Shown here: positions 1 to 64,000 of the stretch, piece after piece
Layout: every line of letters starts with the position of its first letter
Numbering within the stretch: position 1 is the stretch's first letter
Assembly: GCA_016744535.1 (NCBI GenBank)
Contig: JADGEE010000006.1
Location: 78 to 64,077 of the forward strand
Reading direction: 5' to 3'
Source of the DNA: Campylobacteraceae bacterium
GTDB lineage: Bacteria; Campylobacterota; Campylobacteria; Campylobacterales; BB28
Length of the DNA stretch: 64,000 bases
The notes under the pieces: generated by a model
Told to the model about the DNA's origin: nothing
Seen by the model: the letters and a program-made list of their open reading frames with translations, nothing else
Databases searched by the model: none
Translations under genes and position numbers: made by a program

Positions 1-62
1 GAAATAAATATTAATAATGTAATGTGGGATAATTGGTTTCAAACAATTACAAAATAACCAGT

Positions 63-1280
63 TTATATATACCATATCATTATTGTTTGAGTATAATATT
101 TAAATATTTCTAAATAATACTCTTTGTAATTATCATATTTTTTTATTTCTCTGCCCATAACCATAAAAATTTTATTTAAAGCATTTGTAGGAACTTCACA
201 TATTAATCTTCTAAACACAAAAATTACAATAATATTTAATATATCCACCACATCATCTTTTGAAATAATTTTCTCTTTTTCATCTTCAAATATCTCCATA
301 ATAAATGGATATGTTACAATACTTTCTAATCTATTTATTTTATGTAAAACATTACTTATATTATTATCGTTTTTTTTAGCATTTATAATTTTTTTATAAT
401 ATGTAGAAAATTTTAATAAATCAATTAATAAATCTTCAATATTATTAATATTTTCCGTTATATATTTTTTAAAATGAAAATATACTTTATTTTTATTTGG
501 TATTATTCTCTCTTTTATTGTTAAATAATCTCTAATAAAATCACTTACATTATAATTTGTATTTTCTTCTATTTTATTCCAATATTTATTATAAAATTTT
601 TCTTGTATTGAAGAATTTTCTTTCATTAAAATAAAATTTCTAACTTTATCTGCTTCTGCTAAATCTAAACCTGTTGAATTTAAACTTTCAAAAATAAGTT
701 GAGGGTCATCTTCTCCATTTTTTAATTCAATATCAACTATTACGAGTTGTTTTATAGCTGAAAATAGTTTATCAATAGAAATCTCTTCTTTTAAAACTCT
801 TTCATAAAAATATTTGAAATTAATTGTAATATTACTATCTTCTATATAATCATCTTCATTCTCAAAAAGTGCAGAAAAAGCATTTTTATCATTTTTTACT
901 GGTTTTAATCTAATTTTTTTGTCATCTTCTTCATATTTATTAATTAAGTATTCATCTTTTATTTTTTCTTTATTAACATTTGTTTGTAATAAATTATTAT
1001 CAATAATTTTATATATTACTAATAATAGTAGTGATAGTGTTGTTAATCTTTGTTGTCCATCAATAATTAAATATTCTAAATCATCTCCATCATCATTATA
1101 AATTGATACAATAGAACCAAAAAAATGAGTTCTATTAATTTTTGAAATATCAATTAAATCATCAAATAGTTGTTTGCAATGCTCTTTTTTCCAATCATAA
1201 TTTCTTTGATAAACTGGTATGATAAAGTGTTTATCTGAACCTTCTAAAAATCTTGTAAATTTTTTTTCATTTGCTTTCAT
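63..1280 (-). CDS. DUF262 (GmrSD/ParB-like N-terminal) domain protein
   Basis: 405-aa ORF. N-terminal IIPVYQRNYDW and IIDGQQRLTT motifs are typical of DUF262. No DUF1524/His-Me nuclease motif inside the ORF. Confidence 0.75.
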   Translation of the reverse strand: MKANEKKFTRFLEGSDKHFIIPVYQRNYDWKKEHCKQLFDDLIDISKINRTHFFGSIVSIYNDDGDDLEYLIIDGQQRLTTLSLLLLVIYKIIDNNLLQTNVNKEKIKDEYLINKYEEDDKKIRLKPVKNDKNAFSALFENEDDYIEDSNITINFKYFYERVLKEEISIDKLFSAIKQLVIVDIELKNGEDDPQLIFESLNSTGLDLAEADKVRNFILMKENSSIQEKFYNKYWNKIEENTNYNVSDFIRDYLTIKERIIPNKNKVYFHFKKYITENINNIEDLLIDLLKFSTYYKKIINAKKNDNNISNVLHKINRLESIVTYPFIMEIFEDEKEKIISKDDVVDILNIIVIFVFRRLICEVPTNALNKIFMVMGREIKKYDNYKEYYLEIFKYYTQTIMIWYI

Positions 1281-1298
1281 TATAAATTTACCTTTAAT

Positions 1299-2369
1299 TT
1301 AAATAATCAACATCGCATCGCCATAGGAGTAAAATCTATATTTTCGTTTTATCGCTTCTTCATATAATCTTAGTGTTTTATCAAGTCCCACAAATGAAGC
1401 TACTAACATTATTAAAGTAGATTTAGGTAAATGAAAATTAGTAAGTAGATGATTTACTCTAATTGGTGTATTATTTGGGTGTAAAAATAGATTACACTCT
1501 CCACTTAAAATTTTCTCTCTTGCAAAAAATTCAATAGTTCTTGTAACTGTTGTTCCAACTGCTAAAATATTTTTTTTAGATTCTATAACTTCTTTTGTAT
1601 CTTTTAAAATTTCAAAAACTTCAGAGTGCATTTGATGTTTAATTATCTCTTGTACATCAACTGGTTTAAAAGTACCCGCACCAACGTGTAAAGTTATATA
1701 TTTAGTATCAAATTTTTCTTCTATTTTTTTAAACAGTTCATCTGTAAAATGAAGTGAGGCTGTTGGTGCTGCGACTGCCCCAAAATTTTTAGCAAAAATT
1801 GGCTGATATAAACTCTCATCATTTTTATCATCATCTCTATCAATATATGGCGGAAGTGGAATATGTCCAATTTTATTTAAAATTTTATTTAACTCTATAA
1901 AATTTAACTCTTTATTATCTCTAATTTCTCTAAAAAATTTTACAACTCTACTTCCATCTTCAATTAATTCAATTACTTTTGCACTTAAATTTTCAAAAGT
2001 TAAGATAGTTCCAACTTTAACTTTTCCTCTAATAAAAGCATTAAATTTATTATTTTCAAGTGGACGATTGAGTAGTAATTCAATTTTGCCACCACTCTCC
2101 TTAACTCCAAAAATTCTAGCTTTTATAACTTTTGTATTATTAAGTATTAGCGTTGTATCTTTTGGAATAAAATTAATTATATCCCTAAAAATAGTGTGTG
2201 TTATTTTATCATTTTTTCTATCATAAACTAAAAGTTTTGCACTATCTTTTGGGTTAGATGGGTATTTTGCAATTAACTCTTTAGGGAGAGAGTAGTCATA
2301 ACTTTGTGTTATAAATTCTCTATTTAATATTTTCTGCATCTGTTTCTTCAGTCTCTTTCTCTTCGTCAT
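1299..2369 (-). CDS. queA: S-adenosylmethionine:tRNA ribosyltransferase-isomerase
   Basis: 356 aa. YDYSLPKELIAKYP start region, GTTVTRTIE, and C-terminal YRFYSYGDAMLI are typical of QueA. The true start is probably the internal Met near 2339, because the ORF-track start overlaps tatC by 50 nt. Confidence 0.9.
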   Translation of the reverse strand: MTKRKRLKKQMQKILNREFITQSYDYSLPKELIAKYPSNPKDSAKLLVYDRKNDKITHTIFRDIINFIPKDTTLILNNTKVIKARIFGVKESGGKIELLLNRPLENNKFNAFIRGKVKVGTILTFENLSAKVIELIEDGSRVVKFFREIRDNKELNFIELNKILNKIGHIPLPPYIDRDDDKNDESLYQPIFAKNFGAVAAPTASLHFTDELFKKIEEKFDTKYITLHVGAGTFKPVDVQEIIKHQMHSEVFEILKDTKEVIESKKNILAVGTTVTRTIEFFAREKILSGECNLFLHPNNTPIRVNHLLTNFHLPKSTLIMLVASFVGLDKTLRLYEEAIKRKYRFYSYGDAMLII

Positions 2370-3081
2370 CTTCAGGTGCTGGATTTACAACTTTTGCTAT
2401 CAATATCGAAGCACTATATAGAATAATTAATGGACCTGCCATTAAAAATTGAGTAATAACATCAGGTGGAGTTAAAAGTGCAGATACAACAAAACTTAAA
2501 ATTACTGCATAAGGAAAAAACCCTGATAGTGTCTTATTATCTACAAGACCTAATTTTGCTAAAAATAGAGTAAATACAGGAAGCTCAAATGCTATTCCAA
2601 AACCTATCATTAGTTTGGTGAAAAATCCTACATAATCTCCGATACTAGGCAATGCTGTAAATAAAGCACTACCAAAGTTAATTAAATATGTAAAACCAAA
2701 TGGAAATACCACATAATATGCAAACAAAGAACCACTTACAAACATAACTGTTGCAAATGTTACAAATGGAATAACTAAAACTTTTTCATTATCATAAAGC
2801 CCTGGGGCTACAAAAAGCCAAAATTGCCAAAATAGCACAGGTAATCCGAATATAAAAGCACTGAAAAATGATACTTTTAAAGCAGTAAAAAATGCTTCTC
2901 CAACTTGCGTAAAAATTATTGGACTATTCTCTGGTAGTGCTTCTTTTAATGGAATAATCATCCAATTTAAAATTATTTCCCAAAATCCAAAAGAGATAAA
3001 AAATAGAACTATAAGAGCCCCTGCTGAAATCATTAATCTTTTTCTAAGTTCAGCTAAATGTGGCTTTAAATCTTCAAACAT
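2320..3081 (-). CDS. tatC: twin-arginine translocase subunit TatC
   Basis: 253 aa, polytopic membrane protein with an HLAELRKRL N-terminus and multiple hydrophobic helices typical of TatC. Confidence 0.9.
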   Translation of the reverse strand: MFEDLKPHLAELRKRLMISAGALIVLFFISFGFWEIILNWMIIPLKEALPENSPIIFTQVGEAFFTALKVSFFSAFIFGLPVLFWQFWLFVAPGLYDNEKVLVIPFVTFATVMFVSGSLFAYYVVFPFGFTYLINFGSALFTALPSIGDYVGFFTKLMIGFGIAFELPVFTLFLAKLGLVDNKTLSGFFPYAVILSFVVSALLTPPDVITQFLMAGPLIILYSASILIAKVVNPAPEDDEEKETEETDAENIK

Positions 3082-3115
3082 TATGTAAATTCCTTACTAT
3101 TTATTTCAAATTCGT

Positions 3116-3174
3116 AATAATAGACTAAAAGAGTTAAAAAATTGATAATTTTTTAACTCTTTTAGTCTATTATT
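3116..3174 (-). terminator. perfect 28-bp inverted repeat (putative terminator / structured element)
   Basis: aataatagactaaaagagttaaaaaatt - gat - aattttttaactcttttagtctattatt. The right arm overlaps the stop codon of the 3173..4660 ORF. No obvious U-tract. Confidence 0.5.
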
Positions 3175-4660
3175 AGTTTAATCCTATAGTAAAAATAGCA
3201 CCATCATTAGAATTTTCAACTTTTAACACATATCCCATATTTTCTATAATAGTTTTGGAGATATAAAGTCCTATTCCTGTTCCTCCTTTGTCAATTTTTG
3301 TACTAAAGTATGGCTCAAAAATTTTATCTATTAAGTGTTTAGGAATTCCACCTGCATTATCTCTTATCTCTACAATTTTTTTATCATCATCTACATTAAT
3401 TTCAATTTTAGGAGTAAAATTTTTATCTTCTTTCTGTTTTAAAACTAAAGCATCTTTTGCATTATTTAATATATTTAAAATAACTTGTTGAAACTCATTT
3501 TTAATTTTATTTATTTTAAAGCTTTCACCCTCAATTAATATATTAATATTTAATTTTTTAAGTTGTGAAAAAATTAATTTTTTTGTATCTTCAATAGATT
3601 TTTTTACATCAAAATTTTGATTTATTTTATTTGGTTTAAAGAAATTTCTAAAATCATCTATTGTCTGTGACATAAATTTAATTTGAGTTTGAGTACTTTT
3701 AATACAATCTTTTATATTTTTTATGTTTAAATCATTTAACTCTATATCCATCTCTAAATTTATATTATAACCTGAAATTATATTGAGTGGTTGTTTCCAT
3801 TGATGTGCAATAGAATCTATCATTTCACCCATTTCAGCTTGACGAGATTGAATTTCAAGCATTTTTTCTTGCATTAAAGATTTCTCTTTAAATTTATCTT
3901 TCTCTTTTTGAAGTTTAGTAATATTATTTAATGTAAATAGATAAGTATTAATATTAGAAAAACAATTACATACTAATTTATAACTTTCTCTATCTGAATT
4001 TAAGTTATTTAAGTAGAATATTTTTTGATTTTTACTACTTGTAATATAATCAATCCACTCACTTTCACTAAGTTTATTATCTATAATAGAGTTAGATATG
4101 AAAGCATTTGAATCTTTAAACTCTTTTAAACTATCAAATCCTAAATAGAATAGAAAAGTTTTATTTATATAATTAATTTTTTTATCTTTAATTGTAAACA
4201 TAAAATTTGGATTTGAATCTAACATAAATTCAATAAGTTTATATTGTTCCTCTAACTCTTTCTTTTTAAATAGAATATCACAACTCTCATAAATAGCCTC
4301 CTCTAAAAATAAAATATCTACTGGTTTAGTTATATATTTATCTATTTTTATATCAATAGATTTCATAAAATACTCACTATCATTAAAAGCAGTTGTTATA
4401 ATAATTGGAGTTTCAGGACTTATTTTTTTTATCTCTTTTGACATTTCAAGACCATTTAACTTTGGCATTTTAATATCAGTAACTACAATATCAATATTCT
4501 CTGCATTATTTTTAAATATCTCTAATCCCTCTTCACCATCTTTTGCAACATAAAATGTTAAAAAATACTCTTCTAAAAATTCAACTAATGAATCTCTAAT
4601 AACTTCATTATCTTCAACATAAAGTAGTGAAACTTTTTTTAATAATTCATAATTAATCAT
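3173..4660 (-). CDS. hybrid response-regulator receiver / PAS-like / histidine kinase
   Basis: 495 aa. N-terminal REC (LYVEDNE, VVTDIKMP, ITTAF, KYITKP), H-box IAHQWKQPLN, C-terminal HATPase (RDNAGGI, GTGIGLY). Confidence 0.85.
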   Translation of the reverse strand: MINYELLKKVSLLYVEDNEVIRDSLVEFLEEYFLTFYVAKDGEEGLEIFKNNAENIDIVVTDIKMPKLNGLEMSKEIKKISPETPIIITTAFNDSEYFMKSIDIKIDKYITKPVDILFLEEAIYESCDILFKKKELEEQYKLIEFMLDSNPNFMFTIKDKKINYINKTFLFYLGFDSLKEFKDSNAFISNSIIDNKLSESEWIDYITSSKNQKIFYLNNLNSDRESYKLVCNCFSNINTYLFTLNNITKLQKEKDKFKEKSLMQEKMLEIQSRQAEMGEMIDSIAHQWKQPLNIISGYNINLEMDIELNDLNIKNIKDCIKSTQTQIKFMSQTIDDFRNFFKPNKINQNFDVKKSIEDTKKLIFSQLKKLNINILIEGESFKINKIKNEFQQVILNILNNAKDALVLKQKEDKNFTPKIEINVDDDKKIVEIRDNAGGIPKHLIDKIFEPYFSTKIDKGGTGIGLYISKTIIENMGYVLKVENSNDGAIFTIGLN

Positions 4661-5163
4661 TTTTTATTACTAGCCTCAAGTTTATTAGTTAAATCAAGTG
4701 CAATATTTTTATATAAAAATGCAAAAGGAAATGAAAAAATATCAGTACATTTATTTTCATCAATTTGAAAAGATATTACAAATGTTCCATCTTTATGGGA
4801 TAAAATAGAGGCACTTCTTGGCTTTTTAGTTAAAAATGCCATTTCTCCAAACATATTACCACCTTGAATTTTTGCTACTATCTTATTTTTAGCAACTACA
4901 ACAACAGCTAAACCAGAGAGTAGAAAATAGATCTCTTCTCCATAATCACCCTCTTTCATAATAATATCACCTCGTTTACACATCTTAAAATTAACATTTT
5001 TAGTCATTCTAATTACAGCATCATTATCTACCCCGTTAAATAGATAAATTTTATCTTTAATCTCTAAGAGTTTCTCTTGAGATTTTGTAATAGTCTCCGT
5101 GTGTGCAGCACTTATTATTTTATCTATTTCAGCTTTTGTATAATTTGTATTTCTAACGGCCAT
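4657..5163 (-). CDS. stand-alone cyclic-nucleotide-binding (CNB/CAP-type) domain protein
   Basis: 168 aa. Phosphate-binding cassette FGEMAFLTKKPRSASI. No HTH or other output domain. The 4-nt overlap with the downstream kinase gene suggests translational coupling. Confidence 0.8.
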   Translation of the reverse strand: MAVRNTNYTKAEIDKIISAAHTETITKSQEKLLEIKDKIYLFNGVDNDAVIRMTKNVNFKMCKRGDIIMKEGDYGEEIYFLLSGLAVVVVAKNKIVAKIQGGNMFGEMAFLTKKPRSASILSHKDGTFVISFQIDENKCTDIFSFPFAFLYKNIALDLTNKLEASNKK

Positions 5164-5166
5164 TTT

Positions 5167-5940
5167 TCAATCCATTATCTTTACAACTTTTGCCAAATAC
5201 TCGTGCCATTCTACATCCTTTGAGTGTGCTATATCAATTGTTTTTAAATATTTAATAATAAATATTTTAGTAGACATTTCGTCATTATTACTATTGCTCA
5301 TTTTAGATTTTTTAAAAAATTCAATTATTGCTTGACTCTTTTTTGCTTCAGCCCATAAAAGTTTATCAAAATAGTAAGTTTTTGTATTAATTATTTTTCT
5401 TAATTCTTCAGAATAATAACTACTGTTTTTTGTAAAATTTCTTAAAAACTCTGTCTTAATGTACTCTTGTAATTCTTCTAACTCTCCTGCTCTTGGAGCT
5501 CTTGGCTTTGAATTATTTTTGTTTTCTTCTTTAGTTAATTCAAAAAAAATACCCTCTATACTTCCAGTGGATTTCATAAATTTATGTTTATAAACCCCCT
5601 CCTCATCTTTAGTTTTAATAAGAAATTTTTTATAAAGTTCATTTAAATAAATTATATCTTTATAAAATTTAATAATTAAACTATCAATAATATGAGGATC
5701 AGTTGATTTAATAGTATTTAAAGCAGAAGCTACAAATCGATTTAACTTCATAAAATTTATTTCTGTTTGATATTTAAAGTTATTGTTTTCTAAAAAATTT
5801 ACATTAAACCTTACCACTTCATACTCATCACTAAAATAATCATCTATAAAATTATCAATCATAGATTCAATTAAAGATTTATAGTAAGTCTCTTCGCCAC
5901 CTTCAGATTCATAAACAGTACTCTCTTCATTATCAGACAT
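5167..5940 (-). CDS. hypothetical protein (acidic N-terminus), first gene of the CNB-kinase operon
   Basis: 257-aa ORF, 3 nt upstream of the CNB gene on the same strand. No motif recognised. Confidence 0.6.
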   Translation of the reverse strand: MSDNEESTVYESEGGEETYYKSLIESMIDNFIDDYFSDEYEVVRFNVNFLENNNFKYQTEINFMKLNRFVASALNTIKSTDPHIIDSLIIKFYKDIIYLNELYKKFLIKTKDEEGVYKHKFMKSTGSIEGIFFELTKEENKNNSKPRAPRAGELEELQEYIKTEFLRNFTKNSSYYSEELRKIINTKTYYFDKLLWAEAKKSQAIIEFFKKSKMSNSNNDEMSTKIFIIKYLKTIDIAHSKDVEWHEYLAKVVKIMD

Positions 5941-5985
5941 TCTACCCCCAATTAATGTAAATAAATATTATAAATTTAACTAATT

Positions 5986-8166
5986 ATGAACTATTATATT
6001 ATAAAATTAATAATGAAAAAATTATTTATAACACTATTGACTTCTTTTACAATTATATGTGGTGTAGTTATCCTATATCTATTTTATCCATCAAATTTTT
6101 TTACATTTGATAATAAAATAAGAGATATGTACTTTTTAGCTAGAGGTGAAGTTTTAGCAAGTGATGATATTGTGATAGTCGATATTGATGAGAGAAGTTT
6201 AAATGAGCTAGGACAGTGGCCTTGGCAGAGATTTAAAGTGGCAAAAATATTAGAAAATTTAACATTAGCAGGAGTTGGAATAATTGGTTTCGATATAGTT
6301 TTTGCTGAATCTGATAATAGTTCACCTAGAAATATAGCATCGTTAATTGGGATTAATAGAGATGATTTAATCGATTATGATGAAATTTTAGGTGAAATGA
6401 TTGCAAATACTCCAACAATTTTAGGTTTTGTATTTGAAGTTGAACAGAAAAATTTAGATGAAGAGAAATTAGAAGATATTTTTATTAATCTTCCTGCAAT
6501 TTTTATTGAAAAAAATTTAAAAGAGAATTTTTTAATAACTCCTAAAAGAGCAATTTTAAATATAGATATACTTCAAGATAACTCCTACTCTTCTGGTTTC
6601 TTTAATGCCCTACCTGATAGTGACGGAGTTGTTAGAAGTGTCCCTCTACTTATGAAATATAAAAATGAAATTTATCCATCACTCTCATTTGAAATGCTAA
6701 GAGTTGCATTAGATTCTCAAAAAGTTATTTTAAATTATGGTGCAGTTGGAATTGAGAGTGCCGAAGTTGGGGATTTAAATATTCCACTTGATAGATTTGG
6801 AAGACTTTTTATAAATTATAGAGGAGGAAAAAAGAGTTTTAAATATATTTCAGCTAAGGATATTTACAATAATAACTTTAATAAAAAAGATATTGAAGGT
6901 AAATTTGTTTTAATTGGAACTTCCGCACAAGGACTTTTGGATTTAAGAACAACTCCTTATGATAGTAGATTTCCAGGAGTTGAAATTCACGCAAATATAA
7001 TTGATAATATATTAAATCAAAACTTTATTTATCAACCATCTTGGGTAGAGGCGATAGATTTAATTAATATTATAGCACTCTCATTAATAGTAGCAATTAT
7101 ACTCTCTTTTGCAAATCCAATTTTTATGCTTTTAATCTCTATTTTAACAATATTTGGACTATTTTATTCAACTTATTATATTTTATTTGAGTATGGAATT
7201 ATTTTAAATGTTATTTTTCCGTTAATTAGTCTGACATTAATAATATTTACTACTAATATTATTAGTTTCTTTTTAGAATCTAAGCAAAAAGAGTTAATAA
7301 AATCTAAATTTGCTAAAAAAGTCTCTCCTGCTGTTGTTGAAGATTTATTAAAGCATAGTGATGATTCAATTTTAGAAGGAAGAGAGAAAGAGGTCACAAT
7401 ATTTTTTAGTGATATTAGAGGTTTTACATCAATTTCAGAAAAGATGGGATCACCAAAAGCTTTAATTAAAGTTTTAAATCAATATATGAATCCAATGGTT
7501 GATATTATAGTCCATTGTGGTGGCACAGTTGATAAATTTATAGGTGATGCAATAATGGCATATTGGAATGCTCCACTTAATATACAAAACCATCAAGATA
7601 GAGCATTAAATGCTTCAATTTTACAAATAAAAGCATTAAAAAAATTAAATAAAATCCTAAAGCGTGAAAATAAACCAGAGATTAATATTGGAATTGGTTT
7701 AAATACTGGTATTGCCACAGTTGGAGAGATGGGATCAAGTGGTAGAAGTGATTATACATTAATTGGAGATTCTGTAAATTTAGGTTCAAGATTGGAGGGA
7801 CTTAATAAGCCCTATGGAACTCAACTCTTAATTTCTGAATCTACAAAAGTAGGACTTAAAGAGAAGTATATTATAAGAGATTTAGATTTAGTGAGAGTAA
7901 AAGGTAAATTAGAACCAGTTAAAATTTTTGAAGTTATAGATTTTGGAGAAGCTAAAGATGAATTAAAAGATGAATTAAATTTATACCATCAAGCTTTAAA
8001 GTTATATAGAGATGCAAATTTTAAAAAAGCTTTAGACATATTTGAGGCTTTATTTTTGAAAAAAGTAAATAATAAAATATATCAATTATATACAGATAGA
8101 TGCAAACATTTTATTGAAAATCCACCAGAAAAATTTGATGGAGTATTTACATTTAAAACCAAATAG
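5986..8166 (+). CDS. CHASE2 sensor-domain class III adenylate/guanylate cyclase
   Basis: 726 aa. N-terminal TM, periplasmic CHASE2-like region (DIDERSL, GQWPWQR), 3-4 TM helices, and a cyclase domain with FFSDIRGFT, KFIGDAIMAYW, DYTLIGDSVNLGSRLEG. Alternative start at ATG 6013. Confidence 0.85.
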   Translation: MNYYIIKLIMKKLFITLLTSFTIICGVVILYLFYPSNFFTFDNKIRDMYFLARGEVLASDDIVIVDIDERSLNELGQWPWQRFKVAKILENLTLAGVGIIGFDIVFAESDNSSPRNIASLIGINRDDLIDYDEILGEMIANTPTILGFVFEVEQKNLDEEKLEDIFINLPAIFIEKNLKENFLITPKRAILNIDILQDNSYSSGFFNALPDSDGVVRSVPLLMKYKNEIYPSLSFEMLRVALDSQKVILNYGAVGIESAEVGDLNIPLDRFGRLFINYRGGKKSFKYISAKDIYNNNFNKKDIEGKFVLIGTSAQGLLDLRTTPYDSRFPGVEIHANIIDNILNQNFIYQPSWVEAIDLINIIALSLIVAIILSFANPIFMLLISILTIFGLFYSTYYILFEYGIILNVIFPLISLTLIIFTTNIISFFLESKQKELIKSKFAKKVSPAVVEDLLKHSDDSILEGREKEVTIFFSDIRGFTSISEKMGSPKALIKVLNQYMNPMVDIIVHCGGTVDKFIGDAIMAYWNAPLNIQNHQDRALNASILQIKALKKLNKILKRENKPEINIGIGLNTGIATVGEMGSSGRSDYTLIGDSVNLGSRLEGLNKPYGTQLLISESTKVGLKEKYIIRDLDLVRVKGKLEPVKIFEVIDFGEAKDELKDELNLYHQALKLYRDANFKKALDIFEALFLKKVNNKIYQLYTDRCKHFIENPPEKFDGVFTFKTK

Positions 8167-8262
8167 TATTAGAATTAAAACAAATTATGAACAAGAGATA
8201 AAATAAAAAATTTATATGACGATTTTCTCATAGAGTATTGAATTATTTAAAGAGGTATAGAT

Positions 8263-8703
8263 ATGTTGGATATATCAATTTTATTAGTTGAAGATGAAGA
8301 AATTATTAGAATTTATTTACAAAGAATTTTAAAAAATTTAGCAAGAGAAGTTTTTATAGCATCAAATGGAAAAGATGGATTAAAAATATATCAAAAAAAT
8401 AGTATCGATATAATTATAAGTGATTTAAATATGCCTATTATGGATGGTATTAAAATGTCTAAAGAGATAAGAAAAGTAGATAAAGATATTCCCATAATTA
8501 TTTTAACAGCACACCACGAAGAGGATATGATTATAAAAGCTATAAATGATGGAGGAATTAATAAATATCTATTTAAACCACTTGATACAGATAGTTTAAA
8601 AAATATTATAAAAGAGTTAGAAAAGAATATTAAAAGAGTTTTAAAACCTTCAGATATACTCTCTAGTGCTGAAAAAGAGAGTCTATTAGAGGGATTTAAT
8701 TAA
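8263..8703 (+). CDS. single-domain response regulator (receiver only)
   Basis: 146 aa. LLVEDEE, IISDLNMP, ILTAH, KYLFKP. Confidence 0.85.
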   Translation: MLDISILLVEDEEIIRIYLQRILKNLAREVFIASNGKDGLKIYQKNSIDIIISDLNMPIMDGIKMSKEIRKVDKDIPIIILTAHHEEDMIIKAINDGGINKYLFKPLDTDSLKNIIKELEKNIKRVLKPSDILSSAEKESLLEGFN

Positions 8704-8724
8704 AATAAATAATAGAGGTATAAT

Positions 8725-9234
8725 ATGAATTTAAAAGAAGCAATAGTTAATAGAAGAAGTATTAGGAAATTTCAAAATAGAGAAATTGATGATAAAATTA
8801 TAAGAGAAATTATAGAGTATGCAATGTATGCACCCTCTGCTAAAGATGAACAACCGTGGCACTTTATAATTATAAAAAAAAGGGAGACATTAAATTTAAT
8901 AGAAAAAAAACACCCTTATGCAAAAATGTTAAAGTCAGCTCCTTTAGCAATTGCTGTTTGTGGAGAGTTAAAAAGTGAAAATCAACAGAGATATTGGATG
9001 TTAGATTGTAGTTTAGCTATACAAAATTTAATGCTAGGTAGTTATGAAAAAGGTTTAGGTTCTGTTTGGGTTAGTATTTATCCAAGAGAGGAAAGAGTAA
9101 AATTATTAAAAGATATTTTATCACTTCCTGATGATATTATACCTCTTGCTTTAATTCCAATTGGTTACCCTAATGAAATTAAAAAAATCCCACAAAGATT
9201 TAAAGAGGAGAAGATTCATTTAGAGAAATTTTAA
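8725..9234 (+). CDS. nitroreductase family protein
   Basis: 169 aa. RRSIRKF, APSAKDEQPW, and length and pattern typical of the NADH/FMN nitroreductase fold. Confidence 0.8.
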   Translation: MNLKEAIVNRRSIRKFQNREIDDKIIREIIEYAMYAPSAKDEQPWHFIIIKKRETLNLIEKKHPYAKMLKSAPLAIAVCGELKSENQQRYWMLDCSLAIQNLMLGSYEKGLGSVWVSIYPREERVKLLKDILSLPDDIIPLALIPIGYPNEIKKIPQRFKEEKIHLEKF

Positions 9235-10060
9235 AAATATCTTTAGCTTTTAAAATATCTTTTTTTATCTCTTCTTTTAACTCTTTAATTGAGTTAAATT
9301 TTTGATTTTCCCTAATAAAATCTAAAAATGTAATTTCAACTTCACCCTCATTAAATTCAATATCCTCATCAATTAAATGTGTTTCAACTGCAAAAGAGTT
9401 ATCTGTTGTAACTCTATGACCCATAAAAGTTACAGAGTTATAGAGAGTTTTATCTATTAATGTTTTAGTGGCATATATTCCACTTTTTGGAATTAAAAAC
9501 TTTTCAATTTTTAAATTGATTGTAGGAACTAACTCTCTTTTACCAATTCCTTGACCATTAACTCTAAGACCTATAATTTTATAATTTCTATTTAAAAGTC
9601 TATTTGCTAATTTTATATCACCATTTGATAATATTTGTCTAATTGTTGAAGAGTGAATAGATATATTGTCAATTTTTACTTCACTTACAACTTCAACAAC
9701 TCCATTAAACATTCTCTTTAAATCATTTACATTATGATGTCTATTTTTTCCAAAACCAAAGTCATAACCAACTACAATTTTTTTTAAATTTATAAAATCA
9801 CTTTTTAATTTGTTTATAAATTTATCCCCACTTAAGCCCTTTATATCACTTAAATCATAAGAGAAACAAGCTTTATCTATAACACTACATCTGTACTCAT
9901 TTGGAGTTAAGTTTCCACGATTATGCTCAATAAATAATACAGCCCCATTTTCACTTAATTGTCCAATTAATCTCTGATGGGCTAAGTGCATTCCATCAAA
10001 ACTTCCAATTGCTAACTCTTCTATGTTCTCTTTTTTTAAAGAAGAAAAACTTTTTAACAT
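9200..10060 (-). CDS. ribF: bifunctional riboflavin kinase / FAD synthetase
   Basis: 286 aa. GSFDGMHLAHQ N-terminal nucleotidyltransferase motif and C-terminal riboflavin kinase region (GIYA, THLID). Confidence 0.85.
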   Translation of the reverse strand: MLKSFSSLKKENIEELAIGSFDGMHLAHQRLIGQLSENGAVLFIEHNRGNLTPNEYRCSVIDKACFSYDLSDIKGLSGDKFINKLKSDFINLKKIVVGYDFGFGKNRHHNVNDLKRMFNGVVEVVSEVKIDNISIHSSTIRQILSNGDIKLANRLLNRNYKIIGLRVNGQGIGKRELVPTINLKIEKFLIPKSGIYATKTLIDKTLYNSVTFMGHRVTTDNSFAVETHLIDEDIEFNEGEVEITFLDFIRENQKFNSIKELKEEIKKDILKAKDIFKISLNESSPL

Positions 10061-10074
10061 TCTATTTAATTACC

Positions 10075-11640
10075 TTAACTAGCGTAATCTATCGCTCTTA
10101 ATTCTCTTATTACATTGATTTTAATTTCACCAGGGTATTGAATGTTTGATTCAATCTCTTTAGCTATCTCTTTAGCAAGTAAAACTGATTCATCATCATT
10201 AACTAAATGAGCATGCACTAATACTCTAATCTCTCTTCCTGCATTTATTGCATAAACTTGTTTTATTCCAAATTTACTTGTAGCAATTGCTTCGATATCT
10301 TGAACCCTCTTTAAATAACTCTCTAATACTTCTCTTCTAGCCCCAGGTCTCGCAGCAGAGAGTGTATCTGCTGTACAAACAGCAGCTGATTCAATACTAT
10401 TTGCATCTTCGTGACCGTGGTGTGCATAAATTGCATTAATCACAACTGGATGCTCTTTATATCTTTTACAAACTTCAGCTCCTAAATCGATATGATTTCC
10501 AGAGTATTCGTGAGTTAATGATTTACCAATATCATGCAGTAATCCTGCTCTTTTTGCTAAAAGCTCATCCCCATCCATTTCAGCAGCAATAATCCCAGCT
10601 AAATGAGCAACTTCAAGTGAATGTCCTAGTGCATTTTGTCCATAACTTGCACGATATTTAAGTTTTCCAATAAGTTTTATAAGTTCTGGGTGAATACCAC
10701 TTAAACCTAAATCTAAAACAATATTTTCGCCATCTTCTAAGAGACTATCTTCAAATTCACTACTAACCTTCTCATAAATCTCTTCGATTCTAGCAGGTTG
10801 AATTCGTCCATCTTCAATTAAAAGCTCAATCGTTTTAGTAGCAATTGCTCTTCTGTATAAGTTAAAACTACTCAAAATTATCGCATTTGGAGTGTCATCA
10901 ATTATAATATCAACACCTAATAACATCTCAAGAGATTTGATATTTCTACCCTCTTTACCGATAATTCTACCCTTTAACTCATCATCATTTAAATGTACTA
11001 CATTTATAAGTCTTTCTGCTGCAAAATCACCTGCAAAACGAGTTGTAGCTTGTGCTAAAACATAATTTGCTTTTCTTTTGCCCTCAGCCTTTGCTTCATT
11101 TTCATATTTTCTGACAATATGTGAAATTTCAGCACGAGACTCTTCTGTCACTCTCTCTAATATTATCTCTCTAGCTTCATCTCTTGTAAGCCCAGCTGAA
11201 TTTTCTAAAATTTTTAGAGTTTTATCTAATTTATGCTTATACTCATTTTTAACATTTTTAGCTTCATTTACTAATTTATCAATTTTATTTTTCTCTTTTT
11301 TTAACTCTTTTCTCTCCATTGATAAATTATTAATTTCATCATCAACTCTCTTTTGTCTAATATCATCATTTCTCTGTAATTGCTCTAATTTATTATCATA
11401 ATCTCTTTGGATTTTAAATAACTCATTTTCATAGCGTTTTTTCACACCAATTTCAACATCTTTTGATTTAATAGTGGCTTCTTGAAGTTTCATTTTTGCT
11501 TCATCTTCAATAGCTTTTGCTTTTGCTTTTGCTTTTTCTAAATAAAAATCGATATTTTTATCATTGATTTTTTTCTGTATGAAGTATCCAGCAAAACCAC
11601 TAATAACAGCTATAATGCTTATCAATATAAACTCTATCAA
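10075..11640 (-). CDS. rny: ribonuclease Y
   Basis: 521 aa. N-terminal TM anchor, long coiled coil, KH domain (GRIIGKEGRNIK), HD domain (LLHDIGK, HHG). Confidence 0.95.
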   Translation of the reverse strand: MIEFILISIIAVISGFAGYFIQKKINDKNIDFYLEKAKAKAKAIEDEAKMKLQEATIKSKDVEIGVKKRYENELFKIQRDYDNKLEQLQRNDDIRQKRVDDEINNLSMERKELKKEKNKIDKLVNEAKNVKNEYKHKLDKTLKILENSAGLTRDEAREIILERVTEESRAEISHIVRKYENEAKAEGKRKANYVLAQATTRFAGDFAAERLINVVHLNDDELKGRIIGKEGRNIKSLEMLLGVDIIIDDTPNAIILSSFNLYRRAIATKTIELLIEDGRIQPARIEEIYEKVSSEFEDSLLEDGENIVLDLGLSGIHPELIKLIGKLKYRASYGQNALGHSLEVAHLAGIIAAEMDGDELLAKRAGLLHDIGKSLTHEYSGNHIDLGAEVCKRYKEHPVVINAIYAHHGHEDANSIESAAVCTADTLSAARPGARREVLESYLKRVQDIEAIATSKFGIKQVYAINAGREIRVLVHAHLVNDDESVLLAKEIAKEIESNIQYPGEIKINVIRELRAIDYAS

Positions 11641-12202
11641 CTCTCTTTCCTTTTACTCTTAAAATCTCTTTAGGGGTAACTAAATAATCGCAATCTATAT
11701 CATAATTATCACTAAGTTTTTCATTTGTGAAACATTTTTCTATTTGAACAAAAATTATTATAGGTTTATATTTTAAATTCGAGAAGAACCTATCATACAT
11801 TCCTTTACCAAAGCCAATGCGTTTATACTCTCTATCTACCCCAACGATAGGAACTATTGCTACATCAACTCTACTTAAATTAAAAAGGGAATTACTTGCT
11901 TCAAAAATATTAAATTTGCCTCTTTTTAGAGGTAGACGAAATTTTACCATTTTAAAACTAACACCTTGCATAAAAGGCACAAAAACACTTTTTTTAGCTC
12001 TTAAAGATTGAATTAATGGCATTACATTAACCTCTATATCTAAAGGAGTATATATAAGTATGCTGTTTTTATTAAGAGTATTTAGTAAATATTTTAATTT
12101 AATTAAAACTCTTTTATCTTTTGAAATTTTTTTAATTTTAGCACTTTTTTTCAATTTTGATAAACAAAATTTTCTAAAAGATTTTTTAGTTATTTTTTCC
12201 AT
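11600..12202 (-). CDS. 5-formyltetrahydrofolate cyclo-ligase family protein
   Basis: 200 aa. IVPIVGVD..RIGFGKGMYDR motif typical of MTHFS. Confidence 0.75.
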   Translation of the reverse strand: MEKITKKSFRKFCLSKLKKSAKIKKISKDKRVLIKLKYLLNTLNKNSILIYTPLDIEVNVMPLIQSLRAKKSVFVPFMQGVSFKMVKFRLPLKRGKFNIFEASNSLFNLSRVDVAIVPIVGVDREYKRIGFGKGMYDRFFSNLKYKPIIIFVQIEKCFTNEKLSDNYDIDCDYLVTPKEILRVKGKRVDRVYIDKHYSCY

Positions 12203-12273
12203 TTTTAAGCCTTATTTGAATATAATTTTAACTTAATAAAAAGTTACTTAAATAAAAAGAAAAGGATTGATAA

Positions 12274-12810
12274 ATGAGACTGATATTTCTTATATTTGTT
12301 ATTTTAATTTTTAGTGGATGTGAAAAAAAAGAGGATATAAATCAAAATATTGTTTCAACAACTACAAAAAGTTCTAACTTATCATTAAAAGATGTTTTTG
12401 GCAAAAATTATGAATTTGAAAAAAAAGGCAATGGTTTTAATTTTGGAAAACTTAGTGGAAAAGTTGTATTGCTTGATTTTTTTGCAACTTGGTGTCCACC
12501 TTGTAAAGCAGAGATTCCTCACTTAATCAATATTCAAAAAGAGTATGGAGATAAGTTTGAGATTGTTGGAGTTTTAATGGAAGAAGATAAACCAGTTAAT
12601 GAGATAAAAGAGTTTATTGATGAATATAAAATTAACTATATAGTGCTAAATTCTGGTGATATTTCAAAATTAGTTAAATCTGTTGGTGGAGTTCGTTCAA
12701 TTCCATTTATGATAATGTATGATGAAAAGGGGGAATATTTCACTCACTACATCGGTGCAGTTCCTGAAGAGATGATAGTATCTGATATTAAAAGGGCGAT
12801 TAAAGAATGA
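12274..12810 (+). CDS. TlpA/ResA-like thiol:disulfide oxidoreductase lipoprotein
   Basis: 178 aa. Lipobox IFSGC and thioredoxin motif WCPPC. Confidence 0.85.
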
Positions 12811-13676
12811 TAGGATTTTTTAAAAAAGGTCTTAAAAAAACAATTGAAGCAATTAAGGAAGTTGTACCTACTAGACAAGAGAAGATAAGCAGAGATATTT
12901 TAGAGGAGATTTTACTTGAAGCTGATGTTGAATATGATTTAATTGAAGATATTTTAGAAAGACTTCCAAAAGATATAACGAGAGAAAAGCTTGAAATAGA
13001 ACTTTTAGAACTCTTTAGTGAAAGCGAAACAGAGTTAAATGACAAACCAATAGTTGAGTTAATTATCGGTGTAAATGGTGCTGGAAAAACTACAACTATT
13101 GCAAAATTAGCAAACAGTTATAAAAAAGATGGTAAAAAAGTTTTACTTGGTGCTGGAGATACTTTTAGGGCAGCAGCAATTGAACAACTCTCAAAGTGGG
13201 CAGATAAAATTGATGTTCCAATTATTTTTACAAAACAGGGTCACGACCCTTCAGCTGTAGTTTATGACACTATTCTTTCAGGAATTTCAAGAGGAAGTGA
13301 TAGAGTTTTAATCGATACAGCAGGAAGACTTCACAATCAAACAAATTTAGCAAATGAATTAAAAAAGATTGTAAGAGTAGCACAAAAAGCAAAACCAGAA
13401 GCCCCTCACAGAAAAATTTTAATTCTTGATGGAACACAAGGAAATTCAGCCATAAATCAAGCAAAAGTATTTAATGAGATGATAGGAATAGATGGAATAA
13501 TTATTACAAAGCTTGACGGAACTGCAAAAGGTGGAGCAGTTTTTTCAATTGCAAAGAGTCTTGGTATTCCTATTTTATATATCGGAGTTGGCGAAAAACA
13601 AGATGATTTAATTAAATTTAATAAAGATGAGTTTGTAAAATCTTTACTTGATGAGATATATGAAGAGAAAAAATAA
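12807..13676 (+). CDS. ftsY: signal recognition particle receptor FtsY
   Basis: 289 aa. [28 protein letters not shown]-GTPase motifs. Confidence 0.95.
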
Positions 13677-13697
13677 TAAAGTGGAGTTTTAAATATA

Positions 13698-16600
13698 TTG
13701 ACAAAAGAGAATATAAATAAATTATTACAAAAATTAAATTTTAAAAAGAGTGAAAAAAATTTTATTTATACTAAAAAATATAATAATAAAATTTTAGAGA
13801 TAGATACTAAAAATGAAAATATAAAATATAGTGAATTTGGAATTAAAGTAGGTGATAAAACTACTTCAAACTTTTCAAGTGATGAAAATTTTGTTGTTTT
13901 AGAGTGTGTAGATAAGTTATTAACTAAAGGTTACCAATCAAATCATATTGAACTTGAACCTAGATGGAAATTAGGACATACAGGCAAAAGTGGCAAAGCT
14001 GATATTTTAGTAAGAGATATGGAAAATCGACCACTTTTAATAATCGAGTGCAAAACTTACGGTAAAGAGTTTGATTCTGAAATTAAACAGATGAGAGATG
14101 ATGGTGGACAACTATTTTCATATTTTGCACAAGAGAGGGCTACTAAATATTTATGTCTCTATGCTTCAAGATTAAATAAAAACAGTATAGAGTATCAAAA
14201 TAGAATTATAAAAACTTCAAAAGAGTATGAAGAGGCAAAAAACAGTATTGAACTTTTTAATATTTGGGCAAATCAATTTGCTCTATCTTTTAATGATAAT
14301 GGTATTTTTGATGATGATATTCAAGCTTATAATATTGAACTTCGTGCAAAAAAGAGAAAAGATTTAAAACCACTTCCAAAAGAGAATAAAATTTATAATC
14401 AATTTATGGAAATTTTACGACACCATAATATTTCAGATAAAGAGAAAGCTTTTAATAAAATTATATCCCTATTTTTATGTAAAATCGCAGATGAGACAAA
14501 AATGGAGAATGAAGAGTTAGCATTTCAATATAAAAATGGTATTGATGATGTTTATAGTATGCAAGATAAACTCTTAAATCTTTTTCACATAGGTATGAGA
14601 GACTATTTAAAACAGAATATTACTTATATTAAAGAGAGTGAGATAGAAGAGGATTTTAAACACTACACAATAAAAGTAGCATTACAAGAAGTATTAAAAA
14701 AGTTTAGAGAAATAAAATATCACTCAAATAATGAATTTACTTTTATAGATGTTCATAATCAAGAACTATTTTTTGAGAATGCAAAAGTCCTTAAAGAGGT
14801 AATTGAACTATTTCAAGATTATCAATTTAGTTACACTCATAAAGAGCAAATTTTAGGAAACTTTTTTGAAAATATGTTATCAAAAGGTTTTAAACAGAGT
14901 GAAGGACAATTTTTTACTCCTGTGCCTATTGCAAAATTTATAATAATGTCAATTCCCATAAAAGAGTTGATTTTAGAGAGACAAAAAAAGAGTGAAACTC
15001 ATATTTTACCTTATGTAATGGATTACGCTTGTGGTTCAGCCCATTTTTTAACAGAAATTATTGACGAGATTTCATATATATCAAAAGAGATAAATTTAGA
15101 AGAATATAAAAATGATACGACTTGGGTAAAAGAGCATATTTTTGGAATAGAGAAAGATTATAGACTTAGTCGTACTGCCAAAGTTGCTTGTTTTTTAAAT
15201 GGTGCAGGTGAGACAAATATTATTTATGGAGATGGTTTAAAAGATTATGATGGTATCCAAAAAAATAAATTTGATATAATTATTGCAAATCCTCCATATA
15301 GTGTAAAAGATTTTAAAAACTTTTCAAAACTTAAAAGTAATGATTATAGCTTGTTTGATAATCTTACAAATAGTTCAAGTGAAATTGAAGTTCTATTTAT
15401 TGAGCGAACAGCACAACTGCTTAAAGTTGGTGGATATGCTGGAATAATCCTTCCATCTTCTATTTTAAGTAATAGTGGAATTTATAGTAAAGCTAGGAGA
15501 TTATTAGTTGAAAATTTTTATATAAAATCTATTGTAGAGTTTGGAAGTAATACTTTTGGTGCAACCACAATAAGAACAGTAACTCTATTTTTACAAAAAA
15601 GAGATATTACAGAGAGTGCAAAACTTACATATCAAAATATTTCATTAGATAAAGAAAATGATAAATATAGTAATGATAATTATTTAGAATTATATTGTAA
15701 AAAGTTAGAGATAAATTATGAAGATTATCAAAATTTTTTAAATAGTAATTTAAATCAAAAGTTAAAAGAGAGTGAGTTTTATAAAGATTATCAAAAATGG
15801 TTTGATAATTTAACATCTATAAAAGAGATTAAAAAGAAAAAATATTTTAAAGAGTTAAGTGAAGTCAAAAAATTAAAAAAATTAAAAAAAGAGTTTTTTA
15901 TAAAAGTACTTGAAAATGAAAAGAAAAAATTTAAATATTTTTCATTATGTTTAAATCAAAAAACAACTATTATAAAAACTGGTGAAAAACAATCTGAAAA
16001 GGATTTCTTAGGTTATGAGTGGAGTAATAGAAAAGGTAGTGAGGGTATAAAAATTTATCAAGAGAGTCAATTATTTGATGAGATAGATAAAGATAGTTTA
16101 CAAAAAGCAAACACTTATATTAAAAAAGCTTTTTTAAAAGATGATATAGAGATTGACAATAGTTTAAAAGAGAATGTTTTTAATTATAATTTAATTGATA
16201 TGATTGATTTTAAAAAGATAGATTTTGAAGTTTCTATTAATTTAAATAAAAAGAAAAAAATTAATTTTAACAAAATTTGGAATACAAATAAACTAATATT
16301 ATTATATAAAATATCTGAAATAAAAAAAGGTTCATCAATAACAAAAAAAGATGTTATAGATGGAAATATACCAGTTATCGCAGGTGGTAAAAAGTTAGCA
16401 TATTATCATAATCAATCAAATAGAAAAGGTAATGTTATTACAGTAAGTGCTTCTGGGGCAAATGCAGGATATGTAAATTATTTTATAAATGAAATATTTG
16501 CTTCTGATTGTACTACTATTCAAGCAAAAAATGAATATTTAACAAAATATATTTTTATTTGCTTAGAAATTATACAAAATGAAATTTATAAATTACAACG

Positions 16601-16823
16601 AGGACAAGCACAACCTCATGTATATCCAAAAGATTTAGAAAATTTGCCAATTCCATTATTAAAAAAAACTATTCAACAACAAGTAGTTGATGAGATAGAA
16701 TATATTGATAAAAATGGTATTAATTTTTCAACATCTGATATTTTAAAATATCAAAAAGAATTAAAAAAAGAAAAAAGTAATATTTTATATAAATATTTAA
16801 AAGAGAAAAAAGAAAATAAATGA
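13698..16823 (+). CDS. fused restriction endonuclease-like / N6-adenine DNA methyltransferase / single TRD protein (type IIG-like R-M-S)
   Basis: 1041 aa with a TTG start and GGAG 11 nt upstream. HsdR-N/PD-(D/E)xK-like KADILVRD...LLIIECK (nt 14001-14054). MTase motif I VMDYACGSAHFL (15015-15050). Motif IV NPPY (15288-15299). C-terminal HsdS-type target recognition domain (approx 16299-16697). Confidence 0.8.
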   Translation: MTKENINKLLQKLNFKKSEKNFIYTKKYNNKILEIDTKNENIKYSEFGIKVGDKTTSNFSSDENFVVLECVDKLLTKGYQSNHIELEPRWKLGHTGKSGKADILVRDMENRPLLIIECKTYGKEFDSEIKQMRDDGGQLFSYFAQERATKYLCLYASRLNKNSIEYQNRIIKTSKEYEEAKNSIELFNIWANQFALSFNDNGIFDDDIQAYNIELRAKKRKDLKPLPKENKIYNQFMEILRHHNISDKEKAFNKIISLFLCKIADETKMENEELAFQYKNGIDDVYSMQDKLLNLFHIGMRDYLKQNITYIKESEIEEDFKHYTIKVALQEVLKKFREIKYHSNNEFTFIDVHNQELFFENAKVLKEVIELFQDYQFSYTHKEQILGNFFENMLSKGFKQSEGQFFTPVPIAKFIIMSIPIKELILERQKKSETHILPYVMDYACGSAHFLTEIIDEISYISKEINLEEYKNDTTWVKEHIFGIEKDYRLSRTAKVACFLNGAGETNIIYGDGLKDYDGIQKNKFDIIIANPPYSVKDFKNFSKLKSNDYSLFDNLTNSSSEIEVLFIERTAQLLKVGGYAGIILPSSILSNSGIYSKARRLLVENFYIKSIVEFGSNTFGATTIRTVTLFLQKRDITESAKLTYQNISLDKENDKYSNDNYLELYCKKLEINYEDYQNFLNSNLNQKLKESEFYKDYQKWFDNLTSIKEIKKKKYFKELSEVKKLKKLKKEFFIKVLENEKKKFKYFSLCLNQKTTIIKTGEKQSEKDFLGYEWSNRKGSEGIKIYQESQLFDEIDKDSLQKANTYIKKAFLKDDIEIDNSLKENVFNYNLIDMIDFKKIDFEVSINLNKKKKINFNKIWNTNKLILLYKISEIKKGSSITKKDVIDGNIPVIAGGKKLAYYHNQSNRKGNVITVSASGANAGYVNYFINEIFASDCTTIQAKNEYLTKYIFICLEIIQNEIYKLQRGQAQPHVYPKDLENLPIPLLKKTIQQQVVDEIEYIDKNGINFSTSDILKYQKELKKEKSNILYKYLKEKKENK

Positions 16824-16868
16824 ATTCAAACAATAAAAAATTAGTAAAGGTTTTATTAAAATATAATT

Positions 16869-18203
16869 ATGGCAAAAAACAAAATTAAAAAAACTTATGA
16901 GTGTCAATCTTGTGGATTTAATTCTCCTAAATGGCTTGGAAAATGTCCTAATTGTGGAAGTTGGGATAGCTTTTTAGAGTTAAACTTAAATGATAAAGTC
17001 CAAATTAAGACATCAAACTCTAAAAAAGCTAAACCAATTACAGAAGTAGAAGAAGATAACTTTGTTAAATTTTCAACTTTTAATGAAGAGTTTGATTTAG
17101 TCCTAGGTGGTGGAATAGTCCCTGGGAGTTTAACACTAATTGGTGGAAGCCCAGGGGTTGGAAAATCAACATTGCTACTAAAAATTGCAGGAAATTTAGC
17201 TCAAAACTCAAAGAGAGTTTTATATGTTAGCGGTGAGGAATCAATTGGTCAAATTAAAATTCGTGCTAATAGACTTGAAGCGATTAGTGAAAAGCTATTT
17301 TTACTCTCTGAAATTAATTTAGAAAATGTAATAAGTGAGTTTAAATCTGATAAATTTGAAATTTTAATTATTGATTCTATTCAAACTCTCTACTCTGATA
17401 AAATTACTTCAGCTCCAGGAAGTGTCTCACAAGTTAGAGAGATTACTTTTGATTTAATGAGATTAGCCAAAGATAATAGTGTAGCTGTTTTTATTATTGG
17501 TCATATCACAAAAGAGGGTTCAATCGCAGGACCTAGAGTATTAGAGCATATGGTCGATACTGTTTTATATTTTGAGGGTGATAGCTCACGAGAACTTAGA
17601 ATGCTTAGAGGATTTAAAAATAGATTTGGCTCAACTAGTGAGATTGGAATATTTGAGATGACAAAAGATGGATTAGTTAGTGCAAAAGATATTTCAAGTA
17701 AATTCTTTAGCAAAACTAATCCTCAAGCTGGTTCTGCCCTAAGTGTTATTATGGAGGGAACTCGTGCTATTGTGATAGAAGTTCAAGCATTGGTGGCTGA
17801 TAGTGCTTATGGAAATCCTAAAAGAAGTACAACAGGATATGACTCAAATAGATTAAATATGCTTTTAGCCTTGCTTGAGAAAAAGTTAGATTTACCGTTT
17901 AATCAATATGATGTCTTTATAAATATCGCAGGTGGTATAAAAATAATCGAAACAGCTGCCGATTTAGCAGTAATTGCTGCTATACTTTCAAGCTTTAGAA
18001 ATAAAACTTTAAGTAGAGATATTGTATTTATTGGAGAAGTTAGTTTAATTGGCGATATTAGAGATGTATATAATATTGATTTAAGACTTAGAGAAGCTAA
18101 AAATTTAGGTTTTACTAAAGCGATAGTAGCAAAAAAACCAAAAGAGATTGATTTAAAATTTTATGAAGTTGATGAAGTTTCTAAAATTATAGATTGGATG
18201 TAA
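16869..18203 (+). CDS. radA: DNA repair protein RadA
   Basis: 444 aa. N-terminal zinc ribbon CQSCG...CPNCG, Walker A GGSPGVGKST, KNRFG motif, Lon-like C-terminal domain. Confidence 0.95.
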   Translation: MAKNKIKKTYECQSCGFNSPKWLGKCPNCGSWDSFLELNLNDKVQIKTSNSKKAKPITEVEEDNFVKFSTFNEEFDLVLGGGIVPGSLTLIGGSPGVGKSTLLLKIAGNLAQNSKRVLYVSGEESIGQIKIRANRLEAISEKLFLLSEINLENVISEFKSDKFEILIIDSIQTLYSDKITSAPGSVSQVREITFDLMRLAKDNSVAVFIIGHITKEGSIAGPRVLEHMVDTVLYFEGDSSRELRMLRGFKNRFGSTSEIGIFEMTKDGLVSAKDISSKFFSKTNPQAGSALSVIMEGTRAIVIEVQALVADSAYGNPKRSTTGYDSNRLNMLLALLEKKLDLPFNQYDVFINIAGGIKIIETAADLAVIAAILSSFRNKTLSRDIVFIGEVSLIGDIRDVYNIDLRLREAKNLGFTKAIVAKKPKEIDLKFYEVDEVSKIIDWM

Positions 18204-18237
18204 TTTCAGTATAAAAAATAAAAAACAAAGGAAAAAA

Positions 18238-18510
18238 ATGAGTACTTGCATTAAAGCTTACCACAGACAAGAAGAGAGATATTGTGGATTAAATTTAGAG
18301 TTTACAAACTCTAGTGACAAAGAGGAAATTTTAAAAAATATAAATGAGTTAAAGAGTGAATTAAGTTTAAGCCCTGATGTATTTGATAATAATAAGCCTG
18401 ATGGAAGTGGTGGAGTATATATTGAATTTTTAGATGATTATGATAAAGAATCTGGTATATTTTTTGAAGCAATAATAAAGAGACTTGGTATAAAAGAGTG
18501 TGAAGTTTAG
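18238..18510 (+). CDS. hypothetical small protein
   Basis: 90-aa ORF with a GGA-rich RBS region upstream. No motif recognised. Confidence 0.5.
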   Translation: MSTCIKAYHRQEERYCGLNLEFTNSSDKEEILKNINELKSELSLSPDVFDNNKPDGSGGVYIEFLDDYDKESGIFFEAIIKRLGIKECEV

Positions 18511-18515
18511 ATATT

Positions 18516-20474
18516 TTAAATATCTAATCCTCTATTTTCTATAACATTCCCATAAATTTTAGCAGTAGCGATATTTGAATCTGTTATCTCAATATTAATA
18601 TGGTCAAATAGTTCAACCTCATCCTTATCGTGTATTAAAAATACTCTAGCCCCACTTGTCAATTCACCCTCAATTTTAGCAATAGGAGTTCTGTCTATTT
18701 CTGTTACAACAGCTTTTACAATTTTACCTATATTCTCTTTTGCCCATCTAGCAAAAACTCTGTCTAAAAAATCCCATTCAACTTTTGCAGCTTCACGCTC
18801 TAAATCACTAACTTTAAGTGTAACACTCTCCATATTTCTAAGTAAAAACTCCTCTAATCTATTATCGCGTCTGATTATTGCTTTTAAGAGTCTATGTAGT
18901 GTTAAATCTGAATATCTTCTAATTGGTGAAGTAAAGTGAGTGTAGTGTTTAAATCCCAATCCAAAGTGACCAATATTATTATATGTATAAGAGGCTCTCT
19001 TTTGGGCTTGAATTATCAATTTATCAACATATTTAGATAGATTTTTTTCTCTAGCATCAGCTTGAATTAACTCTACTAATCTATGAAGTGAACTAACCTC
19101 CTCATTTACAAAAATTCCTATCATACTTAATTTATCAATTAAATCCTCTATTTTTTCATTATCAGGCTCTTCGTGAGTTCTAAAAATTCCTAAATCAAAC
19201 TTTTTAGCAGCAGCTCTGTTTGCAAGTAACATACAATCTTCAATCAAACCGTGTGAAGGTGTTTCCTCTTCTATTTTTGCGTCAGTTAATTTAAATTTCT
19301 TATCTAAAATCATTCTAACTTCATCTGAAGCAAAATCATAACCTTTCTTTAATCTTCGCTTTTTAAGTTGTACTGTAATTTCATAAAGAGGTATTAAAAA
19401 TTTTAAAATCTCCTTTTCGATATCTTCTAAATTATCAAATTTACCTGCTAAAAACTCATCAACCCTACCATAAGTAAATCTTTTTTTAGAGTTAATAATT
19501 CCATCAAAAAGTTCCTCTTTAGTTACATTTAAATTTTCATCTAAAGTAATTTTAAATATAAAAGCTAATCTATCCTCATTAGGTTTAAGTGAGCAGATGT
19601 TTTCACTCAATTTTCGTGGAAGCATTGGAATTGATTTATGAGGAAAATATATACTAAAGCATCTCTGATAAGCCTCTTTATCTATATTTGAGTTTATAGT
19701 TACATACTCACTCACATCTGCAATTGCAACATATAATTCTCTCTTTTCTATATCAAAATAAATCGCATCATCATAATCTTTTGCGTCATTTGGGTCAATT
19801 GTACAAAATGGCAAATGTATTAAATTAACTCTATCAGGATACATCGATTTATCTACAAAATTACCATAACTAGTCGCTTCAGCTTCAGCCTCTTTAGTAA
19901 AAAACTCTGTTTTATTAAATAGTGCTAAAGATATTTTTTCATCTACGCTAGGGTCATCTAAAACCCCTAAAACTTCACTTATCGCTCCATTAGTATTATC
20001 AATTTTTAAAATAGTATTTAATGGAAGTGCTTTGAGTGATTTTTGAGTAGCTGTTAATTCAATTGCTATTTCACTTTTGACATTAATTCCTACAATTCGC
20101 TCATTTACTTTAGATAAATATACAACTGAATAACTAAACTCTTTTTCTAAAATATAGACAACTTTAGCACTAGGTCGCCCTTTTTTAGAGAATATTCTCT
20201 TAGCGATTACTAAATCTCTCCGATTTGCCCCTTTTAAATTCTTAGGTTCAATCACTAAATCTTTTTGCTTTTTAACTCCAAGAGTCTCTAAAAATCCAGT
20301 ACCATTTTTAGAAATATCTATTTTTCCTACTCTACATTTAGCGTCAAGTTTCAATACATTTTTTTTATTTTTTAAAATTTTGAGTCTTACTAATTCATCA
20401 ATTAACTCTCTATCTTTTCTAGCTATATCTTTAATAGCCACTCCGTGAATTAATTTTATCATCAACTCTTTCAA
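18516..20474 (-). CDS. rnr: ribonuclease R (RNB family 3'-5' exoribonuclease)
   Basis: 652 aa. RNB catalytic region (DPNDAKDYDDAIY, HFGL, YTHFTSPIRRYSDL) and a C-terminal S1-like region. Confidence 0.9.
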   Translation of the reverse strand: MKELMIKLIHGVAIKDIARKDRELIDELVRLKILKNKKNVLKLDAKCRVGKIDISKNGTGFLETLGVKKQKDLVIEPKNLKGANRRDLVIAKRIFSKKGRPSAKVVYILEKEFSYSVVYLSKVNERIVGINVKSEIAIELTATQKSLKALPLNTILKIDNTNGAISEVLGVLDDPSVDEKISLALFNKTEFFTKEAEAEATSYGNFVDKSMYPDRVNLIHLPFCTIDPNDAKDYDDAIYFDIEKRELYVAIADVSEYVTINSNIDKEAYQRCFSIYFPHKSIPMLPRKLSENICSLKPNEDRLAFIFKITLDENLNVTKEELFDGIINSKKRFTYGRVDEFLAGKFDNLEDIEKEILKFLIPLYEITVQLKKRRLKKGYDFASDEVRMILDKKFKLTDAKIEEETPSHGLIEDCMLLANRAAAKKFDLGIFRTHEEPDNEKIEDLIDKLSMIGIFVNEEVSSLHRLVELIQADAREKNLSKYVDKLIIQAQKRASYTYNNIGHFGLGFKHYTHFTSPIRRYSDLTLHRLLKAIIRRDNRLEEFLLRNMESVTLKVSDLEREAAKVEWDFLDRVFARWAKENIGKIVKAVVTEIDRTPIAKIEGELTSGARVFLIHDKDEVELFDHINIEITDSNIATAKIYGNVIENRGLDI

Positions 20475-20553
20475 ATATTTTACCTTTAATTATTTTGCTT
20501 ATTTTAGCATAAAATGGAGTGTTGATTAATTTACATTTTTTGTAAAGTCGAAT

Positions 20554-20873
20554 TTAGTTTTCATAAAGTTTTACTCCCTCATTCTCTACTTTATAAATTA
20601 AAGATGAAACTTCATTCACTTTATTATCAAATTCACTAACTGTATATACTATTAAATCTTTTGTGCTACTCCTAAACCTCTTAGTGCTTTATATCCTATT
20701 CTAGGTCTTTTATAAAATTTCTCATTTGATTCTTCTACCACAATTATTAAATCTAAATCACTATCTTCATTAGGTTCACCCCAAGCATAAGAGCCAAATA
20801 GATAAATTTTTTTAGGTAAATAAGCCTCTATTAATTTATCTTTTATTAAATTTATAGTTTGTTGATTAATCAT
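20554..20873 (-). pseudogene. MNT-type nucleotidyltransferase (antitoxin-like), interrupted by a 1-nt frameshift
   Basis: The 73-aa ORF has GSYAWGEPNEDSDLDL. The expected C-terminus DLIVYTVSEFDNKVNEVSSLIYKVENEGVKLYEN continues in another frame to a stop at 20554-20556. The frames rejoin if the A4 run (T4 on the + strand, 20659-20662) were A5. Confidence 0.7.
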
Positions 20874-20893
20874 TTTTTACTCCAAAAAATAGC

Positions 20894-21226
20894 TTAAAAA
20901 ATTGATTTTAAGATTAATTTATCTATCTCTTTTTCATCAATATTCTCTAAATCGCTTTTATCATAAATATAAATCAGATGTAATTCATCATCTAAAATTT
21001 TCAAATAACTAATTAATCTATAACCTGAACTTTTACCTTTTTGCTTATCACTATTTGCAATTCTAACTTTAAATAAATTAGCTTTTAATTCAATCCCTAA
21101 ATCTTTTTTAGATGTAATAGAATCAAAAAAGTTATCTAAATCTCTATCAATACTTTTATATCTCTTTAGCAATTTTCTAAAAGCTTTTTTAAAACTCTCT
21201 TGTTTTATTATCTCTAATTTATTCAT
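20894..21226 (-). CDS. RelE/ParE-superfamily-like toxin (GKSxGYR type)
   Basis: 110 aa. KGKSSGYRLISY...LIYIYDKSDLENIDEKEI resembles the GKSGGYR...K.E..NI pattern of RelE-like (DUF1044-type) toxins. Confidence 0.55.
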   Translation of the reverse strand: MNKLEIIKQESFKKAFRKLLKRYKSIDRDLDNFFDSITSKKDLGIELKANLFKVRIANSDKQKGKSSGYRLISYLKILDDELHLIYIYDKSDLENIDEKEIDKLILKSIF

Positions 21227-21446
21227 TTTCTAATGTTATATACTTTCCTGTATGTTCGCCTTTTTGAGTGTTTATATCTTCCCAAACTCCTTTTAAATCA
21301 TCCTCAATCTCTTTTAATTTTAACTCTTTTCTTTTCATTTCAATAAAGCCTCTAATAGCCTCTTTTACAACTTTTGTATTATCATCTAATTTTATAAAGT
21401 TTTTTAACTCTAAAAGTAAAGTATCTTCTATACTTAGTGTTGTCAT
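21219..21446 (-). CDS. putative antitoxin partner
   Basis: 75-aa ORF overlapping the toxin start by 8 nt on the same strand. No motif recognised; the call is by position only. Confidence 0.4.
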   Translation of the reverse strand: MTTLSIEDTLLLELKNFIKLDDNTKVVKEAIRGFIEMKRKELKLKEIEDDLKGVWEDINTQKGEHTGKYITLENE

Positions 21447-21528
21447 ACCTATCCTTTGTATAATATTTTTAATAGAGATAATATTAGAAATTTTTGGGAA
21501 GAGATAAGAGAAAAAAAGAGATAAATTT

Positions 21529-21547
21529 AATTATCTACTGCAATATT
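21529..21547. repeat. 19-nt exact direct repeat copy A (aattatctactgcaatatt)
   Basis: Identical to 22209-22227. Extends to 27 nt with 2 mismatches (21524-21550 vs 22204-22230). Confidence 0.85.
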
Positions 21548-22161
21548 CAACCCTCAAGCACTTTCCAACTCGATTTAACTAAAAGCTTATCTTCACAATA
21601 AATTTTACCGATAAACTCATCACCTATATCATAATTTCCCACACCTTTTGGCGTTCCACTCATTATAATATCTCCATCATTTAAACTCATAAAACTCTCT
21701 ATCTCTTCTATCATCTCTTTGGGTTTATATATCATTAAGTCATAAGTTGCAAATTGTATCAATTTATTATTTATAAAAAGTTCTAATTTTAACTCGCTAA
21801 TATCCCCTTTAAACTCTACAAATTCACTAAATATTGCGGAGTTATCAAAAGCTTTTGCTCTCTCCCAAGGTAAACCCTTTTTTTTCATTTTGTTTTGAAT
21901 ATCTGCTTTAGTTAAATCAAGCCCAAAACCTATACCATTGATTTTACTATCTTTGATAAGAAAACAAATTTCACCCTCAAACCTAGTATCAGGAGTTATA
22001 TAATAGAGTTTATCGCTAATTGCCGAATTTGGTTTATTAAAAACAATCATACTATCAGGCATTTCATTATTTAACTCTCTAATATGCTCTACATAATTTC
22101 TACCTATACAGACGATTTTAGATGGAGTTATTTTTTGATTATTAAATATAATATATTTCAT
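21547..22161 (-). CDS. fumarylacetoacetate hydrolase (FAH) family protein
   Basis: 204 aa. GRNYVEHIRE, FEGE, and SGTPKGVG motifs typical of FAH/HpcE-like enzymes. Confidence 0.8.
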   Translation of the reverse strand: MKYIIFNNQKITPSKIVCIGRNYVEHIRELNNEMPDSMIVFNKPNSAISDKLYYITPDTRFEGEICFLIKDSKINGIGFGLDLTKADIQNKMKKKGLPWERAKAFDNSAIFSEFVEFKGDISELKLELFINNKLIQFATYDLMIYKPKEMIEEIESFMSLNDGDIIMSGTPKGVGNYDIGDEFIGKIYCEDKLLVKSSWKVLEG

Positions 22162-22164
22162 ATT

Positions 22165-22752
22165 CTATTTATAACTTTGGTTTAACCATTTAATCAAATC
22201 TTGAATTAAATTATCTACTGCAATATTTAACGATTCCACCGCTCCTATTGCATCATTACTATTTGATTTTATCTTATATTCAAAATCTTTTGAATCAATT
22301 AAATTTTTTGTTCTCATCTCAATTAAATAAAATCTTACTTTTAAAATTCCATAAGATATTTTATCTTCAAAAACTTGTTTAAATTCTATAATATTACTCT
22401 CTAACTCTAAATTTGCTCTAATTCTTGAGTAGTCTGAAATTGCACTTTTAAAGAGATTTGAATCATTAATCGACTCTATAAAAAGCTTTTGTAATAACAT
22501 ATTTGGTGTATCTATCCACTTATTAAATGTATAACTATTTAAAGTATTATTTGCATCACTATATAAAATAGTATCACTCATAATAACTTTACTACTTAAT
22601 GGAAGTGAAACTTTTAATATATCTTCTCTTTTACTCTCTTTAGGTTTAATTTCATTATAAGAGATAGTGTAAGTTTGGATTGGTGTTGATAGCTTTTTAA
22701 CTTCACAACCTGTAAAGATAATTATAGTTAAAATTAATAATAATTCTCTCAT
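22165..22752 (-). CDS. ABC-transport auxiliary lipoprotein (PqiC/DUF330-like)
   Basis: 195 aa. Lipobox IFTGC. Sits directly downstream of an MCE/MlaD gene. Confidence 0.65.
   Translation of the reverse strand: MRELLLILTIIIFTGCEVKKLSTPIQTYTISYNEIKPKESKREDILKVSLPLSSKVIMSDTILYSDANNTLNSYTFNKWIDTPNMLLQKLFIESINDSNLFKSAISDYSRIRANLELESNIIEFKQVFEDKISYGILKVRFYLIEMRTKNLIDSKDFEYKIKSNSNDAIGAVESLNIAVDNLIQDLIKWLNQSYK
22209..22227. repeat. 19-nt exact direct repeat copy B
   Basis: Identical to 21529-21547. Lies inside the 3' end of the lipoprotein gene (encodes LNIAVDN). Confidence 0.85.
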
Positions 22753-22776
22753 CTTTAGCTCCTTTTATAAATTTCT

Positions 22777-23718
22777 TTACTCCCCTGGACCATACTTTGT
22801 AGAGGTACTTTTAAATATTAAATTACTAGGATTTAACTTTATATCATCTATTAAATCCTCTGCACTATAAGTTAAAAGTTTAAACTCATTAAGCAGTTCA
22901 TTTAATTTATCAAAACTCTCTTTTGACATCTCTTTAACATTATAATCACCTCTATCAAGACTATTTATAAATTTACTCATAAGTTTTTTCCATTGTAATT
23001 TAAAATCTTTTGAAGTGGTATCAATACTAGCTAAAGTTTTAGTAGATTTATGTAAGACTCCATCAATATCAATATCTTGATTTTTTAATTTTGTTGTAAC
23101 TTCTTCTAAATTAGCAATTATATTTCCTATTTTATCTATACTATTTTTATTTAAGAGTAAATTTATATTAGAGATTATATTTTCAATACTGTTTATATTT
23201 TTTTCTGTAAGTAATAAATCAACTTTTGCTAAAATAGTTTCCATTTTATCAGTTATATTTTCAGCAGAATTTTCTAATTTTGAAAATATAGATTTTTGAG
23301 ATTTTATAATAGCCATATCCATCGGAGTTGTTTGGAGTTTAGGTGATTTTCTACTTCCACCGTTTAATTCAATATAACTAAGTCCTGTTAAACCTTGTGA
23401 TTTTATAACAGCGTAATTATCCTCTTTTATTGGTGTATCTCTTTTAGTTTTTATAATAACTTCTATCTCTTCAGAATTTTTAGGATTAATTTCAATTTTA
23501 TCTACAGTTCCAATATAAACACCTCTAAATTTTACTGATGATTCTTTATGTAATCCTGATACTGAATCTCTAACATAAATTTTATAATAATCAAATACTT
23601 CATCTTTATATCCATATTTTCCAAGCCAAAATATAAAACTTAGCAATGCAAAGCTAAATATAGATATAAAAATTCCAACTAATGTATAATTTGCTCTACT
23701 TTCCATATTCTCTTCCAA
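22777..23718 (-). CDS. MlaD/MCE family substrate-binding protein
   Basis: 313 aa. N-terminal TM, MCE domain (VSGLHKESSVKFRGVYIGTV), C-terminal coiled coil. Confidence 0.8.
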   Translation of the reverse strand: MEENMESRANYTLVGIFISIFSFALLSFIFWLGKYGYKDEVFDYYKIYVRDSVSGLHKESSVKFRGVYIGTVDKIEINPKNSEEIEVIIKTKRDTPIKEDNYAVIKSQGLTGLSYIELNGGSRKSPKLQTTPMDMAIIKSQKSIFSKLENSAENITDKMETILAKVDLLLTEKNINSIENIISNINLLLNKNSIDKIGNIIANLEEVTTKLKNQDIDIDGVLHKSTKTLASIDTTSKDFKLQWKKLMSKFINSLDRGDYNVKEMSKESFDKLNELLNEFKLLTYSAEDLIDDIKLNPSNLIFKSTSTKYGPGE

Positions 23719-24445
23719 ATTTAAAAAATTCTCTTAATGCGTAATGGTCAAACTTTTTTACCTCTTCAATATTACCCTCAAATAGTACTTTTTTATTAAA
23801 TAAAACAGAAAATCTATCAAGTACATTATTTATTGTTTGAAGTTCGTGTGTAACCATAATTACGGTTAAATTCAACATTCCTCTAAGCTCTAAAATCAAT
23901 CTATCAAATGCCTCTGCACTAACTGGGTCAAGTCCACTTGTTGGCTCATCTAAAAATAGTAGTTTTGGGTCAAGTGCTAAAGCCCTAGCTAAACCTACTC
24001 TCTTTTTCATTCCACCACTTAATTCTGCTGGATAAAGCTCTGCTACATTTTGTGAAAGCCCAACCATCTCTATTTTAGCATAAGCAATTTCATCAATTAT
24101 TTTTTGTGGTAAATTTGTATACTCTTTTAGTGTAATTCCAACATTTTCTAGCACATTTAAAGATGAAAACAAAGCTCCAAATTGAAAAAGAACTCCTGAA
24201 TTCAATCTCATTTTTTGAGCCTTTTTAGGTGAAATTTTTTTTAAACTCTGATTTAAAATAATAATATCTCCACTTTTATATTTTTGAAGCATTATCATCT
24301 CTCTTAAAAGCGTTGATTTACCTGAACCACTTCCACCAAGTAATCCATATATTTCACCCTCATTTATGCTTAAATTTACTCCATTATGAATTATATTATC
24401 TCCAAATTTTGTGATAATATCTGTAACTTTTATAATTTCTATCAT
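23696..24445 (-). CDS. ABC transporter ATP-binding protein (MlaF-like)
   Basis: 249 aa. Walker A GGSGSGKST, signature LSGGMKKR, Walker B LLFLDEPTSGLD. Confidence 0.9.
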   Translation of the reverse strand: MIEIIKVTDIITKFGDNIIHNGVNLSINEGEIYGLLGGSGSGKSTLLREMIMLQKYKSGDIIILNQSLKKISPKKAQKMRLNSGVLFQFGALFSSLNVLENVGITLKEYTNLPQKIIDEIAYAKIEMVGLSQNVAELYPAELSGGMKKRVGLARALALDPKLLFLDEPTSGLDPVSAEAFDRLILELRGMLNLTVIMVTHELQTINNVLDRFSVLFNKKVLFEGNIEEVKKFDHYALREFFKFGREYGK

Positions 24446-25563
24446 ATTCCAATCTCTGTTAGAATTACTGAAAATATTGCATCACAAGCAATAACCCAAA
24501 AAATAGCATTTACCACACTAATAGTTGTGTATTTTCCTATACTATCGGTACTTTTTGTAACTTGGAAACCTCTAAATGAACCTATTAAAGCTATAATTAT
24601 CCCAAAAAATGGAGCTTTTATTAAACCTATTAGTAAATGTTTTATAGGTACTTCGCTTTGCATTCTATTTATAAATTCATGATAAGTAATATCAAGTGCA
24701 AAATTTGCAACTACCATTCCACCGATAAGCCCTATTACATCAGCAAAAAATACAAGCAGAGGCATAGCAATAAAGAGTGCAAAGAGTCGTGGTAAAACTA
24801 AAAATAGATGAGGATTAAATCCCATTGTTCGCATAGCATCAATCTCTTCTGTTATCTTCATTGTACCAATTTCAGCAGTATAAGAACTAGCACTTCGTCC
24901 TGCAATTACGATAGCAGTAATTAAAGGGGCTAATTCTCTAAAAACTGAAATACTAACCATCTCTACAATAAAAATATTTGCACCAAATTTTGCAAGTTGA
25001 GTTGAGGCTTGGTAGGCAATTACAACTCCAATTAAAAAAGCTGTTAAAGCGATAATAGGAAGTGCTTTAACTCCTGAAGTATCAATATGTTTAATTGTAG
25101 CTTTAAATCTAAATTGTAAAGGGTGTAGAAGTGTATAGAGCATAAAATGAGCATTTTCACCAACAAATGATATAAATTCAAAAAAACTTTTAAAATAATT
25201 TATTGTAGATTTGCCTATTTTATAAAATATACTATCTCTATTTTTTTCTATTTCAAGTCGAGGAGAAAAGTTTTTTCTATAAAATATTAAAAGTCTTTTA
25301 TGCTCATCTTTTAAATTGATAATAGTAATTGAACAACCCTGTTTTCTAAAGTTATAAATTGCCCTAATTACCAACATAATTCCAGCAGAATCAAATTCAA
25401 TTACATTTTTAAAATCCCAAAGAATATCTATTTTTTTTATATTTTGTGAAGTTTGTAAAATCTTATCTATTATTTTTGTTAAATTAGAGTGTTTCCAATA
25501 GCCGATACTTTTTATTATAAATTTATTTTTTTCTTGTTTAAACTTTATCTCTGCTTCTTGCAT
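24442..25563 (-). CDS. MlaE-family ABC permease with N-terminal STAS-like domain
   Basis: 373 aa. The first ~110 aa look like an anti-sigma-antagonist/STAS fold (DFKNVIEFDSAGIMLV). The remainder is an MlaE-type permease (AGRSASSYTAEIGTMKITEEIDA). Confidence 0.8.
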   Translation of the reverse strand: MQEAEIKFKQEKNKFIIKSIGYWKHSNLTKIIDKILQTSQNIKKIDILWDFKNVIEFDSAGIMLVIRAIYNFRKQGCSITIINLKDEHKRLLIFYRKNFSPRLEIEKNRDSIFYKIGKSTINYFKSFFEFISFVGENAHFMLYTLLHPLQFRFKATIKHIDTSGVKALPIIALTAFLIGVVIAYQASTQLAKFGANIFIVEMVSISVFRELAPLITAIVIAGRSASSYTAEIGTMKITEEIDAMRTMGFNPHLFLVLPRLFALFIAMPLLVFFADVIGLIGGMVVANFALDITYHEFINRMQSEVPIKHLLIGLIKAPFFGIIIALIGSFRGFQVTKSTDSIGKYTTISVVNAIFWVIACDAIFSVILTEIGI

Positions 25564-25662
25564 TATATTAATAACTTTTTTTGACTTAATTATATCGAAA
25601 TAAAATAAAGATATTATTCTAAAATTTGATATAATAAAATTAAATAGTATTAAGGTATTTTT

Positions 25663-26169
25663 ATGAATGGTAGAATAGATAAAGAGAAATTAAATAGATT
25701 AATGAAATTAAACTCTACATTAGCAAGTGATATTAGTTTTGTGAAAAAAATAAATATAGTCTCTGAAACAATAAAAGATATTATTAAAGCTGATAGATGT
25801 ACGATTTTTGTATATGACTCTGATACAAGTTCATTTTGGAGTGCTTATATTGACGGGGTTGATTATATTGAAGTCCCTGATGATAAAGGAATAGTTAGTA
25901 AAGTATTTAAAGATAAAAAAACTCTAATAGTAAATGACACAAACAGTGACCCAAATTTTTATAGCAATATAGATGAATCAACAGGTTATCATACAGAAAC
26001 AATTTTAGCAATGCCCATAATGGGTTATGATAATAGGTGTTTAGGGGTAATTCAGCTTTTAAATAAACTTGATGGTGAAGGTGGTTTTAATGAAAATGAT
26101 AGCAAAATTTTAAAGTTTGCTATCAATCATATTGCTACTTTTGTAGAGTTATTATTTAGAGAGAATTAA
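25663..26169 (+). CDS. GAF domain protein
   Basis: 168 aa. ADRCTIFVYD...ILAMPI...GVIQLLNK pattern typical of GAF. Confidence 0.75.
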   Translation: MNGRIDKEKLNRLMKLNSTLASDISFVKKINIVSETIKDIIKADRCTIFVYDSDTSSFWSAYIDGVDYIEVPDDKGIVSKVFKDKKTLIVNDTNSDPNFYSNIDESTGYHTETILAMPIMGYDNRCLGVIQLLNKLDGEGGFNENDSKILKFAINHIATFVELLFREN

Positions 26170-28367
26170 AATCTTACAATAGTAGCACCGTGTCCACCTT
26201 GGTTTGCTGGTGCATCATAAAAATCTTTTACACTAGGGTGAATTTTTAAAAACTCACGAATTGCATAAGCTAATTTACCACTTCCAATTCCGTGATAAAT
26301 TAAAACTTCATCAAAACCAGAAATAAGCGAATCTGATAAAAATTTGTCCACTTTTTCAACTGCCTCTTCTGCTCTTAATCCGTGTAAATCTAAATTTACT
26401 GTCAATTTAGTAGGCTTATCAACTCTTATTTTTGGAGGTTTTATCTTAGGTTTTATATAATTTATATGTTTTAGTTCGCTCTTGGGAACTCTTAATTTTA
26501 TTCCATCAACTTCGATAGTTGCCTCTTTAGGTTTTAAAGAGATAATAATTCCTCTATTTTTGCGATATTTTACACTCTCTCCAATTTTAAACTCTTGCTT
26601 CTGTTCTTGTTTTTGCTTCTCTATTTTTATAGTTGATGCTAATTGATTTGCCTTATTTAGGTAGCGATGTGTATCTTTTGTGTCTCTTGCTTTAATAGCT
26701 TTTTTTGCTTCATCTATCGCTTGTTTATACTCTAATTCAAGTTTAGATTTTACCTCTTTTACTTCACCATAAAGCTCTTCTCTCTTCTGGGTTAATTCAA
26801 TTTTTAAGCTATCTACTGTTAAAGTATCTTTATCAACTTTATCAATTTTCTCTTTTAACTCCATCTCAAGTTCACTACTTCGCTCAATTAACTCATTTAA
26901 TCTCTCTTTATCTTCACCATAAACTTTTTTTGCAATAGATACTACATTAGATGGTATTCCATAACGACTAGCTGTCTCAAAAGCATAACTTTTACCGATT
27001 GTCCCTTGTAAAAACTCATAAGTTGGTTTTCTATTTTTCTCATCATATAAAGCAGCCACTAACTCTACCTCTTTATGTGCTGCTAATAGTGAAGCTAATC
27101 TCTTATGATGAGTTGTAATTACAATTTTAATCTCTCTTTTTAATAACTCCTCTATTATAACTTTAAATAAACTTGCAGCCTCGTCTGAATCAGTTCCTAA
27201 CTCAATCTCATCAACTCCAACTATAAGGCTCTTTTTACCAAATAGTTTAGAAAATTGCACCATTCTACCTGCAAATGTAGATATATCATTTTTAACACTT
27301 TGAGGGTCATCTATAATAGAAGTTATCTCTTTAAAAGTTCCAATAGATGATTTATCTGAATCAATTTTCATAGGAATTAAATATTTAGCTAAAAATATCG
27401 CTGATAAAATTGATTTTAATAACATCGTTTTTCCACCAGCATTAACTCCAGTAATCATTAATACTGATTTTTCAAAATTAATACTTGTAGGTTTTGGATG
27501 GTGTAAGGCTGGGTGAATAAAATTTTTCAGTATAACTTTTTTATCTTTTTTAGGCAAAATAAACTCTAAATTTTTATATTTAGCAAAATTTACCCTCGCT
27601 TGATAGTGGTCAAACTTATCAAACTCTCTATTTAAAAACTTTAAAAATTGAATACTTTTTAAAAAAGTTGAAGAGATATTCTTACAAATTTCATAAATAA
27701 TTTTATCTCTTTTTGCTAAAAATGCAGATTCTTCATTTTTTAAACTCATAACACTTTCAGGAGTTACATAAAAAAATCCTCCTGTACTTCTTGAAATTAC
27801 ACTAGCTTTTAAGACGTGATTAAATCCACCTCTAACTAAAATTGCTTCCTCTTCATTAATATAGTGGATTTGTCTATCGACTAAATAAGCACTTAACTTT
27901 TGAGAATTTACAACTCTTAAAAACTTTTCTCTAATTTTAGCTTTTGAGTTTTTAAGAGATTGCTCAACACTAGCTAACTGCTCATTTATATCACTTCTAA
28001 TTTCACCTTTTTGGTCAAAAAAATTAGTAATTTCATCAATTTGAGAAGGTATTATAATTTTTGCAAACCAATCTATTAAAATATCACCTTTAAAATCAAA
28101 TCTCTTTAAATATTTAAAATATCTAACTATTTTTATAAATTCAAAAATTTCATAAGGTTTTAAAACACCAAACTTTTTAATATGCATAAAATACGTATTT
28201 AAATTTTCAACACTTTTTGGAGCTGTTAATTCATATTTATTTAACTCTTTTATAAATCTTTGATGATAATTTAAATCACCATCCATATGTATCGGTTTTT
28301 CTCTTGCAAATAGCACAGTAAATGAATCTATAAACTCTGTTAAATCTAGTCTTTTTATCAATTCCAA
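26166..28367 (-). CDS. mutS2: endonuclease MutS2 (MutS ATPase + Smr domain)
   Basis: 733 aa. Walker A GVNAGGKT, DEIELGTD, C-terminal Smr (LDLHGLRAEEA...HGIGSGKL). Confidence 0.9.
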   Translation of the reverse strand: MELIKRLDLTEFIDSFTVLFAREKPIHMDGDLNYHQRFIKELNKYELTAPKSVENLNTYFMHIKKFGVLKPYEIFEFIKIVRYFKYLKRFDFKGDILIDWFAKIIIPSQIDEITNFFDQKGEIRSDINEQLASVEQSLKNSKAKIREKFLRVVNSQKLSAYLVDRQIHYINEEEAILVRGGFNHVLKASVISRSTGGFFYVTPESVMSLKNEESAFLAKRDKIIYEICKNISSTFLKSIQFLKFLNREFDKFDHYQARVNFAKYKNLEFILPKKDKKVILKNFIHPALHHPKPTSINFEKSVLMITGVNAGGKTMLLKSILSAIFLAKYLIPMKIDSDKSSIGTFKEITSIIDDPQSVKNDISTFAGRMVQFSKLFGKKSLIVGVDEIELGTDSDEAASLFKVIIEELLKREIKIVITTHHKRLASLLAAHKEVELVAALYDEKNRKPTYEFLQGTIGKSYAFETASRYGIPSNVVSIAKKVYGEDKERLNELIERSSELEMELKEKIDKVDKDTLTVDSLKIELTQKREELYGEVKEVKSKLELEYKQAIDEAKKAIKARDTKDTHRYLNKANQLASTIKIEKQKQEQKQEFKIGESVKYRKNRGIIISLKPKEATIEVDGIKLRVPKSELKHINYIKPKIKPPKIRVDKPTKLTVNLDLHGLRAEEAVEKVDKFLSDSLISGFDEVLIYHGIGSGKLAYAIREFLKIHPSVKDFYDAPANQGGHGATIVRF

Positions 28368-28412
28368 TAAAATCCCTTTTTAAAGATTAATTTTAGGAAT
28401 TATACTAAATAA

Positions 28413-29504
28413 TTACTGTTTATGTAAAATTTTATCTAAAATGTCAAAAACTTTATCGCTTCCGTGTTCCATCTCTTCAAATGCACCTTTAATTGCATAA
28501 AAATCAACTGGCTCTATTTTCATTAAATCGAACACTTTTTGAGTTGCATTATGTACTACTTCGTGAGGACTTTCTAATAAACTATAACTTTGAGCTTTTG
28601 AAAAATACTCTTTTCCATTTCCTTCATGATACCATTTTCCTAAGCGACAATTTTTATGATTTACAAATTTAAATACCTCTTTTTGTGTAACTGCTGATAT
28701 ATAAGTATTAACTTTCCAAATTACATGGTCAATTTTTGCTAGAGTCATAAAAACTCTATCTGTTGTAAAGTTTATTTTATCAAATGAAGAGTGTATTAAC
28801 TCTACATCGTGATGTAAGCTATCATTAAAAGAGACTAGAGTCTCATTGGCTTCTGTTATATTTCCCTTTATCTCTTGTGATTTTTCACTTACACTACTTA
28901 CACCTGATTGCATTGTTTGTAAAGAAACATTAATTTCACTAATAGCTTTATTAGTTCTATCTGCCAACTTTCTAACCTCATCAGCAACAACAGCAAAACC
29001 ACGACCGTGTTCCCCTGCTCTAGCTGCTTCAATAGCTGCATTTAGTGCAAGTAAGTTTGTTTGATCTGCAATATCTTGAATTAGTGATAGGATTGAGCTA
29101 ACCTCTTCTGCACTTGTTAATAGATTTAACACAGTATGACTTGAATCTTCAGATAGTTCATTTAATCTATCTAATATTTTCAAAATATCCTCTGATTTTA
29201 AAGATAATTTTTTAATATCACTTAAAAGTTCAGTTGATTGTTTAATATTATCTTTTGATGCACTTACAGATTCATCCATATTTTGTTGAATATCTAATAA
29301 GTTTTTCTTAATTTGCTCATTTTGGTACTTCATCAATCCTTTAGATTGACTCTTTTTAAGAGCTTTTTCGTCTACAACTTTTTGTAAATTTAAATTATCA
29401 TCTTTTAAACTTTTAATTTCATCTTTTAATTTAAAATTTTCATCTCTTAGAGATTCTATCTCTATTTCTAATTTAGAACTATTTGAAGAGAATAGATTTA
29501 ACAT
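28413..29504 (-). CDS. soluble methyl-accepting chemotaxis protein with C-terminal CZB zinc-binding domain (TlpD-like)
   Basis: 363 aa with no TM segment. Signalling tip [39 protein letters not shown] motifs [20 protein letters not shown]. Confidence 0.85.
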
Positions 29505-29543
29505 AATAACTCCCTACATAAAATTATTTAATAACTTATTATA

Positions 29544-29567
29544 ATATTGTTAAATATATTGTTAAAT
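29544..29567. repeat. perfect tandem 2 x 12 nt (atattgttaaat) in the promoter region of the CZB chemoreceptor gene
   Basis: Read directly. Lies 40-63 nt upstream of the start at 29504. Confidence 0.7.
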
Positions 29568-29819
29568 AAATTTTTATTACATTTTTTATAAGATTTTTTG
29601 AAGCTGATTTTAATTAAATATAATTATATTTAATTAAATATATACTTATAATTATAGTCTCTTAATATATTCTATGCTAATGAAAAAATTAACAGATTAA
29701 AAATATATTAAATTTAAATTGGATTTAATTGGAGTGATTATGCAAAATGTACAAAAAACTCAAAATATTAGTTATTTAATAGAGAATGATGAAAGATTAA
29801 TGAAAAAAACTTTTCTAAT

Positions 29820-31928
29820 TTATCTACTAGAAGCTTTTAGTACTATCTCAAAAACTGCAACATCTTTTAAAGTTTTATCATTATAAGCTTTAATACTTCC
29901 TCCATTCTCTTTTAAAATTTTTTGGGCAATATTTAAACCAATTCCCATTCCTTTATCGACTTTTGTACTAATAAATGGCTCAAATACTTTATCTAAAATA
30001 TCATCAGGAATTCCACCTGCATTATCTTTAATAAAAATATGAATTTTATCTTTCACTTTTTTCATAGTTATATCTATAAACTTATCTTCAAAGTTCATAT
30101 TGACTTTGGTAAACTCATCAACTGCATTATTTAATATAATAATCCAAACTTGCTCTATTCTCTGTTTACTAATTGCAGACAAAAATTCATCTTGGTTTAT
30201 ATCTAAATCTAGTGTAAAAAGATTGCTATTAATATAGACATTTGATATATTTTTTGCTCTATGATGAACCATTCTTAAAGCATAAATTAGAGTTGAATAA
30301 AGATTAGTTACTTCTATTTTATTATCACTTTTAAAAGTCACCTCTTTCATAGCATTTACAATTCCGGAGATTCTAACAATACCCTCAAATATTATATCCA
30401 TACTTAAGTACATAGCATCTCTTAACTTTTTATCTTCAATACTGTCTAAATCAAACTTTAGTAACTCTAAATTTCCTTTGATGTATGTAAGAGGGGTGTT
30501 TATCTCGTGGGTAATTCCAGCAGCTAATTTTCCAATTGAAGCTAATTTTATATCACTTATTTTCTCCTCTTTCATCTGTTCTAATAAATTTCGTTGTTTA
30601 GAAATATCAGTTACAAAAGCAAATATAATGATCTCTTTACATTTAATGGTGGTAGCATTAAATAGAGTATATATTTTTTTTCCGAGTTTTGATTTTAAAG
30701 TTATCTCATAAGTTCTATTTTTTATAGTTAGACTTTTTGAAGTTTGAGCTAAAAATATTTTTCTATTTTCTTCATCCACAAAATCAAATGGGGTTTTTCC
30801 TATCATCTCCTCTTTTGTAAATTCTAACATTTGACAAAGTGCATTATTTACATTGATAGTTTCTTTATTACTATTTAATTCCCAATATCCCTCACTTGTA
30901 GAGTTTATAATATTTTCATATTTCTCTTTACTCATTTGAAGTTCTTTTGTTCTCTCTGCTACAATATTTTCAAGCTCCTCTACAAAATTTTCTAACTCTT
31001 TATCTTTATGTTCTATTTTTCTAACCATTCCTCCAAAGCTTTTTTGTAATATAAAAAATACAATTATTATAATAAAAATAGTAGCAATAATAGAATAAAG
31101 CATTATTTTTTGTGAAAAATCAATATCTGCTGTAACATTTTGAACTAAAAATAGAGTTGCTTTATAATCATTATGAAAATTTTTAAGATTAACGTGATTA
31201 TGTATAATATAGTGTTTATCCCCTACACTTATAATTTCGTGTTCTTTATCTGATTTTATATTTTTTATAACTTTTTTCAAAAATTTTCCATCATGTTTTG
31301 TACAACAATTATTAAGTACGAATTCATTATCTTTATTTTTATAAATAATAGAACTTGATAAACTTTTAAAAAATTTATCTAATTTATCTACTAATTGATA
31401 TGGGCTTATGGAAAACTCTAAAGCTCCATTATATTTATCTTCATAAAAAATAGGGTGAACAATTTTATAGTAAAGGCGATTATTTGTAAATTCAAATCCA
31501 TAAGCTGGTTTTTTATTTTTATTTACCTCCTCTACAATAGAGTTACTTTTAGTACTAATATTACTTAAACTCACTGTCAAAGAGTTATCAGATGCGTAAA
31601 AACTCATATCTTTTAAAAAAATATTCTCTTTCCTTAATATCCCATAGTTACTTAAAACTAAATCATAGACTTTTTTTTCATCCCCATCTTTAAGTGCATC
31701 GTTAATTAAAATTATATTTTCTCTAGCTCTTGAGGTATAAAATTTTGAAATATCTTCTAAAAATAAATTTATAAATTTATTTACTTTATCCTCTTTCTCA
31801 TCTAAGTTAAAATCTAAACTATACCTATGCTCTAAAATATTTAAATAGATAAAAATAGAGGATAAAATAACTATAATTAACATTACTATAGATATAGATT
31901 TATCTTTTAAGCCTAAATTTTTAAACAT
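29820..31928 (-). CDS. sensor histidine kinase (periplasmic Cache-like domain, PAS, HisKA, HATPase)
   Basis: 702 aa. Two TM segments bracket ~240 aa. PAS region, H-box GITHEINTPL, and KDNAGGI / GMGIGL ATPase motifs. Confidence 0.85.
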   Translation of the reverse strand: MFKNLGLKDKSISIVMLIIVILSSIFIYLNILEHRYSLDFNLDEKEDKVNKFINLFLEDISKFYTSRARENIILINDALKDGDEKKVYDLVLSNYGILRKENIFLKDMSFYASDNSLTVSLSNISTKSNSIVEEVNKNKKPAYGFEFTNNRLYYKIVHPIFYEDKYNGALEFSISPYQLVDKLDKFFKSLSSSIIYKNKDNEFVLNNCCTKHDGKFLKKVIKNIKSDKEHEIISVGDKHYIIHNHVNLKNFHNDYKATLFLVQNVTADIDFSQKIMLYSIIATIFIIIIVFFILQKSFGGMVRKIEHKDKELENFVEELENIVAERTKELQMSKEKYENIINSTSEGYWELNSNKETINVNNALCQMLEFTKEEMIGKTPFDFVDEENRKIFLAQTSKSLTIKNRTYEITLKSKLGKKIYTLFNATTIKCKEIIIFAFVTDISKQRNLLEQMKEEKISDIKLASIGKLAAGITHEINTPLTYIKGNLELLKFDLDSIEDKKLRDAMYLSMDIIFEGIVRISGIVNAMKEVTFKSDNKIEVTNLYSTLIYALRMVHHRAKNISNVYINSNLFTLDLDINQDEFLSAISKQRIEQVWIIILNNAVDEFTKVNMNFEDKFIDITMKKVKDKIHIFIKDNAGGIPDDILDKVFEPFISTKVDKGMGIGLNIAQKILKENGGSIKAYNDKTLKDVAVFEIVLKASSR

Positions 31929-31930
31929 TT

Positions 31931-32632
31931 CTATTTACAACTATTAATTATATACTTACTATCTGGATATAAATAAATTTCAACTCTTCTATTTAGTGCC
32001 ATATTCTCTTTTGTTGTATTTGCTACAAGTGGATTTGAGTATGAACACCCAGCAGTTCTTATCTCATTAGCAATTCCTCGTGATTGTAAAATTTTAAGTA
32101 CACTAATTGCTCTTCGCTCTGATAATCTATAGTTATAATCATAACTTCCTTTATCATCAGTATGTCCTACAATTTGTAGTATTGTTTGAGGATACTCTGT
32201 TAAAACGCTCGATAATTGTATAAGTTTTTGTTCAGCTTCATTAGTTGGAGTATATGAATTTGTTTTAAACATCATCTCATCTTTAATTGATATTTTAATT
32301 CTAGTCTCCTCTTTTACAACAGATATTACATCAGAGTAATTTTCCGTTGCACTTACATTTGTTCCAAGTGAATTAGCAACTTCATCTGCTTGTTGATCCA
32401 ATGAATAACCAATTATTCCTCCAAGCACTGCCCCTGCTCCTGCTCCAATACCAGCACCTTTTTTTCTATCTTTTTTATTACTAACTCCAGCTCCAATTGC
32501 AGCTCCAGCTAATGCACCAATTGTAGTTCCTAATGCTGTGTTAGTTCCCATACCTCCCATTCCCATATTAGAACCAGTACAACCTCCAAGTAAAAATCCA
32601 ACTATCGATATTGAAATTAACCCTCTTTTCAT
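31931..32632 (-). CDS. OmpA-family lipoprotein with glycine-zipper N-terminal region
   Basis: 233 aa. Lipobox LLGGC, Gly-rich GxxxG tract, OmpA_C motifs (GHTD...YN..LS.RRA, NRRVEI). Confidence 0.85.
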   Translation of the reverse strand: MKRGLISISIVGFLLGGCTGSNMGMGGMGTNTALGTTIGALAGAAIGAGVSNKKDRKKGAGIGAGAGAVLGGIIGYSLDQQADEVANSLGTNVSATENYSDVISVVKEETRIKISIKDEMMFKTNSYTPTNEAEQKLIQLSSVLTEYPQTILQIVGHTDDKGSYDYNYRLSERRAISVLKILQSRGIANEIRTAGCSYSNPLVANTTKENMALNRRVEIYLYPDSKYIINSCK

Positions 32633-32642
32633 AAATACTCTC

Positions 32643-33419
32643 CTACTTTTTATAATAACTTTTAACTATATCAGGTAATAATTTTTTTATATTTTCAATT
32701 CTATCACTATCAGTTGGGTGAGTTCTCAAAAATACAAAACCTTCATCAGCCTGATTTAATTTTTGCATATTATACCAAAACTCTAATGCATCATTTGGAT
32801 TATATGAAGCTTTTGCCATTAAAATAAGACCTATTCTATCTGCTTCACTCTCTTGCTTTCTACTATGAGGTAAAACTAAACCTACATTAGAGCCAAATCC
32901 ATAAGCCATATCAAATGTACTTGTCCACTTTGAATTGTTAATTCCAAGTGCTGATGTTAATAAATTTTTACCTACATTAGTTGCTTGTTGCATACTCATC
33001 TTTTCTGCTCCGTGTCTTGCAATAGCATGAGCTATTTCGTGAGACATTACAGTTGCAAGTTGAGATTCACTCTTAGCAACTTTTAAGAGTCCTGTGTAAA
33101 CAAATACTTTTCCACCTGGTAGACAAAAAGCATTTAACTCATCTTTATCAATTAAATTAAACTCCCATTTAAAATCACTTCTATCTGCAACTTTTGCAAT
33201 ATTAGCCCCAACTTTTTTAACCATTTGTATAGCTACTTTGTCACTACTTAATTTCTCTTTTTTTAATATATTATTTGAGGCTTGTAGACCTAAAGTATTC
33301 TCTTCTTCAACTGAAACTAACATCAATTGATGTCTTTTTGTGTATGGAGTTTTTCCCATACAACCTATAAAAAAGATGGGCATTACAATAAGTAGTGTCG
33401 TTAAAATCACTCTTTTCAA
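32643..33419 (-). CDS. M48-family zinc metalloprotease lipoprotein
   Basis: 258 aa. Lipobox FFIGC and HEIAHAIARH zinc motif. Confidence 0.85.
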   Translation of the reverse strand: MKRVILTTLLIVMPIFFIGCMGKTPYTKRHQLMLVSVEEENTLGLQASNNILKKEKLSSDKVAIQMVKKVGANIAKVADRSDFKWEFNLIDKDELNAFCLPGGKVFVYTGLLKVAKSESQLATVMSHEIAHAIARHGAEKMSMQQATNVGKNLLTSALGINNSKWTSTFDMAYGFGSNVGLVLPHSRKQESEADRIGLILMAKASYNPNDALEFWYNMQKLNQADEGFVFLRTHPTDSDRIENIKKLLPDIVKSYYKK

Positions 33420-33445
33420 ATTTTTTCCTTTATTATGAATATTAC

Positions 33446-35548
33446 TTAAAATAAATTATCAAGTTGTTTTAAAAATATATCTTCAACACCTTTTTTAATA
33501 TTTTGAAACTCTTGAGAGTTTTTCAACTTTTCAGGAATAAATTTATCAACAGCTTTCTCTATTTTATCAGAGTTTTTTTCAATTTTTTGTAATACTTTAC
33601 TCTTTAAAAGCCCTTTTGTATCTAATGTTATTTTAGGCCTTTTAATTTTTCCACCTAAATTAACTTTCACATCTTCGTCTTTTATTTTAACTAAGAGAGT
33701 TGAATCTATACTCTCATTTTTTAAATTTAGCTTAGTATTATTTGAAGCAATTTTTGTATTTTTACTTTCCATTGTTAAATTAGCAGTTAAAATATTTTTA
33801 TTAATTTTAGATGACAGGTTTATATCATTATAAACCTCTCTTGTAATATCAAATTTTGCAAAAGTTTTTAGTAGGGTTGTTAATTCATTTTGTAAAAATT
33901 TTCCACCAGAAAGATTTGCATTAATATCACCCTTAGACTTATCTATGTTATATAAAACATCAGCGTTAAGACTTGAGGTAAAAAATCTAGGATATATCAA
34001 CATATCAGAAATTTTTGTAACTTTAATATCATTAATAGTAGCGTTTAAATCGCTATTAATTAATTTAAATTTAACATTACCACCTAATGTTTCAGAAACC
34101 CCTCTAACCATTAGATTCTTATCTTTTAATACATCTCCTTTTAACTTAAAAGAGCCTTTTAATTTCCGTTTTGTAATAAAATATAACTTATTTAAATCAT
34201 TAATTTCAGCTAAATAATCAGCATTAATTGAAGAATCATCTATATTAAAAACAACTTTTTGAGAATATAAATTTGCAATTGAAGTCAAAAAATTAACTTT
34301 TGAAATAACTTTATTTCCATCTAAATTAGTGTTTATATCACCTCTAAAACTTAACTTTTTAATTTTTAACTTCAACTCTTTTTTTGCTACTAATGAATTT
34401 ATTTTTCCATCATAAATTTTAGTAATAATTTTTCCATCTAAGCTTTTTGGTTCTGGATTTTTTATATTTCCATCAATATCAATATTTCCATAAGCATAAA
34501 TTGGTTGATTTAAAATATATAATAACTCTTCTATGTCAGCACTTTTTATGAAAAATTTTATATCTTTAGGTTTGTTTTTATTTAGAGTTATATGATAATT
34601 TGTATCACTTTTTGAAAAATCACTTTTACCATCAATATTTAATAAATTTTTATCTCCTATAACTCTTCCATCTGTTTGAAAAGCTCCATTTAACTTATAA
34701 TTTATAGTTTTCTCAAACTTAGATAAATCATTAATTTTTAATTTATAAGTTGAATTAATACTCTCTTTTAATAAATCAACTAATGAGAAACTACTTAAAG
34801 AGGCTATATTTGATTTAAGAGTTATAGATTGTTTTATCTTTCCATCTTCAAATTTTGCATTTGATAACTGCTCAAAAGTAATATGAGGTAAATTAATATT
34901 AAATTTATCTTTTAATACTTTTTCATAAACTACACCATCATATATTTTTTGAATAATACTTCCTGTCAAATTTTTTGGATTTTCTAAATCAATATCTGTA
35001 AGTTTTGCATATAAATCCAATTTAGCATCTACAAAATTTGGCTGATTTAAAATATAAAGTAACTCATTTATATCAAGTGATTTTATACTTAGAACTACTT
35101 TTTGAGGTTCAAAATTTTCTAAATTAGCAAAATATTCACTCTGTGATGAAGCAATATCAGTATTACCTTTAATAACTAAAGCTTTTGTATCTCCATTTAC
35201 TATACCTTGAGTATTTAAGCTACCATTTAATTTTTGTCCTATCACACTCTCAAATTTACTTAAATCTTTAATATTAATTTTATAATTTAAATCTATATTT
35301 TGCTTAAAAATATCAAAACCACCATTAACAATAATTTGTGAATTACCATCTACAATTAAAGCAAATTTTAAATTATTAAAACTTAATTCAAACTCTGTGA
35401 TTTTAAAATCACCCTTTTTACTCTCATTTAATTTATCCTCTATTATATTTTGTACAAAACCATTTCCAAATGGTGTAAAAGCTAAAGTATAAATTGCTGA
35501 AAATATTAAAATTAAAATTATTAAAATTGATAACAGAAATTTTTTCAT
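33446..35548 (-). CDS. N-terminally anchored envelope protein with internal ~180-aa repeats (AsmA-like? function unknown)
   Basis: 700 aa. One N-terminal TM. Repeat units at aa 88-204 and 268-382 share YK(I/L)xIxDLSKFE...ELLYILNQP...KIYDG. A weaker third unit lies at ~445-530. Confidence 0.6.
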   Translation of the reverse strand: MKKFLLSILIILILIFSAIYTLAFTPFGNGFVQNIIEDKLNESKKGDFKITEFELSFNNLKFALIVDGNSQIIVNGGFDIFKQNIDLNYKINIKDLSKFESVIGQKLNGSLNTQGIVNGDTKALVIKGNTDIASSQSEYFANLENFEPQKVVLSIKSLDINELLYILNQPNFVDAKLDLYAKLTDIDLENPKNLTGSIIQKIYDGVVYEKVLKDKFNINLPHITFEQLSNAKFEDGKIKQSITLKSNIASLSSFSLVDLLKESINSTYKLKINDLSKFEKTINYKLNGAFQTDGRVIGDKNLLNIDGKSDFSKSDTNYHITLNKNKPKDIKFFIKSADIEELLYILNQPIYAYGNIDIDGNIKNPEPKSLDGKIITKIYDGKINSLVAKKELKLKIKKLSFRGDINTNLDGNKVISKVNFLTSIANLYSQKVVFNIDDSSINADYLAEINDLNKLYFITKRKLKGSFKLKGDVLKDKNLMVRGVSETLGGNVKFKLINSDLNATINDIKVTKISDMLIYPRFFTSSLNADVLYNIDKSKGDINANLSGGKFLQNELTTLLKTFAKFDITREVYNDINLSSKINKNILTANLTMESKNTKIASNNTKLNLKNESIDSTLLVKIKDEDVKVNLGGKIKRPKITLDTKGLLKSKVLQKIEKNSDKIEKAVDKFIPEKLKNSQEFQNIKKGVEDIFLKQLDNLF

Positions 35549-35582
35549 ATAAATCCTTTTTTATTTGAGTTTTATTTTATCT

Positions 35583-36776
35583 TTACTCATTCCTAAGTAC
35601 GCTTAAAATATCAATTTCACTTGCTTTCTTTGCAGGATAAAATGAGGATAGAGTTATTATTATAATTGAGCCAATTACTATTGAGATAAAATCAACCATA
35701 GATAAATCTATCGGCAAATAACTTGTTCCATAAACATCCGCTGGAATTGAGATAATATCAAAATTTTCTAAAATATAAAGTCCAAAAAAACCTAAAATAA
35801 TTCCAAAAACTATTCCACTTCCCCCAATTATCAATCCAAGATTCAAAAATATTTTTTTAATTTCACTCTTACTAGCACCCAATGATAAAAGTAGAGCAAT
35901 CTCTTTTCTCCTACTCATAACTGTCATTAAAAGTGAACTTATAATATTTAGAGAAGCTACTAAAATAATTAGCATTAATACGATAAATAGTGCCTTTTTT
36001 TCCATTTCAAATGCTGCAAAAAAGTTTCCATTTTGTTGCCACCAACCAATAATACCAACTTCGCTACCTAAGAATTCTTTTAACTTTTTTATATCTTTTA
36101 ATGGATTATTTGAGTGGATATGTACTCCTGAATAACTATTTTTAGGAGTCTTTAAAACCTTTTCAACCGATTTTAAATCAGTATATAAATATGACCTATC
36201 ATAAGCTACAAGACCAGATTCAAAACTATTAACAACTTTAAATTTTTTAATTTTTGGAATTAAATTAAATCCAGTTGGAGTTAAATCTGTAAAAATCAAA
36301 GTAACTTTTTTACCACTTTGCATAAAAAGTTCATCATAAAGCCCTTTACCCATAATCAATGGAAATTTTGGATTATCTTTTTTTATAGCTTTTGCTAAAA
36401 CATCATTTATCACTTTCTCTTTCTCAAAATCAACTCCAAAAAGTACCGCCCCACTCATCTCTTTATTCTCTTTTACTAAAACTTGAGTTCTAAGATATGG
36501 TGAAAATTTCATATTTGGAAATTTTTTTTCTAATTTAATTAAAAGTTCTATATCAACTGCTCCATAAATTTTTGGATAAATTGTAAGAGGATAATTCATA
36601 GTGAATAGTCTCTTTTCAAACTCTTTACTCATTCCATTCATTATTGCCATTGCAATTATTAAAACCATTACACCAATCATTACACCTAAAAATGCTAAAA
36701 TTGCCGTAATTGATATAAATGGTTGAGATTTATCAAATCTAAGATATTTTTTTACAATATATGAGACTAGATTCAT
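35583..36776 (-). CDS. LolC/LolE-family lipoprotein-releasing ABC permease (FtsX fold)
   Basis: 397 aa. N-terminal TM, large periplasmic loop, C-terminal FtsX-like 3-TM bundle (MSRRKEIALLLSLGAS). Confidence 0.85.
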   Translation of the reverse strand: MNLVSYIVKKYLRFDKSQPFISITAILAFLGVMIGVMVLIIAMAIMNGMSKEFEKRLFTMNYPLTIYPKIYGAVDIELLIKLEKKFPNMKFSPYLRTQVLVKENKEMSGAVLFGVDFEKEKVINDVLAKAIKKDNPKFPLIMGKGLYDELFMQSGKKVTLIFTDLTPTGFNLIPKIKKFKVVNSFESGLVAYDRSYLYTDLKSVEKVLKTPKNSYSGVHIHSNNPLKDIKKLKEFLGSEVGIIGWWQQNGNFFAAFEMEKKALFIVLMLIILVASLNIISSLLMTVMSRRKEIALLLSLGASKSEIKKIFLNLGLIIGGSGIVFGIILGFFGLYILENFDIISIPADVYGTSYLPIDLSMVDFISIVIGSIIIITLSSFYPAKKASEIDILSVLRNE

Positions 36777-36860
36777 ATTATTAAAGCCTTTAAAAAATAT
36801 TAAATAATTATATTATCATTCTATATGATATTGTACTTTTTTAAAGATAAAAACCTAATT

Positions 36861-37568
36861 TTAAAACTTATAGACAAACTCAATTTTAGTCATCGTATCT
36901 ATTTTGTTAATTTGACCTAGTGGTGGAAGATTATCAAATGTCATTTCAAATCCTGTTTTAAAAGATAGATTTCCAACTATAAAAAAAGTAAATCCTACAT
37001 CTAAATTGCTCTCAAAATCTTTTGAATCTTCACTATTCTGTAAAAGTTCAATTTCACTCTTAAATCTATTTTTATTAAACCTATATTTGTATTTAAATTT
37101 TACTGTTGTATATAAAAACTCTTCTCTATCTTGATTAATTAAATTATTTTCTCTATAAATTAAACCTATTCTAGCTTTAATTAAATTATTTAAAAATTCA
37201 ACTACTTCTCTTTGCACTCCTAAACCAATAGAGTATTGATGTCTATAACCTTGAAATCTATTTTGTAAATAATTTATTTCACTATAAGAGATAATTTTTT
37301 CAACTATATTATGGCTCTTATCAAATTTAACTCTGTATCTCTCATTTGTTTTTGTGTCTCTATTTTGAGAATATAAAACATCAACTTTAAAGATAGTTTT
37401 TATATCTTCACTCTCTTTATTGCTAAATCCAAAACCACCATTTAGAGTTAAATTTTTTGTATTTCCAGTTGTATTTACTACACCAAATTTTAATTTTTTA
37501 ATTAAACTTGCATCTAACAGTGTAAAAGATATAGATGTTATAAAAATTAAAAATATAATTTTATTCAA
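36861..37568 (-). CDS. DUF481-like outer-membrane beta-barrel protein
   Basis: 235 aa. Signal peptide, alternating beta-strand pattern, C-terminal aromatic residue (YKF). Confidence 0.6.
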   Translation of the reverse strand: MNKIIFLIFITSISFTLLDASLIKKLKFGVVNTTGNTKNLTLNGGFGFSNKESEDIKTIFKVDVLYSQNRDTKTNERYRVKFDKSHNIVEKIISYSEINYLQNRFQGYRHQYSIGLGVQREVVEFLNNLIKARIGLIYRENNLINQDREEFLYTTVKFKYKYRFNKNRFKSEIELLQNSEDSKDFESNLDVGFTFFIVGNLSFKTGFEMTFDNLPPLGQINKIDTMTKIEFVYKF

Positions 37569-37668
37569 AATGCTCCTTTTTTTAAAAAAAGAATAATAGA
37601 TAAAGTTAGCTTAAATTAAAAAATTGCTACTATACACACTAAAAAATGCAAATAAATTAGGGAAAATA

Positions 37669-39909
37669 ATGAAAAAAAAATTAGCTACTTTACTTTTAGC
37701 TACAACTACAATTTTTGCTGAAATAAAAGATATAAAACTAGAGGGTTTAAACCAAATTTCACAAGATGTTGCACTAGAACTTATTAAATTAGATAGTGGA
37801 GATAAAATTGATATTGAAATAATTGATGAATCTATAAAATTACTATTTAAACAGGGATACTTTGAAGATATTTGGGTAAATGAAGAAAATGGAGTTTTAA
37901 CATATCATTTTAAAGAGAAACCAATTATTGCAAAAATTAGTGTTGAGGGTTATTTAGATGCTGAAAGTGACGAAGAGAAGAGAAGAGAAATTTTAAATAT
38001 TAAAAAAGGTGATGTATTTAATTCAAAAAAAGTCTCTCTAGCAAAAGCGAGAATGATTCTAGCAATTGAAGCAGAGGGTTATTTTGATACAGTTATCGAA
38101 ACAAAAAAAGAGTATTTAAATGATAAGAGTGTAGAGATCTCTTTTATTGTAAATAAGGGTGAGAATATTTTTATTAAAGAGTTAAATTTTTGTGGTACAA
38201 AAGAGTTTAATAAAGAGGAAATTGAAGAGACTATCGCAAACCAAGAATCTGATTTTATGGGTTGGCTTTGGGGTAGAAATAGTGGTGAACTTAAACTAAA
38301 TGAAATTGAACTTGATGATGCTAGAATTAAAAATAAGTATATGCAAAATGGTTTTTTAGATGCGAAAGTATCGAAGCCATTTTTAAAAGTTGATTTTAAC
38401 TCTTATGAAGCATCACTTAATTATCAGATAGAAGAGGGTCTTCCTTATAAAATAAGTGCCATTGATATTATTTATGATGAAGATATAATTGAAGAAGAGA
38501 GCCTAAGAGATGGTTTGAGATTGAAAGTTGATAAAATATTTAATGTTGATACTTTTAGAGCAGATATGGAAAAGATAAAAGAGAAAATTGCTAACTTAGG
38601 TTATGCTTATGTAAATGTAGCACCTGACTTTATAAAAGATGAAGAGACAAAAACTGTTGAAGTTAAATATAGAGTAGATGAAGGTGATAAAGTATATATT
38701 AGAGATGTTTTAATTAGTGGGAATAATAAAACACTAGATAGAGTAATTAGAAGAGAAGTCTTTTTAGCTCCAAAAGATTTATATAACTTAACTGATTTAA
38801 AAGATTCAAAAAATGCACTTGGAAGAACTGGTTTTTTTGAAAATATAGAGATTAAAGAGAAAAGAATTTCAACTAATGAGATGGATTTAGTTGTTGAAGT
38901 AACAGAAGCCCCAACAGGAAATATTATGTTAGGTGGTGGATATGGAAGCTATGGTGGTATCTTAGTAAATGCAAGTGTAAGTGATAAAAATATTTTTGGA
39001 AGTGGAATAGAACTTGATTTTACAATTGATTACTCATCAAAATACTTAAGGTTTAATACAGGTGTTTATAATCAAAGAGTTTTCGATAGTGATTACTCAT
39101 TAGGAGTTAATTTATATAATAGTGAATATGAAGCTTATGACTATATTGATAAGAGAAAAGGTGGAAGTGTAAATGTTGGAAAATACTTTACTAGACACTT
39201 AAAAGGTTCATTAGCTTATCAATATGTAGATAGTGAATTAGATAATTTAGATGAAAATTCAACAAGTTTATATATATATGATGAAGCTTTTAAGAAAAGT
39301 TCTATTGTTCCATCAATTACATATAATAATACAGATGATTACTATATTCCAAGAAGTGGTTTTATAGTTAATTCTAGTTTAGAGTTTGCTGGAATTGGTG
39401 GAGAAGCAGAATTTATTAAAAGCTTTAATAGTTTTAATTACTTTTACGGAGTTAAAGATTTAATAGATTATGATTTAATTTTAAGATATAAAGCAAGAGT
39501 TGGATATATTGAAGATACTGGTTATTTACCTGTTAATGAAAAATTTTATATGGGCGGAATTAGAACAGTTAGAGGTTATGAGTCAAGCTCAATTTCACCA
39601 AGAGAATATTATATTGACCATAATGGAGAGAAGAGATATAGACTTCTTGGAGGTAAACAGACTTTTTCAAACTCAATTGAAGCCAGTATCCCTTTAATTG
39701 AATCAGCTAAAATGAGATTAGCATTTTTTTATGATTATGGGATGATTGGTGATGATAGTTTTGAAGATATAAAGAGAAGTGGAACAGGTGTTGCATTAGA
39801 GTGGATTTCTCCAGTTGGACCAATACAGTTAATTTTTGCTAAAGCACTTGATGCAGAGGAAGACGATAGAACTGCTACATTTGAATTTACAATGGGAACT
39901 AGATTTTAA
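37669..39909 (+). CDS. bamA: outer membrane protein assembly factor BamA
   Basis: POTRA repeats followed by an Omp85 barrel, C-terminal FEFTMGTRF. Start set at ATG 37669 (MKKKLATLLLA signal peptide) rather than the ORF-track TTG at 37624. Confidence 0.9.
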   Translation: MKKKLATLLLATTTIFAEIKDIKLEGLNQISQDVALELIKLDSGDKIDIEIIDESIKLLFKQGYFEDIWVNEENGVLTYHFKEKPIIAKISVEGYLDAESDEEKRREILNIKKGDVFNSKKVSLAKARMILAIEAEGYFDTVIETKKEYLNDKSVEISFIVNKGENIFIKELNFCGTKEFNKEEIEETIANQESDFMGWLWGRNSGELKLNEIELDDARIKNKYMQNGFLDAKVSKPFLKVDFNSYEASLNYQIEEGLPYKISAIDIIYDEDIIEEESLRDGLRLKVDKIFNVDTFRADMEKIKEKIANLGYAYVNVAPDFIKDEETKTVEVKYRVDEGDKVYIRDVLISGNNKTLDRVIRREVFLAPKDLYNLTDLKDSKNALGRTGFFENIEIKEKRISTNEMDLVVEVTEAPTGNIMLGGGYGSYGGILVNASVSDKNIFGSGIELDFTIDYSSKYLRFNTGVYNQRVFDSDYSLGVNLYNSEYEAYDYIDKRKGGSVNVGKYFTRHLKGSLAYQYVDSELDNLDENSTSLYIYDEAFKKSSIVPSITYNNTDDYYIPRSGFIVNSSLEFAGIGGEAEFIKSFNSFNYFYGVKDLIDYDLILRYKARVGYIEDTGYLPVNEKFYMGGIRTVRGYESSSISPREYYIDHNGEKRYRLLGGKQTFSNSIEASIPLIESAKMRLAFFYDYGMIGDDSFEDIKRSGTGVALEWISPVGPIQLIFAKALDAEEDDRTATFEFTMGTRF

Positions 39910-39926
39910 AAATTAGAAAAAACATT

Positions 39927-39946
39927 TAGGCATTAAATAATGCCTA
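39927..39946. terminator. short hairpin between convergent bamA and cheW
   Basis: taggcatt-aaat-aatgccta (8-bp stem). Confidence 0.4.
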
Positions 39947-39973
39947 TTAAAAACCTAAAATAGAGTTAAATTT

Positions 39974-40408
39974 CTATTTTTGATTTCTAATAGTATCAAT
40001 ATTTATGTTATTTACAATAGATACCAATGTGTTATCTATCTCCACTACTCTACTTACATCAATTAAATTATTTTCTCTAGTTCCAGTCTCCATAAATTCC
40101 ACTTCAGATTCATTTAAATGGACTATGTTTTCAATTGCATCAACAATTAGACCTAAAATATTATCATTATGTTTATAAATTAAAATTTTTGTTATTTCAT
40201 TTTTATACTCTTTAAAATTCAATACTCTTCTTAAATTTATAATTTCTATGGGTTGATTTTCATAAGTCATTATTCCATCTATATATATAGAACTATCTGA
40301 AACATTAGTTAAATCTTTTGATTCTATTATTCTTTGTACATTATCTAAATTAAAAGCGTAATAACCATCTTCTATTTTACAAATTATAAAATCAATCATT
40401 GCTAACAC
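39974..40408 (-). CDS. cheW: CheW-like coupling protein
   Basis: 144 aa, single CheW-like domain. Overlaps the cheA stop by 17 nt. Confidence 0.8.
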   Translation of the reverse strand: MLAMIDFIICKIEDGYYAFNLDNVQRIIESKDLTNVSDSSIYIDGIMTYENQPIEIINLRRVLNFKEYKNEITKILIYKHNDNILGLIVDAIENIVHLNESEVEFMETGTRENNLIDVSRVVEIDNTLVSIVNNINIDTIRNQK

Positions 40409-43097
40409 TCTCTAACTTATCTATTTTTATCTCTTCACTCAACTCTAATATTCCAATAGGATCAAGAACCATAATAATTTGCCCATTTCCAAGAAGTGCA
40501 GTTCCACTAATCAATGGATGATTTGCAAGCATTCCATCTAAAGGCTTTTGAACAACATCAAGTTGCCCTAAAAGTTCATTTACTACAATTGCTATTAAGT
40601 TATCTTTCACATTTAAAACAACAATTGAGAGAGGCTCATTCTTCAAGTTATCTATATTTAAAATTTCATTAATCATAATTAGAGGAATAACTTCTCCTCT
40701 AATATAAACAAAAGGTTCATTATTTAAATAAGTAATCTCATCTTTTTCAATTTTATCTGTTTCACTAACACTATCCATTGGAAAACCATAATGAATTGAA
40801 TTTAAAGATACATGAAGCAGAGTTGTAACTGCTAGTGAAACTGGAATTGCCATTGTAAGTTTTGTACCTTTTCCCATCTCACTGATTAAGGACACATCTC
40901 CACCAAAGCCTTCAATTGACCTTTTAACAACATCCATTCCAACTCCACGACCGCTAAATTCACTAATCTCTTCAACTGTTGAAAGCCCAGGTAGAAAAAT
41001 TAAATTAAGTTTTTCATTATCACTTAATTGTTCAATTTTCTCTATATCCATCAAATTTTTTTCTAAAACTTTATTTGTAACTACTTTAGAATCAATTCCT
41101 TTTCCATCATCGTGAATTTCAATAATAACTTTATCAGACTGTGGATAAGCTTTCATTAAGATGTGACCAGTCTCATCTTTACCAGTATCTTTTCTTGTTT
41201 CAGGAGATTCAACTCCGTGGTCAAGTGAATTTCTAACTATATGGATAAGTGGGTCTGCTAACATCTCAATCATATTTTTATCAAGTTTTGTATCTCCACC
41301 ATCTTGAGTTAATTTAACTTTTTTACCAAGTTTTTTAGATATTTCTCTAACAAGTTTTGGATATCTATCAAATACATAAGATATTGGTAACATTCTCATA
41401 GACATTATTAAATCTTGTAGTTGATTTGTTAATCTATCAATAAAAGAGTATTTTTCTAAAATTACTTTTCTAATTGCTTCAGCTTCAAGTTCAAATACAG
41501 ATTCTGCTAAATATGGAAGGGAATTTTTAGCCACTAAAAGTTCTCCTACAACACTCATTAAATGATCAATTGATTCTTGTTCAACTTTTACAACTTTACC
41601 AATAACATCTTTTTTTTCTGATTTTACTACTTTTACAGAAGTTTTTTGTTTTGTAGAAGTTTTTATTGTAGGAGTTGGTGTAACTATCTCCGTTTTTACA
41701 CTTTCAGTCTTAACTTCTGTTGATACTCCTAATACTTCATTAATTATATTTAATATTTCACTTTTATTTTCTAATGATTCATTAAAATCTTTACCCAATG
41801 TATTAAAACATTTTTTTGCTATAAATTTAGCTCTTTGGATTAAATCGGTATTATCATTATTCAAAAGTTGGTTTTTTTGTTGAATAAGTAACTCTTTTGC
41901 TACTTCTATATCTAAATCTGAAAAATTCTCATTAACTACTATTTCTTCTCTATTTTCACTTGCTTGTTCTATTTTATTTTCTTCTTTTTCTGAAATATCA
42001 TTTAAAGAGATAGAGGAATCATAATTAAATTTTTTTGCATCTTTTAAGGCATTAAAAAATTGACTTAATTTCGGTAAATCAGCATCTTCAATAGCATCAA
42101 TACTGTTTATTAATCTATTAATCATAATAGCTTGTTTTGAATTTTCATTCATAAGTGGTAACGACTCGAGTAGAGTATTCTTTAAATTTATACTGTCTTT
42201 TGCAATTGATAATTCAATTGATTTCTTTACTAAATCTTTTATAAAATCTATATTTTCAACTTCTCCAATATCAATAGATAAAAACGATGATATATCAAGT
42301 GGAAAAAATACTATATCGTCCAAAAAGTTATATAGTGCCTCTTCTATATCTTCATAAGTAGCCTCTACAATAACACTTATATGCAAATAAAGATTTAAGC
42401 CGTCCTCATCGTTAAAGCCACTTAAAATATTTTTGGCACTATTAGTTGAGTAGTGATTACTAATTGATAAAACCTTTTCTTCTAAAAGTGAAAGTGCATA
42501 AATAGGGTCATTCCCAAACATCATACAATCTTTATCTAAATCAAATAGTAATAAATAAACTCTTTTTTCATTAAAATTTTCTTGATTAATAGATATTTTA
42601 TTAAAAGGTAATTTAGAGTTGTAACTCTTTAGAGTTAAAGTCTTAAAATTAATTAACTCTGAGGGGTCTGTTAGAATTGTCATAGGAGATTCCCACTGAA
42701 TTTCAGTATCATCATTTTCAAGACCCATCTGTTTACATAGATACTCTACAATTTTACTCTCTATAGCTTCATCTGCTTCGACTACATCACCACTCTCTTC
42801 AGCTGCTTCAACTAAATTTAAAACTTCATCAAAAGCATCATATAAAGCACCTAACATTCCCTCTTTATACTCTAACTTTTTAGCTCTTAGCAAATCTAAA
42901 AGATCTTCTGCTTTATGAGTTATATTTTTTACAGCTTCAAATCCAACAATTCCTGAACCTCCTTTGAGTGTATGGGCAGCTCTAAAAATTGAATTTAGTA
43001 ACTCATCATCACCATTTCCTAACTCTTCAAGATTTTGTTCTATAAATTTTAAATTTTCCCTCGCCTCTTGTAAAAACTGCTCTAATAGTGGATTCAT
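40392..43097 (-). CDS. cheA: chemotaxis histidine kinase CheA (with long unassigned insert)
   Basis: 901 aa. Hpt (FRAAHTLKGGSG), dimerisation/HATPase (HIVRNSLDHG, DDGKGI, GRGVGMDVV), C-terminal CheW-like domain. Confidence 0.9.
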   Translation of the reverse strand: MNPLLEQFLQEARENLKFIEQNLEELGNGDDELLNSIFRAAHTLKGGSGIVGFEAVKNITHKAEDLLDLLRAKKLEYKEGMLGALYDAFDEVLNLVEAAEESGDVVEADEAIESKIVEYLCKQMGLENDDTEIQWESPMTILTDPSELINFKTLTLKSYNSKLPFNKISINQENFNEKRVYLLLFDLDKDCMMFGNDPIYALSLLEEKVLSISNHYSTNSAKNILSGFNDEDGLNLYLHISVIVEATYEDIEEALYNFLDDIVFFPLDISSFLSIDIGEVENIDFIKDLVKKSIELSIAKDSINLKNTLLESLPLMNENSKQAIMINRLINSIDAIEDADLPKLSQFFNALKDAKKFNYDSSISLNDISEKEENKIEQASENREEIVVNENFSDLDIEVAKELLIQQKNQLLNNDNTDLIQRAKFIAKKCFNTLGKDFNESLENKSEILNIINEVLGVSTEVKTESVKTEIVTPTPTIKTSTKQKTSVKVVKSEKKDVIGKVVKVEQESIDHLMSVVGELLVAKNSLPYLAESVFELEAEAIRKVILEKYSFIDRLTNQLQDLIMSMRMLPISYVFDRYPKLVREISKKLGKKVKLTQDGGDTKLDKNMIEMLADPLIHIVRNSLDHGVESPETRKDTGKDETGHILMKAYPQSDKVIIEIHDDGKGIDSKVVTNKVLEKNLMDIEKIEQLSDNEKLNLIFLPGLSTVEEISEFSGRGVGMDVVKRSIEGFGGDVSLISEMGKGTKLTMAIPVSLAVTTLLHVSLNSIHYGFPMDSVSETDKIEKDEITYLNNEPFVYIRGEVIPLIMINEILNIDNLKNEPLSIVVLNVKDNLIAIVVNELLGQLDVVQKPLDGMLANHPLISGTALLGNGQIIMVLDPIGILELSEEIKIDKLESVSND

Positions 43098-43107
43098 TTC
43101 ATACCTT

Positions 43108-43470
43108 TTATATTGTCAATATTTTTGCACTACTAATAAGAATATCTGGTTTAACGGGTTTTATATAATAAATGTTCGAGCCAGCTTCATAAGCTCTATT
43201 TTTATCCATATCTTCAGCTTCTGTGCTTATCATAATAACAGGTGTTAATCTGTTTTTATCACTTTTTCTAAGCTCCTCTACAAATGAGTAACCATCCATT
43301 ATAGGCATATTTACATCTACTAAAAAGAGTGAAAAGTCCACATCGATACTCTTCTCAACTGCTTCCATACCATTCTCTGCCTCTTCAACCTTATATCCAG
43401 CACTGCTTAATATCTCTTTATGATAACTTCTAACAGTTTTTGAATCATCTACTACAAGTACATTTTTCAT
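43108..43470 (-). CDS. cheY: CheY-like response regulator
   Basis: 120 aa. VVDDS, LVDVNMP, MISTE, IKPV. Confidence 0.85.
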   Translation of the reverse strand: MKNVLVVDDSKTVRSYHKEILSSAGYKVEEAENGMEAVEKSIDVDFSLFLVDVNMPIMDGYSFVEELRKSDKNRLTPVIMISTEAEDMDKNRAYEAGSNIYYIKPVKPDILISSAKILTI

Positions 43471-43480
43471 ATTAATCCCT

Positions 43481-43885
43481 TTAAAAGAACTCTATCTCTT
43501 CTTGTGCAGAGCTATCTAAACTCTTACCACTAAAAGCACTCTTTTTAGATTTTGCATCATATAATGATTTAGATAATTTATTATGTAACTTATCTAAACC
43601 ATTACTAATAATACCAGTATCCTCTCTTAATGCGTGAAGATATACATTGATATTTTTTTCAACTGAATCAATCGCTTCTGTTGTTGCACTTAACTGTTGT
43701 GATATTATATCTTGATGTTGTAAAGCTTCTATGACTTCTACATCAAGTTCAATATTGCTTTTACTTAAAAAATTACTAATATTCATCATAGATTCCCTAC
43801 TAAGTTCTACAACATCACCCTCTACATCTTTTATATGTTTTAATATTTCAAGCATAGAAGTTAAAATTTTTTCTGTATTACTCAT
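43481..43885 (-). CDS. small CheZ-like protein (putative CheY-P phosphatase)
   Basis: 134 aa. LQHQDIISQQL matches the CheZ catalytic QDxxxQ spacing. C-terminal acidic/aromatic tail EEIEFF. Sits between two cheY genes. Confidence 0.5.
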   Translation of the reverse strand: MSNTEKILTSMLEILKHIKDVEGDVVELSRESMMNISNFLSKSNIELDVEVIEALQHQDIISQQLSATTEAIDSVEKNINVYLHALREDTGIISNGLDKLHNKLSKSLYDAKSKKSAFSGKSLDSSAQEEIEFF

Positions 43886-44259
43886 TACCCAAGTCTTAAT
43901 ACTCTATTTATAGCTGCTTGAAGTTGAGTTGGATTAAATGGTTTTACAATCCAACCTGTTAATCCTAATGCTTTACCTTGTTTTTTAAGATCATCTTTTG
44001 TTTCAGTGGTAAGCATTAAAACTGGAGTTTTTTTACCATCTGGTAAATCTCTAAATGATTCTAAAAATTCAAGTCCATTCATTATGGGCATATTTAAATC
44101 AGTTATAATTAAATCTGGTATAACCTCTTTTGATTTAATAGCTTCAAGTGCATCTACTGCACTCAAATACTGCTTTACATCAATTGGCATACTAGACGTT
44201 GCTATTTTTGTTGAAGTTAGTGCAGTCTCAGAATCATCTATAAAAATTACTGTTGGCAT
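43885..44259 (-). CDS. cheY: CheY-like response regulator (second copy)
   Basis: 124 aa. FIDDSE, IITDLNMP, MLTTE, VKPF. Confidence 0.85.
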   Translation of the reverse strand: MPTVIFIDDSETALTSTKIATSSMPIDVKQYLSAVDALEAIKSKEVIPDLIITDLNMPIMNGLEFLESFRDLPDGKKTPVLMLTTETKDDLKKQGKALGLTGWIVKPFNPTQLQAAINRVLRLG

Positions 44260-44280
44260 ATTTTTTCCTTATTTAAATAA

Positions 44281-45108
44281 TTATTTTTGGTAAAATAAGT
44301 TATTGTTATACTTTTTTGGATGGAACACAGAGACTATTCTATTCATATACTCTGCGTGTCCTAAAAGTATATATCCACTGCTATTTAACATATCATAAAA
44401 TGTCATAGCCACCTCTTTTCTACTTGCATCATCAAAATATATTAACATATTTCGAGAAAATATAATATCAAATTTTCCAAGCTTTCTAATTTGTTCTTTA
44501 TCAAATACATTACACTGACTTAGTGTAATTGCTTCTCTTAAATCTGAATTTAGTTCATTATAACCCATTTTTTGAGTGAAATATTTATTGAAAACTTGCT
44601 TTGGAATAGCGTGAATTGACCTATCACTAAAAAGTCCTCTTTTCGCTTTTTCAATAACATTTGAATCTATATCAATTCCTACAATTTCAATATCTCTCTC
44701 ATTTACAACAATATTGTTCTCTACAATATGAATTGCAATAGAGTAAGGTTCTTCCCCAGTCGAACTTGGAGCCGAAAGTATTCTAATTGGTTCATCTTTT
44801 TGTTTTTTAGAGTGAATTTCAGGTAATAGATGCTTTACTAAAATTTCAAATTGATAATTTTCTCTAAAAAAGTATGTCTCATTTACAGTAATAGCATTCA
44901 TTAACTCTTGAAACTCTTTTCCATCTTTATCTTCAAACCTTAAATTAAAAAAATATTTTCTAAAATTTTCAAGATTTAAATCTTTTGCTCTACTTACTAA
45001 TTTTTTATTAACTTTTTCAAAATGTTTATCATGTTCAAGTGCAATTCCACTTTTTCTATATACATATTCACTAAGTTTTGCAAAATTCTCTTTTGAAAAA
45101 TTAACCAT
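44281..45108 (-). CDS. cheR: chemotaxis protein methyltransferase CheR
   Basis: 275 aa. TVNETYFFRE, SAPSSTGEEPYS, IFSRNMLIYF. Confidence 0.9.
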   Translation of the reverse strand: MVNFSKENFAKLSEYVYRKSGIALEHDKHFEKVNKKLVSRAKDLNLENFRKYFFNLRFEDKDGKEFQELMNAITVNETYFFRENYQFEILVKHLLPEIHSKKQKDEPIRILSAPSSTGEEPYSIAIHIVENNIVVNERDIEIVGIDIDSNVIEKAKRGLFSDRSIHAIPKQVFNKYFTQKMGYNELNSDLREAITLSQCNVFDKEQIRKLGKFDIIFSRNMLIYFDDASRKEVAMTFYDMLNSSGYILLGHAEYMNRIVSVFHPKKYNNNLFYQK

Positions 45109-45112
45109 ACTC

Positions 45113-45730
45113 TTAACCTTTTATAGATTTAATAGCACTATTTACACCAAACTCTACATAAGGGTCGTGATTAAACCTATCTTTTAAACTCTCAAGTAAT
45201 TCAATATTTTCAATTTCACCAATTTCTGCTAAGTAATCAACTGCTGTCATTGCTACATTTAAATCTGCTTCATTTTCAAGTAGTTCAATTAACATATCTC
45301 TACTCTCTGCAAACTCAACATCTCCAAGCACATTTATTGCAAAGATTCTTAAATCTCTATCTTCACCTAAAAGATACTTTACAATATAATATTTTATCTC
45401 TTTACCATAATCTCTAAGAATCGAAATTGCTAAATTTCTAACAAAAGCATTTTCACTCTTTAAAAGTTCTAATATATTCTCTATTGGTGCGTCACTTGGT
45501 TCAATTTTTGATAAAACCGAACCTATAAAAGAAGTTATGTTATGTTCATATTCAATGCTAAGAAGTTTTACTAACTCATCAACTCCATTTGAAAATTCAA
45601 CCATTTTTTCTATTGCATAATGTTTTTTATCTAGTTCATCTTCATTTTTATAAAACTCTAAACACTCATCTAAAGTATTAAATTCAATAAATGAAGAACT
45701 CTCCCCAATTGAAGCTTTTTTTAATGCCAT
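45113..45730 (-). CDS. HEAT-repeat protein embedded in the che operon
   Basis: 205 aa. Repeated helical units with VRNLAISIL / LRIFAINVLG / AMTAVDYLAEIG patterns. Confidence 0.65.
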   Translation of the reverse strand: MALKKASIGESSSFIEFNTLDECLEFYKNEDELDKKHYAIEKMVEFSNGVDELVKLLSIEYEHNITSFIGSVLSKIEPSDAPIENILELLKSENAFVRNLAISILRDYGKEIKYYIVKYLLGEDRDLRIFAINVLGDVEFAESRDMLIELLENEADLNVAMTAVDYLAEIGEIENIELLESLKDRFNHDPYVEFGVNSAIKSIKG

Positions 45731-45738
45731 AATAGAAC

Positions 45739-46797
45739 CTACCTATAACTCGTAATTTTTCTTAAAATTTTAGGAAAAGCTAACACTTCACAAGTCCCAC
45801 CTCGTAGATATGCCTCTTTTGGCATTCCATAAACTATTGCACTCTCTTCAGATTCTGCTACTGTAAAGACTCCAACCTTTTTAAGATCTACCATTCCATT
45901 AGCTCCATCATCTCCAATTCCAGTTAAGAGTACAGCTAACATTTTATTTGGTGCAAATGTATCAATTGCACTTAAATACATCTCATCAACACTAGGTGTA
46001 AAAAATCTCTTCTCTCTTGGATTTCCGTGCTTTATAATTATTTTACCTGAAACTTTTTTTCTAAAGTGTAAATGATTTCCACCCTTTGCAATATATACAA
46101 CACCTTTTAATAACTCATCATTATCACTACTCTCTTTTACTAAAAGCTTAGTTGATCTATCAAGCCGTCCTGCAAAAGCATTTGTAAATTTTTCTGGCAT
46201 ATGTTGAACAATACAGACAGCGTGAGGATAATCCTCGGGCAACCAAGCACATATCTCTTCAATTAATCCAGGACCTCCTGTACTTGAGCCAATTAGTACA
46301 ACTGAATCAGCAGACTCTCTAATAGTCGGAACTTGTTCTCTTTTATTAGAAGCACTTCTTGGTTTAATAGCTCTTCTAGCTACTCTTTTTTTAGCTAATC
46401 TACTTTTTGGAATTCTTGCAGCTGAACGAATTTTTCTAATTATATCTTGACCAGATTCTTCAATATCTACTTTAAATGTGCCAGGCTTAGCCACATAATC
46501 AATTGCACCATACTCTAATGCCTCAAGTGTTATTGGAGCATCTTCTGTTGTTAAAGAACTCACCATTAAAATAGGTGTTGGTTTCTTTGCCATAATCTCT
46601 TTTACTGCACTAAGACCATCCATTACAGGCATATTTATATCCATAGTTATCGCATTAAAATCTTCAGCAAAAACTTTGTTACAAGCATCCTGTCCATTCT
46701 TTGCAGTTTCAATTTCATACCCTGCAGAAGTTAATAGTTCACTTAACTGTTTTCTTACAAGTGCTGAATCATCAACTATTAAGATTCTCTTTGCCAT
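45739..46797 (-). CDS. cheB: chemotaxis response regulator protein-glutamate methylesterase CheB
   Basis: 352 aa. REC (IVDDSA, TMDINMP) plus methylesterase (GSSTGGP, QHMP, GIGDDGA). Confidence 0.9.
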   Translation of the reverse strand: MAKRILIVDDSALVRKQLSELLTSAGYEIETAKNGQDACNKVFAEDFNAITMDINMPVMDGLSAVKEIMAKKPTPILMVSSLTTEDAPITLEALEYGAIDYVAKPGTFKVDIEESGQDIIRKIRSAARIPKSRLAKKRVARRAIKPRSASNKREQVPTIRESADSVVLIGSSTGGPGLIEEICAWLPEDYPHAVCIVQHMPEKFTNAFAGRLDRSTKLLVKESSDNDELLKGVVYIAKGGNHLHFRKKVSGKIIIKHGNPREKRFFTPSVDEMYLSAIDTFAPNKMLAVLLTGIGDDGANGMVDLKKVGVFTVAESEESAIVYGMPKEAYLRGGTCEVLAFPKILRKITSYR

Positions 46798-46800
46798 ATA

Positions 46801-48255
46801 TTAACTCCCTATAACATCAGATATTTCATCTATATTTTCACTACTAAATATCTCATCTATTGATATTTTTAAAATCATTCTCTCACCACTATTTAATATA
46901 ATGATATCTGAAAATGTTTTATTACTTTCATCTGTTTGTGTTACAAATTCAAGTGATATTTCACTCACTTCATTCACATCATCAACTAAAAAGCCAAGTC
47001 TCATTCCTTTTACACTAGAAACTAAAATTTTTGTATCTTCACTAATACTATCTTTGAAATTCAATCTCTCTTGAAGTGAAACTATTGGGATAACTTCTCC
47101 TCTTAAATTGATAATACCCTTTACAAATTTTGGTGCTTTGGGAATAGGAGTAATACCCTCGTATCTAATAATTTCATCTATATCTTCAATATCAATTGCA
47201 AACTCTTCATTACCCAAAGAGAAAATTGCAATTTCAATAAAATTTCCTGTTTCACTCTTTACAGCTTTATTATCTGTACTTTCATCTATTGATGAATTTT
47301 TTTCTGAAACTAACTCTTTAATATATTTATTACTAAGTATACTAATTAACTCTTCGCCTATTTTTACAACTCCACTAACTTTAACATCTCTAAATTTTTC
47401 AGGCAATTTTTCAATAGATTTATTAAATATATCTTTTATATCTATAATTTTATCAATTAATAAACCAATAGTAACACTTTTATCACTGATAATTAATACT
47501 CTATTTTTATCACTAAAAGTGACTCTCTTATTGAAATTTTTTCTTAAATCAATGACAACTAAAACTTCATCTCTAAGTGTTATCATACCAACTACATCTT
47601 CACTACTATTTGCAATTGTAGTAATATTATCTGTGTTTACTATGATTTCTCTAACACTATCTATCTCTATTGCAAATTTTTCATCATCCATTTCAAAAAG
47701 TAAATATTTTTCATAATCTTGATTTTCACTGATTGAAGCACCAGATATAGATTTTTTATTTGAAGAATTTTTCTCTTTTCTATTAAGCTCAGGCATTGTA
47801 ATATTTTCAAGTAATTTATCTATACTTAAAATTTGAATAATATCTTGATTACTTTGAATAATTCCAATAACAGAACTATTTTCTATACTCTGCTCATATT
47901 CTACTTTTTGATTATCCATATCTAAGTTTTGCACAACTTCTTCAACAATTAAAGCCACTGGTAAATTTTTATATTTTATTGTAAGTACTCTACTTTTAAA
48001 GCTTTGCATATCTACAAGAGTTTCACTATTATTGAAAACCAATCCTCTTATATCAAATGCAGGAATAATATGTCCCTCAATTGAACATAACCCCCTTAGT
48101 GCTTCTGGAGTAAAAGGAATTTTGGTAATTTCAGGAATTCTTAATATTTGAATTACACTATCACTATCAATAGAGTAATTGTTATTATCTATTTTAAAAA
48201 TTAGTGCTTTTTCGAATTTTTTCATAATCTGCCTATTAGCCTTGTTGAAGCTCAT
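46801..48255 (-). CDS. triple CheW-domain coupling protein
   Basis: 484 aa with three consecutive CheW-like units (YSIDSDSV..., [11 protein letters not shown]..., [11 protein letters not shown]...). Confidence 0.8.

Positions 48256-64000: not shown

Follow-up and report, generated by a model that had tools for sequence, protein, structure and literature searches.

A predicted single-chain type IIB/IIG restriction-modification enzyme with one target recognition domain, encoded between ftsY and radA in a member of the Campylobacterota

HaeIV of Haemophilus aegyptius has been described as a nuclease, a gamma-class methyltransferase (MTase) and one specificity domain on a single polypeptide. This enzyme, written as '2R~gammaM~[GAY]', is a single chain with one target recognition domain (TRD); as a homodimer, it recognizes the symmetric site GAY N5 RTC and cleaves on either side of it (PMC3874165, PMC4081073). 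The enzymes AloI, PpiI, TstI and CjeI (~1250 aa) likewise join an R-M core to a C-terminal HsdS-type S module, which in the AloI/CjeI type has the order TRD1-CR1-TRD2-CR2, giving a ratio of one RM to two TRDs and asymmetric bipartite sites. BsaXI is an (RM)2S complex (PMC11997821; PDB 8w0p/8w2p/8w2q) with a separate two-TRD S subunit and a C-terminal 'paddle', and a BsaXI half-S consisting of TRD1-CR1 or TRD1-CR2 cuts, together with RM, the symmetric site AC N5 GT (PMC9159934). Half-size type I HsdS proteins and 'type 1 1/2' MTases (e.g. EcoR124I-NT, M.DrdI-type 2M+2S) have also been described, in which one TRD plus one conserved helix region dimerizes and a symmetric bipartite site is recognized (PMC3874165; PMC2877798). 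In these systems, the S (and M, R) subunits are separate, and translocation by the type I versions is driven by ATP.

We analyzed a stretch of 64,000 nt (the window) from a Campylobacteraceae bacterium, in which a gene that combines these functions on one chain (the RM gene, encoding the RM protein) lies between ftsY and radA. The gene and its surroundings are arranged as follows:

12807..13676, + strand: ftsY, left flank (Pfam SRP54, E=2.5e-73)
13677..13697, + strand: ftsY-RM spacer, 21 nt (read from the sequence)
13698..16823, + strand: complete R-M-S gene, 1041 aa, TTG start, TGA stop (ORF list and PADLOC)
16824..16868, + strand: RM-radA spacer, 45 nt (read from the sequence)
16869..18203, + strand: radA/sms, right flank (Pfam Zn_ribbon_LapB, KaiC-type ATPase, ChlI)

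An earlier sequence-only reading had already claimed a 1041-aa product, a TTG start and gaps of 21 nt and 45 nt to the neighboring genes. The ORF 13698..16823 (+) is indeed present in the mechanical ORF list, and both gaps are exact, since ftsY ends at 13676 and radA starts at 16869. A GGAG is located at 13683-13686, 11 nt 5' of the TTG, and the N-terminus of the RM protein aligns with its homologues from residue 1. The gene contains no internal stops or frameshifts, and no other ORF of at least 80 aa was found inside 13698..16823 in any frame. In a search of the RM gene for phase-variation tracts, we found a single A8 run, corresponding to the background frequency (29 A8-type runs in 64 kb), and no G/C runs of 6 nt or more. 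The order ftsY-RM-radA was identical in two independent assemblies of the sample, one represented by an ENA scaffold (116 kb) and the other by a Logan contig (8.4 kb), and both contain a protein identical to the RM protein (P0001). A terminator scan found none separating ftsY, RM and radA, and an Rfam scan of the whole window yielded no match; a promoter scan detected 56 sites, compared with 42.8±7.7 expected, and was uninformative at such a GC content (27% GC DNA).

PADLOC assigned residues 1-1026 of the RM protein to REase_MTase_IIG (PDLC03624, E=1.6e-271, 902 bits). The best match among solved structures was RM.BsaXI (8w0p; phmmer E=2e-31, Foldseek E=1.2e-29), and the Foldseek matches also included type I HsdM and BpuSI (3s1s, E=1.3e-17). 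These matches bear out the claim of a type IIG/IIB-like protein with nuclease, MTase and TRD on a single chain. The homologues numbered more than 8000, and the RM protein was 41-50% identical to two-TRD proteins of ~1250 aa. Judging from its sequence, the RM gene is an intact, ordinary member of a known family, namely the type IIB/IIG (type IIC) enzymes of the AloI/CjeI/BsaXI-RM lineage.

The nuclease and MTase parts were delimited as follows:

13698..14282, + strand: PD-(D/E)xK nuclease domain, aa ~1-195 (Pfam HSDR_N_2, BsaXI motif alignment, AF2)
14001-14003, + strand: catalytic D102 of the nuclease domain
14046-14048, + strand: catalytic E117 of the nuclease domain
14052-14054, + strand: catalytic K119 of the nuclease domain
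14283..14843, + strand: helical connector between nuclease and MTase, aa ~196-382 (AF2; BsaXI alignment)
14844..15605, + strand: gamma-class N6-adenine MTase core, aa 383-636 (Pfam, invariant motifs, Foldseek)
15021-15035, + strand: MTase motif I, D442..G446, in the MTase core
15288-15299, + strand: MTase motif IV, NPPY531-534, in the MTase core
15606..15977, + strand: 'knob', aa ~637-751, and last MTase beta-strand, aa 755-760 (AF2, BsaXI alignment)
15978..16292, + strand: TRD-tethering linker, aa ~761-865 (conserved columns, AF2 secondary structure)

The Pfam match to HSDR_N_2 at aa 76-131 was weak (20.8 bits, compared with a cut-off of 25), whereas the same domain of relatives scored above the cut-off, and the nuclease motif aligned with that of RM.BsaXI. 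The MTase was matched by N6_Mtase (aa 383-723, E=4e-32) and Eco57I (E=6e-17). The order on the chain is HSDR_N_2, N6_Mtase and Eco57I, that is, the N-terminal nuclease plus MTase by which type IIG/IIC enzymes are recognized, and the Pfam hits correspond to the HsdR-N/PD-(D/E)xK domain and gamma-class N6-adenine MTase that had been proposed from the letters. D102, E117, C118, K119, D442, G446 and NPPY531-534 were invariant in 120/120 homologues. The numbering of E117/K119 was correct, the motifs are intact, and the loss of catalytic residues that the sequence-only reading had named as evidence against itself was not observed.

In the AF2 model of the RM protein (pLDDT 85.8, pTM 0.73), the nuclease domain had pLDDT values above 90, and aa 231-372 were all-helical, a region that is the counterpart of the BsaXI connector (residues 193-348). 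Helices rich in Lys extended over 637-751 and were followed by a strand at 755-760. In BsaXI, the knob comprises residues 626-742 and lies between the seventh and eighth strands (PMC11997821); residues 640-731 of the query aligned with BsaXI 630-724. The Lys-rich helical spacer proposed earlier is present (~637-751), and we refine its description to a BsaXI-type knob within the MTase fold, followed by a linker of ~100 aa. This linker is well conserved in the family, with the conserved columns G772, Y773 and G783. The nuclease motif, connector, MTase and knob insertion are common to BsaXI and the RM protein; however, the TRD of the latter is fused to the chain, and no long paddle hairpin was predicted by AF2 between its MTase and TRD. 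We found no match to a helicase/translocase ATPase domain (ResIII, DEAD, SNF2; Pfam) in the RM protein, which, in contrast to the type I versions, is predicted to cut at a fixed distance with its PD-(D/E)xK nuclease.

The C-terminal part of the RM protein comprises two features:

16293..16658, + strand: single HsdS-type TRD, aa ~866-987 (Pfam Methylase_S, HsdS similarity)
16659..16820, + strand: conserved region (CR), with helices at aa 990-1005 and 1012-1040 (AF2, C-terminal alignment)

This is the arrangement of a type I HsdS-like module, in which a conserved helical region comes after a TRD with the Methylase_S fold, and here it stands on one chain with the R-M functions, unlike the half-size type I HsdS. 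Pfam Methylase_S (PF01420) matched a single stretch (aa 872-1007, E=2e-13, 51.2 bits against a cut-off of 22), compared with two stretches in each of P0006, P0009 and P0102, and the PADLOC profile (1271 positions) was covered at 2-1062 only. Both the stretch counts and the truncated coverage (1062/1271) agree with the claim of one HsdS-type TRD as opposed to the two of AloI-type enzymes. A type I HsdS encoded on an IncY plasmid of E. coli has an N-terminal TRD that was 46% identical to the TRD of the RM protein (E=1e-39), and for TRD1 of P0009, a two-TRD relative, the identity was ~70%; HsdS of M. genitalium (1ydx, TRD1+CR1) aligned with the TRD-CR part (E=7e-7). These PDB and plasmid HsdS matches carry no specificity information and yielded no recognition half-site. 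In the two-TRD relatives, the TRD type of the RM protein occurs as TRD1 and is paired with a second TRD.

With the AloI/CjeI-type enzymes the RM protein shares the R-M core, but it is ~200 aa shorter and has TRD-CR only, that is, one RM to one TRD; its C-terminal extension is 182 aa, compared with ~340-370 aa in two-TRD forms. The protein ends in the C-terminal motif of the family (...NILYKYL), its tail can be aligned with the last residues (CR2 end) of P0006 and P0009, which are two-TRD forms, and no remnant of a second TRD was found in the 45 nt downstream of the gene. The CR of the clade was predicted with modest confidence as a helix (16 aa), a conserved NGIxF[S/P]TSD loop and a second helix (29 aa), rather than as one long helix, and AF2 pLDDT values over the CR were only 59-83. 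The helix pair is presumed to be the dimerization element; according to the model, the CR could also double back within one chain rather than join two.

The other members of the one-TRD clade to which the RM protein belongs are 60-65% identical to it, are full length and keep all catalytic residues. Across this clade (P0001-P0005 and P0007), the CR is conserved and the TRDs are swapped, with at least four different TRDs, and such retention of the CR while the TRDs differ marks the specificity module as functional and diversifying. Using a TRD-free query, we found that ~17% of the cluster representatives were one-TRD, 75% two-TRD and 5% RM-only forms. The rarity of the one-TRD form had thus been overestimated by the sequence-only reading: it accounts for about one in six family clusters and has a characterized prototype, HaeIV. 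One-TRD forms were polyphyletic in the family, and the state arises repeatedly. P0101, P0106 and P0110 are one-TRD forms from other clades; several of them stop exactly at the point where a close two-TRD sibling enters its TRD2, the tail of one is garbled, and they accordingly look like recent truncations or frameshifts. A 'hybrid CR1/CR2 deletion' as the origin of the one-TRD form was considered and rejected; the query tail is CR2-like, but in other one-TRD forms the chain is simply truncated after CR1, which indicates that there is no single origin.

We then compared the locus with those of relatives. In 17 Campylobacterota loci ftsY was followed by radA, with gaps of 10-96 nt in 7 of them, and the RM gene was present in 0/17. 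The order trx-ftsY-radA is conserved in Campylobacterota, and radA of the window was 61-69% identical to the radA that follows ftsY in relatives. GC of the RM gene was 0.234, compared with 0.28-0.31 in its neighbors (GC/GC3 slightly lower); this low GC is weak evidence of a foreign origin. For the nearest ftsY (81%, L009), the linkage to radA was lost, and no empty ftsY-radA site in a near relative of the RM gene's lineage was found among the loci compared. Homologues of the RM protein at 62% identity lie in unrelated genomic contexts, and on both sides of one of them there is a direct repeat of 131 nt (97% identity), which corresponds to 'long target duplication', a described insertion mode of RM genes (PMC2853133). 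In the window, a search for direct or inverted repeats flanking the RM gene gave only AT-rich chance matches. The synteny supports an insertion of the RM gene between ftsY and radA, as had been suggested together with the lack of a mobility gene; none was found nearby, and the gene did not show housekeeping-like conservation at this site.

We also searched for possible partners of the RM protein. No other gene bearing Methylase_S, such as the separate S gene of BcgI/BsaXI-type systems, was found at window positions ~5.9-63 kb, no partner M gene was found elsewhere in the window, and no M or S gene was located beside five one-TRD homologues examined. A ~250-aa PD-(D/E)xK ORF is located beside two of the 62% homologues but is absent from the window and from the loci of other homologues, and was rejected as an obligatory partner. 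The RM protein has the R~M~single TRD composition described for HaeIV, with no separate S or M gene nearby; the host phylum differs.

On the basis of these results, we consider that the RM protein is best explained, with a probability of roughly 0.7, as a horizontally gained, self-contained type IIB/IIG enzyme that would work as a homodimer, recognizing a symmetric bipartite site and cutting on both sides of it. Two chains would pair via their CR helices in the manner of half-size HsdS proteins, and the resulting (R~M~TRD)2 dimer would restore the stoichiometry of one RM to one TRD seen in the (RM)2S complexes of BcgI and BsaXI. The dimer would read a half-site, ~5-7 unspecified bp and the inverted half-site, and would methylate one adenine per half on opposite strands, so that a separate methylase would not be needed. 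Unmethylated DNA would be cut on either side of the site, each time at a fixed distance, and like other type IIB enzymes, the RM protein would probably need additional enzyme molecules or a second site for double-strand cuts. The gene was probably transferred horizontally, as a unit of one gene, into its place between ftsY and radA, and co-transcription with both is likely. Dimerization, site symmetry and two-sided cleavage are what we infer from the comparison with described systems, among which the BsaXI half-S (TRD1-CR1) acting on symmetric AC N5 GT is an engineered analogue of the proposed mechanism. The question whether one TRD implies a dimer or a short asymmetric site had been left open by the sequence-only reading; the HaeIV prototype means that it is largely answered in the literature, in favor of a dimer on a symmetric bipartite site.

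An unlikely alternative is that the RM protein is a monomeric type IIG enzyme with a short contiguous asymmetric site, methylating one strand and cutting on one side, like MmeI/BpuSI or RdeGBIII. The last of these, a type IIB enzyme of the RMS type, has an S domain like that of BpuSI and MmeI (PMC11997821). The single TRD per chain, the structural match to BpuSI and a CR whose predicted helix-loop-helix could form an intramolecular hairpin, requiring no partner, are all consistent with this reading. However, the TRD belongs with those of type I HsdS (Methylase_S; 46% to the HsdS N-TRD) and not with the MmeI/BpuSI kind, it fills the TRD1 slot in two-TRD relatives, and a full-length CR with the HsdS-type terminal motif has been kept and conserved. 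TRDs of the type I HsdS kind read half-sites of 3-5 bp and act in pairs. Moreover, hemimethylating type IIG enzymes often require a companion methylase, which is absent from the window.

The hairpin prediction for the CR of the clade leads to a further, distinctly unlikely reading, in which the CR would form either an intrachain coiled coil, giving a monomeric type IIG enzyme with an HsdS-type TRD and a very short asymmetric site, or a four-helix-bundle dimer with a new geometry of half-site spacing. If either form were true, the interconverting one- and two-TRD siblings would offer a handle on the puzzle of the 1 RM : 2 TRD stoichiometry of AloI/CjeI-type enzymes.

It is more doubtful still that the gene is a decayed or silent remnant of a two-TRD enzyme, which after the loss of TRD2 would be inactive, methylase-only or, having no promoter of its own, poorly expressed. 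The TTG start codon and the apparent truncations or frameshifts of P0101, P0106 and P0110 in other clades are compatible with decay, but the RM protein ends in the normal C-terminal motif, its reading frame is uninterrupted with an A8 run at background frequency, and the 60-65% identical one-TRD clade retains full length, catalytic residues, CR and diversified TRDs. Finally, it is very improbable that the chain pairs via its CR with another protein, a half-S or one-TRD form from elsewhere in the genome, so that the bipartite specificity would be asymmetric. TRD genes without a partner are common (for BsaXI TRD2, more than 36 orphan homologues were reported; PMC9159934), and the portion of the genome examined here is 64 kb, but no Methylase_S gene was found in the window or beside the five one-TRD homologues examined, and a partner without RM domains would leave one half-site without methylase or nuclease.

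All-in-one R-M enzymes are a well-known phage defense, and the one-TRD form is a common variant with a characterized prototype. The value of the RM gene lies mainly in annotation and restriction-enzyme discovery, and current understanding is unchanged; it adds an uncultured member of the Campylobacterota from a sulfur environment, and probably a new specificity, to the single-chain type IIB/IIG enzymes. The gene illustrates TRD exchange, in that its TRD type is shared with relatives that have two TRDs and, at 46% identity, with a type I HsdS from E. coli; its family illustrates repeated switching between one-TRD and two-TRD forms, and its position illustrates a bare RM gene inserted into a conserved housekeeping pair. 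If expressed, the enzyme would set the m6A pattern of the host and would act as a barrier to phage and DNA uptake.

The restriction-modification (RM) gene and its two neighbours are arranged in the window as follows:

Ending at 13676, upstream of the RM gene: ftsY, 289 aa, SRP54-type GTPase (Pfam E = 2.5e-73)
13698–16823, + strand: RM gene, 1041 aa, TTG start (mechanical ORF list)
Starting at 16869, downstream of the RM gene: radA/sms, 444 aa, with a zinc ribbon, a KaiC/RecA-type ATPase and a ChlI/Lon-C domain

No ORF of at least 80 aa competes inside the RM gene in the mechanical ORF list, and the TTG start is credible because GGAG lies 11 nt upstream and the homologue alignment starts at residue 1. 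The spacers of 21 nt (ftsY–RM) and 45 nt (RM–radA) reported by a sequence-only reading match the ORF coordinates and the sequence. The same gene order was found in a 116-kb ENA scaffold (ERZ28566751, BORC21-1_SAMN14087007_METAG scaffold_29) and in an independent Logan assembly; because two assemblies agree, a chimeric assembly is an unlikely source of this order. A terminator scan found no terminator-like site between ftsY, the RM gene and radA, which suggests that the three genes are likely co-transcribed. At 0.234, the GC content of the RM gene is slightly below that of its neighbours (0.28–0.31). Directly 3' of radA, a 90-aa ORF without a Pfam family (18238–18510, +) is conserved in several Campylobacterota relatives, where its counterparts (35–42% identity) follow radA or lie close to it.

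The encoded protein (hereafter, the query) contains the Pfam domains HSDR_N_2, N6_Mtase, Eco57I and Methylase_S in this order, and its parts were delimited as follows:

aa 76–131: HSDR_N_2 (Pfam), weak in the query; the same domain scores above the cut-off in relatives
aa 383–723: N6_Mtase (Pfam)
aa ~637–751: knob, followed by a conserved linker of ~100 aa
aa ~866–987 (window 16293–16658): target recognition domain (TRD), type I HsdS-type
aa 872–1007: Methylase_S (Pfam), one stretch
aa 990–1005 and 1012–1040: two helices after the TRD, forming the conserved region (CR)

The nuclease and MTase catalytic centres are both intact: across the 120 best homologues, the alignment shows no variation at D102, E117, C118, K119, Q404-F-F-T-P408, D442, G446 and N531-P-P-Y534. 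E117 and K119 had been numbered correctly in the sequence-only reading, and with D102 they show that the N-terminal domain retains its catalytic residues. A confident AlphaFold2 model of the query, built from 65 sequences (pLDDT 85.8, pTM 0.73), matched the BsaXI RM subunit best among PDB folds (type IIB; 8w0p, E = 1.2e-29); next came a V. vulnificus MTase with a fused TRD (M~TRD; 7eew) and type IIG BpuSI (3s1s). BsaXI was also the best sequence match (E = 2e-31), and the nuclease motifs of the two proteins align. In the BsaXI cryo-EM structure, several helices inserted between the final two MTase-fold strands make up the knob (PMC11997821). The region earlier described as a Lys-rich helical spacer is indeed helical, and is more precisely a BsaXI-type knob plus the linker.

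The PADLOC type IIG REase-MTase model PDLC03624 matched the query (E = 1.6e-271) over profile positions 2–1062 of 1271 only, indicating that a typical family member has ~200 more C-terminal residues. The lengths of the 120 best homologues were bimodal (29 at 950–1125 aa and 91 at 1200–1325 aa), and Pfam detected one Methylase_S stretch in short forms and two in long forms (TRD1-CR1-TRD2-CR2); the single stretch in the query agrees with the one TRD read earlier. The query's own TRD skews this list, and we therefore reran the search with the first 860 residues only against 1.84 billion cluster representatives, counting tail sizes over the 103 representatives whose match reached the end of the RM core. 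The tail was one-TRD-sized in 18 (17%), two-TRD-sized in 77 (75%) and absent in 5 (RM-only, BsaXI/BcgI-like). In a neighbour-joining tree of the TRD-free part, one-TRD forms were interspersed with two-TRD forms, at 10 or more separate positions.

One-TRD proteins arose in two ways. For several close one/two-TRD pairs, the shorter member matches its sibling's CR1 and ends right where TRD2 would start, and such members look like recent truncation or frameshift variants. Near-identity through CR1 was seen for the homologue pairs P0101/P0102, P0106/P0092 and P0110/P0078, none of them in the window, and the tail of P0110 is garbled and nonsense-like; variants of the P0101/P0106/P0110 type possibly reflect on/off or specificity switching. 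The query differs from these truncated forms: its C-terminus carries the normal motif of the family (...NILYKYL), which aligns with the very end of two-TRD proteins. All members of its clade (P0001, the query, to P0005, and P0007) are one-TRD forms with 60–65% identity to the query, and share the CR ...EIEYI-x-NGI-x-F-[S/P]-TSDI-x-KYQ...ILxxYL while carrying at least four unrelated TRDs. This conserved scaffold with swapped TRDs is the mark of a functional module that diversifies specificity.

The query TRD itself is a genuine type I HsdS-type domain. It aligned to M. genitalium HsdS (1ydx) over TRD1+CR1 (E = 7e-7). Its identity is 46% (E = 1e-39) with the N-terminal TRD of a plasmid-borne E. 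coli HsdS, encoded in a type I hsdM-hsdS operon (IncY plasmid, locus L046, 4941–6071; P1-like phage-plasmid NZ_CP020936.1), and 44–45% with Vibrio plasmid HsdS proteins. These matches indicate that the same TRD type is common to different RM types and phyla. Within the family, this type ('SASGANAG...FASDC...QPHVY') is the first TRD in many two-TRD relatives, and is ~70% identical to TRD1 of the homologue P0009, although the whole proteins are only 49% identical.

The characterised prototype of this layout is HaeIV, an R~M chain with one TRD, as in the query, which is listed as '2R~γM~[GAY]' (Loenen et al.; PMC3874165, PMC4081073) and is thought to bind the symmetric site GAY N5 RTC as a homodimer that cuts on both sides (PMC3874165, PMC4081073). 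In contrast to the query, AloI, PpiI and TstI carry two TRDs per chain ('R~γM~[TRD]~[TRD]'), and their 1 RM : 2 TRD stoichiometry is puzzling (PMC3874165, PMC4081073). BsaXI assembles as (RM)2S (PMC11997821), and Gidwani et al. reported that BsaXI RM with a half-S (TRD1-CR1 or TRD1-CR2), an engineered analogue of the query's layout, acquires a new, symmetric cleavage site, AC N5 GT (PMC9159934). Because of the HaeIV, BsaXI half-S and (RM)2S precedents, a CR-paired dimer with a palindromic site and two-sided cleavage is the most likely mechanism. Paired via their CRs, two query chains would make up an (R~M~TRD)2 dimer, which would read a palindromic bipartite site and methylate one adenine per half-site, on opposite strands. 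Methylation of both half-sites would protect the host's own DNA, and unmethylated sites would be cut on both sides, probably with additional copies of the enzyme assisting, as is the case for other type IIB enzymes. The CR of the query's clade is predicted by AlphaFold2, with modest confidence, as a helix-loop-helix (pLDDT 59–83), which makes an intramolecular hairpin conceivable; a monomeric enzyme with the CR folded in this manner, acting on an asymmetric site, is nevertheless improbable. This predicted clade-specific CR is the sole mildly unusual feature of the query.

We also compared the ftsY–radA site among relatives. The window belongs to an uncultured Campylobacterota bacterium. Its FtsY shows 81% identity to the FtsY of a sulfidic-cave MAG and 61–68% identity to those of Sulfurimonadaceae, Sulfurovum, Sulfurospirillum and Nitratiruptor MAGs. 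For 17 out of 30 Campylobacterota ftsY loci, radA follows within 7 kb, with a gap of 10–96 nt in 7, ~230–260 nt in 2 and 0.7–4.2 kb of other genes in 8; in the loci checked, these genes are non-defence (short-chain dehydrogenase, M48 peptidase, CHASE2 cyclase, acyltransferase). No RM-gene homologue was found in these 17 loci by tblastn, and relatives thus do not universally carry the gene at this position. In the closest locus by FtsY (81% identity; L009, 7873–10972; MAG DZAZ01000012.1), radA does not follow ftsY, indicating that the ftsY 3' junction is a variable spot in the query's lineage. There, minus-strand genes follow ftsY, among them defence/TA-like genes for an AAA_15/AAA_21 ATPase and a Gp49-like protein; the species label of this MAG, Helicobacter cetorum, looks doubtful for a sulfidic-cave sample.

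One-TRD homologues sit in unrelated places:

P0002 (62% identical to the query): between sdhA and sdhB (L003, 5198–9420; JGI 3300026512 Ga0256842_1000316)
P0003: beside an AAA-ATPase/PDDEXK_9 gene
P0004: 6 nt 3' of an ABC-transporter gene
P0061: near VapE-like primase genes
P0034: between a CbiA/ArsA-type ATPase gene and a pyridoxamine-phosphate oxidase gene

A 131-nt direct repeat with 97% identity flanks the P0002 gene (L003, 5810–5940 and 9271–9401). It is the duplicated 3' end of the adjoining gene, and a 77-aa downstream ORF repeats the last ~45 aa of the 249-aa upstream ORF. This locus is a textbook case of the insertion with long target duplication described for RM genes by Furuta, Abe and Kobayashi (PMC2853133). 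A repeat search found no surviving flanking repeat around the RM gene in the window. An ORF of ~250 aa adjoins the RM gene at two loci whose surroundings are otherwise unrelated (L003, 5198–5947; L005, 8926–9678), upstream in one and downstream in the other, and is absent in the window and in the P0004, P0061 and P0034 loci. The copies are 56% identical, belong to no Pfam family, and contain the motif GE[VT]DF...FFIQEFK (PADLOC PD_DExK, E ~ 1e-9); this ORF may be a favoured insertion target of the RM gene or may travel with it on occasion.

Neither a mobility gene, in line with the earlier reading, nor another RM component was found in the window, the remainder of which contains chemotaxis, Mla, MutS2, outer-membrane and central-metabolism genes. 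Immediately past rnr is a small cluster resembling a toxin-antitoxin system (20652–21446, −), with a 73-aa nucleotidyltransferase (NTP_transf_2/Polbeta), a RelE-like 110-aa ORF (20894–21226) and a 75-aa ORF. A 1664-aa ORF (54209–59203, +) with faint TSP3/beta-propeller and C-type lectin Pfam matches is probably a large surface or secreted protein.

These results confirm the observation made from the sequence and support its interpretation as a one-TRD type IIG-like gene inserted between ftsY and radA. The finding is an ordinary one, because a standard defence-gene model (PADLOC) recognizes the query at E ~ 1e-271, the one-TRD layout occurs in ~1 in 6 family clusters, the HaeIV prototype and the BsaXI half-S analogue exist, and solitary RM genes are documented to enter conserved gene pairs with no mobility gene alongside. 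The CR of the query's clade, together with the natural one/two-TRD sibling pairs, might provide an experimental handle on the stoichiometry of single-chain type IIB enzymes.
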